Assembly (NCBI GenBank): GCA_963815215.1
Contig: CAWFFU010000003.1
Coordinates: 864,001-928,000, forward strand
Direction of reading: 5' to 3'
From: an uncultured Trueperaceae bacterium
GTDB taxonomy: Bacteria > Deinococcota > Deinococci > Deinococcales > Trueperaceae
Length of the DNA: 64,000 nucleotides
The notes under the pieces are model-generated. The model was not told the origin of the DNA, made no database searches, and was given only the letters and a program-made list of their open reading frames with translations. Shown one piece after another: positions 1 to 64,000 of the stretch (position 1 is its first letter; each line of letters begins with the position of its first letter). The position numbers and the translations under genes were made by a program.

Positions 1-1
1 C

Positions 2-433
2 CGCGTCGGCCACGTGGCACTTGCGTTGGTGGCACTGGCCGCCCTGGCCGTCGCTTTCATGCGCCGAGGCAACACGCCGCTCATCGGCGCCAGCCACGCC
101 GAGTTGGCGCTCCGGCAGTGGCTCTCCGACCTGTTCGTGCGGCCGCGCTTCAAGGAGCTGATCGGGCACCCGCTGGCGCTACTGGCCCTGGCCAACCCGC
201 GCTGGCCCTCGTGGTTCCGAGGCCTGTTGCTCACGGGGGGCGTACTGGCTCAGGCCAGCGTCCTCAACACCTTCAGCCACTACCACACGCCATTGCTCGT
301 CTCTGCGGAACGCACCGCCATCGCCCTGGTCCTCGGGCTCGTCATCGGCTTCGTGCTGGTGCCGGTCCTACGTGGCGCGGTCGCTCTGGGCCGGGCCTGG
401 CTGGCCAGCCCGGGTGACGGCCGTGGAGCGTGA
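2..433 (+). CDS. DUF5693-family membrane protein, C-terminal part (5' end outside window)
   Basis: Frame open from the window edge; hydrophobic segments; RPRFKELIGHP and NTFSHYHTP motifs typical of this csaB-associated family. Confidence 0.7.
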   Translation, partial: RVGHVALALVALAALAVAFMRRGNTPLIGASHAELALRQWLSDLFVRPRFKELIGHPLALLALANPRWPSWFRGLLLTGGVLAQASVLNTFSHYHTPLLVSAERTAIALVLGLVIGFVLVPVLRGAVALGRAWLASPGDGRGA

Positions 434-1430
434 TACCGGGGTTCGACCGCTGCGCCCGGTCCTGAGCGGTTACTACGGTTTCGGCAACCTGGGCGACGAA
501 GCGCTGTTGGCGGGGTTGGTCGAGGGCCTGCGCGCGCGCGGCATCGAGCCCCAGGTGCTCTCCGGAAGCCCGGCGGCCACCCGTGCGCTCCACGGGGTGG
601 CCGCAGCGCACCGCTATGCGGGCCTGGTGCCGACGCTCCTACGCTGCGACGTTGTCGTCTCCGGGGGCGGCGGCCTGCTGCAGGACGGCAGCAGCCGACG
701 TAGCCTGGCGTACTACCTGACGGTCATCGGGCTGGCACGGAAGCTCGGCAAGCGCGTGGTGGTCTACGGGCAATCGGTGGGACCACTCAGCGACGAAGGT
801 CGACGGCGCGTCGGCCGTGCCTTGAAGGGCCTGCCCGTGGCGGTGCGCGACGCCCCCTCCGTGGCCCTGCTGGCCGAGCTCGGTCTGTCCGCCGAGCGGG
901 TAGCGGACCCTGCCCTGCTGCTGCCGGCGCCGGTGCGCACAGAAGCAGGCGGACCGGTAGTGCTGGTGCCCCGCTCGGGTCATGACGACCTCAACGACGC
1001 CCTGGCCGCTGCGGGGCGGCTGCTGCGCGAAGCCGGTCTGGAGGTCGCGACGCTGAGCCTTCATGAACGGGAGGACGCTGCCGCCGCGCAGCGGATCGCT
1101 CGGGCGGCGCAGGCGACCCGGCTGTTCGCCGGGACTCCGGCCGAAGCTCTGGCGCATCTCGCGGCCGCTCGCTACGTGCTGTCCGCTCGCCTTCACGGCC
1201 TCATCCTGGCCGCGCGCGTGGGCGTCGGCTTCGCCGGCCTGGTGTACGACCCCAAGGTCGCCGGCTTCCTCGACGATGCGCGCGCCCCCGCGTTCTCCGC
1301 TCCGGTGGATGCGCGGCGCCTGGCGGAGCTCGCCCAGGAGGCGGTGCCGCCCGATCTCGACGCCGTGGCCGCCCTGAGGCGGCGGGCCGATGCCGGTCTG
1401 GACTGGCTGGCGCTCCACATCGGCGGCTAA
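414..1430 (+). CDS. csaB: Polysaccharide pyruvyl transferase CsaB
   Basis: SGYYGFGNLGDEA, SGGGGLLQD and RLHGLI motifs; start uncertain (GTG 414 or 423). Confidence 0.85.
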   Translation: MTAVERDTGVRPLRPVLSGYYGFGNLGDEALLAGLVEGLRARGIEPQVLSGSPAATRALHGVAAAHRYAGLVPTLLRCDVVVSGGGGLLQDGSSRRSLAYYLTVIGLARKLGKRVVVYGQSVGPLSDEGRRRVGRALKGLPVAVRDAPSVALLAELGLSAERVADPALLLPAPVRTEAGGPVVLVPRSGHDDLNDALAAAGRLLREAGLEVATLSLHEREDAAAAQRIARAAQATRLFAGTPAEALAHLAAARYVLSARLHGLILAARVGVGFAGLVYDPKVAGFLDDARAPAFSAPVDARRLAELAQEAVPPDLDAVAALRRRADAGLDWLALHIGG

Positions 1431-1463
1431 GCATTCCTCATTCGCCCGCGCTATCGTGGATGC

Positions 1464-2222
1464 GTGCTTCGGTTCGCACCCATCCTCGTCGTGTTGCTGC
1501 TGCCCCTGGCGCTGGCGCAAAGTGCGTTCAGCCAGATGCAGGACCTGCTCGACCGCGGGTACTACAACTCCGCGGCGCAACTCAACGGGCCGGAGCTCGT
1601 CAAGACGTACCCGGATCAGCCGAACGCGCACTATCTCTACGGCGAGGCGCTCTACCTGACGGGCAACGTGGCCGCCGCGCAGACGCAGCTCGACCTGGCA
1701 ACCAAGCTGACCCAGGGTGAGTCCGATCCCCGGTACCTGCACCTGGGCGGCCTGCTGAAGGCGGCCGAAGGCGACCCTGCCGCCGCCATCACGCCGCTGA
1801 AGACGGCGTTCCTGAGCACGCACGACTACGCCTACGCCATGGACTGGGGACGTGTCGCCTGGCAGGCGGGGTCCTTCGACGTGGCCCTGCAGGCGTTCCA
1901 AGCTGCGACCGGTACCGATGCCGGCAAGGCAACGATGTGGCCGCTGCTCGACCAAGGGCGCATCCTGATCTACCTGGGACGGTACCAGGATGCGATCCAG
2001 AAACTGAACGACGCCATCGACGTCTTCGAGGCGACCGACCCGGGCGGTGCGCGCCCCGGTTCGCCGGCCTACGTCGAAGCGTTCTACCGCCTCGGCCAGG
2101 TGTACGAGAAGCTCGGGAACGTCAGTCAGGCCGAGACCAACTACCGGTCAGCGCGTACCGCCGACCCCAACTATGCACCGGCGATCGACGCCCTCGACCG
2201 CCTGTCGCGCAGCTTCCCATAG
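1464..2222 (+). CDS. Secreted tetratricopeptide-repeat protein
   Basis: Signal peptide ending ALA-Q; TPR-like helices (AHYLYGEALY, AFYRLGQVYEKLG); TATCGT -10 box 6 nt before the GTG. Confidence 0.8.
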   Translation: MLRFAPILVVLLLPLALAQSAFSQMQDLLDRGYYNSAAQLNGPELVKTYPDQPNAHYLYGEALYLTGNVAAAQTQLDLATKLTQGESDPRYLHLGGLLKAAEGDPAAAITPLKTAFLSTHDYAYAMDWGRVAWQAGSFDVALQAFQAATGTDAGKATMWPLLDQGRILIYLGRYQDAIQKLNDAIDVFEATDPGGARPGSPAYVEAFYRLGQVYEKLGNVSQAETNYRSARTADPNYAPAIDALDRLSRSFP

Positions 2223-2296
2223 CGCGACCCCACGGTTCCAGCCGGCCTGTCCCCCTCGACGTTCGAGGGATGCGGCAACCGGCGAAGGGAGGTCCC

Positions 2297-2998
2297 ATGT
2301 CGACCCTCAAAGCCCAAACCCTCCATCCTTCGGCCTGCGAACCCGCGGCTCCGGTTCCCGAAACGCTGGCCCTGCCGACGCGTACGTTGGAGCCTGGGCA
2401 GGTGTTGTTCGAGGCGGATCGTGAGGCGAGCAACCTGTACGTGGTGAACTTCGGGGTGCTGAAGGCGGTGGTGCCGACCAGTCTGGGTCGGGATCGTATC
2501 GCCGATCTGTACGGCGCCGGGGACGTGCTCGGTTTGAGCGCGTTGGACGGCGGTCTGCACGCCGAGACGGTGATCGCGGTGCACGATGCGTGCCTCACCC
2601 CGATCGATCCGAAGCAGGCGATGAACGATCGCAGCTTGCGTGATTACGTGCTGCGCAGCCTGGCGCGGCAGTTGCGGCGTTCCCGCGAGATGCTGGACGA
2701 AGCCGAGATGCCGGTCGGTGCGCGCGTCACCCGCGCGTTCCTGCGCTTGGCGCGGCAGTTCGGGCAGCCCAGCGACGGGGCGTCGTCGGCGGACGGCATC
2801 GAGGGCGGCGTGAAGCTGCCGCTGGCGTTGACGCATGAGGATCTGGCGGATCTCACCGGCTCGAGCCGGGTGACCATCACCCGCATCCTCGGCGAGCTGC
2901 GGTCCGACGGCGCTCTGGAGGGCACCCGCGGCGTGTACGTCGCCAACCTCGAGGGGTTGGAGCGCGCCACCGATCACTACGTCATGCAGGTGCTCTGA
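2297..2998 (+). CDS. Crp/Fnr family transcriptional regulator
   Basis: cNMP-type N-terminal domain and HTH LTHEDLADLTGSSRVTITRILGEL; RBS AAGGGAGG before ATG 2297. Confidence 0.88.
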   Translation: MSTLKAQTLHPSACEPAAPVPETLALPTRTLEPGQVLFEADREASNLYVVNFGVLKAVVPTSLGRDRIADLYGAGDVLGLSALDGGLHAETVIAVHDACLTPIDPKQAMNDRSLRDYVLRSLARQLRRSREMLDEAEMPVGARVTRAFLRLARQFGQPSDGASSADGIEGGVKLPLALTHEDLADLTGSSRVTITRILGELRSDGALEGTRGVYVANLEGLERATDHYVMQVL

Positions 2999-3025
2999 CC
3001 CAGCGCCCGCTATCCCGCTCGCTCT

Positions 3026-3058
3026 GCACCGCCCCGGCCACGAAGGCCGGGGCGGTGC
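3026..3058. terminator. GC-rich hairpin between convergent genes (probable bidirectional terminator)
   Basis: GCACCGCCCCGGCC-acgaa-GGCCGGGGCGGTGC, 14-bp perfect stem; no long U tract. Confidence 0.6.
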
Positions 3059-3097
3059 TCGTTGGGACCGGCCGCCGCGACGGGGCCACGGCGAAGC

Positions 3098-3832
3098 TCA
3101 GTGGATGGCGTAGCGCACGTCCACGGCCGCCCACACCGCAAGCTGCCCGGCCTGCACGGGAGAGCCCGCACCCACACGCACCGCGGCCATGGTGCCCGCC
3201 GGCGACGCGACCGGCGAGGACGACTCATCGATCGTGAGCGGCCTGCCCAGCGTCACTCCGGCCAGATCCGCCAGTTGCTGGGCCTTCGCTCGAGCATCGT
3301 GCATCGCTGCGGCGCGGGCCTTCGCCTGAAGCGCCCCCGGATCGGCGATGCTGAACTGGATGCCCTGCACGTCGTTGGCACCGGCGTTCACGGCGGCGGA
3401 CACCAGCTCGCCGAGCTTCGTGAGATCGCGCAGCGTGACCTGGTAGCTCTGGACCACCTGATAGTGCTCGCCGGTCACGCTCCCATTCCGGTCGCGGACC
3501 TCCTGACGGCGGACGTTGAACGCTACCGTGCGGATGTCCCGGGCCTCGACGCCGCCGTCGAGGAAGGCCTGACGCACCGCCCGCATGGACCGGTCGGCAC
3601 TGGCGAGGGCGTCGCCGACCTGCTGCGCCGTCACATCGACCCCCAGCGTCAGCAGAGCGATGTCGGGCGCCCCGTAGACGGTGGCGCTCCCGTGCACCTG
3701 GATGCCGGACGACGGCTGGGATTGCGACTGGGATTGCGCCAGCGCCGGCGCCGAGACGAGGAACGTCGCCAGGACGGCGCATGCGAAGGCGGCACGAACG
3801 AACGCGCGGGGGGTCACGGGCACAGACTGCAT
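3098..3832 (-). CDS. SIMPL (DUF541) domain periplasmic protein
   Basis: Signal peptide; G..TV...PDIA.LTLGV, AGAND..GIQF and ARAKAQQLA.LAGV.LG patterns; RBS AAGGAGG before ATG 3832. Confidence 0.85.
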   Translation of the reverse strand: MQSVPVTPRAFVRAAFACAVLATFLVSAPALAQSQSQSQPSSGIQVHGSATVYGAPDIALLTLGVDVTAQQVGDALASADRSMRAVRQAFLDGGVEARDIRTVAFNVRRQEVRDRNGSVTGEHYQVVQSYQVTLRDLTKLGELVSAAVNAGANDVQGIQFSIADPGALQAKARAAAMHDARAKAQQLADLAGVTLGRPLTIDESSSPVASPAGTMAAVRVGAGSPVQAGQLAVWAAVDVRYAIH

Positions 3833-3943
3833 GGTGCGGGCCTCCTTGGGACGACCGTTCCGGGAGCCGGTCCTACCCCTCGACCCCCGCATCGTCGATG
3901 CTCCATCCTCGCGCACGATCATGACCTGCCGATGGGAGCCGGC

Positions 3944-5188
3944 TCAGTTGACGGTCTTGATGCGACGGTTCTGGAAGTCCTGCAGAACGTAGCGACCGAT
4001 GGTGTGGGGGGTCGTGAAGTAGGCCTTCCCGCGCGTCATCGCGGAGACCCGCTGCACGAAGGCGATCAGCTCGGGGTCCCGCGCCAGCATGAAGGTGTTG
4101 ACCTGGATGCCCTGCCGCCGACAGTTGCCTACCTCACGCAGCGTCTCGCCGAGCACCATGGGGTCGAGCCCGTAGGCGTTCTTGTAGACACGGCCGCCCG
4201 GTAGCGTGATGGCCGACGGCTTGCCGTCGGTGATCATCACGATCTGCTTCATGTCCTTGTTCTGGCTCCGAAGGATCTTGCGCGCCAACCGCAACCCCTC
4301 TGCCGTATTGGTGTGGTACGGACCCACCTGGGCCGACGCCAGCTTCGTCAACGGGATCTCCTCGGCCGAGTTGTGGAACAGCACGAAGCGGATGGTGTCG
4401 CCTCGGTACTGCGTACGGATCAGGTGCGCCAGCGCCAGCGCGACCTGCTTCGCAGGGGTGAAGCGGTCCTCGCCGTAGAGGATCATCGAGTGCGAGCAGT
4501 CGAGCATCACGACCGTCGCCGCCGACGAGGCGTACTCGGCCTGCACCACCTGGAGATCGTCGTACTCGAGGTCGAACCGTCCGCCGTCGAAGCCGCGCCG
4601 CGCGGCGTTCTTGAACGTCTCCGCCACGTCGAGGTTGAGCGTGTCGCCGTACTCGTAGGGCTTCGACTCGCCGTTCGTCTCCACGCCGGTGCTCTGGAAG
4701 CGCGTCTCGTGCGCCCCCACGCTCGAACGTCCGGCGCCGCCCAGCACATCGCGCAGGGTGCGGTAGCCGAGGAAGTCGATGGCCTTGTCGGTGAGCTCGA
4801 AGCGCGCCGCGCCCGGGTCGCCTTCCGGGCCGGAACCCTGGCCCCCGCTGCGTGGCTCGTCCTCGTCGTCAGGGGCGGCCTTCAGATAGCCTTCCCGCTC
4901 GAGCCGCTGCGCCAGCTCCTTGACCATCTCGCCGAGCTGCGACGTCATCCAGTCGTCGGCGTTCATGGCCTTCTCGAGGGTCTCCTCGGACACCAGGTCG
5001 TTGTTGATCAGAGCCTCGGCGATGGCGTCGTAGAGGTCCTGCAGGGACTGACGATAGTCCGGATCGGGATCCCACGGGTTGCGCCCGAAGCCCGACTCGA
5101 GCAGCCGGTCCTGCAACATCTTCATCAGGTCCGCCATGTCGAGATCGTCGAGCGTCGGCTCGTACTTGGAATAGCGGGTCGTCGCCAC
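3944..5188 (-). CDS. VWA domain-containing protein
   Basis: MIDAS DCSHS, HTNT and ITDG motifs; directly downstream of an AAA+ ATPase gene. Confidence 0.85.
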
Positions 5189-5236
5189 CTCGGCGCCTCC
5201 TCATCGTGCACGCCCGTGCCGGAAAGGAACGAACGC

Positions 5237-6682
5237 TCAGTTCCACCGCCGGCGAGGGCCGGCCTGAGCCGCCTCCGCGGACTCGGGCTGCACGCCGGTG
5301 AAGCCGCGTTCCTCGCTGCGCGCCACCAGCTTGCGGGCATACAGGCCCTCGAGCACGAACTCGGCGGCGACGGCGAGGTCGGCCGCGGAGGTCCCGTCGG
5401 CGAGCTCACGGGCCGCGTCGAGCAGCCCGGGCACCGTCTCGAAGACCTGGACCAGCGCTCCGGTGGCGACGTGGTCAGGCAGGCGCAAGGTGTTGTCCGA
5501 GTCGAAGTACTCGATCACCTCGCCGGTCTCCACCTGGCCGGCGCGACGCGCGAACACCTGGCCCACGGCGCGGCGCACCAGGTCACGCGCCACGGCCTCC
5601 CCGCCCTTGAGCTCGCCCTCGTACTCGAGCTCGAGCTTGCCCGTCACCGCCGCCAGCCCGGCATACAGGTCGGACGCGCGGACGTAGGCCGGGCTCTCCT
5701 CGAGCTCTAGCGCACGCCGCTCGGCGTTGCTCACCACGGCCTCCATGAGGCTGATGGGCAGGCGTTGGGAGACGCCCGAGTGCTTGTCCACACGGGCGTC
5801 GTCGCGGGCCTGGAACGCGACCTCCTCGATCATCTCCGACACGAAGCCGGGCAGGCGCACCTCGCCGCCGCGCTCGATCCAGGCCTCCTGTCGCGTGATG
5901 GCCATGCCCTCCTCGACGGTGGGCGGGTAGTGGGTGCGGATCTCTGAGCCGATGCGGTCCTTCAGGGGGGTGATGATCTTGCCACGCGCCGTGTAGTCCT
6001 CGGGATTGGCGCTGAAGACCAGCATGATGTCGAGCGGCAGGCGGATGGGGTGCCCCTTGATCTGCACGTCCCCCTCCTGCATGACGTTGAAGAGCGCGAC
6101 CTGCACCTTGCCGGACAGGTCGGGCAACTCGTTCATGGCGAACAGGCCGCGGTTGGCGCGCGGCAGCAGCCCGTAGTGCACCGAGCGCTCGTCGCCCAGC
6201 CGGGTGCCGAGCTTGGCCGCCTTGATGGGGTCGATGTCGCCCACGATGTCGGCCACCGTAACGTCGGGCGTGGCGAGCTTCTCGATGTAGCGGGCCTCAC
6301 GCGGTAACCACGCGATCGGGGTGGAGTCGCCGCAGCGCTCCACGATCTCGCGACCCTCCACGCTGACGGGGGCGAAGGGGTCGTCATGGAGCTCGGAGCC
6401 CTCGACCACGGGGATCTCCTCGTCAAGGAGGTCGCTGAGCTGCCGCAGGAGGCGCGTCTTGGCCTGACCGCGAAGCCCGAGAAGGATGAAGTTGTGGCGG
6501 CTGAGGATGGCGTTGACGATCTGCGGGATGACCGATTCGTCGTAGCCGCGGATGCCCGAGAAGATCGGGGCGCGGTCACGCAGCTTGCGAATCAGGTTGT
6601 CGCGGAGCTCCGCCTTGACGCCGCGGCCCGCCTTGGCCGACCACGCCGTGGCGCGCAGCTCCCCGAGGGTGGTGGGCTTCAT
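5237..6682 (-). CDS. AAA+ ATPase, Mg-chelatase ChlI/MoxR-like
   Basis: Walker A GLRGQAKT, Walker B-like [29 protein letters not shown] before ATG 6682. Confidence 0.82.
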
Positions 6683-6840
6683 CCGTTCCTCCGGCTCTGC
6701 GTCGAGCTTCCCAGCGGGTTCATGGGCCATGCTAGCACCAGCCCTCCGGATCGCTGTGTGTGCCCGGTAGCGGTCGCCTACGTGCCCTGGGCACGAGCCG
6801 GCCCGGCCCGCCGACCCCGGGACGCTTGCCCCGGACGACG

Positions 6841-6866
6841 TCCCACAAATGAATCCCACAAATGAA
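6841..6866. repeat. Perfect 13-bp tandem duplication TCCCACAAATGAA x2
   Basis: Read directly at 6841-6853 and 6854-6866. Confidence 0.9.
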
Positions 6867-6953
6867 GGTGACCCTGCGTGGGGGGCGCAGGGTCAAAGAG
6901 AGGAGATGGTGGAGGGACGAATCCCTCACGGGTCCCGCTGGGGGAGCGGAACC
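6858..6953 (-). ncRNA. Candidate small RNA with three hairpins and C-rich loops
   Basis: TAGAAT -10 box at 6965-6960; hairpins GGUUCCGCU-CCCCC-AGCGGGACC, GAGGGA-UUCG-UCCCUC and UGACCCUGCG-CCCCCCA-CGCAGGGUCA; the G-U pair and UUCG loop favour the minus strand. Confidence 0.55.
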
Positions 6954-7018
6954 AAGGCGATTCTACAACAGAATGCTGACGGGCGTCTTACTTCAGGGGA
7001 CCCCTGGTATCGTCCGCC

Positions 7019-8293
7019 ATGACCGTCCTCCGCACCGCCGAAGTGCTCGCCGTGGGCACCGAGCTCCTGCTCGGCGAGATCGACGACACCAACAGCGCCG
7101 AGCTCGCCCGGAGCCTGGCGCAGCACGGCGTCGACGTCTACTGGACTCAGCGCCTCGGCGACAACCTCGAGCGCCTTCGCGCCGCCATCGATCGCGCCCT
7201 CGAGCGCAGCGACCTGGTCGTCCTCACGGGCGGGCTGGGTCCCACCGACGACGACCTCACGCGCGACGCCGTCGCCCTGGCGGCCGGCGAGGCCATGACA
7301 CTCGACCCGGAGCTGGAGCGCTGGCTGCGCCAACGCTTCGCTTCGCGCCGTCGGCCCATGCCCGAGCGCAACCTGCGCCAGGCCATGCGCATCCCGTCGG
7401 CGCGGGCGCTGGACAACCCCATCGGGACGGCACCCGGTTGGCTGGTGACACTGTGGCGCGCCGGTGACGAGCGGACGGTGGTGACCCTTCCCGGGCCACC
7501 GCGCGAGATGCGCCGCATGTGGCAGTCCGAGGCCCTGCCGCGCCTGACGTTCGCGGCCAGCGCTCTGTACACCCGCACCATCAAGACCCATGGCGTGGGC
7601 GAGTCCGACGTGGCCGAGCGGCTAGGGGAGTTGACGCGGGGCGCCAACCCCAGCGTGGCGACCTACGCCAAGCGTGACGGCGTCCACGTACGGGTGGCCG
7701 CCAAGGGCACCAGCGCCGAAGAGGCCCGCCGTCGGGCCGCTCCGACCGAACGGGAGGCGCTCACACGGCTCGGCGACAGCGTCTGGGGCTTCGACGACGA
7801 CGCCTTGCCCGTCATGGCGATCGAGCGCCTGCGCGCCTCTGGCCTGCGCCTGGCGTTGGCCGAGTGCGCCAGCGGCGGATCCCTGTCCGAGCTGCTGAGC
7901 GGCGTCCCCGCCGTCGAAGAGGCGCTCGCGGGCGCCGTGATAGCATGGAACGCGGATAGCATGGCAACGCTCGGAGTGGCCACAGATCTGTTGGCAAGGC
8001 TTCCCGCCGCAGCCGCGGAGGTGGTTGCGGCGCTGGCGGTAAGCGTCCGTGCGCTATTCAATGTCGACTATTCGATCGCCGTCGGTCCCGCCCTGCTGCT
8101 GCAGGACGGCGATCCCGGCGACGCATCGCGACCGGATGGGAACGAAAGCGCGGCAACGCGTGTGGTGATCGCCGTCGCCGGACCGAACGGCACGACCGTC
8201 GATACGTTGACCTTCCCGCCACTCGGGCGGGCGTGGCTCCGCGAGCGGCTCGCCTTCACCAGCCTCTTCCTTCTCCGGTCCGCCCTGAGGTAG
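7019..8293 (+). CDS. cinA: Competence/damage-inducible protein CinA (molybdopterin-binding-like domain plus degenerate PncC domain)
   Basis: [31 protein letters not shown] and LPGPPREM motifs; upstream of recA. Confidence 0.9.
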
Positions 8294-8345
8294 CGGCGGG
8301 CGCGCTCCGGTGCGCCCGTACGCCGTCGGAGAGGTGGAGCGAGCT

Positions 8346-9389
8346 GTGATAGACGAGCAGCGTAGGAAGGCCCTGGATACTGCTATCTCGCAGATCGAGC
8401 GTCAGTTTGGTAAGGGCGCGGTGATGCGTTTGGGGGAGGAGCAGGTTCGGTTGTTGGGGGCGGGTGTGATTTCGACGGGGTCGTTGTCGGTGGATCTGGC
8501 GTTGGGGGTGGGGGGTGTGCCTCGGGGTCGGGTGGTGGAGGTGTATGGGCCTGAGGCTGGGGGGAAGACGACGTTGGCGTTGCATGTGGTGGCGGAGGCG
8601 CAGGCGGCGGGGGGTGTGGCGGCGTTCGTGGATGCGGAGCATGCGTTGGATCCGTCGTATGCGCGGGCGTTGGGGGTGGATATCGAGCAGTTGTTGGTGA
8701 GCCAGCCGGATTCGGGGGAGCAGGCGTTGGAGATCGTGGAGTTGTTGGTGCGGTCGGGCGCGGTGGATGTGGTGGTGATCGATAGTGTGGCGGCGTTGAC
8801 GCCGCGCGCGGAGCTCGAGGGTGAGATGGGGGACGCGCATGTGGGGTTGCAGGCGCGGTTGATGAGTCAGGCGTTGCGGAAGTTGACGGCGGTGTTGTCG
8901 AAGAGTCGGTCGACGGCGATTTTCATCAATCAGGTGCGGGAGAAGATCGGGGTGTTGTACGGCAATCCGGAGGTGACGCCGGGGGGGCGGGCGTTGAAGT
9001 TCTATGCGAGTGTGCGTATGGAGGTGCGGCGTAAGGGGGATGTGAAGGTGGGCGCGGAGAAGGTGGGGAACCGCGTGCGGGTGAAGGTGACGAAGAACAA
9101 GGTGGCGCCGCCTTTTCGGGAGGCGGAGGTGGAGATCATGTTCGGTCGGGGGATCGATCGGGTGGGGGATCTGGTGAATGTGGCGAGTGATGTGGAGGTG
9201 GTGCAGAAGTCGGGGTCGTGGTACTCGTTCGGGGAGACGCGGTTGGGGCAGGGCAAGGAGAAGACGGTTGAGTTCCTGAGCCAGAACCCGGACGTCCTCA
9301 AGGACATCCGAGAACGCGTCATGGATGAGCTGAAACGAGGCGGCCGCGCTCCCGGCGCCGGCCCCTCAGGCGAGGACGGTGAAGCGTGA
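8346..9389 (+). CDS. recA: Recombinase RecA
   Basis: [46 protein letters not shown] and KNKVAPPF motifs; start GTG 8346 (alternative 8310). Confidence 0.98.
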
Positions 9390-11056
9390 GCGCGCTGGTC
9401 TGGATCCTACTCATCGTCGTTGCCGCAGTCGCCGGCCTGCTGGTGGGGGTCACGACGCGGCGCAACCGCGAGGCGGACATCGCCCGGCAGGCCGAGGAAG
9501 CGGCGGCCGCCCGGCTCGCCGAGGCCGATCAGGAGGCGCAGCGCGTCCTCGACAAGGCGAGCCGTGAGGTGCAACAACGGGCCGCCGGCGAGCGCCAGCG
9601 CTGGGAGGACGAGGAGCGTCGCTCCCGCACCCGGCTCGAAGAGGACCTCGCCCGTGCGCGTCAGCTGGCCGATCAGGATATCGCCCGCGCGCGCGAGGAT
9701 GTCGACCGGGAACGCAACGAGATCAAAGGCGCGCGCGAGGACATGCGGCGCGACCGTGAGAAGATCGAGCAGCTCGAGGAACGGCTCAACCGTCGCGGCG
9801 AGCAGCAGGACGCCCGGGCAGTGCGTCTCGACGAGACCGAGGAGCGTCTGGACACCCGTGAGGCCGACCTGCGCGCACGCGACGAAGCGCTGGCGGCTCG
9901 TCAGTCCGAGGTGGACACGCAGCTCCACGAGATCGCGCAACTCAGCCGCGAGCAGGCCGCGGAGATGATCCTGGAACGCGTGGAACGCGAGCTCGAGCGC
10001 GAGAAGGCGGTCCGCGTACGGGCGGCGCTCGAACGCGCCGACGCCGAGTCCAAGCGCAAGTCCTACGACATCGTGGCGCAGGCCATCCAACGCAGCGCCT
10101 CCGAGGTCTCCGCCGCCATCAGCGTCTCGGTGGTTCCGATCCCCAGCGACGCCATGAAGGGGCGCATCATCGGTCGCGAGGGCCGCAACATCCGGGCGTT
10201 CGAAGCGCTCACCGGCGTCGATCTGATCATCGACGACACCCCCGAAGCGGTGCTCCTGTCGAGCTTCAACCCGCTGCGGCGCGAGGTCGCCACGCTAGCC
10301 CTCAGCGAGTTGGTGGCCGACGGCCGCATCCACCCCGCGCGCATCGAGGAGGTCGTTCAGAAGGCCCAGCAGGACATGCAGGCCTACATCCGCGAACGCG
10401 GCGACGAGGCCGCGCTGGAGACCAACGTGGTGGGGCTCAAGCCCGGCCTGTTGCAGCTCCTGGGGCGCATGCACTTCCGTACCAGCTACGGCCAGAACAT
10501 CCTCAAGCACTCCGTGCAGGTGGGGCACCTGACCGGCATCATCGCCTCCGAGCTGGGTCTCGACGCGGCCATGGCGCGGCGAGCCGGGTTGCTGCACGAC
10601 ATCGGGAAGTCGATCGACCGCGAGATCGAGGGGACGCACACCGAGATCGGTGCCAACCTGGGACGTCGCTTCGGAGAGCCGCGCGAGGTGATCGATGCCA
10701 TGGCGCACCACCACGACCTCGACCAGGCCGAGACCCTCTTCCCCATCATCGTCAACGCGGCCGACGCCATCTCCGCCGCCCGACCGGGTGCCCGCCGCGA
10801 GACGCTCGAGAGCTACCTCAAGCGCCTGGAGGGCCTCGAGAACATCGCGACCAGCTTCCCCGGCGTGGAGAACGCCTACGCCATCCAGGCCGGCCGCGAG
10901 ATCCGCATCATCGTCGAGCCGGACAAGGTCAACGACGCCTCTGCGGTGCTGCTGGCACGCGACATCGCCAACCGGATCGAGCAGGACATGGAGTACCCCG
11001 GTCAGGTGCAGGTGACCGTGGTACGGGAGTCGCGGGCCGTCGAGTACGCGCGCTAG
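9386..11056 (+). CDS. rny: Ribonuclease Y
   Basis: N-terminal TM, coiled coil, KH domain ([12 protein letters not shown]), HD domain (LLHDIGK), ARPGAR. Confidence 0.96.
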
Positions 11057-11252
11057 CGGGCGCGCCAACGGGCGCACCCGGGACATTCCGCCATCCCCGT
11101 CGAGGGGCGGGTATACTCTGCCTGGCCGCATGCCCAGGCCGCGAGGCCGCGTTCCTTGCTGCGAGGTGTCCCTTGTTCGCTAGACCGCTCCGACCGTTCC
11201 CCGTGGTCGCCCTGACCGGCACCGGCTCGCCCCTCGACGTCGCCGCTCTACC

Positions 11253-12197
11253 ATGAGGGTCGGCGAGGACGTAAAACTGTTCTGCGGCACCGCCACGCCC
11301 GAGCTGGCGCGAGCCGTGGCCCGACACCTCGACAAGGAGCTCTCGCACGGAACGGTCTCGCAGTTCCCGGACGGCGAGACGCGCATCCGCATCGACGAGT
11401 CGGTGCGCGGCAGCGACAGCTACATCATCCAATCGACCTGCGCGCCGGTGAACCACAACCTGATGGAGTTGCTGGTGCTGGTGGACGCCCTGAGGCGTGC
11501 TTCGGCCTGGCGCATCAACGCCGTCATCCCCTACTTCGGCTACGCCCGTCAGGACAAGAAGGTCCAGGCGCGTGAGCCCATCACCGCCAAGCTGGTGGCC
11601 AACCTGCTGGAGACGGCGGGGGTCGATCGCGTCATCACCATCGACCTCCACGCCGGGCAGATCCAGGGCTTCTTCGACGTTCCGGTCGATCACCTGACGG
11701 CGCTGTCGATCCTCGGCGATCACCTCAAGACCACCGATCTCAGCGGCTCGGTGGTGGTCTCCCCCGACGTCGGGCGCGCGACCGAGGCCCGGCGCCTCGC
11801 GAACCGGCTGAACCTGCCCCTGGCCATGCTCTACAAGCGCCGCACCAGCCCCACCGAGACCGAGGTCACCCACGTCATCGGCGAGGTCGACGGGCTGAGG
11901 CCGATCATGATCGACGACATGATCTCGACGGCGGGGACCATGCGCCGCGGCATCGACGCGCTCCTCAAGCTCGGCGCCGTTCCCGACGTACGCGTGGCGG
12001 CCACGCACGCGGTGTTCACCCCACCGGCGCTCGAGCGTCTGTCACACAGTGCCATCAACCACGTCTATGTGACCGACACGGTGCCCTTCCATGGCGGACA
12101 CGAGTCCGTCGAGGTGCTGAGCGTCGCGCCGCTCCTGGCCAAGGCGATCCGCAACGTCCACGACCACAACTCGGTGAGCTCGCTGTTCACCACCTGA
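11253..12197 (+). CDS. prs: Ribose-phosphate pyrophosphokinase
   Basis: FPDGE, PYFGYARQD, DLHAGQIQGFFD, VSPDVG and IDDMISTAGT motifs. Confidence 0.96.
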   Translation: MRVGEDVKLFCGTATPELARAVARHLDKELSHGTVSQFPDGETRIRIDESVRGSDSYIIQSTCAPVNHNLMELLVLVDALRRASAWRINAVIPYFGYARQDKKVQAREPITAKLVANLLETAGVDRVITIDLHAGQIQGFFDVPVDHLTALSILGDHLKTTDLSGSVVVSPDVGRATEARRLANRLNLPLAMLYKRRTSPTETEVTHVIGEVDGLRPIMIDDMISTAGTMRRGIDALLKLGAVPDVRVAATHAVFTPPALERLSHSAINHVYVTDTVPFHGGHESVEVLSVAPLLAKAIRNVHDHNSVSSLFTT

Positions 12198-12210
12198 CCC
12201 TCGGCGCGCC

Positions 12211-12240
12211 TTTACAGCCGCGGGCGCGACCGAGTATGCT
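12211..12240 (+). promoter_or_regulatory. Sigma70-type promoter upstream of rplY
   Basis: TTTACA-N18-TATGCT. Confidence 0.55.
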
Positions 12241-12450
12241 CGGATGCTGTCGAGTCCCGGAGGTCCGAGCGCCGCGGGGCCGTACGACTGGGTCCGCTCG
12301 ATGGAGCGGGGCGCGGTTCCCGAGAGCGGTCAAGATGCTCAGGGGCCGCCGCACCGCCCGCAACGGCCGCGCCGAAGGCGCCGGCACGCGTGAGACGCCC
12401 CTATCCGGGAGCATGCCGGGCCTGTGCGGCCTGAGCGCGTTGGAGGAAGC

Positions 12451-13095
12451 ATGAAGCTGGAAGCACAGAAACGAAGCATCGGCCACGTCGCCGGCCTGCG
12501 TCGCGAGGGTCGGCTTCCCGCTGTGATGTACAACAGCGGTCTCAACGAGACGGTCAGCGTCGACGGCAAGGCCTTCGACAAGGTGTTCCGCTCGCAGGGC
12601 ACCTCGAGCATCGTCGACCTCGAGGTCGACGGCACCGTACACGCCGTGCTCGTCAAGCAGGTCCAGATGGACAAGCGCCGGCGCGTTCCCATGCACGTCG
12701 ATTTCTACGCCGTCACCGAGGGCCAGGTCGTAGACGTCCACGTCCCGATCGAGATCACGGGCACCGCCAAGGGGATGCGCGAGGGCGGCATGCTCGACGT
12801 GCACCGCCGCGAGATCCACATCGAGGTGATGCCTCGCCTGATCCCCAACCACGTGAGCGTCGACATCACCGAGCTGGAGATCGGCGACAGCATCCACATC
12901 GCCGACGTCGCCTCCCTGCTCCCCGCCGAAGCGCACGTCCTCGACGACCTGGATCGGACGATCCTGACGCTGGTCCCGCCGCGCCTCGCCGAGGAAGAGG
13001 CCGTGGAACCCGAAGAAGGCGCCGCGGAACCCGAACTGATCAGCCGCGGTGGCGAGGACGAGGACGAGGGATCGGAAGACGACGAGCGAGAGTAA
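12451..13095 (+). CDS. rplY: 50S ribosomal protein L25/Ctc
   Basis: LRREGRLPAVMY, HVDFY, LEIGDSIH, acidic tail; RBS GGAGG. Confidence 0.95.
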   Translation: MKLEAQKRSIGHVAGLRREGRLPAVMYNSGLNETVSVDGKAFDKVFRSQGTSSIVDLEVDGTVHAVLVKQVQMDKRRRVPMHVDFYAVTEGQVVDVHVPIEITGTAKGMREGGMLDVHRREIHIEVMPRLIPNHVSVDITELEIGDSIHIADVASLLPAEAHVLDDLDRTILTLVPPRLAEEEAVEPEEGAAEPELISRGGEDEDEGSEDDERE

Positions 13096-13096
13096 C

Positions 13097-13675
13097 GTGC
13101 ACGTCCTGGCGGGCCTCGGCAATCCCGGGCCACGCTATCGAGGTACCCGGCACAACGCCGGGTACCTCGTCTTGGATGAGCTGGCGCGCCGCTGGGGGGC
13201 CCCCTTCCGCCGCGGACGCGCCGCCGACGAGGCCCGAGCGCGCGGACTGCTGCTGCTCAAGCCCCGGACCTTCATGAATCTCTCGGGACGCGCGGTGCAG
13301 GCAGCTCTCACGCGGGCGGGGCTCCCCCCGGCCGAGCTCCTCGTGGTGCACGATGACCTCGACCTACCGCTGGGGCGCTTGCGGCTACGCCGCGGCGGCG
13401 GCGCGGGCGGGCAGCGCGGCGTGCGCGACATCATCGAGCGGCTCGGACCGGACTTCACGCGCCTCAAGCTCGGCATCTCGCGCCCCCCCGAGGGCTGGAC
13501 CGCAGAGCACTGGGTCCTCAGCCGTTTCTCGGAGAACGAGCGCGACGTGCTCGATGCGGTGGTGGGCGCTGCGGCGGATGCGGTCGAGATCCTGCTCGAG
13601 CGCGGCCCCGAAGCCGCCATGAGCCATGCCAACGGCATCGACCTCGCCGCGGACGCGGCCCGAACCGAGGGCTGA
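13097..13675 (+). CDS. pth: Peptidyl-tRNA hydrolase
   Basis: GLGNPG, TRHNAG, KPRTFMNLSG and VVHDDLDLP motifs. Confidence 0.95.
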   Translation: MHVLAGLGNPGPRYRGTRHNAGYLVLDELARRWGAPFRRGRAADEARARGLLLLKPRTFMNLSGRAVQAALTRAGLPPAELLVVHDDLDLPLGRLRLRRGGGAGGQRGVRDIIERLGPDFTRLKLGISRPPEGWTAEHWVLSRFSENERDVLDAVVGAAADAVEILLERGPEAAMSHANGIDLAADAARTEG

Positions 13676-13903
13676 CCCGGCCCCACGCCTGCTGCCGCGA
13701 GGCGTGCAGGGCTCGATCCACGGCTCCCGTCAGGGACGAAAGGATCGACCAGGACCGTCGTCGGGCCAACGCCCACCTCCTTGTCGGAAAATCTCGGACA
13801 ACGCCATATACCCCCGGGGCTAGCGTGGAGCCGTGCGCTTTGTCGACGCGGGAGCCGCCCGCGTCGACTCGACCGTCCGGTTCGCTACGACGAAGGAGGA
13901 ACG

Positions 13904-17568
<3,665 letters not shown>

Positions 17569-17572
<4 letters not shown>

Positions 17573-18594
17573 ACGGCGCCATCGACCTGAGCACCCGCTA
17601 CCTTGGGCTGGACCTCGCGCACCCCCTGGTGCCCTCGGCCTCGCCGCTGTCGCAGACGCTCGACGGCATCCGCCGGATGGAGGACGCCGGAGCCAGCGCA
17701 GTGGTGATGTACTCGCTGTTCGAGGAGCAGATCACACAGGACAGCCTCTCACTCGACCACTACATGAGCTACGGCGCCGAGTCGCACGCCGAGGCCCTCA
17801 GTTACTTCCCCGAGCCCGAGTCCTACAACGTGGGGCCTGATGGCTACCTGGAGCTCATCCGCGACGCCAAGGCGTCGGTGGACATCCCCATCATCGGCAG
17901 CCTCAACGGGGCCTCGCCGGGCGGCTGGACGCACTACGCCAAGCTCATCCAGGAAGCCGGCGCGGACGCCTTGGAGTTGAACATCTACCACGTCGCCACC
18001 GATCCCTCGATGACCGGCGACGATGTCGAACGCCTCTACCTCGACGTGCTCCGCGACGTGCGCGAGATGGTCACCATCCCGCTGGCGGTGAAGCTGAGCC
18101 CGTACTTCAGCAGCATGGCCCACATGGCGCAGCGCCTGGCGCGCTCGGGCGCCGACGGCCTGGTGCTGTTCAACCGCTTCTACCAGCCCGACTTCGACCT
18201 GGAGAGCCTAGAGGTGGGCCCCCATCTGGTGTTGTCGGACTCGGACGAGCTGCGCCTGCCATTGCGCTGGATCGCCATCCTCTACGGCCGCATCCAGACC
18301 GATTTCGCGCTCACCAGCGGGGTGCACACCCACTTCGACGCGCTCAAGGGCGTGATGGCCGGCTCCGCGGTGACCATGCTGGCCTCCGAACTGCTGAAGA
18401 GCGGCATCTGGCGCATCACCGACATCCTGGAGGACATGAAGGCCTGGATGACGGAGCGCGAGTATGCCTCGGTAGCACAGATGCGCGGGAGCATGAGCCA
18501 GCAGAACGTCACCGACGCGGCCGCCTTCGAGCGCGCCAACTACATGCGGACCCTTCAGTCGTTCCGCCTCGACCCTACCGGCCTGTTGGTCTGA
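17569..18594 (+). CDS. Dihydroorotate dehydrogenase-like flavoprotein
   Basis: [17 protein letters not shown] and [11 protein letters not shown] motifs; ATGA overlap with nifJ. Confidence 0.85.
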
Positions 18595-18623
18595 GCTCGG
18601 GCGCGCGAACGACGGCAGCCACA

Positions 18624-18661
18624 GGCGGCCGGGGCCTTCTAGGAGGGGCGCCCCGGCCGCC
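18624..18661. terminator. Hairpin between convergent operons
   Basis: GGCGGCCGGGGC...GCCCCGGCCGCC inverted repeat. Confidence 0.5.
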
Positions 18662-18691
18662 ATCCGTTGGACCCGTTCCGGGGGTGCTGAC

Positions 18692-19492
18692 TCAGCCGAA
18701 GTGGCCGGAGATATAGCGCTCGGTCAGGTCTTCCTGGGGCCGGGTGAAGATCTGGTCGGTCGGCCCCTGCTCGATGAGCTCTCCGAGGTGCATGAAGGCC
18801 GTCCAATCGGAGACGCGCCCTGCCTGCTGCATGTTGTGGGTCACGATCACGATCGTCACCGCCTGCTTCAGTTCGGCCAGCAGCTCCTCGATGCGCGCCG
18901 TGGCCTGGGGGTCGAGCGCGCTCGTCGGCTCGTCCATCAGCAGCACCGCCGGGTCGACGGCCAGCGAGCGCGCGATGCACAGGCGCTGCTGCTGCCCGCC
19001 GGAGAGACCGGTAGCCGGCGTGTGCAGTCGATCCTTCACCTCGTCCCAGAGCGCCGCCTGTCGCAGCGAGCGCTCCACCACCTCGTCGAGTTCAGCCCGG
19101 CGATGGCGCCCGGCGAGCTTGAGCCCCGCCACCACGTTGTCGTAGACCGTCATGGTCGGGAACGGGTTGGGCTTCTGGAAGACCATGCCGATCACGCGCC
19201 GCACCGCCACCGGGTCCACCGAGCGTTCGTAGATGTCCTGCCCCTCGAACAGCACCCGGCCTTCGACGCGCGCGCCCTTGGTCAGGTCGTGCATGCGGTT
19301 GAGCGAGCGCAGCAGGGTCGTCTTCCCACACCCGGACGCCCCGATGAGCGCGGTCACCGAGTTCGGGCGCACGGCCATCGACACGCCCTTCACCGCTCGG
19401 GTGGCGTCGTAGTAGATGTTCACGTCGTGCAGATCGAGGACGGGATCCACCGGCGTCTGGGAAGCCTCGGCCCCGGCAGCATTGAGCGTCAT
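18692..19492 (-). CDS. pstB: Phosphate ABC transporter ATPase
   Basis: [38 protein letters not shown]. Confidence 0.95.
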
Positions 19493-20352
19493 CGTGCCCT
19501 CCTAGCGAACACGAACCTCGTCAGCGCCGTGGTGACCAGCACGAAGACCACCAGCACCAGCGACGAGGCCGAGGCGATCCGGTGCCACGAATCGTAGGGG
19601 CTGATCGAGTAGGTGTAGATCACCAGCGGCAGCGCCGCCATCGGCTTGAGCGGATCGAAGTTCCAGTACTGGTTGCCGAAGGCCGTGAAGAGCAGCGGCG
19701 CGGCCTCGCCCGCGACCCGGGCCATGGCCAGCATCGCGCCGGTGACGATCCCGGATGCGGCGCTGGGGATCACCACCGAGACGATCACACGCCAGCGCGG
19801 CAACCCGAGCGCGAAGCCCGCCTCACGCACCGTGCGGGGCACGAGCCGCATCACCTCGTCGGTGGCGCGTACCACGTAGGGGATCATGATCAATCCCAGC
19901 GAGACGCCGCCCGACAGCCCGTTGAAGTGGTGCAACGGCACCACGATCAGGGCGTAGGCCACCAGCCCCATGACGATGGCCGGGATGCCGATGAGCGCGT
20001 CGGACAGCAGCCGCACGGTGGGAACCAGCGGGTGCCCGGGATACTCGGCGACGAACACGCCCGTGCCGATGCCGATGACCAGGCCGATGGCGCTGGCGAT
20101 CAGCAGGAGCTCGAGCGTGCCTGCGATGGCGTGCGCCACGCCGCCACCGGGCTCGCCGGCCGGGGCGGGGAGCTGCGTGAAGAACGCGAGGTCGAGCGAG
20201 CCGATGCCCCGGCCCACGAGATAGATCAGGACCAGGACCAGCGGCGTCAGCACGATGACGGCAGAGAGCGCAACCAGCCCAGTCGCGACACCATTGACGA
20301 GCCGGCGCCGGCCGCGGCCCCGGCCGCCCTGTCGCAGGCGTTCGGCGACCAT
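19489..20352 (-). CDS. pstA: Phosphate ABC transporter permease
   Basis: TM helices, [10 protein letters not shown]; operon context; ATG 20352 overlaps the pstC stop. Confidence 0.92.
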
Positions 20353-21335
20353 CAGCCGATCCCCCTGGGCGTGAGACGATGGATGAGCACCCGGGCCACG
20401 ATGTTGACCACGATCGTCAGCAAGAACAGCAGCAGGCCCACCAGGATCAGGCTGGAGAGGTGGGGACCGGCGGCGGCCTCCGTGAACTCGTTGGCGATCA
20501 CGCTCGCCATCGTGGCTGTCTGACCGAACAGGCCGTCTACCACGGCGGTCCGGTTGCCGATGACCATGGTGACCGCCATCGTCTCCCCGAGCGCGCGCCC
20601 GAGGCTCAGCAGCACCCCGCCGAGGATGCCGGCGCGGGCGTAGGGCAGCACCGCGTGACGCATCACCTCCCAGCGGGTCGCGCCGAGGGCGTACGCGGCC
20701 TCGCGCTGGTCCTGCGGCACCAGACGCAGCACGTCCCGCGACACGGACGCCGTGAACGGGATGATCATGACGGTGAGGATGAGGATGGCCGTGAACAGGC
20801 CGAGGCCCGTCGGGGTGCTCCGCAGGAAGCCGATCGACCGCAGGGCCGGGTTCATGAAGATGGCGATCTGGATGGAGCGCACCACGGGCGCCAGCACGAA
20901 GATGCCCCAGAAGCCGTAGACCACGCTGGGGATGGCGGCGAGGAGCTCGACCAGGTAGCTCACGGGCTCCGCCAGCCAGGTGGGCGCGTACTCGCTGACG
21001 AACAGGGCCGAGCCGACCGCCAGAGGCACCGCCAGCAGCAGTGCTCCGAAGCTCGTCACCAGCGTCCCGACGATGAACGGCAACGCCCCGAACTGCTGAT
21101 GGACCGGATCCCACGTCGTTCCCACCAGGAACCCCAGACCGTACCGCCTCAGCGCCGGCTCGCCCCCGAGGAACAGCTCCAGCGCCGCCAGCCCCGTGAT
21201 GACGAGGATGCTGCCGCCCAGCAGCAGCACGATGGCGTCGAACAGACGGTCGCCCGCCGGCAACGCGCGCGTGCGGCGCTGCAGCGAACGTCGAGCGCTC
21301 GCCGGAGGTGGGGGGGTGAGACGGGGACGGTCCAT
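20352..21335 (-). CDS. pstC: Phosphate ABC transporter permease
   Basis: LAAIPSVVYGFWG and LGRALGETMAV motifs; start approximate. Confidence 0.92.
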   Translation of the reverse strand: MDRPRLTPPPPASARRSLQRRTRALPAGDRLFDAIVLLLGGSILVITGLAALELFLGGEPALRRYGLGFLVGTTWDPVHQQFGALPFIVGTLVTSFGALLLAVPLAVGSALFVSEYAPTWLAEPVSYLVELLAAIPSVVYGFWGIFVLAPVVRSIQIAIFMNPALRSIGFLRSTPTGLGLFTAILILTVMIIPFTASVSRDVLRLVPQDQREAAYALGATRWEVMRHAVLPYARAGILGGVLLSLGRALGETMAVTMVIGNRTAVVDGLFGQTATMASVIANEFTEAAAGPHLSSLILVGLLLFLLTIVVNIVARVLIHRLTPRGIG

Positions 21336-21536
21336 GGCGGTGGCGGGGCGGGGGCTCGCGGACCCGCGCTCCCCTAAGGCTACCCCGAGTCCCGGTCTCT
21401 CGCGACGCCCCCTCCGGGCGGACGGTCGCATGAGGCCCGGGATGCGCTCGGGACGGCTGCCGGCACGGAGCGGGGCGGAGGTCGCGCCGAGTCCGGTGCG
21501 ACCTCCGCCCCTGCCGACCGGCGGCCGGGGAGGGCC

Positions 21537-22598
21537 TCAGTTCAGAGGCTGGCCCTTGTAGGTCAGCTTCGCGAGCTGCTGGGCGTCGAAGTCCTGGACG
21601 CGCTTGGGCAGCGCCCCGTACTCCAGGGCGGCGCTGTACTGCTGTCCCTTGGTGCTCATCCAGGACACCAGGGTCACGACCTGCTTGGCCTGCGCCTGCG
21701 AGTCGGTGGTGAGGCTCATGTCCTGGTACAGCAGGACGTACGTGTAGGTGGCGATCGGGTAGCCCTGCGCCGCGGAGGTGTTGGTGATGTCGAAGCGACC
21801 GTCGGAAGGCACGGGCACGTCACCGGCGACCGAGGTGCTGTCCAGGCTCGGCACCACGAAATTACCGCTGGCGTTCTTCAGCGTGGCGAAGGGCATGTCG
21901 TTCTGCAGGGCGTAGATCAGCTCGACGTAGCCGATGGAGCCGGGGATCTGCTTCACCAGGCCGGCGACGCCCTGGTTACCCTTGCCGCCGGATCCGACCG
22001 GCCAGTTCACGGCCTTGTCGGTACCGACCTGCTGCTTCCAGGTGGCCGAGACCTTGGAGAGATAGTCGGTGAAGGTGTAGGTGGTGCCGGAGCCGTCGGA
22101 ACGGTGGGCGACCGAGATCGGGAGGTTGGGCAGGCTCACGCCGGGGTTGAGCGCCGCGATGGCCGGGTCGTTCCAGTTGGTGATCTTGCCCAGATAGATG
22201 TCGGCGATGACCTGACCATCGAACCTGAGGGGCTTCGAGGGAGCCTTCGCGATGGGCGCCCAGTTGTAGGTCATCACGACCGCTCCCAGCGCCATGGGAA
22301 GGTGCAACACGGGCGCACCGGCCTTGGCCTGGAACTCGGAGAGTTGCTGGTCGCTGAGGGGCGCGTCGGACGCAGCGAAGTTCACGGTACGGGCGAGAAG
22401 CTGCTGCTGGCCGCCACCGGATCCGATCGCCTGGTAGTTCACCTTGACTCCGGTCTGCTGAGCGTAGACGCTGAACATCTTCGAGTACAGGGGGAACGGG
22501 AACGTGGCGCCGGCGCCCGTGAGGGATTGGGCGGCCGCCATCGAGAAGACCGACAGGATCATCGCTGAGAACAGCCAAAGGGTGCGTCGCTTGGACAT
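21537..22598 (-). CDS. pstS: Phosphate ABC transporter substrate-binding protein
   Basis: GAGATFP, IGSGGG and HRSDGSGTT motifs; signal peptide. Confidence 0.95.
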   Translation of the reverse strand: MSKRRTLWLFSAMILSVFSMAAAQSLTGAGATFPFPLYSKMFSVYAQQTGVKVNYQAIGSGGGQQQLLARTVNFAASDAPLSDQQLSEFQAKAGAPVLHLPMALGAVVMTYNWAPIAKAPSKPLRFDGQVIADIYLGKITNWNDPAIAALNPGVSLPNLPISVAHRSDGSGTTYTFTDYLSKVSATWKQQVGTDKAVNWPVGSGGKGNQGVAGLVKQIPGSIGYVELIYALQNDMPFATLKNASGNFVVPSLDSTSVAGDVPVPSDGRFDITNTSAAQGYPIATYTYVLLYQDMSLTTDSQAQAKQVVTLVSWMSTKGQQYSAALEYGALPKRVQDFDAQQLAKLTYKGQPLN

Positions 22599-22616
22599 AG
22601 ATCAACCTCCGCGATG

Positions 22617-22648
22617 AGCCTACGGTCGGCGTGTCAGCACCGTGTCAG
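22617..22648 (-). promoter_or_regulatory. pstS promoter with pho-box-like direct repeats
   Basis: CTGACACG twice at 11-bp spacing, upstream of a TAGGCT -10 box. Confidence 0.5.
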
Positions 22649-22685
22649 GTCGGCCAGGCTCACGAACGCCCGTACCCAGGAACGC

Positions 22686-23618
22686 TCAGACCATCCTGGC
22701 GGGATCCCACCAGAGCGCCAGGACATCGAGCAGCAGCCGGGCGACGGCCAGCGAACTGCGGCCGCTGGGATCGAGTGTAGGCGCCAGCTCGGTCAGATCC
22801 ATGCCGACCAGCCGGTTGCGCCCGATGACGGCGTCCACGACCCGGCGGACGTCGCCGTAAACGAGGCCGTCGATCTCGGGGTCGCCCGTCCCAGGAACGA
22901 TCGACGGGTCCAGCACGTCCACGTCGACGCTCAGATAGACGGCCGCCCGCTCGGGCAGCCCGGCCAGGACCCCATCCGGATCCTCGCGCAGCCCGGCCGC
23001 GGTGACCACCCGGTGTCCGCGCGCCCGCGCGGCCTCGACGGCCTCGCGCCCCAACGAGGCGCCGCGCACGCCGACGGTCGTGATCCGCTCGAGTCCGGGC
23101 AGGTCCTCCGCCGCGCGCCGGAACGCGCTGGCGCTGGAGACCCGGCTACCACGCCGCGAAGCGCTGTAGCCCAGATGAGCGTCGAGTTGCACCACGTGCA
23201 ACTCCGGCACATCGTCGAACGCCCGAAGCAGCGGATAGCTCAGCGAGTGGTCGCCGCCTACGAAGACCGGCAACCGCGCCACCGTGCGCAGCCGCCGAGC
23301 GACCGAGGTCACCCGCTCGAAGGTCTCGGCGACATCGTTCTGCACCGGGTCGACATCGCCGACGTCGATCAACCGCGCCCCTACCAGGCGCACGCTGGCC
23401 GTGTCGGGGTCGTAGAAACCTTCCGACCCGAAGGCGTAGCGACCGGAGGCCTCCCGCAACGCTGAGGGACCGAAGCGCGCTCCCGGCCGGAAGGTCGCGC
23501 CGTCATCGTAGGGAACGCCCAGGATGCCGACGTGAGCCTCGCCCCGATCGGCGTCGGGGCGGTGCGGCGCTCTGAAGAACGTAGCCGGTCCGGTGAACGG
23601 CGACTCGTGATGGCGCAT
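22686..23618 (-). CDS. Ureohydrolase (agmatinase/formimidoylglutamase family)
   Basis: GARFGP, GGDHS, DAHLG (variant of DAHxD) and SVDVDVLDP motifs; downstream of hutH. Confidence 0.85.
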   Translation of the reverse strand: MRHHESPFTGPATFFRAPHRPDADRGEAHVGILGVPYDDGATFRPGARFGPSALREASGRYAFGSEGFYDPDTASVRLVGARLIDVGDVDPVQNDVAETFERVTSVARRLRTVARLPVFVGGDHSLSYPLLRAFDDVPELHVVQLDAHLGYSASRRGSRVSSASAFRRAAEDLPGLERITTVGVRGASLGREAVEAARARGHRVVTAAGLREDPDGVLAGLPERAAVYLSVDVDVLDPSIVPGTGDPEIDGLVYGDVRRVVDAVIGRNRLVGMDLTELAPTLDPSGRSSLAVARLLLDVLALWWDPARMV

Positions 23619-23673
23619 ACCGAGATCCCTTCGCGCCCACGCTAGCACGCGGCCTTCGCGACGGCCCGGAGCC

Positions 23674-25194
23674 TCAGGCCAGCGTGCCTGCCTCGGCTTC
23701 GACCGCCGCCACCAGGCTACCGTCGACCACCGCGCTCCGCACGCGCTCGAGGTCGGGCAGCAGCAAGCGATCGCGGTCCAGATGAGGCGCCAGCTCGCGG
23801 ACCCGGCGGTAGGCCGCCTGGACGCCCCGACCGGGCCTCAGCGGGAGGTGGAAATCGAGCGCCTGAGCCGCGGAGAGGACCTCGATCGACACCACCCACA
23901 GCACGTTCTCGAGCACCTGCCGTGCCTTGCGGCAGGCATGCGTGCCCATCGACACGTGGTCCTCCTGATTCGCGCTGGTGGGGATGGAGTCGACCGAGGC
24001 CGGGTGCGCCAGCACCTTGTTCTCGCTGACCAGCGAGGCGGCAGTGTACTGGCTGACCATCAGGCCCGAGTGCAGACCGCCCTGCTCCGCCAGGAAGGCG
24101 GGGAGTCCCGACAGCGCCGGATTGAGCATCTGTTCGATACGGCGCTCGCTGATGCTGGCCATCTCCGCCAGCGCGATGGCGGCGTAGTCGGCGGCCAACG
24201 CCAGCGGCTGGCCGTGGAAGTTGCCCGCGCTCACCACCATGTCCTCCTGGTCGAACACCAGTGGGTTGTCGGTGACGCTCTGGAGCTCGGTCTCGAGCGT
24301 GGAACGGACGTGGGTGAGCGCGTCGCGCGAGGCACCGTGAACCTGGGGCACGGCCCTGAGGCTGTAGGCGTCCTGCACCTTGTCGCAATCGACGTGCGAG
24401 CGCTGGATGGCGGAGTCCTCCAGGAGCGCGCGCAGGTTGCCGGCCACGGTGACGGCACCCGGGTGGGGGCGGACGCGCGTGACGGCCGCCAGGAAGGGGC
24501 GGTGGCTCCCCTTGAGCGCTTCCACGCTCATGGCGGCGGCGATGTCGGCCGCCCTCAGCAGCCGCTCGGCGTCGATCAGTAGCAGGGCGAGCTGCGCGCT
24601 CATCGCCTGGGTGCCGTTGATGAGCGCCAGGCCCTCCTTCGCCTCGAGCACCAGCGGTTCGATGCCGAGCTCGTCCAGCACCTCGCGCGCGGGACGGCGT
24701 CCACCCCGCCAGCGCAGCTCGCCCTCGCCGATGAGGGGCAGGCTCATGTGCGCCAGCGGGGCCAGGTCGCCCGATGCCCCGACCGACCCCTGCGACGGCA
24801 CTCGCGGAAGGGCGCCGGCGTTGAGTAGCTCCAGCAGGGTGTCGACCACCCGCGGGCGGATGCCCGAGACGCCGTGAGCCAGGGATTGGGCGCGAAGCAC
24901 CATCATGGCCCGCACGACATCATCGTCGAAGGCCTCGCCCACGCCGATGGCGTGCGACAGCAACAGGTTCCGCTGCAGCGCCCGCACCGAGTCGCGTTCG
25001 ATGCGCGTGGTGGCGAAGCGGCCGAACCCGGTGGTGACGCCGTAGACGGTGCGCCCCTCGGCGACCAGCCGGTCGATGTAGGCACGGTTGCGTTCCATGC
25101 GCGCCCGCGCCGCGTCGCCGAGCCGCACCCCCTCGCGTCCGCGCGCCACACGGCCGACCTGAGCGAGCTCGAGTTGACGGTCGAGCACCACCAT
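23674..25194 (-). CDS. hutH: Histidine ammonia-lyase
   Basis: [11 protein letters not shown]-forming [41 protein letters not shown]. Confidence 0.93.
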
Positions 25195-25202
25195 GGCGCG
25201 GC

Positions 25203-27854
25203 TCAGCCCCTTTCACCCAGGCGGCTCAGCACGGCCTCGACGCGGGCAACGAGGTCTTCGGCCTCCGCGAGGCGGCGGCGCTCTTCGGCGACCACCGCCT
25301 CCGGCGCGTTGGCGGTGAACTTGGCGTTGGCGAGCTTGCGTTCGGAGCGCTCGGAGTCGGCGCGCAGCTTCTCCAGGCGGCGGCGCTGCTTGTCGCGCCA
25401 TTCGGCCTCGTCGACCAGGCCTTCGAAGGGGAGCTTCAGCTCCAGACCGGGCACCACCTGGGTGAGCGCGGTACCTTGCGGCGCAGCGGCCTCGAGCTCG
25501 ACCCGCGCCAGCGCCTGAACCACCTCGCGCTCGGCCAGCAACGCTGCGCTCCCCTCCCCCGCCACGTGTATCGGGATCGTCCGGGCCGGCGCCAGGTCGG
25601 CGTCGGCGCGCAACGCGCGTACGGCGCCCACGGCCTGCCGCACGACGTCGAAGGCGCGCTCGGCGCGATCGTCGAGCAAGGCAGCGTCCACCTCCGGCCA
25701 GCTCGCCACGGCGATCTGGTGCTCGTGCCCGAGAGCCTGGAACAGCTCGGAGGTGATGAACGGCACGATCGGGTGCAGCAGCTTCAGCAGCGCCTCGAAG
25801 GTGGTTCGCAGCACGTAGCGGGTGCGACCGTCGCCTGCCCGCAGGGCGGGCTTCGCCGCCTCCAGGTACCAGTCACAGAACTCCGACCAGACCACCTCGT
25901 AGAGCAGGCGATTGGCCGCCCCCAGGTCGTACCCCTCCAGCGCCTCGGTGACCCCGGCGATGGCGCGCTGCAGGCGGCTGGCCATCCAACGATCTGCCAG
26001 CCGCTCGGGCTCGCCGACGTCCTCGGGGCCCTCGCCGAGCTGCATCAGGACGAAGCGCGCGGCGTTGAACAGCTTGTTGTTGAAGTTGCGCCCCATCTCG
26101 ACACGGCGCTCGTCCCAGCGGATGTCCTGTCCGCCGGTCGAGGTGTAGGTCATGGCGAACCGCAACGCGTCGGCTCCGTAGGTGTCGATGACAGTCAGCG
26201 GATCGATGCCGTTCCCCTTCGACTTCGACATCTTCTGTCCCTCGGCGTCGAGCACCAGGCCGTGCAGGAGCACGTCGCGGAAGGGGGCTCGGTCGGTGAG
26301 CTCGAAGCCCGCCATCTCCATGCGCGCGACCCAGAAGAACAGGATGTCGTAGCCGGTCACCAGCACCGAGGTCGGGTAGAAGGTCTGGAAGTACGGATCG
26401 TCCACGTCGGGCCAGCCCAGGGTGCTGAACGGCCACAGGTTGGACGAGAACCAGGTGTCGAACACGTCTGGGTCCTGCACCAGCCGCACACCGGCATTCT
26501 CGGGCTTCTCCGGGGGATCCGTGAACGGATCGTCGACGTCGGGAACGTGAACGTTGCCATCCTCGTCGTACCAGGCCGGGATCTGGTGCCCCCACCAGAG
26601 CTGGCGCGAGATGTTCCAGGGACGGATGGCCGCCAGCCAATCGCGGTTGACCTTGGCGTAGCGCTCCGGCACGATGCGCACTTCGCCGTCGTCGAGCGCC
26701 TTCAACACTCGCTTCGCCACCGGCTCCACGTCGTAGAACCACTGCAACGACAAGATCGGCTCGACCGGGACCTTGGTACGCTGCGACAGCCCCATGGGGA
26801 TGGTGTAGGCCTCTTCCGAGACCAGTGCGGCCTCGCGGCGCAGGGCGTCCACCACCCGCTCGCGCGCCTCGAAGCGCTCCAACCCCCGGAACCGCTCGGG
26901 CACCAGCTCGCCCGCGAGACGGGCGTGCAGATCGATGACGCTGGGGTGGGCGAGGCCGTGGCGCTCGCCGATCTCGAAGTCGGTCGGGTCGTGGGCGGGC
27001 GTGATCTTCAGGGCGCCGGTGCCGAAGTCCCGCTCGACGGCCTCGTCGGCGATCACCGGGATCCAACGGTCGGTGAGCGGGATTCGCACGTTGCGGCCGA
27101 GCAGCGAGCGGTAGCGGTCGTCATCAGGATGGACGGCCACCGCCTGGTCGGCGAAGATCGTCTCCGGCCGCACCGTGGCGATGCGGACGGAGCCGCCGCC
27201 CTCGAGGGTGTATGCCAGCGTGTAGAGCGTCCCGGCGCGCTCCTCGCGCTCGACCTCGAGATCCGAAAGCGTCGTCTGGCTCTCCGGGTCCCAGTTGACG
27301 ATGCGTTCGCCCCGGTAGATCCGCCCCTGGTGGTAGAGCTGAACGAACTGCCGCCGTACCGCGCGCGACAGGCCCTCGTCCATCGTGAAGCGGATGCGCG
27401 ACCAGTCGGCGGAGATGCCCAGACGCTGCAGCTGCTGCAGGATGATGCCGCCGTACCGCTCCTTCCACGCCCACATGCGCTCGAGGAAGGCCTCCCGACC
27501 GAGCTCGTGCCGGTCGGTCCCCTCAGCGCGAAGCGCCCGCTCCACCTGAACCTGGGTGGAGATGCCGGCGTGGTCGGTGCCCGCCTGGAACAGCGCCTCG
27601 TAGCCCTGCATGCGCTTGAAGCGGATCAGCGTGTCGATCACGGCGTTGTCGAAGGCGTGCCCCAGGTGGAGGTTGCCGGTCACGTTGGGCGGCGGGATGA
27701 CGATGCAGAAAGGCTCGCGCCCCGAAGCAGGGTCGACGGTGAAGGGCTCGGCCGCCCAGCGCTCGGCCCAACGGCCTTCCACCGCCAGCGGCTCGTAGCG
27801 GCTCGGGAGCGAAGCGGCTCCCGTCGAGGTCATGTCCGTCGTCGTGTCGCTCAT
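25203..27854 (-). CDS. valS: Valine--tRNA ligase
   Basis: [42 protein letters not shown]-terminal coiled coil; RBS GGAGG. Confidence 0.97.
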
Positions 27855-27877
27855 GCCAACCTCCGCCGGCTCGGCCC

Positions 27878-28166
27878 AACAAAGAACGGGCCCCGCCCGA
27901 CCGTTGCGGACGAGGTCTCCCCCGCGGTACCACCGCACTTCCCCGGACCCTGTGGGGTCGGAGCGCTCGCTTGCGCCGCACTGACGGGGCGGCGTCCGGA
28001 GGGTCTACCGACCGACCTAGGGTCGGTCCTCTTCCTCGCACCGATGCCGCGGCTCAGGGCCGGGGCAGCGATCCGTGGGCGACGTTCACCGGCGCGTCCG
28101 GCCCGGCTTCACAGCACCTGCAGCGGGCTCTCTGGCGGACGACGGGGCGGCTACTCCTCCCACGTA
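27878..28166 (-). ncRNA. T-box riboswitch (Val specifier GUC) upstream of valS
   Basis: AGTA and AGAGA boxes in stem I; GAAC-GTC specifier (28083-28081); T-box AAGTGCGGTGGTACCGCG (27940-27923); following hairpin with U-rich tail; TGCTAGAAT extended -10 at about 28181-28173. Confidence 0.85.
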
Positions 28167-28224
28167 CACGGGATTCTAGCAGGTCACCTGCGCCCTCACA
28201 AGCGCCCGGCGCAACGCTGCCACC

Positions 28225-29277
28225 TCACAGCACGGGCAGGCTGGCCATCGCCTGGATGCTGATCTGTCCGGCCAGCATCCGCGCCGCGCGTCGCAACTCG
28301 AGCGCGCTGGCGTTGTCCGGATCGGCGACCACCAGAGGAACGCCGTGATCGCCGCTCTCGCGCAGCGCCCGTGTGATGGGGATGTGCCCGAGCACCGGCA
28401 GGTGCTCGTCCGCAGCCCAGCGGTCGGCTCCGCCCTCCCCGAAGATGTAGTCGCGCTCACCGTTCGGCAACTGGTAGTAGCTCATGTTCTCGATGACGCC
28501 CAGCACCGGGACGTGCGTCTTGCGCGCCATGGTGTGGGCGCGCCGCACGTCCGCCAGCGCCACGTCCTGGGGCGTGGTCACCAACACCATGCCGGTGAGT
28601 GGCACGAGCTGCGCCAACGACAGCTGCACGTCGCCGGTACCGGGCGGCAGGTCCACTACCAGGTAATCCAGCTCGCCCCACACGGTCTGCTGCAGGAGCT
28701 GCGTGAGGGTGCCGTGCAGGATCGGCCCGCGCCAGGTCAGGGCCTGGCCGTCCTCCACCAGGTTGCCGATGGAGACGAGCCTCACGCCGAATCCCTCGAG
28801 GGGAATGATGTTCTTGTCGGCGTCTGCGGCCAGGCGCTGGCCCGAGACGCCGAACATGGTGGTCTGGCTGGGGCCGTAGATGTCGGCGTCGAGGAGGCCC
28901 ACGCTGGCGCCTTCCAGCGCCAGCGAGGCCGCCAGGTTGGCGGCCACCGTGGACTTCCCGACGCCCCCCTTGCCGGACCCCACGGCCAGGATCGTCTTGA
29001 CACCGGGCAACGGCTCCTGCTGCGGGCCGCGCACCTGAGACCCGAAGGTGATCGCCACCTCGCGGACGCCGACGGCCGAGGCAAGGGCAGCGCGCACGTC
29101 GTTCTCGATGGTGTTCTTCAGGGGGCAGGCGGGGGTCGTCAGGTTGACCGTCAAGCGCACGGCCTCGCCTTCGATGGCGACCTCTCCGATCATGCCCAGG
29201 CTCACGAGATCCTGGTGGAGTTCCGGGTCCTGTACGGTCTTCAGCGCCTCGAGGACGCGTTCTTCGGTGATGGCCAT
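28225..29277 (-). CDS. mrp: Mrp/ApbC (NBP35 family) ATPase with N-terminal DUF59 domain
   Basis: DPEL...LTTPACP, GKGGVGKS, DADIYGPS, DLPPGTGD, VTTPQ, ENMS. Confidence 0.92.
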   Translation of the reverse strand: MAITEERVLEALKTVQDPELHQDLVSLGMIGEVAIEGEAVRLTVNLTTPACPLKNTIENDVRAALASAVGVREVAITFGSQVRGPQQEPLPGVKTILAVGSGKGGVGKSTVAANLAASLALEGASVGLLDADIYGPSQTTMFGVSGQRLAADADKNIIPLEGFGVRLVSIGNLVEDGQALTWRGPILHGTLTQLLQQTVWGELDYLVVDLPPGTGDVQLSLAQLVPLTGMVLVTTPQDVALADVRRAHTMARKTHVPVLGVIENMSYYQLPNGERDYIFGEGGADRWAADEHLPVLGHIPITRALRESGDHGVPLVVADPDNASALELRRAARMLAGQISIQAMASLPVL

Positions 29278-29549
29278 GATTGAGGCCAGCGTATCAGCAA
29301 GCCCCGCGCCTCACAAGCTCCGGCCCTACAGCGAGGGCCGCCGGGGCGGCCGCCGGCTCTTGCGAGCACTTTCACCTTGTGACCCCCACGCCCCCTGGCT
29401 ATACTCGGCACTGTGACAGCCGTCCGGCGAATCGGCCCCGCTCCCTCCTGCGCCGCTCCGACGCATCGAGCCGGCCGCGGGCGCGTCGGTAGAAGGCTCG
29501 ATCTCGGCGTGCTCCGGGGATCTGCGCCGACCGGCCCGAGTCGGGCCCC

Positions 29550-31058
29550 ATGAACGGCAACGGCCGCTACCAGCGTCAGGAGATCTACCTCCAACAGGGA
29601 GACATCCGTTGCTACCGCGGCGTCGATCCTCTCACTGGACTGGCGGTACTCATCTACGCCTTCCCCGGCCGCCCCACCGCGCCGGCGGCCGGGCTGGAGT
29701 CCGAGAACATCCCGGGCATCCTGGTCAGCTCCTACGAGGACAACGTCGGACAGGTCGTGGCGGCCTACTCGCCGCACTACGGCCTGGTGGCCCCGGGCGA
29801 GTCCGTGGTCGACGACCACTTCGTCCTGGAGGCGGCGCGCGCGGCGCGCGACGCGGCCGCCGCGGGCGTGGTCCACGGCGACCTGCGGGCCGGCCGCCTG
29901 CTGTACGCGCAGGGGCACGTGCTGATCGAAGGGTACGGCGTGCCCTGGACGGCCGTGGACTCCGACGTGACGGCTCCGGAGGTCGCCGGCGGAGGGCCCC
30001 CGTCCCTGCCCGCCGACGTCTACGCGCTGGCGGCGACCTTGCTCCTGCTCGGCGGGGACAACCTCAGCCATGAGGTCGGCGCCCTGCTGCGCAGCGCCCT
30101 GGTGCCCGACCCCCACGAGCGGACGACCGCCCTGGCCCTGTACGCGCAGGTGCGGCGCGCCTGTGGCGGCACCATGACACCACCGCCACGCAGCTTCGAC
30201 GATCTCACCCTACCGACCAGCACGGGCGGCGCGGCTCCCGAGCCGCAGCCCACCGAGCCGCCGGAGCCGAGTCCGTCCGGCGCCAGACTGTCTGCCACCC
30301 GCTCGGACTTCCAGCTCGACCTCGACTTCGAGCTCGACGTGGCCACCCCACCGACCGATCACGGCGCCCTCACCACCGGGAACGCCGGTCGCGAACCGCG
30401 GCCGCTCCCACCGCGAGTCCCGGCCCCGAGCCGACCGGACGCCGCTCCTTCGGGCGCTCCCGACGAGCCCGAGCCGATCACGCTCCACAGCGACCCGGGC
30501 CTCAGTCCGCACGGCGCGTCCCGCTCCACCCGCGACAGCATGGCCGGCTTCGTCAAGGACCTGCCCCCCGGAGCGACCTACCGGGCCGGCTCCTTGGACG
30601 ACGCCCAGCCAGCGGCCCCCATCCGGATGGAGCTGCAGCCGGAGGAGCGGGGGCGCCGTCGTTCCTGGCGCGGGCCGCTGCTGGTGATCCTGGCCCTCGT
30701 GGCCGCAGGGGCCGTCGCGTCGATCGCCTTCCTCAAACAGGGCACACTGGCGCCGGCGCCGCTCACGAGCAGCGCCGTCAGTTACATCCTGTCCGTGCAG
30801 GTGCAGCCCACCAACCTCCCGCCGGTCGACCTCTACGTCGTGCGCAGCCCGAGCGGCTCCGGCACGCCGGCCGGCACCATCCTGTGCCGGGCCCCGTGCA
30901 AGATCGTGCTCGACCGTGCCGGCAAGTGGCAGTTCCGGGGCGAGTTCCTGAGCCGCACCTCGGCGGTGGCGGACGTCACGCTCCCCGGCCCGCGCCTGGT
31001 CACGCTCACCTTCCCGCCGGCCCCTGGGTCGACCTCGACCCCCCCCACCCGTCCCTGA
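29550..31058 (+). CDS. Membrane-anchored degenerate Ser/Thr-kinase-like protein
   Basis: VHGDL, APE and DVYAL kinase-like remnants; Pro-rich linker; one TM; beta-rich C-terminal domain. Confidence 0.6.
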
Positions 31059-31074
31059 CAGCCGAAGGAGGCCC

Positions 31075-32607
31075 ATGCCCAGCATCGTCGTCGTGGACTA
31101 CGGGTCGCAGTACACCCGGCTCATCACCCGGAGGCTGCGCGAGCTCAGCGTGTTCTCCGTCATCGTTCCCCACACCACCAACGTGGAGACGGTGCGGAGC
31201 TTCGATCCCCGCGGCGTCATCCTGTCGGGTGGGCCGCAGAGCGTCACCGACCCGGAGGCGCCGGGCCTACCGGACGGCCTGCTCGACGCCGGTCTGCCTA
31301 TCCTGGCCATCTGCTACGGCATGCAGCTCGTGGCGCGCGATCTCGGCGGCGAGGTGCGGTCGAGCCCGGTGCGCGAGTACGGCAAAGCCGTCCTGACCCA
31401 TTACGGCGGCGAACTCTTCGACGGCGTGGAGGGCGAGTTCGTGGCCTGGATGAGCCACGGCATCTCGGTGGTGCGCCCCCCCGCAGGCTTCACCGTCGTC
31501 GCTTCCACCGACGACACGCCGGTCGCCGCCATGGAGTGGCCCGAACGGAACCTGTACGCGCTGCAGTTCCACCCTGAGGTTCGGCACACCCCCAAGGGGA
31601 TGGCGCTGCTCGAGCGCTTCGTTCACGCCACCGGGATCGCGCGCGACTGGACGCCCGAGAACATCGTTCAGCAGATGGTGGCCGACGTCCGCGAGCGCGT
31701 CGGCGGGGAGCGCGTGCTACTGGGCATCTCCGGCGGCGTCGACTCCAGCACGCTGGGCCTGCTTCTCCATCGCGCATTGGGCGAGAAGCTGGTCGCGGTG
31801 TTCGTCGACCACGGTCTGCTACGCCTCGGCGAGGCCGAGGAGGTGGAGCGGGCGCTCACCGACCTGGGCGTGGATCTCCGGGCCGTGAACGCCTCGGAGC
31901 GCTTCCTGTCCGCGCTGGCCGGCGTTACCGACCCCGAGACCAAGCGCAAGATCATCGGCCGCGAGTTCATCGAGGTGTTCGCGCGCGAGGCGCGTGCCGT
32001 CCAGGCCGAAGGGGGCGCTATCCGTTTCCTCGCGCAGGGCACGCTCTATCCGGACGTGGTCGAGTCCGCCGGCGGCTTCGGTGCGGCCAACATCAAGTCC
32101 CACCACAACGTCGGCGGGCTTCCCGACGATCTCGACTTCGAGCTCATCGAGCCGTTCCGTACGCTGTTCAAGGACGAGGTCCGGGAGATCGCGGAGACGC
32201 TGGGGTTGCCCAGGCACCTTCGCGATCGCCACCCGTTCCCCGGGCCCGGCCTCGCCATCCGCATCATCGGCGAGGTCACCCCCGAGCGCCTGGCGGTGCT
32301 CCGCCGCGTCGACGACATCTTCGTCAGCAGCCTGCGCGAGTTCGGCCTGTACAACGACACCTGGCAAGCGCTGGCGGTGCTCACCCCGATCCGCTCGGTA
32401 GGGGTGATGGGCGACGGCCGCACCTACGCCCACACCGTTGCCCTGCGCGCCGTGAGCAGCGTCGATGGCATGACGGCCGATTGGACACGGCTGCCGCACG
32501 AGTTCCTCGCCACGGTGTCGAGCCGTATCGTCAACAGCGTGCCCGAGGTCAACCGGGTGGTCTTCGACATCACCTCGAAGCCGCCGGGAACGATCGAGTG
32601 GGAGTGA
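31075..32607 (+). CDS. guaA: GMP synthase (glutamine-hydrolysing)
   Basis: [43 protein letters not shown]. Confidence 0.97.
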
Positions 32608-32710
32608 GGTCGGCCGCGCGCCCGAGATCCGGCGCCCGCCTGCTACGCTCCCGGTGACAGCGGGACCGGACCGCGGCGACGCACCCGTCCGCGTTGCTAC
32701 CATGGCCCGC

Positions 32711-33187
32711 ATGAGCCGTGCCTGGTTGGTCAAGAGCGAACCCAACGCCTACAGTTACGACGATCTGGAACGCGACGGTCGAACCGCGTGGGACGGCGTG
32801 CGAAACTACCAGGCCCGCAACTTCATGCGCGACGAGATGCAGGTCGGGGACGCGGTGCTCTTCTATCACTCGAACGTCGCGGACCCGGCGGTGGTGGGCG
32901 TGGCCCGGGTGGCCTCGGAGGCCTACCCGGACCCGACGCAGTTCGACGCCGAAGACCCGCACTTCGATCCCAAGGCCAGCCGGGACGCCCCCCGCTGGAT
33001 GCTGGTCGACCTGGAGCCGTTGCGACGATTGACCCTGGCGGTGCCCCTGGCGCGCCTGAAGGAGGACCCGGCGCTGGAGGGGCTGGCGCTGGTGCGCCGC
33101 GGCAACCGATTGAGCGTGATGCCGGTGGACGACGCACACTTCCGGCACGTGCTCGAGCTGGGCGGAGCGGACCCCGACGCGCTCTAG
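32711..33187 (+). CDS. EVE domain protein
   Basis: WLVKSEP, WDGVRNYQARN, FYHS, RLSVMPV. Confidence 0.9.
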   Translation: MSRAWLVKSEPNAYSYDDLERDGRTAWDGVRNYQARNFMRDEMQVGDAVLFYHSNVADPAVVGVARVASEAYPDPTQFDAEDPHFDPKASRDAPRWMLVDLEPLRRLTLAVPLARLKEDPALEGLALVRRGNRLSVMPVDDAHFRHVLELGGADPDAL

Positions 33188-33285
33188 CCGAGGTGCGCGG
33201 GGCGCCCTGGGCGACGTGGTTGGAATGCCGTCCCTGTCGCGTTAGCCGCGACGTCGCAAAGGCCCGGACGTGCTAGCATGACGGC

Positions 33286-34245
33286 ATGAACGATCGCCGC
33301 GCCCGCATCCTTCGCATGGTCGCGGAGTCCTATATCCGGACGGCTCATCCGGTGGCGTCGGCGCGTATCGCCGAGCAGCTGGAATTGAGCAGCGCGACGG
33401 TCCGCAACGAGTTCGGAGCCCTCGAGGAGGAGGGCTACCTGCAGCAGCCGCACACCTCGGCCGGTCGTATCCCGACCTCGCGCGGGTTCCGGTCGTACGC
33501 GCTGGGCTGCCTTCCACCCCGGCGCCTGCCCGAGCGGCAGCGCTCGCAGCTCGTGCGCCAGCTGCTGGCCACCAACGGCGACGGCCTGTTCGCGCTGGTG
33601 GCGCGGGCCGCCGCAGAGCTCTCCGGCTACGCCGTGGTGGTGCGGTTGCCTGCCGACGACGCCCTGCACATCCTGGAGATCCACCTCAGCATGCTCTCGG
33701 CCGAGCGGCTGCTGGCGGTCGTGGTGCTGGAGAACGGCATCGTCCGTCAGCTCAGCGTCGATCTAGCCCCGCCCCCTGCCGACCGCGTGCTCGACGACGC
33801 CGAACGCAACCTGCGCCAGCTCACACTGCCCTTGGGCGAGGTCCCGCGTGCGCTCGACGCCATCGCCACCCATGCCGACGAGGAGCTGGCCCGCACGTTG
33901 CAGGCGATCGCGGGCGCGTGGCCTCGCCTCAACCCGCCCCGCATGTTCAGCGAGGGGCTGCGCCAGCTGCTCGCCGAACCGGAGTCGAGCGATCCGGAGT
34001 TCATCCGGCTGGTGGTGGAGCAGGTCGAACGGACCGAGCAGCCGGCTGGCGCCTGGACCGTCCACGATCAGCCGCTGGGCCTGGACCTCGACGACGCCGT
34101 GGCTCGCATCACCTCGAGTTTCGAGTTGGGCGTCGGCATGGGATCGCTGACGGTACTTGGACCTGCCCGCATGCGCTACCCGGCCGCCATGATGGTGGCC
34201 CGAGGCGTCAGCGAGGCGCTGTCGCTGGGCCTGCAGAGGGCCTGA
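33286..34245 (+). CDS. hrcA: Heat-inducible transcription repressor HrcA
   Basis: SSATVRNE, QPHTSAGRIPT and LGPARMRY motifs. Confidence 0.92.
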   Translation: MNDRRARILRMVAESYIRTAHPVASARIAEQLELSSATVRNEFGALEEEGYLQQPHTSAGRIPTSRGFRSYALGCLPPRRLPERQRSQLVRQLLATNGDGLFALVARAAAELSGYAVVVRLPADDALHILEIHLSMLSAERLLAVVVLENGIVRQLSVDLAPPPADRVLDDAERNLRQLTLPLGEVPRALDAIATHADEELARTLQAIAGAWPRLNPPRMFSEGLRQLLAEPESSDPEFIRLVVEQVERTEQPAGAWTVHDQPLGLDLDDAVARITSSFELGVGMGSLTVLGPARMRYPAAMMVARGVSEALSLGLQRA

Positions 34246-34247
34246 GC

Positions 34248-34487
34248 GTGACCGTCACCGTACTGTTGTTCGCCGACCTGCGCATGGCGGCCGAGCGGCC
34301 CGGGCTCGAGCTCGAGCTGCCCGCCGGCTCGACCGTGCGCGTCGCCGCCGACCGGGTCGAGCGGGAGCTGGGGAGCGGCCGCCTGCGGGGCGTGATGTGT
34401 GCCGTCAACGAGCGCTACGCGGACCCCTCCACCACGCTGGCCGACGGCGACGTGGTGGCGTTCCTCCCTCCCGTTTCCGGCGGATGA
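34248..34487 (+). CDS. moaD: Molybdopterin synthase sulfur carrier subunit
   Basis: Ubiquitin-like size; C-terminal PPVSGG. Confidence 0.9.
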   Translation: MTVTVLLFADLRMAAERPGLELELPAGSTVRVAADRVERELGSGRLRGVMCAVNERYADPSTTLADGDVVAFLPPVSGG

Positions 34488-34939
34488 CCGCACCCGCCCG
34501 CCCGCCCGACCTGATGCTCGTCGTATCGGAGCCGGTCGCGCCTGCGACGCTCCTGCAAGAGGCGGCGGACGCCGCCTACGGCGCGGTGGCTTCGTTCCTC
34601 GGCAGCGTGCGCTCCCCCAATCACGGCGACGTCGTGCACCATATCGATTACGAGGGGTACGCCCCCATGATGGTGGGCGAGATGGAACGCCTCGGCGCCG
34701 AGGCTCGCTCGCGCCACCCGCTCGGCCGGATCGTGATCGTTCACCGCTTGGGCCGGCTCCGGGCCGGCGAGGTCAGCCTGGCGGTGGTCGTGTCCTCGCC
34801 CCACCGGCACGCGGCGCTGCAGGCGTGCGGGGAACTCGTCGAGGGACTCAAGGCACGCCTGCCGGTGTGGAAGTACGAGGTGGGCCCCGCGGGCGGCTCG
34901 TTCGTGTCCGGCCGCAGCGATGCCGGCCCGACCCTGTAG
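34484..34939 (+). CDS. moaE: Molybdopterin synthase catalytic subunit
   Basis: YEGY..M, HRLG, SSPHR and LKARLPVWKYE motifs. Confidence 0.9.
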   Translation: MTAPARPPDLMLVVSEPVAPATLLQEAADAAYGAVASFLGSVRSPNHGDVVHHIDYEGYAPMMVGEMERLGAEARSRHPLGRIVIVHRLGRLRAGEVSLAVVVSSPHRHAALQACGELVEGLKARLPVWKYEVGPAGGSFVSGRSDAGPTL

Positions 34940-35170
34940 CCCACCGTGCGCCACGGGCCAACCCCCTCGATAGCGCCTCCACCGGCGTGGCGCGGTACGC
35001 GGGAAAGCCCATCCCAACGGAATATTTCACAGGGGCGGCGTGGCCCTTGCGCCTATGCTTGAGCCACTGCCGGACCTCCGAGGATCCGCCCGGAACGGCC
35101 CGGGAAGGCTGGGTAAGATGAACGTACATGTCGACGATCGGCGTTAGCACGCTGGCCGCGGAGGCGCGCG

Positions 35171-36046
35171 GTGCCCGGTGAGGTCTACCTGCGCACGCGC
35201 GACGCGCTCGCCACGCTGGTATCTGAGCGGGCCGCCACGCGCGTGCTCGACGCCGCCTTGCGCCGATCGCACGAGAGCGCCGAGGCGCTCGACGAGCGTG
35301 CCGTGCGCCACCTCCTGCTGGGGCCGATCCAACACGAGCTGGAGGGCATCCTGCCTCGCACGGGCCTGCGCCGGACCTTGCGTCGGCTGGCGCGCCAGGT
35401 CGTCGACGAGATGCGCTCGGACGATGCTCCCGTCGCCACCTCCGGAGCGACCGAGCCCGGGTTCAGGGAACCACCGCACACGGCGCTCAACCCGGTCACG
35501 CAGTCCTCGGTCTACCTTCCGGACGCAACGCCCGTACCGCCCGATGGCTTCCACTTCGGTTCGGTCGCTTCGTTGCGCTCACCGCCCCCTCCCCCGGTCG
35601 GTCGGCGAGCGCCGTCCGGCGATTCCCGGCAGCGGGGGGCGGCGGTCGCGCCGGCGGCGACCGGGGCCGTGGCGGCGACGATGCCTGCGCGCGACCGGTC
35701 GCGCCCGACGGTGGTCCCCCACCCCATGGGGGCCGAGGCGCTCGACGCCCTCGGGGTCCACTTCGCCGAGATCGACGGCGTGCTGCAGGTGATCGCCCTG
35801 CGGGCGTCCGATGTGCCGCAGGTCCGAGGCGAGGGCATCGACGCCGACGCCCTGGCACCGCTCGCCCAGTCTGCCGTCCGGCTGCTGGGCCGCTTCGGGC
35901 CGTTGCGCTCCCTCGTACTGGAGCACGAGGCTGGCTTGCTCTTCGTCTTCCCGCTCGGACGCGACGCCATCGCGGTGTTCGCGCGAGCCAACGTCAACAT
36001 GGGTGCGGTGTTCGCAGCGCGGGCCGCGCTGGAGGAGGGACCATGA
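35171..36046 (+). CDS. Hypothetical protein: helical N-domain, Pro/Ala linker, C-terminal roadblock/LC7-like domain
   Basis: Last ~100 aa follow the alpha-beta-beta-alpha-beta-beta-beta-alpha pattern ending NVNMGAV. Confidence 0.65.
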   Translation: MPGEVYLRTRDALATLVSERAATRVLDAALRRSHESAEALDERAVRHLLLGPIQHELEGILPRTGLRRTLRRLARQVVDEMRSDDAPVATSGATEPGFREPPHTALNPVTQSSVYLPDATPVPPDGFHFGSVASLRSPPPPPVGRRAPSGDSRQRGAAVAPAATGAVAATMPARDRSRPTVVPHPMGAEALDALGVHFAEIDGVLQVIALRASDVPQVRGEGIDADALAPLAQSAVRLLGRFGPLRSLVLEHEAGLLFVFPLGRDAIAVFARANVNMGAVFAARAALEEGP

Positions 36047-37923
36047 ACAGGGGCAAACGTACAATCGTGGCGGGCGTCCTGACGCTCGCGCTCGGCCTTT
36101 GCGCCGCTGGCTGGGCGCAACAGACCGACACCTACCTGCAGCGCTACGACCTGGCGATCGAGAACCTGAAGCAGGCCGTCGCGGCTGTGCCCGACGACAG
36201 CGCGAAGGCCCGCAGCCAGCTCGACCACGCGGTCACCGCGCTCGTGACGTTGTCGCGCGACACCACCAGCGCCACCCTGGTCAAGGCCATGGAGAGCCTG
36301 TTCGGCCGCGCCCGCACCGCCGTACAGAACCAGAGCCGGACCGACATCGCGGTGCAGACCGCGGTGCTGGCGGGCGGCTTCAATCGGCTGGTGTACGACG
36401 CAGCCTTCAAGAGCGCCGTCGACGGCGACATGTCCACCGCCAAGGCCCGCCTCCAGCGCATCGGGACCCAGATGCAGTTCGATCCGGCTTCCATGGACGC
36501 CATCCATTCGGCCGATACCGTCGCTACCCTGCGGCTGCAGACCGAGGCGGCGGTAGCCCGCACTCTAAGCGAGGAGGTATCGGTGGCCGAGCGGCTGCTC
36601 CCCACCGATCGCGACGTCGCTTACCAGACTCTCGCCGACGCCTACGGCACGTCGCTTCTCGTCCAGGACTCGCCGCGCCTGCAGGCCGGCCTCAACCAGC
36701 ACTTCGTCGACGCCGCCACAGCCCTCGTCGGCAAGGACGACACCGCCTTCCGGCAGGCCGCACAGGCGATCACGGACGGCGCGGGCCGGCTGGCCCAGGC
36801 CGATCGGCAGGCGCTGGCCGGCGCGACGGCCACCGTCCAACCGGCCCCGGGCACCGGAGCCGCCGCTCCGTCGGCGCTCCCCTCCGTGAGCCCTGCCACC
36901 GGGTCGACCGGCAGCACGGCCGCGCCCACCGGGACCGCGACAGCGGGCCAGCCGGCCGGCGCCACTACGCAAGCGGGCGGCACGCCACAGGCGACGCCCG
37001 CCGACCTCGCTTCGGTGCGTGATCAGGTGCTGGCCGAGCAGAAGCAGCAGAAGCTCGATACCCTGACCCGTCAGCTACAGGCCGCCGGCCTCACCGGCCC
37101 CGCCGGCCAGCGCCTGGCAGATTCGCTCCTGAGCGCCAACGTCGACACCCTTCAGGCGGTCAGTCAGTCGCTGTACGCCATGGCGGCCCAGGCCAGCGCC
37201 GACCTGATGGCCGGCGACGTCAGCGGCGCCCGCGACCGCGTGCGGGCCCTTGCGAAGCGCTACGACAGCCTGCTCTCTCCGCTGGTGGCGGCCAAGGCGC
37301 CGACCGTGGACGCCGATGCGCGGGCCACCTTCCAACGCACGGCCGACCTCGTCGGTCTGAGGCTTCAAGACCTGAACGATCTGACGGCGCAGACCGACGC
37401 CGTCGCACGGGTCGTCAACGGCGCTCCGGAGCCTGCCAATCTGGCTCTCAACCGTGCCGTGGCGAGCTGGTGGTCGGGCTGGCCGCGCCTGTTGGTGCTG
37501 TTGCTGTTCGGCATCCTGGTGTTCGTGCCCCTCTACCTGCTCAACCTCGCCTTCGGCGGAGGTAACCGCAACTGGCAATTGATCGGCGTGGCGCTGTTCC
37601 TGCTTCTGCTGCCGGTGGTGTACGAAGCGCTGGCGTCCCTTGGCAGCATGATCGCGTCGTGGACGAACAACGATGCCTTCGATGTGCTGGCGAGCTACTC
37701 GATGTTCCAGAGCAGCATCGGTCAGGTGGTGTGGGCTGCTCTCATCGTGCTCGCCATCGTGTTCGCCATCCTGGGTCTGTACGGCATCTGCGTGCAGTTC
37801 GGGTTGCTCGGCCGCGGTGGCCGCGGCCGGGGCAACGCCGCGGGCACGCAGACCGTGACGACCACCGCCACCAACACCCAGGAGCGGTCGGACTCGATGG
37901 TTGACTGGGATGAGGAGTTCTGA
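36043..37923 (+). CDS. Hypothetical membrane protein (signal peptide, helical extracytoplasmic region, about 3 C-terminal TMs)
   Basis: Signal peptide ending GWA-Q; T/A/P linker; hydrophobic segments; tail ending DWDEEF; ATGA overlap with the upstream gene. Confidence 0.8.
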   Translation: MNRGKRTIVAGVLTLALGLCAAGWAQQTDTYLQRYDLAIENLKQAVAAVPDDSAKARSQLDHAVTALVTLSRDTTSATLVKAMESLFGRARTAVQNQSRTDIAVQTAVLAGGFNRLVYDAAFKSAVDGDMSTAKARLQRIGTQMQFDPASMDAIHSADTVATLRLQTEAAVARTLSEEVSVAERLLPTDRDVAYQTLADAYGTSLLVQDSPRLQAGLNQHFVDAATALVGKDDTAFRQAAQAITDGAGRLAQADRQALAGATATVQPAPGTGAAAPSALPSVSPATGSTGSTAAPTGTATAGQPAGATTQAGGTPQATPADLASVRDQVLAEQKQQKLDTLTRQLQAAGLTGPAGQRLADSLLSANVDTLQAVSQSLYAMAAQASADLMAGDVSGARDRVRALAKRYDSLLSPLVAAKAPTVDADARATFQRTADLVGLRLQDLNDLTAQTDAVARVVNGAPEPANLALNRAVASWWSGWPRLLVLLLFGILVFVPLYLLNLAFGGGNRNWQLIGVALFLLLLPVVYEALASLGSMIASWTNNDAFDVLASYSMFQSSIGQVVWAALIVLAIVFAILGLYGICVQFGLLGRGGRGRGNAAGTQTVTTTATNTQERSDSMVDWDEEF

Positions 37924-37972
37924 GCCGGGGGGAGGTCGCGTCGGCGATCGTCCGTCCCCATGAGGAGGCGGG

Positions 37973-40795
37973 ATGATCGGCGCAGCGAACGATGACATGA
38001 GCAACCAGGTCTACCAGTCGACCGTCGAGGAGCTGGAGGCGATCCTTTCCCCGCGGGTCGTGTCCCGCTCGCTGCAGGAGGGATTGCGGCAGCTCGGGCG
38101 CTCGCCCGACACGGTCGACGTCAGCGCCGTCGAGAAGATCCTCAAGGCGCAGATCTACCGCCAGCTCCAGGTCACCATGCCCGTCACCCAGGCGAAGCAG
38201 GCGATCGAGGACATCCTCGGACGCCTCCAAGGGGTGGCGGACGGAGCCGGCTCCAACGATTCGGCCGATGTCGGCCTGGCCCGTCAGAAGGAGCGACTCG
38301 GTCAGCTCAAGGATGCCCTCAAGCCGTTCAACCTGTACTTCGAATGGCCCGAGGTCCAGAAGCTCCGCGCCCAGGTCCAGCTCCTCGAGACCGAGCAGGA
38401 ATCGGACCGGGAAGCGGCCTCGCTGGCCGACGACGCCGAGGCGCAGTTGCACGTGGTGGAGCAGAAGCTCGAGGACCACCTCGTCATCCAGGCTCGCGAG
38501 CTCGGCGAGCTCAGCGAAGCGCTCGACCAGGTACGCACCCTCGGTGGGCCCAAGATCCGTCGCCTCGAGAACCTCGTGAACCAGATCGGCGAGGCGCAGG
38601 CGGGACGGCAACTGGCCCCCGCCGAGATCGAGCGCGCGCGCAGGCTGGCGCGCGACCTGCGAAAGTTGATGGAGTCGAGCGTCTACTCCGAGGAGATGCA
38701 GGCGGCAACCGGCGAGGCGAGCCCGAGTGACGAGACGTCCGGCGCCGTCGACCGGCGTGACGGCGGTGTGCTCGACGTCGAGGGCGAGGAGGAGGAACTC
38801 CTCTCCATCGATACGGCCGATCTCGGTCCCGAGGTGAGCGCCAAGTTGCTGCTGCTCGATCTGGAGGACGAACGGCACGACCTCGAGGCGCTCGTCTCCG
38901 AGTACGACGAGCTGCTCGGCTTCCAGCCTTCGTTGCGGGCCGGCGTCGACGCGTTGCGCGAGCGTCTCGATGCCGATGCGTCCATCTCCGACGCCTTGCC
39001 GTCACTCCGCCACACCCTCGAGGAGGCCTTCGAAACCTACCGGGCAACGCTACGCGACGAGCTCCAGGGGATCGAAGTCTCGCTGCGGGACCTCCGCTCC
39101 GAGGTCGACACCTCCGAGTTGCGGCAGTCCTTGCGGGTCGGTCTCGGCATCCTCAGCACCACCCTCCCGAACCAGGCAGACATCCACCACATCCGCAACC
39201 TGTATCAGCTCGCTCTCGACCAGGTGGAAGCGTTCGATCGCGCTGAGGGCGAGACCCGCGCGCAGCGTGACGCCCAGCTACACGACCAGTCGGCGATGCT
39301 CGAGCGCCTGGAGTCGACCCTGCTGCGCTACGAGGGGCACGCCGCGGTCGACGCCTACCAGCAGCTCGAGGCCCAGGTCGATGCCCTTCGGGAAGCCAGG
39401 GGGCAGGACGTTCTCGACCCGCAGATCCTCGACACCGCACGCAGGGCGGAGGCGTCGCTGGAATCAGCCATGGCGGTGTTGGCCGACCAGCGCGTGGACC
39501 GCCAGCGTGCCACGCTCCGTAACCTGCTGGCGCAGGTGCAGGCGCTCCCGGGGCTGGACACCGTCGCGGCCCGCATCAGCAGCGTGGTAGCGGAGCTCGA
39601 ACGACAGCTCCAGCGGCTCGAGGCCGAGACCCTCGAGGACGCTCAGGTGGAGGCCACCGCCTCGATGGTCGAGGCGCTCAAGGGCGAGGCGACGGCCACC
39701 CTGCAACGCCGCCTCGAGGCGTTGGCCGCGCGGGCCGGCGAGCTGTCCAGTGCGCCGCTGCTGGAGCGCATCCGCTCCGCCATGGACGGCCTCGAGGACG
39801 GCAACTACCCCGATCTGAACGCGCTCAAGGCCGCCATCTCGCAAGAGCGCGAGGCGGAGCGCAGCGACCAGATCGGCGAGCTGCACCGGCTCGAGCGCGA
39901 GACCGCGCGCTTCGCAGGCATGGAGGGCCCCACCCTCGAAGCCCTGCAACAGCGCCTGGTAACGGCCCGCCAGCGGATCGACGAGGGCCACCTGGCGCCG
40001 GGCCTGAGCCAGACCTGGGCGCTCCTGGAGCGGGTCCAGGCCGAGGTGGACGAGCGCTTGCGGAACGTCGTGCCGCGGCTCGACGCCGCTCTAGAGGCGT
40101 TCACGCCGGTCGAGAAGCTCAACAGCGACGACGTGGCTACCGTGCGCCGCATCCTTCGTCACCTCGACTCCCAACGCGACGCGCTGGAACGGGTATCGGT
40201 CGGCCTGCGCCTGCAACTCGAAGGCTCGCTGTCCGAGGCCGAAGCGCTTTTGGTGAAGCTGCGCGAGGAGTACGAGGCCACGCGCGTCATCGCCGACCAG
40301 CTCGTCAACGCCAACGTCCTGGACGACGTGCTGGGCCTGTTCGGCGAGGACGCTCCGGCGGGGGACGATGACGCGGGCACCGCCCGGCCCGTCGACATCG
40401 AGGCGCTGCTCCAGCCCTATCTGAGCGAGGACGAGGTGTCGGGCGCCGCCGTCTTCGCGAAGGCCGGCGAGCGCCTGGCGGGCCTGCTGCCGTTCGAGCC
40501 CGACGTCGCCTCGGCGCTTCTCGAAGGACTACGCACCTCGGCCGAGCGCGGCGCGGCGGCCCTGGGCCAGGCGTCGCCGCGCCTGGCGACGTTGGAGTAC
40601 GAGGGGGGCGTCGTGGTGGCGGCGTGGCCCACGTCCGAACACACCCTGCTGATCACCTTGCGGTCGAGCTCCGATCTGTCGCTGTTGACCCACCGCCTGC
40701 GCCGCGATCTGGAGGCGCTGGCGGCCGCTCTGCCCGGCACCCACGGCGGAGCCGCCCACGGTGGACCTGCCCACGGTGGACCTGCCCACGCTTGA
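37973..40795 (+). CDS. Large coiled-coil protein with C-terminal roadblock/LC7-like domain
   Basis: 940 aa, E/L/A/R-rich heptads; RBS GAGGAGG; N-terminus resembles that of 35171..36046. Confidence 0.75.
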   Translation: MIGAANDDMSNQVYQSTVEELEAILSPRVVSRSLQEGLRQLGRSPDTVDVSAVEKILKAQIYRQLQVTMPVTQAKQAIEDILGRLQGVADGAGSNDSADVGLARQKERLGQLKDALKPFNLYFEWPEVQKLRAQVQLLETEQESDREAASLADDAEAQLHVVEQKLEDHLVIQARELGELSEALDQVRTLGGPKIRRLENLVNQIGEAQAGRQLAPAEIERARRLARDLRKLMESSVYSEEMQAATGEASPSDETSGAVDRRDGGVLDVEGEEEELLSIDTADLGPEVSAKLLLLDLEDERHDLEALVSEYDELLGFQPSLRAGVDALRERLDADASISDALPSLRHTLEEAFETYRATLRDELQGIEVSLRDLRSEVDTSELRQSLRVGLGILSTTLPNQADIHHIRNLYQLALDQVEAFDRAEGETRAQRDAQLHDQSAMLERLESTLLRYEGHAAVDAYQQLEAQVDALREARGQDVLDPQILDTARRAEASLESAMAVLADQRVDRQRATLRNLLAQVQALPGLDTVAARISSVVAELERQLQRLEAETLEDAQVEATASMVEALKGEATATLQRRLEALAARAGELSSAPLLERIRSAMDGLEDGNYPDLNALKAAISQEREAERSDQIGELHRLERETARFAGMEGPTLEALQQRLVTARQRIDEGHLAPGLSQTWALLERVQAEVDERLRNVVPRLDAALEAFTPVEKLNSDDVATVRRILRHLDSQRDALERVSVGLRLQLEGSLSEAEALLVKLREEYEATRVIADQLVNANVLDDVLGLFGEDAPAGDDDAGTARPVDIEALLQPYLSEDEVSGAAVFAKAGERLAGLLPFEPDVASALLEGLRTSAERGAAALGQASPRLATLEYEGGVVVAAWPTSEHTLLITLRSSSDLSLLTHRLRRDLEALAAALPGTHGGAAHGGPAHGGPAHA
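40739..40790 (+). repeat. 15-bp tandem repeat (GCCCACGGTGGACCT) in a gene overlap
   Basis: One degenerate unit, two perfect units (40754-40768, 40769-40783) and one partial unit. Confidence 0.85.
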
Positions 40796-41207
40796 CGACA
40801 CGCGCAAGCTCGCCCGGCACCTGCTGCAGCGGGCGCCGGGCGGCTCACTGCTGGTGCTCAGTGGGCCGCTCGGCGCCGGCAAGACCACGCTGACGCGCTT
40901 CCTGGCGGAGGCGTTGGGCTCCGACGCCGACGTCACCAGTCCCAGCTACACCCTGGTGCACGAGTACCCCACACCGCAGGGCGTGCTGGTGCATATCGAC
41001 GCCTACCGGCTGCCGGACGCGGCTGCGCTGGAGCAGCTCGGGCTCGAGGAGACCCTGGACCGCGCGAGGCTGGTGGTGGTCGAGTGGGGCACGGGCCTGC
41101 TCGCTCGCTATCCGGACGCGCTCTGGCTCGATCTCGAGCGCCACGGCGAGGCGCGCCGCGCCACGTTGCGCGACGCGTCCGGCCAGCCGCTAGGATGGGA
41201 CCCGTGA
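40761..41207 (+). CDS. tsaE: tRNA t6A biosynthesis ATPase TsaE
   Basis: GPLGAGKT, SPSYTL, HIDAYRL, VEW; start GTG 40761 or 40776. Confidence 0.93.
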   Translation: MDLPTVDLPTLDDTRKLARHLLQRAPGGSLLVLSGPLGAGKTTLTRFLAEALGSDADVTSPSYTLVHEYPTPQGVLVHIDAYRLPDAAALEQLGLEETLDRARLVVVEWGTGLLARYPDALWLDLERHGEARRATLRDASGQPLGWDP

Positions 41208-41773
41208 GCCGCGTCTACCTGGGCATCGACAGCGCAACACCCCACCTGTCGCTGGCATTGTGGAGCCCCGAGCGCGGCCTGTTGGCGGAGTTCCGCACCG
41301 AGGTGGGGCGCGACCATGCCGCGCGCATCGTGATCGAGCTCGACGAGCTGTTCACGCGGGCCCGCTTGGAGCGCGGCGCCGTCGACGGCATCGGCGTGGG
41401 GGTCGGACCCGGCTCCTACACCGGCGTGCGAGTGGGCCTGGCCACCGCCAAGGGCCTGGCGCGGGCGTGGGGCGCGCCGCTGGGAGGGGCTTCGACGCTG
41501 GCGGCGCTGGCGCTGGCAGGCCTGCTCCCGGGCGAGTCGGGGACCGCCGCCCTGGACGCCCGCCGGGGCAACGTCTACGCCGCGCGCTTCCGACGTCCCC
41601 GCGACCCCACCGACCTGCGGCTCGAGCCGCAGGGGCCGGTCGAGAAGATCGCCAGGACCCTGCTCGCAGAACGCCTCGGCGCCGAGCGTGCGATCGAGGG
41701 GGGCGCGCCCGACGCCGCCCTGACGGCGGCAGCCGCCGCCGCCGGAGAGCCTGCGGAGGCGCTCTACCTGTAA
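41204..41773 (+). CDS. tsaB: tRNA t6A biosynthesis protein TsaB
   Basis: GIDSAT, GPGSYTGVRVG, DARRGNVY. Confidence 0.93.
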   Translation: MSRVYLGIDSATPHLSLALWSPERGLLAEFRTEVGRDHAARIVIELDELFTRARLERGAVDGIGVGVGPGSYTGVRVGLATAKGLARAWGAPLGGASTLAALALAGLLPGESGTAALDARRGNVYAARFRRPRDPTDLRLEPQGPVEKIARTLLAERLGAERAIEGGAPDAALTAAAAAAGEPAEALYL

Positions 41774-41931
41774 CGTTCGCCCGGGCCGGCCGCCTCTCCA
41801 TGGCGGCCGGTCGGCCGGTCCCATCGCTTCCGCACGGAACGCCCCCGCGCGGCCGCCCGCGAGCTCCGGGAAGGTATACTGCTCCGTCACTGTGGACCCA
41901 TCGCACCGGGGCCGCTCGGGTTGGAGAAAGC

Positions 41932-42969
41932 ATGTTCTTCAGATTGGGACAGGAGATCGGAGTCGATCTAGGGACGGCCACCGTCCTGATCTACGTCAAG
42001 GGCAAGGGCATCATGCTCCGGGAGCCCTCGGTGATCGCCATGGTCAGGGATACCGGTGATGTCAAGGCGGTCGGTGACGAGGCCTACCGGATGCTCGGCC
42101 GAACGCCCGGCAACATCGTCGCCGTCCGCCCCATGCGTGACGGCGTTATTGCGGACTACGACCTCACCGAGAAGATGCTCAAGGCGTTCGTGCGCAAGGT
42201 GATCACCGGCCCCAGTCGCCTGTTCAAGCCCCACATCATGGTGTGCGTGCCGTCGGGCGTCACCGAGGTCGAGCGCCGCGCCGTGCTGCAGGCGACGCGC
42301 GAGGTCGGCGCGCGCAAGGCCTTCCTGATCGAGGAGCCGCTGGCGGCCGCCATCGGGGCCGGCGTGGCGATCGCCGAGCCGGCAGGCTCGATGATCGTCG
42401 ATATCGGCGGCGGAACCACCGACATCGCCATCATCAGCCTCGGCGGCATCGTGGTCTCGGAGAGCCTTCGCATCGCCGGTAACGAGTTCGACGAGGCCAT
42501 CATCCGCCACATCCGTCACAAGGAGAACCTCCTCATCGGGGAACGCACCGCGGAGGAGGTCAAGATGCGCATCGGCGCCGCCGTGCTGAAGAGCTCCGAC
42601 GACAACCGGGAGCTCGACGTGCGCGGTCGCGACTTGATCAACGGCCTGCCGAAGACGATCAAGGTGACCACCGAGGACACGATCGAGGCGCTGCGGGAGC
42701 CGATCCAGAAGATCGCCGACGGCGTGCGACGGGTGCTCGAGCTGGCGCCGCCCGAGTTGGTCTCCGACGTCATCGACCGCGGCATCATCATGACGGGCGG
42801 CGGCTCGCTGCTGCGCAACTTCGACGAGCTCCTCCGGCAGACCACCGGCATCCCGGTGGTCGTGGCCGACAACGCCATCGACTCCGTGGCGCTCGGCACC
42901 GGTCAGGCGCTCGACATGATCCACGTGCTGCGCGACGCGTTGATCTCCGACAACTTCCTCCGACGTTAG
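41932..42969 (+). CDS. mreB: Rod shape-determining protein MreB
   Basis: DLGTA, EPSV, IEEPLAAAIGAG, DIGGGTT, TGGGSLL; TATACT -10 at 41875-41880. Confidence 0.96.
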   Translation: MFFRLGQEIGVDLGTATVLIYVKGKGIMLREPSVIAMVRDTGDVKAVGDEAYRMLGRTPGNIVAVRPMRDGVIADYDLTEKMLKAFVRKVITGPSRLFKPHIMVCVPSGVTEVERRAVLQATREVGARKAFLIEEPLAAAIGAGVAIAEPAGSMIVDIGGGTTDIAIISLGGIVVSESLRIAGNEFDEAIIRHIRHKENLLIGERTAEEVKMRIGAAVLKSSDDNRELDVRGRDLINGLPKTIKVTTEDTIEALREPIQKIADGVRRVLELAPPELVSDVIDRGIIMTGGGSLLRNFDELLRQTTGIPVVVADNAIDSVALGTGQALDMIHVLRDALISDNFLRR

Positions 42970-42971
42970 CG

Positions 42972-44858
42972 ATGGCGGGCCGCCGCGTGGCGTCTCGCCT
43001 CCGGAAGGCACGGTTCGCTGTGCTGCGGTCCGTGGCTGTGCTGGCGTGCGCCATCGTACTGGCTCTCCTCGCGACGCTCCCGGCGGCAGCGGCGGCGACC
43101 CCACCGGCGGCGGCGCCCGACCTCCCGCTCGCACAGGTCGGTCCCGGCATGAAGGGATACGGACTGACCGCCGGTCCGGGCAACGAGCTGGTGAGCTTCG
43201 GGGTCGAGGTGCTCTCGATCCAGTTCGACGCCGGGCCCGGCTTCCCCCTGGTGCTGGTGCGCGCGTCCGGCACCTTCATCGACGCCAGCGGCGGGGTGTC
43301 GGCGGGTATGAGCGGCAGCCCGGTGTACCTCTCCACGGCCAACGGCCCGCGACTGCTGGGCGCCATCGGCTACGTCTTCCCTTCGGCCGACCACCACCTG
43401 GCCATGGTCACGCCGATCGCAATCATGCGGCGCGCGGCCGACCACGCGGCGTTCGGCCCCGCCGACGGCCCCGTGGCAGTGGCAGGCCTGGGCCGAGCGA
43501 TCCCGGCGGCGACGCCGATCCTGTTGTCGGGCCTGGACCGCGATGCCGCCGCGCTGTTGGCGCCGCTGTTCCGCGACAAGCGCGTCACCCCCTTCCCGGC
43601 CCAGGCGTCTGGCTCGCTGCCGGCCGGCGACGACCCTTCCTACGCGCTCGTGCCCGGCAGCCCCATCAGCGTCGAGCTCGCCCGCGGAGCCGTCACCATC
43701 GGCGCGGTGGGCACGGTGACGGCGATCGACGGGGACCACGTCCTCGCCTTCGGGCACCCGCTTCTCGGCCTCGGTAACGTGGCCCTGCCGCTGGCGCCGG
43801 CGTATGTGACCGCGGTGGTGTCCAGCTCCGTGGTGCCCTTCAAGCTGGCGAACAGTGGCCAGAAGCCGCTGGGGACCATCGCGCAGGACCGTCCGGCCGC
43901 CGTTGCCGGCACGGTCGGCGCCGGGCCCCCCATGATCCCGGTGACGCTGACCGTCGACGCCCCGGCCGGCAGCACCACCTACCACGAGGAGGTCGCGGCC
44001 GACGAGCGCCTCTACCCGCAGCTCGTCGCGGCCGCCAGCCAGCAGCTCATCGCGCAGAGCCTCTCCGAGACCACCGGCGGCTACGCTCAGGTCGGCTGGG
44101 AGATCGATCTCGGGGGCGGCGATCAACTCAACCTGGTGGAGCAGGCGGACGATCCCACCGACATCGCCACCGCCACCGCGCGGCTCATCGGCAGCCCCCT
44201 GCAAGCGCTGGCGACCAACGTGTTCCGGGCGCCGGGCATCGTTGCCGTCAAGATCAACGTCCGCATCTCGAGCCACCGCAGCAGCGGCGAGATCGTCGAT
44301 GTGGTGGCCGAGAACCCCAAGGTCGACCCGGGCACCTCGGTGGTGCTCCATGTGCGGCTGCAGCCCTTCCGCCAGGAACCGCTGGTGAGGACGCTGAGCG
44401 TCAAGTTGCCCGACGGCGTCCGCGGGAAGGTGACGCTCACCGTCCGCGGCGGCGACGTGACGCCCAAGTCCGACGCCGCGCAGACGCCGGCCACGGATCG
44501 GCCGCGCTCCTTCCCAGAGTTGCTCGACGCCCTGCGCCAGAAGCCCCAGGCCAGCGAGTTGGTGGTGGAGGCGCCCGACAAGGACGGCAACGTCCGGCGC
44601 TTGGAGCGGATGGCGCTGCCGTTCGTCGTCACCGGAAGCCGCACCGTCGAGGTCACCGTCAAGGGCGGCGAGGCGCCTCCCGACGGGCAACCAGCCGGCT
44701 CGAGCGGCGGCACGAGCGGTGCGCCGAGCGCGCCCAGCCCGGCCCCGCCGAAGCTCGACCAACCGCCCGCCGGAACGCCGCCGCCCACGCCAGAAGGCCC
44801 CAAGCCCAACGGAGACGGCAACTCCGCGGCGAGCGGCATCGGAGGGGGAACGCCTTGA
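42972..44858 (+). CDS. Secreted SpoIVB-type (S55) peptidase domain protein
   Basis: Signal/TM segment; [16 protein letters not shown] and AFGHP motifs; Pro-rich tail. Confidence 0.8.
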
Positions 44859-45874
44859 ACGCGCCCACGCACGACAGCGTCACGCTGGCCTCGAGCCTGC
44901 AGGGGAACCATGTGGGTCCCGCCGTGCCGGTCCGGTGGCTCGCCTCACCGGCAGGCGCCGGGCCCGGCGCCGTCGTCGTCGCCCCGGACGCGGCCGCCCT
45001 GGCGATCGCCCTGGCGGGCGCTCCGGCCGTTGTCGTGCTGCCGCACGAGCTTGCGCTCCCCGAGCCGCCCCCCTGCAGCGGCATCCGGGTCGATGACCCG
45101 CGCCTGGCGCTGGCGCAGCTCAGCGCCCTGTTCGACCGGCGACCCGCCGGGCCGGCGGGCGTGCACGCCACGGCGGTGGTCGCGGCCGACGCCTCGCTAG
45201 GCGACGACGTCGCCATCGGCCCGCACAGCGTCGTCGAGGCCGGTGCCTCGATCGCCGCGGGCACGCGCATCGGCCCCAACTGCAGCATCGGCGCCGGCGC
45301 GGTCCTGGGCCGGGACTGCCGCCTTCACGCCGGCGTGGCGCTCTACGACGGCGTTGTTTTGGGCGAGCGCGTCGAGCTTCACAGCGGCTGCGTGGTCGGG
45401 GCGGACGGCTTCGGGTATGCCGCCGGGCCCGGCGGCGCCGCCAAGATCCACCACCTCGGCAGCGTGATCATCGGCGACGACGTCGAGATCGGCGCCAACA
45501 GCTCGGTCGACCGCGGCACGCTGGACCCGACCCGCATCGGGCCGCGCAGCAAGATCGACAACCACTGCCAGCTCGGGCACAACGTGACGATCGGCAGCGA
45601 CTGCCTGATCGCCGCCATGACCGCGATCGCCGGCAGCACCCGTGTCGGGGATCGCACGATCCTCGGTGGCTACGTCGCCGTGACCGATCACGTCGCGATC
45701 GGCGCCGACGTCCGCATCGCGGGCCGAGCCGGGGTCACCAAGGACGTTCCCGACGGGGAGACGTGGGCGGGCTTCCCCGCCCAGCCTTACCGCCGCTGGG
45801 TACGCGGACTGTACTTGCAGGGCCGGCTCGAGCGCATCTGGCAGGCCGTGAAGGGGCACGATGCCCAGCCTTGA
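44855..45874 (+). CDS. lpxD: UDP-3-O-acylglucosamine N-acyltransferase
   Basis: Hexapeptide repeats; [31 protein letters not shown]. Confidence 0.9.
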
Positions 45875-46646
45875 GGGCACGGGCGTGCACAGTGGCGCCC
45901 TGTGCCGCGTCACGCTGCACCCCGAGGAGGGCCCGCTGCGCTTCCGGCGGCGCGGTCACGACATCCCCGCCACCCTCGACGCGGTGGTCGACAGTCGCCG
46001 CGCGACCACGCTCGGCCGCGAAGGCGAGCGCGTGGCGGTGGTCGAGCACCTGCTCGCTGCACTGGCCGTGCGGGGCTACTGGTCGGGCCTGGTCATCGAG
46101 GTCTCGGCGACGGAGATGCCCATCCTCGACGGCTCGGCGCGGGCCTGGTACGACCTGCTGAGCGAGCTGCCCCCACCGCCACCGCCCCCCGCCCCGATGC
46201 GCCCACAGCGCAACGTCTCGATCGCGTCGGGGGGCGCGCGCGCCGAGCTCGAGCCGGGGGCTGCGACGCTGTGTTACGGCATCGACTTCGAGCACCCCGC
46301 CATCGGCGAGCAGCACTGGTGCGGCGGCCCCGAGCGCTACCGGGAACTCCTCGACGCCCGCACCTTCGGGCTGCTTTCGGAGGTCGAAGCGCTGCGCGCG
46401 CAAGGTTTCGCTTCCGGCGCCAACCTCGAAAATGCTATCGTCTTTGGTGAGGAGGGCCCGCTGGTACCTTTGCGCGCGGAGAACGAGCCGGTGCGACACA
46501 AGGCCCTCGATGCCCTGGGGGATCTCTACTTGCTCGGACGACCGCTCGAAGCTCGGGTTACCTTCTGGCGAGGCTCGCACGCCTTGCACGCCGCCCTTAT
46601 GAGAGAGCTGCTACGTCCCACCACCCAGGCGGACCCCGCGCGATGA
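45861..46646 (+). CDS. lpxC: UDP-3-O-acyl-GlcNAc deacetylase
   Basis: [26 protein letters not shown] and the zinc motif [10 protein letters not shown]. Confidence 0.92.
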
Positions 46647-47608
46647 GGGCCTTGCGGGTCGCGGTCGTCGGTGCCGGCGTGATGGGCCGCTTCCACGCCA
46701 ACAACTACGCCGCCCTCCCGCACGTGGAGCTGGTCGCGGTCGCCGACCCCGACCCGGATCGGCGCGCCGAAGCGCGCGCCTCGTTCGCATGCCGGGCCTA
46801 CGGCTCGCTCGACGAGCTATTGACGGCCGAGTCGTTCGACGCCGCCAGCGTGGCGGTACCCACCAGCCTCCACTTCTCGGTGACCAAGCGCCTGCTCGAA
46901 GCGGGCGTCCACGTGCTGGTGGAGAAACCGGTGGCGACCGACGTGGCCCAGGCGCGCGAGCTGGCGACGCTGTCGCGCCGTCTCGGCCTGGTCCTGCAGG
47001 TGGGCCACATCACCCGCTTCTACCGAGCCGTCCAGTTGCTGGGCGAGCAGGTCCGGCATCCCTACCTGATCGAAGCGCGGCGCATGGTCCCTTACGCCCG
47101 CATCAAGGACGTCGGTGTGGTGCTGGACCTCATGATCCACGACCTCGACATCGTGCTCCGGTTGATCCCGGCCGCCCCCGTCGACATCAGCGTGGCGGGC
47201 CGCGCCCTCAACGGCACCCCCTTGGAGGACGTCGCGGCGGCCCAGATCACGTTCGAGGGCGGCTGCATCGCGCGCTTCCTGGCGAGCCGCGTCGCACCCG
47301 ACGCCGAGCGCAGCCTGGTCGTGGCCGAGCCGCATCAGACGATGCGGCTCGATTTCGCGAAGGAGCCGTACACCGAGATCGCCATCTACCGGCAGCCCAA
47401 TGCCAGCTCCGATACCGGCCACGTGCAACTCGATCGGCACGTCGTCCATGAGGACAACCCCTTGCGCAAGGAGCTCGAGCACTTCCTGGCGCGCATCCGT
47501 CGCGACGCCGACCCCATCGGCACGCTCGACGACGATCTCAGGTCGCTCGAGCTGGCGGCCCGCTTGCTGGAGAAGATCCGCAGCGAGCCCCACCCCGTCC
47601 CGGCCTGA
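46643..47608 (+). CDS. Gfo/Idh/MocA oxidoreductase (GnnA-like by context)
   Basis: GAGVMG, LVEKP, DLMIHDLD; embedded in the lpx cluster. Confidence 0.82.
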   Translation: MRALRVAVVGAGVMGRFHANNYAALPHVELVAVADPDPDRRAEARASFACRAYGSLDELLTAESFDAASVAVPTSLHFSVTKRLLEAGVHVLVEKPVATDVAQARELATLSRRLGLVLQVGHITRFYRAVQLLGEQVRHPYLIEARRMVPYARIKDVGVVLDLMIHDLDIVLRLIPAAPVDISVAGRALNGTPLEDVAAAQITFEGGCIARFLASRVAPDAERSLVVAEPHQTMRLDFAKEPYTEIAIYRQPNASSDTGHVQLDRHVVHEDNPLRKELEHFLARIRRDADPIGTLDDDLRSLELAARLLEKIRSEPHPVPA

Positions 47609-47689
47609 GTACGGCACTCTGGCGGGAGACGCCGGGTGCCTCCGTCCCGGACGCGAGGGCGGTGCCGGGGCCTGCGATAGACTACGCGC

Positions 47690-48112
47690 ATGACCGTGGA
47701 CGTCCGCGATATCCTCCCCCACCGCTTCCCCTTCCTGCTGGTCGACGCCTTCGTTTCCCAGGAGGGTGACGCCTTCGAATGCGTCAAGAACGTCAGCCAC
47801 GGCGAGCCCTACTTCCAGGGGCACTTCCCCGACGAGCCCGTCATGCCCGGCGTGCTCATCGTCGAGGCACTCGCCCAGGCCGCCGCCGTGGGACTGAGCG
47901 TGCGAGACGGCACGGTGGGCTCGGGGCAGACCGGCTACCTGGCGGCCATCGACGGCGCCAAGTTCCGGCGCAAGGTCGTCCCCGGCGACCGCCTGCGGCT
48001 CACGGGCGAGATCCTCATGTTCCGGCGCGGCCTGTGCAAGGTGGCCGCCAGGGCGCTGGTGGGCGATGACGTGGCCGCCGAGGCGACGCTCTCGTTCATG
48101 TACGCCCGTTGA
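47690..48112 (+). CDS. fabZ: 3-hydroxyacyl-ACP dehydratase
   Basis: LPHRFPFLLVD and FQGHFP..PVMPGVL..EALAQ motifs. Confidence 0.95.
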   Translation: MTVDVRDILPHRFPFLLVDAFVSQEGDAFECVKNVSHGEPYFQGHFPDEPVMPGVLIVEALAQAAAVGLSVRDGTVGSGQTGYLAAIDGAKFRRKVVPGDRLRLTGEILMFRRGLCKVAARALVGDDVAAEATLSFMYAR

Positions 48113-48129
48113 CGCGCGAGGGTGAAGCC

Positions 48130-48915
48130 GTGAGCGTTCCCGCCAGCGCCACCGTCCACCCGGGAGCCCACGTGCATCCGGACGCCCGCCTCGCCCCCGG
48201 CGTGAGGGTCGGGCCGGGGGCGGTCGTGGAGGGCGACGTCGAGATCGGCGACGGAAGCGAAGTGCTGGCGGGCACGGTGATCTACGACGGCAGCCGCATC
48301 GGGGCGCGCTGCCGGCTGGGTCCCTATGCCGTGATCGGCGGCCTCCCCATGGACAGCCACTTCGAGGGCGAGCCCAGCCTCGTCGTGATCGAAGACGGCG
48401 TGAGCTTGCGCGATTTCGTCACCGTGAACCGTGCCACAGGCGAGGGCGCACAGACGACGGTCGGCGCCGAGAGCCTGCTGATGAGCTACGTGCACGTGTC
48501 CCACAACACCCGCGTCGGGCGGGGCTGCGTGCTCACCACCGCGGTGCAGCTCGGCGGACACAGCGAGATCGGCGACCACGCCGTCCTCGGCTCGAACGCG
48601 CTCATCCACCAGTTCTGTCGCGTAGGCGAGTACGCCATGTTCGGCGCCGCCAGCGCCAGCAACAAGGACGTGTTGCCGTTCACCATGGCGCGCGGCAACC
48701 CTGCCCGCCACTACCGCCTCAATCGCGTGGGCCTCGGGCGCCATGGGATCGACGGCGAGCGCTACCGGGCGCTGGAGCAGGCCGTGCACGCGCTGAGGCA
48801 CCGCGACCGGGCGCGCCTCGACGAGCTCGCCCTCGGCAGTCCCGACGTACGCCGTCTGCTGGCGTTCGCCGACGCTTCCAAGCGCGGCATCGCCCGTTTC
48901 GTGGGCGGAGGCTGA
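48130..48915 (+). CDS. lpxA: Acyl-ACP--UDP-GlcNAc O-acyltransferase
   Basis: Hexapeptide repeats; HVSHN (catalytic His region), IHQFCRVG, KDVLPF, LNRVGL. Confidence 0.9.
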   Translation: MSVPASATVHPGAHVHPDARLAPGVRVGPGAVVEGDVEIGDGSEVLAGTVIYDGSRIGARCRLGPYAVIGGLPMDSHFEGEPSLVVIEDGVSLRDFVTVNRATGEGAQTTVGAESLLMSYVHVSHNTRVGRGCVLTTAVQLGGHSEIGDHAVLGSNALIHQFCRVGEYAMFGAASASNKDVLPFTMARGNPARHYRLNRVGLGRHGIDGERYRALEQAVHALRHRDRARLDELALGSPDVRRLLAFADASKRGIARFVGGG

Positions 48916-48917
48916 AG

Positions 48918-50165
48918 GTGCCCGCCGAGGCCGTGCTGGTCGCAAACGGGCCCGGCGAGCTCTACACCTGGGTACGGCCGGTGCTGCGCGAGCTACGGCG
49001 GCGCGCCCCCGATCGGGGGGTGGGCATCAGCCTCATCCCCTGCCAGTTCGCCAGCGGGCACGAGACCGCCATCGCGCAGGGCTTCGGCGCCGACGTCGTG
49101 ACGTCGCCGGCGCAGTACCTGCGAGCGTCGGCCACGGGCGGTCTTCCGGCCGGGCTCGAGCGCTCGGCGGAGGGCGACGGCTCCGGCTTCGTGCTCAGCC
49201 TGGGAGGCAACGTGAGCATGGCGGTGAGCCTGGCGCGGCGGCTCGGGCGCCCCGTCTACCGCTACAGCTTCGAGCCGGGCTGGCATCGCGGCCTCAGCGC
49301 CCTGTTCGTTCCCGACGAGCGGGTCGCGCGACGGGCGCGCCGGAGCGGCGCACCGGCGCAGCGCCTGACGGTGGTCGGCAACCTGGTGGCCGACGCCGTC
49401 GAGCTCGACGCGCCTGCCGCCGATCCCGGCGCGCCCCATGTGGTGCTGTTCCCCGGCAGCCGCGACGGCTTCTCGGTGCACCTCATCCCCTTCTTCATCG
49501 CCCTGGTCGATCGGCTGGCCCAGGCACTGCCGCAGGCGCGCTTCGTGTGGCCGGTGAGCCGCCTGCTCACCGACGCCACCCTCGCCGACGGCATCGCGGG
49601 GCGCGAGGCCGCGACGCTCGGCGGCGTCGCCGGGGTGCGCGACGGCGACCGCGTGCTCACCCCCTCGGGAGCGATCATCGAGATGGTCCCGGAGGCCGAT
49701 CGCTACGCCCACATGCGCGCCGCCGATCTGGCGGTGACGATCCCGGGGACCAACACCCTGGAGCTCGGGGTCGCGGGGGTGCCCGGCGTGGTGCTGTTGC
49801 CGCTCAACCGGCCCGAAATGATCCCGCTCGAAGGAGCCGGACACTGGCTGGGCCTCGTCCCCGGTGTCGGACGGTACCTGAAGCGTTACGCGGTCCGGCT
49901 GTGGGTCGAAGGCCTGTCGACTCCGGTCTCGCTTCCCAACCGTTTCACCGGCGAGGACCTGATGCTGGAGCTCAGCGGACGCCTCGACGCCGATGCCGTG
50001 GCCGACCGCACGCTCGCGTTGTGGCGCGACCCGGCCGATCGGGAGCGGCGCAGGCAGCGCCTGCGGGCCACCATGCCGCGGCCCGGCGCGGCGGCGGCGC
50101 TGCTCGACGCCATCGACGCCGACCTCGGCATCACCCGCCGCCACTCCGGGACCGCCGCACCGTGA
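48918..50165 (+). CDS. Lipid-A-disaccharide synthase-like glycosyltransferase (divergent LpxB)
   Basis: NGPGE..TWVRPV, VGNL, FPGSR and PGTNTLELG motifs; position after lpxA. Confidence 0.72.
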   Translation: MPAEAVLVANGPGELYTWVRPVLRELRRRAPDRGVGISLIPCQFASGHETAIAQGFGADVVTSPAQYLRASATGGLPAGLERSAEGDGSGFVLSLGGNVSMAVSLARRLGRPVYRYSFEPGWHRGLSALFVPDERVARRARRSGAPAQRLTVVGNLVADAVELDAPAADPGAPHVVLFPGSRDGFSVHLIPFFIALVDRLAQALPQARFVWPVSRLLTDATLADGIAGREAATLGGVAGVRDGDRVLTPSGAIIEMVPEADRYAHMRAADLAVTIPGTNTLELGVAGVPGVVLLPLNRPEMIPLEGAGHWLGLVPGVGRYLKRYAVRLWVEGLSTPVSLPNRFTGEDLMLELSGRLDADAVADRTLALWRDPADRERRRQRLRATMPRPGAAAALLDAIDADLGITRRHSGTAAP

Positions 50166-51862
50166 AGCGCGCGGGTGCGGGCCCTGCGCGGCCGCATGAT
50201 CTGCCCTCGTTGCTGTTGCCGACGAAGCCGCGCGCGATCGTCGGGATGGGCGCCGCCCTCGTCGGATCGGTACTGCGCGTGGCCATCGTCCCCGTGTTCG
50301 TCACTCCCATCTTCGATCAGGTCGTGAATCGGCAGGACCTGTCCCATCTGCCCTCGATCCTGGTGACCGCAGGTGCGGTGGCGCTCACCGGGGCCCTGGC
50401 TCTGTGGGCCCAGGACGCCCTCCTGGGGCGCTCCGCCGCGACCGTCACCCGGACCTGGCGCAGCGGTCTGTACCGCCGCCTGTTGCAGCGACCGCCCGGC
50501 ACCCTGCCCGGCAGCAGCGGCGGCCTCGCGAGCCGGATCCTGACGGACCTGCGAGAGATCGAGACGTACTTCCGCTTCGGAATCGGAACGCTGGTGGCCG
50601 AGTCCGGCACGGTCCTGGCCATCCTGGCCTACCTGTTCGGCACCAACATCGTGGCATCGACGATGCTGGTCGGTTTCGGGCTGCCGACGCTGCTGGCGCT
50701 GCGCTGGATCGGCGGCGCGCTGGAGCACGTGGCGGAGCGCTCGCAGGTGGGCACCGAAGCGCTGGGGCGCCACATCCAGGAAGGGCTCAAGCACCATGAG
50801 ACGGTACGCGCGTTCGATGCCGCGCCGATGATGTTGGAGCGCTTCGAACCGGAGAACCGTCGTACCGCCCGCGCCATGGCTCAACGGAGCCTCATCTCCG
50901 GGGCCCAGATCCCCATCACCCAGGTGCTGCTGTTCGCGGCGGTGGGTCTCCTCGTCGTCCTCCTGGCCGGCAGCGTTGAGCGCGGGGCGATGTCCGCGGG
51001 GCAGCTGGTCTCGTTCGTCACGCTGGTGGCCCTGCTGTCCACGCCGGCGCAGCTCCTCCCCAAGGGCTACGCCCTGTTGCGCGAGGCCCAGGCCGCCGCC
51101 AAGCGGCTCCGCACGCTCGCCGGCTCCGATGCCCCACGCCCGGCGACGGCCGACCGGCCCTGCGCCGGTCCCGCCCGCGGCCACGGGCTCGAGCTCGCTG
51201 AGGTCTCGTTCGCGTACCCCGACGGGCCGTGGGTCCTGACCGGGATCGAGGCGAGCCTTCCCGAGCACGGGCTCGTCGTCATCACCGGCGAGAGCGGGGC
51301 GGGCAAGACCACCCTGCTGCGGCTCCTGCTGGGGTTCCTACAGCCCGTTCGAGGCTGCATCTGGCTCGACGGCGAAGCGCTCGACGCGCTGCCCGAGAGC
51401 GTGCTCCGATCGCGCGTCAGCTACGTCCCGCAGGCGCATGAGGTGCTCTCCGGCCCCCTGCGCCAGAGCCTCCTCATGGGCCGCGTCCTCCCCGACGATC
51501 GGCTATGGCAGGCCTTGGAGGCGGTCGGGCTGGAGGAGATGGTGCGACGCCTGGCTCGCGGCCTCGATCACGAGCTGGCCGAGGACGGGGCAGGTCTGTC
51601 GGGCGGTCAGCGGCAACGGCTGGCCCTGGCCCGGGCTCTCCTCACGCAACCGCGGGTGCTGCTCCTGGACGAGCCCACCTCGAGTCTCGACGAGGCGAGC
51701 GAAGCCGGATTGGTGGAGATGCTGCGGGCACAGGCGCAGCGGCGACTGGTGGTCGCGGTCGCGCATCGCCCAGCCCTCGTACGCGCCGCGGACCACACCT
51801 TCCATCTGAGCGGCGGCGCCCTGGTGCGGCTGCCCGCTCAGGACGCGGAGATGCGCCGCTGA
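50162..51862 (+). CDS. ABC exporter, fused TMD-NBD (MsbA-like)
   Basis: N-terminal TMs; GESGAGKT, LSGGQRQR, LLLDEPT. Confidence 0.85.
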   Translation: MKRAGAGPARPHDLPSLLLPTKPRAIVGMGAALVGSVLRVAIVPVFVTPIFDQVVNRQDLSHLPSILVTAGAVALTGALALWAQDALLGRSAATVTRTWRSGLYRRLLQRPPGTLPGSSGGLASRILTDLREIETYFRFGIGTLVAESGTVLAILAYLFGTNIVASTMLVGFGLPTLLALRWIGGALEHVAERSQVGTEALGRHIQEGLKHHETVRAFDAAPMMLERFEPENRRTARAMAQRSLISGAQIPITQVLLFAAVGLLVVLLAGSVERGAMSAGQLVSFVTLVALLSTPAQLLPKGYALLREAQAAAKRLRTLAGSDAPRPATADRPCAGPARGHGLELAEVSFAYPDGPWVLTGIEASLPEHGLVVITGESGAGKTTLLRLLLGFLQPVRGCIWLDGEALDALPESVLRSRVSYVPQAHEVLSGPLRQSLLMGRVLPDDRLWQALEAVGLEEMVRRLARGLDHELAEDGAGLSGGQRQRLALARALLTQPRVLLLDEPTSSLDEASEAGLVEMLRAQAQRRLVVAVAHRPALVRAADHTFHLSGGALVRLPAQDAEMRR

Positions 51863-52401
51863 AGCGTCAGCTCGGGCCAGCGCACCAGCCACGCCTCCGG
51901 CATCCGCAGATCGCGCCACAGCTCATAGGCATCGAGGCCGCTCGGACTCGCAACCAGTAGGCTCATGACCTTGCCGTGCGCGACCACGGCGGGGCGCTCG
52001 CCCGGGTTGCGCTCCAGGGCGGTCTGCAGGCCCGCCCTGAAGCGCTCGCGGGCTTCCGTCGCCGTCTCGCTGCCGAACACCAGCACGTCGGGGTAGCGGA
52101 AGAAGCGCCGCACCGTGCCCTGCCATGCCTCCTCGCCGAGCACAGGAAGGTTCCCCCGCTCGTGCTCGTGCAGACGCGGAACCGAAGCGAACGGTAGTTC
52201 CAGGTGACGGGCCAGATCGCGCCCGGTGGCGACGGCCTTGGGTTCGGTGCTGGCCACCACCAGATCGAGATCGAGCGGCGCCAGTCGGTTCGCCAGCGTC
52301 CGGATGGTCTCCCCCGCCCCCTCCACGAGCCGCCACTGGGAGGCGGGGACATCGGCCCGCAGCCGCGAGGGAGCATGGCGAACCAGCACCAGCTCCGTCA
52401 T
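51838..52401 (-). CDS. Histidine phosphatase family protein
   Basis: LVRHA (RHG variant), LHE, VVAHG. Confidence 0.8.
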   Translation of the reverse strand: MTELVLVRHAPSRLRADVPASQWRLVEGAGETIRTLANRLAPLDLDLVVASTEPKAVATGRDLARHLELPFASVPRLHEHERGNLPVLGEEAWQGTVRRFFRYPDVLVFGSETATEARERFRAGLQTALERNPGERPAVVAHGKVMSLLVASPSGLDAYELWRDLRMPEAWLVRWPELTLQRRISAS

Positions 52402-53558
52402 CCGGCCAGAGCCTCCAACGCAGCGCCGACGGCTCGCCCGAAGGGCGCCTCGCCCCCGAGGGCGCGAACCGCGTCCTCCAGGGCGGCCGCCAGCGTCACC
52501 ACGTCGAACCGGTCGGCGTAGCCGAGCACGCTGGGACGGATCAGGTGGGGCTTGGCGGCGTCCTGCCCGGCACCGATGCGGATGCCGGCCTCCGCCAACT
52601 GCCGGACGACCGCGCTAGCGTCGATGCCTTCCGGCGTTCGCAACGCGGCCACGGCAGGGCTCGGGCGCTCGGCGTAGCGTTCGAAGCCGACCGCCTCGCC
52701 GGCGCACAGGAGCGCCTCGTTCAGCGCTGCGCGGCGTTGCCACACCGCCTCCACGCCCTCGTCGAGCAGCACGTTCAGGGCCGCGTCGAGCCCGGCGATC
52801 AGGCTCACGGCCGGCGTGGTGGCTGTCTGATCCTGCGCCTGCCGCTCGCGCTCGCGCCGCAAATCGAGGTAGTAGCCGGGCACCAGAGCACCCCGCCGCG
52901 CCAGCTCGTCGCTGCGCCGCCAGGCGCGCTCGGAGAGGTACGCGAACGCCAGCCCGGGCGGCACCATGAGCCCCTTCTGCGACCCCGACACCACCACGTC
53001 GAGGCCCCACGCGCGCGGTCGCAGCTCGGCCGCGGCGAGGCTGGTCACGGCGTCCACCACCATCAGGGCGTCGGGTGCTTCCTCCCGGACCGCCGCAGCG
53101 ATCCGCTCGACGTCGTGCAGCACCCCGGTCGACGTCTCGGAGTGGGTGGTGGTGACGGCCGCCACCTGCGGGTCGGCGCGCAGCGCGTCGCGCACCCGTT
53201 CCACGTCGATCGCGCGACCCCAGGCCTGCTCCACGACGACCACCCGGAAGCCGAAGCGGCGCGCCATGTCGGCCCAGCGCTCGCCGAACTTGCCGGCGTG
53301 CAGGCTGAGGACCGTTCCGCCAGCGGGCACGGCGGCGAGCAGGGCCGCCTCGAATCCGGCGGTTCCGCTCCCCGTCACCATCAGCATCTCCTCGCCGGGC
53401 ACCATGGCCACCTCGGCCAGACGTGTGCGCACCCGGGCGAAGAGCTCCTTGAAGGGCCCGCTGCGGTGGTGCACGACCGGACGCGCGATGGCTTCCAGCA
53501 CCGCCGGGGGGACCTCGACCGGACCCGGCGCGAGCAGGCGAGTCTTGATCATCGCCAC
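52398..53558 (-). CDS. Class V PLP aminotransferase (serine-pyruvate/alanine-glyoxylate family)
   Basis: PGPV, GSGT, HSETSTG, VDAV, SGSQKG..PPGL. Confidence 0.88.
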   Translation of the reverse strand: MAMIKTRLLAPGPVEVPPAVLEAIARPVVHHRSGPFKELFARVRTRLAEVAMVPGEEMLMVTGSGTAGFEAALLAAVPAGGTVLSLHAGKFGERWADMARRFGFRVVVVEQAWGRAIDVERVRDALRADPQVAAVTTTHSETSTGVLHDVERIAAAVREEAPDALMVVDAVTSLAAAELRPRAWGLDVVVSGSQKGLMVPPGLAFAYLSERAWRRSDELARRGALVPGYYLDLRRERERQAQDQTATTPAVSLIAGLDAALNVLLDEGVEAVWQRRAALNEALLCAGEAVGFERYAERPSPAVAALRTPEGIDASAVVRQLAEAGIRIGAGQDAAKPHLIRPSVLGYADRFDVVTLAAALEDAVRALGGEAPFGRAVGAALEALAG

Positions 53559-53560
53559 GG

Positions 53561-55132
53561 CTAGAGCCGCACCAGCCGCAGGCTGCGGATCACGTCGCCA
53601 AGGTTGCGCAGCACGTCCAGAACCTGATCGGACGGCGCCTGGTCGAGGGTGAGCACGAACATGGCGAGACCGTCCTCACTGGTGCGCGAGAGCTGCATGC
53701 TGTTGATGTTCACGCCCGAGTCGCCGAGCACGGTGCCGACCCGCCCCACCGCGCCGGGGCGGTCGTAGTTGGTGCACACCAGCATGGTGCCCTCCGGCTT
53801 GATCTCGATGGGGTACTCGTCGATCTCCACGATGCGCGGCTGCTCGGCCAGGACCGTGCCGGCCACGCTGGTCCGCCCCTCGGACGTCACCGCGGTGACC
53901 AGCACGTGGGTCGTGTAGCCGCGGCTGCGCGAAGCGGTGACCCGAGAAACGCGGATGTCACGATCGCGGGCGATGGAGGGGGCGTTGATGTAGTTGGGTC
54001 GCTCGTCCAGGAAGGGCTCCAGGAACCCCTTGGTGACCGCCGTCGCCACCGGATCGGGGTCGATCGGGAAAGCACCGGCGAACTCCACCTCGAGCTCCTT
54101 GACGCGGCCCCGGCTCAGCTGCGCCGCGGTGCGGCCCAGCATCTCGCCAAGCTCCAGGTGCTTCCCGAGCGCACGCATGACCTCGGGAGCGAGGGCGGGG
54201 GCGTTCACCACGCCGCGCGAGTAATCGCCGTTGAGCGCCAGCACTGTGCGCTCCAGGATCTCGGTGCCGATCCGGGCCTGCGCCTCGGCGGTGTTCGCGC
54301 CAAGGTGCGCGCTCAACACCACGTTGTCGCGCCGGAACAGCGCCAGCGAGGGATCGGGGGGTTCCGATACGTACACATCGAGCCCTACCCCGAACAGATG
54401 ACCCGCGTCGAGCGCCTCGAGCAGAGCGTCTTCCTGGATGATCCCGCCGCGCGCGGCGTTGACTACGACCGCGCCCGCCGGCAGGCGGCGAAGCTCGTCC
54501 GCGCCGACCATGCCCTCGGTCTCCTCGGTCAGCGGCGTGTGCACGGTCAGGAAGTCCGAGCGCGCCAGCATGGCGTGCAGGTCGTCGAAGAGCTCGACTT
54601 TCAGCTCTTCGGCACGGCGGCGCGTGATGTACGGGTCGTAGGCCATGACGCTCATGCCGAGACCCTGCGCGCGTCCGGCCACGAGCGAACCGATGCGGCC
54701 CAACCCGACGACGCCGAGCCGCGCGCCCTTGAGCTCGCGACCTAGGAACTTGCGGTCCCAGGTACCCGAGCGGATGAGCCGATCGGCGCGCGCCACGCCG
54801 CGAGCGGCGTTCAGCATCAGGGCGATGGCGAGCTCGGCCGCCGACACGTTGTTCGCTTCTGGCGCGTTGACCACCAGGATCCCGCGCCGGCTCGCCGACT
54901 CGAGGTCGATATTGTCGACACCGACGCCACCCCGACCGATCACCCGGAGCTTGCCGCCCGCCCGGATCAGCTCGTCGTCGACTCTGGTGCGGCTGCGAGT
55001 GATGATCGCATCGAAGGAGCCGACGATCTCGAGGAGCTCATCGCGCGCGATCCCGGCACGGTCGACGACTTCCATCTCCGGGTAGTCGGTGTCACCCAAC
55101 TGGATGGTGTCGGTGACAAGGATTCTGGCCAT
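53561..55132 (-). CDS. serA: D-3-phosphoglycerate dehydrogenase (with C-terminal ACT domain)
   Basis: GVGVDNID, GLGRIG, NAARGG, HLGANT.EAQ, DRPG. Confidence 0.93.
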   Translation of the reverse strand: MARILVTDTIQLGDTDYPEMEVVDRAGIARDELLEIVGSFDAIITRSRTRVDDELIRAGGKLRVIGRGGVGVDNIDLESASRRGILVVNAPEANNVSAAELAIALMLNAARGVARADRLIRSGTWDRKFLGRELKGARLGVVGLGRIGSLVAGRAQGLGMSVMAYDPYITRRRAEELKVELFDDLHAMLARSDFLTVHTPLTEETEGMVGADELRRLPAGAVVVNAARGGIIQEDALLEALDAGHLFGVGLDVYVSEPPDPSLALFRRDNVVLSAHLGANTAEAQARIGTEILERTVLALNGDYSRGVVNAPALAPEVMRALGKHLELGEMLGRTAAQLSRGRVKELEVEFAGAFPIDPDPVATAVTKGFLEPFLDERPNYINAPSIARDRDIRVSRVTASRSRGYTTHVLVTAVTSEGRTSVAGTVLAEQPRIVEIDEYPIEIKPEGTMLVCTNYDRPGAVGRVGTVLGDSGVNINSMQLSRTSEDGLAMFVLTLDQAPSDQVLDVLRNLGDVIRSLRLVRL

Positions 55133-55161
55133 ACGGCGGAGGATAGCATGGGGGCGCTCGG

Positions 55162-56124
55162 TCAGTGTGTCGAGGACGGCCCGGACACGAAGCCGGCGAT
55201 CTCCCACTCCGGCGGCACGGTGAACGAGTCCACGCCGAGCACATCCATGGACAGGGTCCCCTGCACCCGCAGCAGGGTGGGGATGCCCTGGAGTGCGGCC
55301 TGCAACGCCGCGTCTGCGTCCGCCGAGAGCTTCCTCGGGTCGGGGTAGAACACCAGGTCGATGCGCCCGTCCTGCCCAGCCGCCAGCGGCACCGGGCGCA
55401 TGTCCTCCCGGGCCACGGAGTGCCCCGCCAGGGTCAGGTCGAGATCCTTGCCGTAGAGGAAGTAGCCGATGTCCCCGGGGTTGGTCGCCTTCACCACGAC
55501 CTGGACGACCGGCACGCCGGCCCGCAGCGTGAACGCGCGGCTCGCCGCCTCGTCGAGGCGTAGACGAGGCGGTGCCACCGTCTGCCTCGCCAGCGTCGCA
55601 CCCGACACCAGCACGCTCTTGCGCGTCTCGAAGCTGTAGCTCGAGGAGCTGAAGCGCAGCGTCCCTTCGACGCGGAACGGCAACGGCGTGTCGGCGAACG
55701 CGCGCACCACCGCACGCAACAGCCCGCCCTTGCCCTTCAGGTCGCTGTGGATAGGGAAGCGCAACGGCGCGGTAGATCCCGCCTCCAGGTAGAGCGCCGG
55801 ACGCATCGCGCCCCTCGTCACCACCTCGCCCTGCAGCAGCACCGTGTACTCCACCGACACGAGCCGTACGGGGAACTCGTTGGGGTTTCGCACCAGCGTG
55901 CCCACGGTCATCGCCAACCCGGCGCCGGCGCCGGGAGGATCGAAGCGCTCGATGCTGGTCTGCCCCGGAACGAGCTGGAAGGTGGGTGGCTGGATCTCAC
56001 CGAGCGGCCGGGCGCTCTTGATGGCGGTGGCGGGAGCGCACGCCGTCAGCGTCAGCAGCGTGGCGAGGGCCACGCCGGCCCACGGCCACGGACCGCGACG
56101 GGCGGAGTGCGTGCGACGCTGCAC
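55162..56124 (-). CDS. LEA type 2 / WHy-domain lipoprotein
   Basis: Lipobox LTAC; two NPN/NPG-containing beta-sandwich repeats. Confidence 0.72.
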   Translation of the reverse strand: MQRRTHSARRGPWPWAGVALATLLTLTACAPATAIKSARPLGEIQPPTFQLVPGQTSIERFDPPGAGAGLAMTVGTLVRNPNEFPVRLVSVEYTVLLQGEVVTRGAMRPALYLEAGSTAPLRFPIHSDLKGKGGLLRAVVRAFADTPLPFRVEGTLRFSSSSYSFETRKSVLVSGATLARQTVAPPRLRLDEAASRAFTLRAGVPVVQVVVKATNPGDIGYFLYGKDLDLTLAGHSVAREDMRPVPLAAGQDGRIDLVFYPDPRKLSADADAALQAALQGIPTLLRVQGTLSMDVLGVDSFTVPPEWEIAGFVSGPSSTH

Positions 56125-56168
56125 GCCCGCAGTCTAGCAGACCCCGCGAGCGCCCTCGCAGACGGCGC

Positions 56169-56663
56169 TCAGCGTCGCCGAACGAGGCGCCGCCACCAGC
56201 CTCTCGGCGGCCCCCCTCCGCGCGGTACGAAGGCCAGCAGCAACGCCGTCCCGAACAGGCACGCTCCGACGTAGACGGCGGTGGGAACGATGTCGAGGTC
56301 GATCGCCGCCCGCCGCAGCGCCCACGAGTACAGCCCGAAGGGGAGCAGACCGTACGCGACCCCCGTCGCGACCGGCGCCAGGGCCGCCCACAGCGGCCGC
56401 TCCCGCACCCAGCGCCGGGCGAAGAGCGCGCCGGCACCCACCACCGCGGTCGCTCCGAGCAGGTAGGCGAGCGCGACGAGGACGGAGGCGCCGTGCCCGA
56501 GCGCCTGGAACGCCACGTAGCCGACGTGCAAGACAGCGGGAACGGCGATCAGGAGCGTCACCAGGGCGAGGAAGCGCTTGCGCCCGAACGTCACGCGCAG
56601 CACCACCCCGACGATCAAGCCCGCGACGAGCACCCAACCGAGCAACCGGGTCAGGACGCTCAT
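56169..56663 (-). CDS. Hypothetical membrane protein
   Basis: About 5 hydrophobic helices; ATGA overlap with the recG stop. Confidence 0.7.
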   Translation of the reverse strand: MSVLTRLLGWVLVAGLIVGVVLRVTFGRKRFLALVTLLIAVPAVLHVGYVAFQALGHGASVLVALAYLLGATAVVGAGALFARRWVRERPLWAALAPVATGVAYGLLPFGLYSWALRRAAIDLDIVPTAVYVGACLFGTALLLAFVPRGGGPPRGWWRRLVRRR

Positions 56664-59050
56664 ATGACCTCCCGGAAGGCGAGTGCGCCACTCCGGAGGC
56701 GCAACTCGTCACGTAGGCGCCGGGCCCACGCCGCTTCGAGCGCCGGATCCTCGGCCAGCATGCGCTGCGCCAGCTCCCTGGCCCGCTCGATGATCGCGCC
56801 ATCGGTAGCCAGATCGCCGATCGACAGGTCGGGGAGGCCGGACTGACGCGTCCCGCGCAGCTCACCCGGGCCACGCAGCTGCAGGTCGTACTCGGCGATC
56901 TTGAAGCCGTCGCCGTTCCTGGCCACGATCTGAAGCCGCTGTTGCGTCTTCCTGCCGCGCTCGCCGGCGACCAGAACGCAGGTGCTCGCCGCATCACCGC
57001 GCCCCACCCGGCCCCGAAGCTGGTGGAGCTGCGACAGTCCGAAACGCTCGGCGTTCTCCACGATCATGACGCTGGCGTTGGGGATGTCGACGCCGACCTC
57101 GACCACCGTGGTGGACACGAGCATGTCGAACTCGTGGCGCCGGAACCGCTCCATGATGGCGTCCTTCTCGTCGCCCGGCATGCGACCGTGAAGCATGCCG
57201 ATGCGACACCCGTCAGGCATCAGCTGTCGCAGGTCCTCGGTCAGCCCCGTCGTCGAGACGATCGCCTCGAGGGCTTCGCTCTCTTCCACCAGCGGCGTGA
57301 CCACGTACACTTGCCTGCCCTTCAGGATCTCGTCCCAGGCGAAGTGATAGACCTCCCGCCGGCGACTGGCGTTCACCAGGCGGGTCTCGACCGGCTTGCG
57401 GCCCGGAGGCAACTCGTCGATCACACTCAGCTCCAGGTCGCCATAGTAGGTGAGGGCCAACGATCGCGGGATGGGCGTGGCACTCATCACCAGCACGTCG
57501 GGCAGGCCGTGAAGCAGCTTGCGTCGCTGATCCACGCCGAAGCGGTGCTCCTCGTCGATGATCGCCAGACCCAAGTCGGCGAAGCGCACCCCCTGCTGGA
57601 TGAGCGCGTGCGTGCCGACCGCCAGCTGCGCCTCGCCCGAGGCGAGCCGGGCGCGCGCCTCCCGTCGCTCGCGAGCGCCCATCGCGCCGGTGAGCAACTC
57701 GCTGCGCACGCCGAGCGGGAACAGGTAGCTGCGCAAGTTGAGGTAGTGCTGCCGCGCCAGGATCTCGGTCGGCGCCATGAGCGCCGCCTGCGCTCCATTG
57801 CGGACGGCCACATGGACGGCTGCAGCGGCCACCGCCGTCTTGCCCGAGCCCACGTCCCCCTGCAGCAAGCGGGCCATCTGGCGCGGCTCTCGCATGTCCT
57901 GGAGGATCTCGGCCAGCGCGCGCTCCTGGGCACCGGTGAGCGTGAACGGCAGGCTCTCACGGAACCCCTGAACGTCCGCGTCGCTCACCCGGAAGGCGCG
58001 GCCGGCGAAGGAGCCGTCACGGCTGCGCAGCACCGCCAGTTCCAGGAACAGGAAGTCGTCGAACTTCAGGCGGCGCACCGCGCGCTGGAGCGCTTCGTCC
58101 GACGGCGGGAAGTGGGCGTCACGCAGGGCCCGGTCGAGCGGCACGAGGTCCTCGCGCTGCAACAGCGAACGCGGGAGGTGGTCCGGAAGTGGTGGCAGCG
58201 CCGCCAGCAAACGGTGCGCAGCGCGGCGCTGGTAGGCCTGGCTCAGCCCCTGGGTGCTGCGGTAGATCCCCACGATGCGCCCGAACGACAGGCTCTCGCC
58301 CTCATCGTCGACCTCGAACCCGGTGACGTTGATCTCGAGGTTGCGCCCCTTGCGCTTCACCTTGCCGCCCAGGATCAGGCGCTGCCCCGGGAAGAGCTGG
58401 TTCTCGACCCAGGGCTGATTGAACCAGACGGCCGTCGCGCGCTGGCCGCGAGCGTCCTCCAGGGAAGCCCGAAGCACGTGCATGCCGCGACGGCTCCGCA
58501 TCCCCTTGCGGCTGATCACCGAGCCCGTGACGGTGGCGATCTGGTCGCTCTCGAGGGCGGAGAAGTGGGGCAGCGCGCGCCGGTCCTCGTAGCGTCGGGG
58601 CAGCGACCACAGTAGGTCCCGGTAGCTGCGCACCCCGACCTCGCCGAGCTTGCGGGGTGCCTGGGCGCCCAGGTCGACCAGCCGGTCGGCCAGGGCCCGA
58701 TCGAGCCCATCGGCCGGCAGCCGCTCAACGCTTCGGACGGGCGACTCGGCGCTACGGGCCGACGGCTCGGCCTTGGGACGAGGGGCAGCTTTGGCCGCCC
58801 GTTCCGGACTCCGACCGGCGTCCCCGGCCTCGTCCAGGAGAGCCAGGACCCGCTCCAAGCGGGCCCGCCGCACCTCAGGCGAGAGCGTGCCGTAACCCTG
58901 CAGGAGCGCCCCCACCCCCGCGAACGGGCGTGCCAGGCCGTCGATCAGCCGCTCGACGCCGCCCACGACCACGTCGTCGCGGCAACCGCTGCTGAGTTCC
59001 AGGGTCAGCGGCCGGCGCAACCGGTCGCGCATCTCGGGCACGCTCGCCAC
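56660..59050 (-). CDS. recG: ATP-dependent DNA helicase RecG
   Basis: [45 protein letters not shown]. Confidence 0.96.
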
Positions 59051-59085
59051 GGCATCAGTCTACCGTCGGCCATGGACAACCGTCC

Positions 59086-59114
59086 TTTACCGTGCCTCAC
59101 AGGGGCGCTATGCT
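59086..59114 (+). promoter_or_regulatory. Sigma70-type promoter of the sugar ABC operon
   Basis: TTTACC-N17-TATGCT. Confidence 0.55.
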
Positions 59115-59326
59115 GGTTCACGAGCCGCTGGAGCGGGAAGTCCGGAAGCCGGGGGGCCTTCCTTGTCGCCAGTTCGCGGGTGTCGGGTGACGGGACCACG
59201 AAGGTGGTCCAGCAGCATTCGACGGACGGCACAAGCGTCCGCCAGGGAGGTGACGCTCGTCGACCATCGGGGAACCTAGCGAGACACTCACCAATCCACA
59301 CCGACCTTAGGAGGAAGGGAAGCGAT

Positions 59327-60562
<1,236 letters not shown>

Positions 60563-60570
60563 CCCTCGCT

Positions 60571-60603
60571 TCGGAGGGGACCCCGCGACGGGGTCCCCTC
60601 CGA
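60571..60603 (+). repeat. 15-bp-stem inverted repeat after the binding-protein gene (mRNA stabiliser/attenuator)
   Basis: TCGGAGGGGACCCCG-cga-CGGGGTCCCCTCCGA. Confidence 0.7.
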
Positions 60604-60673
60604 CACTGAGACCGGCTCGCGCTCGCCCCGCCCCCGGCGGCGCCGTGTCGCGGCCGGGACGAATGGGTCCTGC

Positions 60674-61788
<1,115 letters not shown>

Positions 61789-61792
<4 letters not shown>

Positions 61793-62646
61793 GCGCCGAG
61801 GCCCTGACGCGGAGGCCGGCGCAACCGCATAAGCGCGCACGCTTCCAGTGGCTGACCTACCTGCTGCTGCTCCTGGCCGCCGCCTTCTTCCTGCTTCCGG
61901 TGTACCTGGTGCTCGTCACCAGCTTGAAGGTGCCCTCCGAGATCAACCTCGCCAGCACCTGGCAGCTCCCCTCCCACTGGAACTGGGGCAGCTACGCGAC
62001 CGCCTGGCAGGCCTTCGCGCCGAAGTTGCGCAACAGCCTGTTCCTGGCGGTGGTGGCGACCGCCGCCTCGGCCCTGATGGGCTCGATGAACGGCTACATC
62101 CTGTCGAAGTGGCGCTTCCCGGGGGCGAACATCGTCTTCCCGCTGATGCTCTTCGGCATGTTCATCCCCTACCAGTCGATCCTCATCCCGCTGTTCCAGT
62201 TCCTGCGCGACATCGGCCTCTATGGCTCCTTGTGGGGGCTCATCCTCACCCACGTGGTGTACGGACTGCCCATCACCACCCTGATCTTCCGGAACTTCTA
62301 CGCCGAGATCCCCGACGAGATGATCGAGGCGGCGCGCATCGACGGCGCCGGCTTCTTCGGCATCTACAGCCGCATCGTGTTCCCCCTGTCGATCTCCGGC
62401 TTCGTGGTGGTCATCATCTGGCAGTTCACGCAGATCTGGAACGAGTTCCTGTTCGCGGTGACCTTGACGCGGCAGAGCACGCAGCCGATCACGGTGGCAC
62501 TGGCGCAGCTCGCCGGGGGCGAGGCCGTGAACTGGAACCTCCCCATGGCCGGCGCGGTGCTGGCGGCGTTGCCGACGCTCATCATCTACATCGTGCTCGG
62601 CCGCTACTTCATCCGCGGGCTGCTGGCCGGCTCGGTCAAGGGCTGA
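61789..62646 (+). CDS. Sugar ABC transporter permease
   Basis: TMs; [20 protein letters not shown]-terminus. Confidence 0.9.
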
Positions 62647-62766
62647 GCGCCGGGGAGCGCGCGAGCACGGGGCCCGGCAGCCGGGCGGCCCTGTGTCTGG
62701 GCGCTTGCGACGACATGCGTCAGCAGGTATTCTCTTTCACGACTCTACGCCAAAAGGGGAGAGACG

Positions 62767-63525
62767 ATGAAACGAGTTGCAATCCTTGTGTCCAGCCTGG
62801 CGTTCGTGCTGATGCTCGGCGCCGCCTTCGCCGCCGACCTCGGCGGCAAGACCATCACCATCGGGTCGGATACCACCTATCCTCCGTTCGAGACGGTCAA
62901 CGACAAGAACCAGATCGTCGGCTTCGACGTCGACCTGATGAACGCCATCTGCAAGGTCGAGAACTGCGTCGCGAAGTTCCAGACGACGAACTGGGACGGC
63001 ATCATCCCGGCCGTCAACAACGGTGAGTTCGACATGATCGCCTCCGGCATGACCATCACCGCGGAGCGCGCCAAGCAGGTCGACTTCTCCGACCCCTACA
63101 AGAGCGTCGACCAGGCCGTCGCTGTGCGCACGCAGGACGCGGCCCTGACGCTGAACGACTTCACCAAGGACGGGAGCAAGCTGGTGCTCGGCTCCCAGAC
63201 CGGCACCACCAACGCCATCCTGGCCGAGAAGCTGGTAGGCCGCGGCCGCATCCAGCTCTACAACGACTTCAACCAGGCCGTACAGGCGCTCCTCAACGGC
63301 GACGTCAGCGGCGTCGTCCTCGACGATGTGGCCGCCGCCGCCTTCGCCCAGCAGTACGCCGGCAAGCTGGTCGTCTCCATCCGCGGCGTGAAGTCCGGGG
63401 ACGAGCTCGGCTTCGCCGTGCCCAAGGGCGATCCGCAGGGCCTGTTGCCCGCGCTCAACGACGGCCTTGCCAAGCTCAAGGCGAACGGCACGCTGGACGC
63501 TCTCACCGTCAAGTGGTTCCAGTAG
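62767..63525 (+). CDS. Polar amino-acid ABC transporter substrate-binding protein
   Basis: YPPFE, GFDVDL, GMTITAERAKQVDFSDPY, GTT. Confidence 0.9.
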   Translation: MKRVAILVSSLAFVLMLGAAFAADLGGKTITIGSDTTYPPFETVNDKNQIVGFDVDLMNAICKVENCVAKFQTTNWDGIIPAVNNGEFDMIASGMTITAERAKQVDFSDPYKSVDQAVAVRTQDAALTLNDFTKDGSKLVLGSQTGTTNAILAEKLVGRGRIQLYNDFNQAVQALLNGDVSGVVLDDVAAAAFAQQYAGKLVVSIRGVKSGDELGFAVPKGDPQGLLPALNDGLAKLKANGTLDALTVKWFQ

Positions 63526-63669
63526 TCCAGTGAGCGCTGCAGCGCGGCGCGTCTCCCCGCCGTTGCGGGGGCGCGCCGCGTGCCTGTCCTGCGCTGAGGC
63601 CGGGCGCGTGTGGGCTCTGCGCCCACACGCGCCCTTACCCGGTCCCGACAGCGCCGAGAGGGCACGGCC

Positions 63670-64000
63670 GTGAGCCGACCTACCTCCCGTCCAACGCGCA
63701 ACCCGCTGAAGCGCATCCGGCCGAGCTACCTGGTCCTGCTGCTGCTGGTCCCGTTCGTCATCTACTTCTTCGCGACGACCTCGACCTACCAGCGCGCGCT
63801 GTCCTACCTCGTCCCCGGCCTGTCGGTCACGGTGGCCGCCACGGTCCTCGCCTACCTCGCGGCGTGCATCCTGGGCATGATCCTGGCCGCGCTCGCCAGC
63901 CTGAACATCGCCGAGCGCACCGTGCTGCGCTTCACCATCGCGGGCGCGATCCTGCTGCTGGCCGCCGTCGTGCTGCTCACGCGGCCCAAGGTCGAGTTCG
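63670..64000 (+). CDS. Amino-acid ABC transporter permease, N-terminal part (runs off window)
   Basis: GTG 63670 opens a hydrophobic frame (YLVLLLLVPFVIYFF...PGLSVTV) that stays open to the window edge; follows the binding-protein gene. Confidence 0.7.
   Translation, partial: MSRPTSRPTRNPLKRIRPSYLVLLLLVPFVIYFFATTSTYQRALSYLVPGLSVTVAATVLAYLAACILGMILAALASLNIAERTVLRFTIAGAILLLAAVVLLTRPKVEF

Follow-up and report, generated by a model that had tools for sequence, protein, structure and literature searches.

A recA core in a G/T wobble alphabet has an exact second copy and resembles GRINS repeats in a Trueperaceae genome

Results

An aberrant wobble alphabet in the core of recA

The window, a 64,000-nt stretch of contig CAWFFU010000003.1 from an uncultured Trueperaceae bacterium, carries a recA gene (copy 1) between cinA and rny (Table 1). 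Its likely start is the GTG at 8346, with the stop-to-stop frame extending farther upstream; on alignment, the ATG of a second recA elsewhere in the genome (copy 2) falls one codon downstream of this GTG. Profile searches matched the products of both copies to Pfam RecA (PF00154, 1–262/262, E 1.3e-134) and RecA_C (PF21096, E 5e-21) and, by these core and C-terminal domain profiles, both are predicted to be full-length bacterial RecA. Differences between the two proteins are confined to their first residues and the C-terminal tail.

Table 1 Features of the recA copy 1 locus (window coordinates)
Feature	Position	Strand	Details
recA copy 1	8346..9389	+	347 codons plus stop; ORF list, Pfam, alignment with copy 2
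Repeat unit, 948 bp (very probable GRINS copy)	8352..9299		100% identical to recA copy 2 core; self-BLAST, pairwise alignment, GRINS criteria
G/T wobble code zone	8390..9262	+	Within repeat unit; third positions A 0.00, C 0.09, G 0.75, T 0.16
recA 3' end	9263..9389	+	Ordinary composition; third-position C 0.51
cinA, upstream neighbour	7019..8293	+	Ordinary composition, GC skew -0.03; control
rny (RNase Y), downstream neighbour	9386..11056	+	Ordinary composition, GC skew 0.00; control

A sequence-only reading had described the recA core as G/T-rich and C-poor. Its hand counts were exact on recount (G32 T17 C8 A3 at 8461–8520; G17 T11 C24 A8 at 10081–10140, within rny) and the bias is real: positions 8390–9270 comprise G432 T185 C137 A127 (GC skew +0.52, TA skew +0.19, GC 0.65), and G+T makes up 0.90 of third, 0.65 of first and 0.51 of second codon positions in the core. 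Third positions of cinA and rny are C 0.50 and G 0.37 (rny by itself, A 0.05, C 0.51, G 0.38, T 0.05), and T occupies 0.16 of first positions in the recA core against 0.06 in rny. None of 293 core codons ends in A. Leucine is written TTG in 23 of 26 codons (genome TTG share 0.07) and aspartate GAT 11 times and GAC once (genome GAC share 0.80); the residual C-ending codons in 8390–9262 are mostly ATC, TTC, TAC and GGC, at genus-conserved positions. Both recA cores use a two-letter wobble alphabet, with G wherever it is synonymous and T elsewhere, C being almost absent and A absent. The skew exceeds chance expectation: across 33,119 windows of 400 bp, the genome-wide standard deviation of GC skew was 0.079, recA windows reached +0.55, and only about ten regions of the genome had |GC skew| > 0.3.

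The edges of the core had been called sharp. This holds at the 3' side, where the third-position string returns to ordinary codons inside the gene, as had been proposed, abruptly after the codon ending near 9262; at the 5' side the change is gradual, over about 8352–8390. From 9263 onward the two copies agree for another ~37 bases, and the tail is specific to copy 1 from about 9300.

The bias also reaches the protein, as had been suspected. Against 13 high-GC relatives without it, 31 of the 53 differing RecA columns gain G/T at codon positions 1–2 and 10 lose; valine replaces the usual isoleucine in 7 columns, and Asp>Glu occurs in 4. The same comparison for tuf, which shares the bias (below), gave 30 columns gaining and 9 losing, and the asymmetry has a binomial p of about 0.001 for recA and tuf. 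We considered an overlapping antisense gene and rejected it: an open antisense frame follows automatically from G/T wobble, and its product is a low-complexity string of R/H/P/Q/L.

A second recA and a tuf pair evolve in concert

Self-BLAST placed the second recA on the reverse strand of another contig (C8:78351–79333), with 99.4% identity to window 8349–9331 over 983 bp; within this interval the repeat unit is identical between copies, and outside it similarity is lost. Recombination with such a second copy had been one proposed explanation of the bias. The copy sharing the interval exists, but conversion fails to explain the composition, as shown below.

Within-genome identity of recA cores recurs in relatives (943 bp at 100% in G003 and 972 bp at 100% in G012, alongside the present genome, G000), and tails are orthologous across species. 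The copy-1 tail type was found in G000, G003 and G002 and the copy-2 type in G000, G003 and G004; tails resembling the latter occur in G009 and G006. Between species, cores differ synonymously at 12 to 36 of 263–280 same-residue codons. Where the assemblies of relatives are fragmented, contigs end within recA, leaving two N-terminal and two C-terminal parts of the gene. Because copy-specific C-terminal tails match those of sister species, the duplication is old and the core homogenised by conversion; on this sequence evidence, duplication probably predates the genus, with continuing gene conversion holding the cores identical.

The tuf pair behaves likewise. Its copies are 100% identical over 1224 bp, a span equal to the coding sequence plus 4–5 nt at each end, and they carry the same G/T code more strongly than recA (TTT 12 versus TTC 0; ATT 18 versus ATC 2). 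Conversion and skew are nevertheless separable. In G012, the identical recA pair and an identical tuf pair have ordinary third positions and no skew, and in three other relatives identical tuf pairs are likewise unskewed. Conversion alone is therefore insufficient for skew, given the G012 pairs, and the skew generator is lineage-specific, given that G012 and these three relatives keep unskewed identical tuf pairs. With single-copy genes also coded (below), gene conversion is neither sufficient nor necessary for skew.

The code is shared across a lineage

Of the 10 genomes of the genus, 8 had a measurable recA and all 8 were coded (GC skew 0.41–0.48); recA in two other genera of the family had GC skews of 0.35 and 0.46. 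Across 106 recA loci, third-position G+T was 0.79–0.87 in the 12 belonging to this lineage and 0.33–0.62 in the other 94, and among the genomes sampled skewed recA occurred only where flanks had a GC content of at least 0.66. Identity of recA declines with relatedness in step with its flanks. The G/T-coded core thus appears, from these comparisons, to be inherited in the lineage, and its code and boundaries are common to all 8 measurable genus genomes, which is not the pattern of a recent import.

The recA repeat has the properties of GRINS

GRINS have been defined as duplicated regions of > 500 bp with > 80% DNA identity within a cluster or genome and with mean |GC skew| and mean |TA skew| each > 0.15 in 150-nt windows at a step of 30 (Nivina et al. 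2021, PMC8256042). The recA pair extends over 980–983 bp by BLAST (948 bp at 100% by alignment) at 99.4–99.5% identity to the C8 copy; mean |GC skew| is 0.50 (genome mean 0.084) and mean |TA skew| 0.21, a weak criterion in a genome of 70% GC whose own mean is 0.145. The repeat unit has a net TA skew of +0.16, and GC and TA skews are correlated (r = 0.40). Corresponding values for the tuf pair are 0.52, 0.22 and r = 0.44, and of 12 regions duplicated in the genome, 3 classify as GRINS.

The resemblance goes beyond thresholds. Like GRINS, the repeats here combine duplication with intense, positively correlated GC and TA skews, a third-position maximum, amino acids shifted toward G/T-rich codons and association with gene conversion; abrupt intragenic edges, both G+T-rich and C+A-rich segments and occasional single-copy skewed regions are also common to both. 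The recA core, with its exact copy in the second recA, would accordingly be one of the described GRINS kind of skewed repeat, and we consider it very probable that 8352–9299 is a conversion-homogenised GRINS copy.

GRINS were described in polyketide-synthase modules and, genome-wide, mostly in transposases and 'replication, recombination and repair' genes (PMC8256042). Here, by contrast, two pairs of housekeeping genes make up the repeats, their conservation extends over a genus or more, and the skew is untied to diversification. The main text of PMC8256042, as far as available, contains no occurrence of recA, tuf or Deinococcota.

Single-copy genes carry the code or its mirror image

A single-copy ABC ATPase gene carries the G/T code over part of its length. 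The code is present in G000, G008, G002 and G005, being strong only in the first two, and is absent from G003 and G004, although these are closer to G000 by cinA identity. Polarised third-position changes on the G000/G008 lineage number 42 (C>G 25, C>T 15, G>C 2). Four-fold sites contribute 25 C>G transversions and 5 C>T changes, an excess that does not fit a simple deamination spectrum; even so, C<->G also leads the four-fold differences among ordinary genes of the genus (33–68 of 69–109).

Other single-copy genes, among them a sugar epimerase, show the exact mirror image with C/A-ending codons. Third positions of this SQD1-like epimerase gene are C 0.77–0.80, A 0.11–0.12, G 0.08–0.10 and T 0–0.02, with GAA 14 versus GAG 4 and CAA 16 versus CAG 4. 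The gene and tuf2 both lie within one 9.5-kb stretch. A period-3 G+T scan flagged 41 regions, 12 of them on 8 strongly skewed loci; nine further regions were inspected and dropped where they held low-complexity, repeat-protein or spurious antisense frames, and a 400-bp C/CT-rich tract on contig C14 was set aside as a different phenomenon.

Skewed segments span about 0.6–1.4 kb, with edges inside genes. At four-fold sites, the variation seen within the genus is mostly G versus T, never A. Collectively, these data show a pressure that acts on nucleotides, not on tRNA choice, and only within certain gene segments. Under it, C is lost directionally, giving way to G at four-fold sites and to T at two-fold sites as well as in CTG>TTG; third-position A is lost too, and amino acids are shifted (Ile>Val, Asp>Glu).

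Skew direction follows the chromosome, with one exception

In 10 of the 11 extreme genes, the G/T-rich strand is the G-rich strand of the chromosome (two-sided binomial p = 0.012). The count is small and partly non-independent, since paralogue pairs and a gene cluster are among the genes counted; with tuf and the C12 cluster each counted once it becomes 8 of 9 (p = 0.04). The exception is the window's recA, whose G/T-rich strand lies on the chromosome's C-rich strand. The two recA copies thus lie in opposite chromosomal polarity, with the code on the sense strand of each. A caveat to the polarity result is that ordinary genes are themselves asymmetric, their third-position G+T differing by 0.053 between the two orientations. 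Chromosome-wide skew is 0.02–0.06 per 20 kb, compared with 0.5 in the skewed segments.

Discussion

Origin of the skew

The discoverers of GRINS regard their mechanism as unknown (PMC8256042). We favour, with somewhat better than even confidence as a whole, a statement in two parts: that the recA repeat is a conversion-homogenised GRINS copy, and that its skew had a strand-polar origin. The proposal that skew direction is set on DNA strands, by a process polar to replication or recombinational repair, is more tentative and, taken by itself, falls somewhat short of even odds. Candidate sources would be repeated single-strand exposure of one strand or strand-biased mismatch correction in heteroduplex. 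Either could render one strand G/T-rich, and gene conversion might then copy the skew into the partner copy and maintain it there. Conversion from the partner would explain the code in the window's recA despite its opposite polarity, which presupposes mostly one-way conversion from recA copy 2; a purely replication-polar process acting on both copies, combined with symmetric conversion, should cancel out, and this counts against the proposal. The sequence-only reading had listed localised strand-specific mutagenesis as an option: the polarity result favours it in part, and the opposite polarity of the window copy speaks against it. Neither transcription nor chromosome position alone explains the sharp edges, because fusA, which shares an operon with tuf, is unaffected and of ordinary composition.

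A stricter polarity rule is speculative, and we would sooner bet against it than for it: the G/T strand would always be the chromosome's G-rich (probably leading) strand, and wrong-polarity copies would exist only via conversion from a right-polarity partner. If it were true, GRINS skew would be written on one strand by a replication- or repair-polar process and then exported by conversion, GRINS would gain a testable mechanism, and the ABC ATPase gene would constitute a natural time series.

Replication-associated strand asymmetry yields a G/T-rich leading strand, and vertebrate mitochondrial DNA is also strand-asymmetric. The skewed segments resemble these systems in the G+T enrichment of one strand at silent sites, the mirror image on the other strand and the agreement of sign in 10 of 11 genes. 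They differ in being about ten times more strongly skewed, in their confinement to segments with intragenic edges and in the opposite polarity of one repeat copy. Replication-associated asymmetry is mentioned, and both skew signs are noted on one strand, in PMC8256042; its available text reports no relation of skew sign to chromosome-wide skew such as that seen here.

Possible selection on single strands

An improbable alternative places selection on single strands themselves. In a genome of 70% GC, G/T or C/A wobble would leave DNA strands and mRNA poor in self-pairing; an equally improbable extension is that skewed segments are better substrates for RecA-dependent repair, conversion or transformation, and were selected or spread by a transmission advantage. 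Both mirror codes and the restriction to high-GC lineages among the sampled genomes would be explained. In 540-nt pieces, G/T-coded sense RNA has predicted folding energies of -0.32 to -0.40 kcal/mol/nt, C/A-coded RNA has -0.21 to -0.24, and 25 ordinary genes are predicted to fold more strongly (-0.49 +/- 0.05 kcal/mol/nt), but weak folding follows from composition and is no evidence of selection. Fewer codons differ synonymously between species in recA (0.09–0.16) than in cinA and rny (0.27–0.35), a conservation that any strong bias would be expected to produce.

The G/T strand is also of the kind that RecA prefers. Older work described a RecA preference for GT-rich DNA and Chi-like sequences; TGG-type repeats are favoured according to the available text of PMC3763553, and the GRINS authors proposed that skewed sequence converts more readily (PMC8256042). 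Nevertheless, conversion is effective without the code in G012, as its identical unskewed recA and tuf pairs show, and selection on single strands does not predict a code sign linked to chromosome-wide skew. The sense strand of the repeat does have the composition favoured by E. coli RecA, and self-regulation of recA through GT-rich DNA had been suggested on such grounds; that suggestion is unsupported as it stands, as tuf and the ABC ATPase gene share the code and other genes mirror it, and nothing suggests a recA-specific feedback.

Possible selection on the transcript

Selection might instead act on mRNA, which we rate as slightly less probable again. Rho prefers C-rich, G-poor RNA. A G/U-rich, C-poor message could avoid being loaded with Rho, cut by toxin RNases or held back in translation by its structure, and so keep recA and tuf expressed under impaired translation; C/A-rich mRNA would be hypersensitive. 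A related version, in which codon-biased translation proceeds through particular tRNAs, is rated equally low. That the code tracks the sense strand in both recA copies, despite their opposite polarity, fits these ideas; rho is encoded in the genome, but also in control genomes, and does not discriminate. Several observations oppose them. Only parts of recA and the ABC ATPase gene are coded and the upstream cinA is ordinary, so that a partly C-poor transcript would be left unprotected. Neither tuf (59 pyrimidine-C dinucleotides observed, 59.6 expected) nor recA (50 against 45.5) shows avoidance of these dinucleotides beyond composition. Code sign tracks chromosome polarity, which RNA-level selection does not predict, and amino-acid replacements go in the same direction as the code, which a tRNA-choice model does not predict. 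The usual translational optimum favours TTC and ATC over TTT and ATT, the opposite of the codon counts in tuf. The possibility raised beforehand, that highly expressed genes of this genome generally have such a composition, is refuted, as ribosomal-protein genes, fusA, rpoB and rpoC are ordinary (third-position GC skew -0.21 to +0.09). We also rejected tRNA or translation efficiency, avoidance of MazF-type RNases and a 'damage-proof template strand', none of which explains the mirror-coded genes or the polarity link.

Implications

A signature known since 2021 from antibiotic-synthesis genes lies here in a recombinase gene and in tuf, and a whole genus of probable Trueperaceae (Deinococcota) shares it. 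This small genome and its relatives offer converting pairs with and without skew, a single-copy code and its mirror, a gene acquiring the code and a possible link between sign and polarity. With these contrasts, conversion and skew can be told apart, translational explanations lose ground, and the origin of GRINS becomes experimentally addressable.

Conversion of tuf is itself familiar. In its available text, PMC6053082 describes tuf gene conversion in 29 orders, including Deinococcus-Thermus, and long-lasting concerted evolution of 26 genes; PMC5485169, as far as its text is available, likewise deals with tufA/tufB kept in concert through gene conversion. As with tufA and tufB, which lie in different operon contexts with coding sequences kept identical, the recA core is maintained in two copies; what sets the present system apart is that relatives with converting unskewed pairs make conversion and skew separable. 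The accessible main text of PMC6053082 contains no occurrence of recA, and in the accessible tuf concerted-evolution literature, this paper included, we found no link between conversion and a skewed codon alphabet. Nor did the accessible literature on Truepera recA, the RecA GT preference, Rho and skew, or tuf concerted evolution yield a description of G/T-coded recA or tuf.

Both recA and tuf are common phylogenetic markers, and trees built from nucleotides, like indices of codon usage, can be misled by recoding of this kind. The RecA pair with differing ends deserves attention in studies of RecA regulation.

Replacement and assembly

Import of the core from a G/T-coded donor by homologous replacement, an option of the sequence-only reading, is very unlikely. 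The sharp 3' boundary inside recA and the patchy distribution of the ABC ATPase code, absent from the closer relatives, would suit it. The coded core and its boundaries, however, are common to all measurable genus genomes and two further genera, RecA identity falls with relatedness like the flanks, and G/T-coded flanking genes that might mark a donor are absent among 30 relatives. A sliding profile of the ABC ATPase locus shows identities of 0.85–0.93 inside and 0.82–0.92 outside the coded part, with no imported block. As a recent event, replacement is unsupported, since the ABC ATPase gene acquires the code gradually within the genus.

That the pattern arose in assembly or binning, through a chimeric join or through the collapse or duplication of a contig, has a negligible probability despite the 14-contig assembly and its several contig-end overlaps, since the two recA copies occupy different, ordinary gene contexts, the same structure and boundaries occur in independent genomes (G003 and the single-contig G012 for the structure), composition respects the reading frame as a third-position effect, and an independent contig of 505 nt from metagenome run X4 matches 7942–8446, across the 5' junction at which chimerism had been a concern, with 0 differences. 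Contig depths over the repeat in four metagenome runs do not represent copy numbers and were set aside. Identical recA and tuf cores break short-read assemblies of these genomes, and metagenome contigs from X1 and X4 exit the repeat at 9323 and 9331 into the copy-2 tail.

Composition of the recA core and its paralogue

The plus strand at window positions 8390–9270 had a GC skew of +0.52 and a TA skew of +0.19 at 65% GC, with GC skews of −0.03 in flanking cinA and 0.00 in flanking rny. Recounting gave exactly the base numbers of the sequence-only reading (window 8461–8520, G32 T17 C8 A3; rny 10081–10140, G17 T11 C24 A8). The bias is at silent positions (third positions A 0.00, C 0.09, G 0.75 and T 0.16 in the core; A 0.05, C 0.51, G 0.38 and T 0.05 in rny), and first-position T rose from 0.06–0.08 to 0.16 because leucine was TTG in 23 of 26 codons (genome share of TTG, 0.07). 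Across 33,119 windows of 400 bp in the 3.32-Mb genome, the standard deviation of GC skew was 0.079, recA reached 0.55 and only about ten regions exceeded an absolute value of 0.3. The core had been described as sharply bounded; this held for the 3′ edge, near 9262, but the 5′ edge was gradual over 8352–8390.

The second recA copy that had been proposed to share this interval was found by self-comparison of the genome: contig C8 matches window 8349–9331 at 99.4%, and the aligned copies are 100% identical over 8352–9299 before continuing into differing C-terminal tails. The window gene product is a full-length RecA, and both copies encode a complete protein. In the roughly 50 bases directly upstream of the C8 start codon, a ~13-base unit (GGCACGAGTCGSC-like) is repeated in tandem three to four times; nothing similar was found upstream of the window copy.

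Both tuf genes lie on C3. They match perfectly over 1224 bp, the CDS plus 4–5 nt at each end, and show the same G/T code (third codon positions mostly G or T) more strongly, with third positions A 0.00, C 0.03, G 0.67 and T 0.30. Phenylalanine was TTT 12 times and TTC never (genome share of TTC, 0.99), ATT outnumbered ATC by 18 to 2 and CAT outnumbered CAC by 12 to 0, and TTG made up 24 of 27 leucine codons. At the four-fold sites of one tuf copy, the next codon began with G after 33 of 44 T but 76 of 169 G (Fisher p = 0.0004), which looks like the interruption of long G runs.

Skewed, duplicated and flanking features of the genome
Feature	Coordinates	Composition	GRINS thresholds
recA, window copy (+; code in the core only)	window 8346-9389	G/T code	pair passes: mean |GC| skew 0.50, |TA| 0.21, r = 0.40
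cinA	window 7019-8293		
rny	window 9386-11056		
tuf, copy scored at four-fold sites	C3:568993-570207	G/T code	pair passes: mean |GC| skew 0.52, |TA| 0.22, r = 0.44
Secreted repeat-protein paralogues (89% identity)	C3:631398-632930; C4:141093-142623		formally passes, moderate: 0.22 and 0.24
Amino-acid-type ABC ATPase gene, single-copy	C3:748365-749147	G/T code in central ~600 nt	
NAD-dependent epimerase gene	C3:836467-837578	exact mirror code	
neuB-like gene and neighbour	C12:5150-7743	C/A-ending codons	
Gene without Pfam match near restriction-type locus	C11:194691-195881	C/A-ending codons	
Non-coding tract, ~400 bp	C14:80842-81225	nearly all C and T; minimum GC skew −0.79	
Stretch of Crp/Fnr-like regulator gene, and duplicate	window 2365-3082 (C3:866365-867082); C10:264291-265008	ordinary; mean |GC skew| 0.13	

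Expression and assembly do not explain the skew

Highly expressed genes did not share the composition: third-position GC skew was −0.21 to +0.09 in fusA, the ribosomal-protein genes, rpoB and rpoC, and fusA adjoins tuf in one operon, yet its third positions are ordinary. Assembly chimerism, raised earlier as a possible artefact, is contradicted by the two-copy structure recurring in independent assemblies of two relatives (G003 and G012); in several fragmented relatives contig ends cut recA, leaving two N-terminal and two C-terminal fragments. A 505-nt contig from X4, an independent metagenome run, spans the 5′ junction (window 7942–8446) with 0 differences, and contigs from X1, a second run, and from X4 continue into the copy-2 tail, leaving the repeat at positions 9323 and 9331. 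Separately, contig ends of this genome share overlaps of 1–11 kb at 97–100% identity (C1/C9, C1/C5, C11/C12, C14/C6, C6/C9 and C10/C14), resembling joins that the assembly left open, or large repeats.

An old duplication with uniform cores

The copy-1 RecA tail (...GEDGEA) was found again in relatives G003 and G002, and the copy-2 tail (...ELQLGKQVH...DAALEA) in G003 and G004, with a similar form in G009 and G006. As tail types are common to several species, the duplication is older than those species; recA cores are nevertheless identical inside each genome (over 943 bp in G003 and 972 bp in the single-contig genome G012), which together indicates concerted evolution. Gene conversion of tuf is well known, Deinococcus-Thermus included; the main text of a survey of concerted evolution (PMC6053082) makes no mention of recA.

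By RecA, the closest named records were two MAGs labelled Trueperaceae (80–81% identity). GC skew of recA was 0.41–0.48 in all eight genomes with a measurable gene, from a genus of ten that includes the source genome (the other two had one fragment only and no match, respectively). It was 0.35 and 0.46 in two further genera of the family, 0.05–0.14 in four genera and −0.07 to +0.15 in 12 genomes of four other families. Among 106 loci, third-position G+T of recA was 0.79–0.87 in the 12 of this lineage versus 0.33–0.62 in the other 94. G/T coding of tuf was present in all five genus genomes where the gene was recovered (third-position C 0.01–0.05) and weaker in several other genera and two other families. 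Other genomes with two identical tuf copies, G012 among them, had ordinary or C-rich third positions (C 0.45–0.72); conversion alone is thus insufficient for the code. The earlier proposal of concerted evolution with a second recA therefore stands for the uniformity of the cores but not for the making of the code.

A directional, possibly strand-polar pressure

That the bias reaches the protein, as previously suggested, was borne out: compared with high-GC relatives without the code, 31 RecA columns gain G/T at codon positions 1–2 and 10 lose it, and the tuf product shows 30 gains and 9 losses (p about 0.001 for the imbalance), and Ile>Val and Asp>Glu recur. Amino acids shifting along with the code argues against tRNA choice, and the pressure is directional. 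Within the genus, four-fold differences in ordinary genes were most often C<->G, in both directions; recA four-fold sites varied between G and T and never showed A. Synonymous codon differences were 0.09–0.16 in recA versus 0.27–0.35 in cinA and rny.

The ABC ATPase gene has a closest paralogue (68% protein identity) of ordinary coding. Its G/T code was strong only in the source genome and G008; G002 and G005 had it in part, and G003, G004 and G007 lacked it. On the lineage of G000 (the source genome) and G008, 42 third-position changes could be polarised: C>G 25, C>T 15 and G>C 2. The gene is gaining the code within the genus.

The epimerase, which we take to resemble UDP-sulfoquinovose synthase (SQD1-like), carries the mirror code (C/A-ending codons), with third positions C 0.77–0.80, A 0.11–0.12, G 0.08–0.10 and T 0–0.02, GAA 14 versus GAG 4, CAA 16 versus CAG 4 and CTC in 38 of 41 leucine codons; its relatives in the genus share this code. 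The source genome has a one-base frame shift near L035:1998 (the gene occupies L035:1468–2579 of the locus L035), which marks either an error in sequencing or a gene that is broken; relatives are in frame. Third positions of the C12 and C11 genes were G 0.17–0.20 and T 0.02–0.08.

Third-position G+T averaged 0.490 in genes with their sense strand on the G-rich strand of the chromosome and 0.437 in the rest. A genome scan gave 11 extreme ORFs, eight assigned to genes (the others being two antisense frames and one further ORF), and in seven of these eight the G/T-rich strand was the chromosome's G-rich strand. This polarity held for 10 of 11 genes once the epimerase and two C12 genes were added by hand (p = 0.012), and for 8 of 9 with tuf and the C12 cluster each counted once (p = 0.04). 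The sole exception is the window recA; its C8 partner conforms. Both secreted repeat-protein paralogues also follow the rule.

Relation to GRINS and possible origin

GRINS are defined as regions of >500 bp that share >80% identity with another region and whose |GC| and |TA| skews each average >0.15 in 150-nt windows (PMC8256042). Three of 12 duplicated regions of the genome pass these thresholds, of which the TA-skew one is weak at 70% GC (genome mean already 0.145). We class the recA core as a GRINS copy. Third-position concentration, an amino-acid shift, both skew signs and single-copy skewed regions are likewise described for GRINS, whose mechanism is given as unknown; the main text of that paper names neither recA, tuf nor Deinococcota (PMC8256042).

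On our reading, conversion keeps the two recA copies alike, and the skew is written by a separate process that is directional, specific to the lineage and acts on nucleotides. For this process we favour, at modest odds, one that is polar with respect to the DNA strands and linked to replication or recombinational repair; conversion would then have carried the code over to the window copy. The odds are modest because that copy's polarity would demand one-way conversion, because the sample is small and because the spectrum differs from plain deamination. Weighed against this reading were selection or drive favouring unstructured or RecA-friendly single strands, transcript-level selection as the source of the skew, and a skewed core brought in from a donor.

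The C14 tract, upstream of a lipoprotein-like gene and close to the end of a contig, bears no relation to the codon effect. Other duplicated DNA of the genome lacks the skew: for example, a 718-bp stretch of the Crp/Fnr-like gene recurs on another contig at 99.86% identity, so that the window holds a second duplicate, converting or recent, of ordinary composition.
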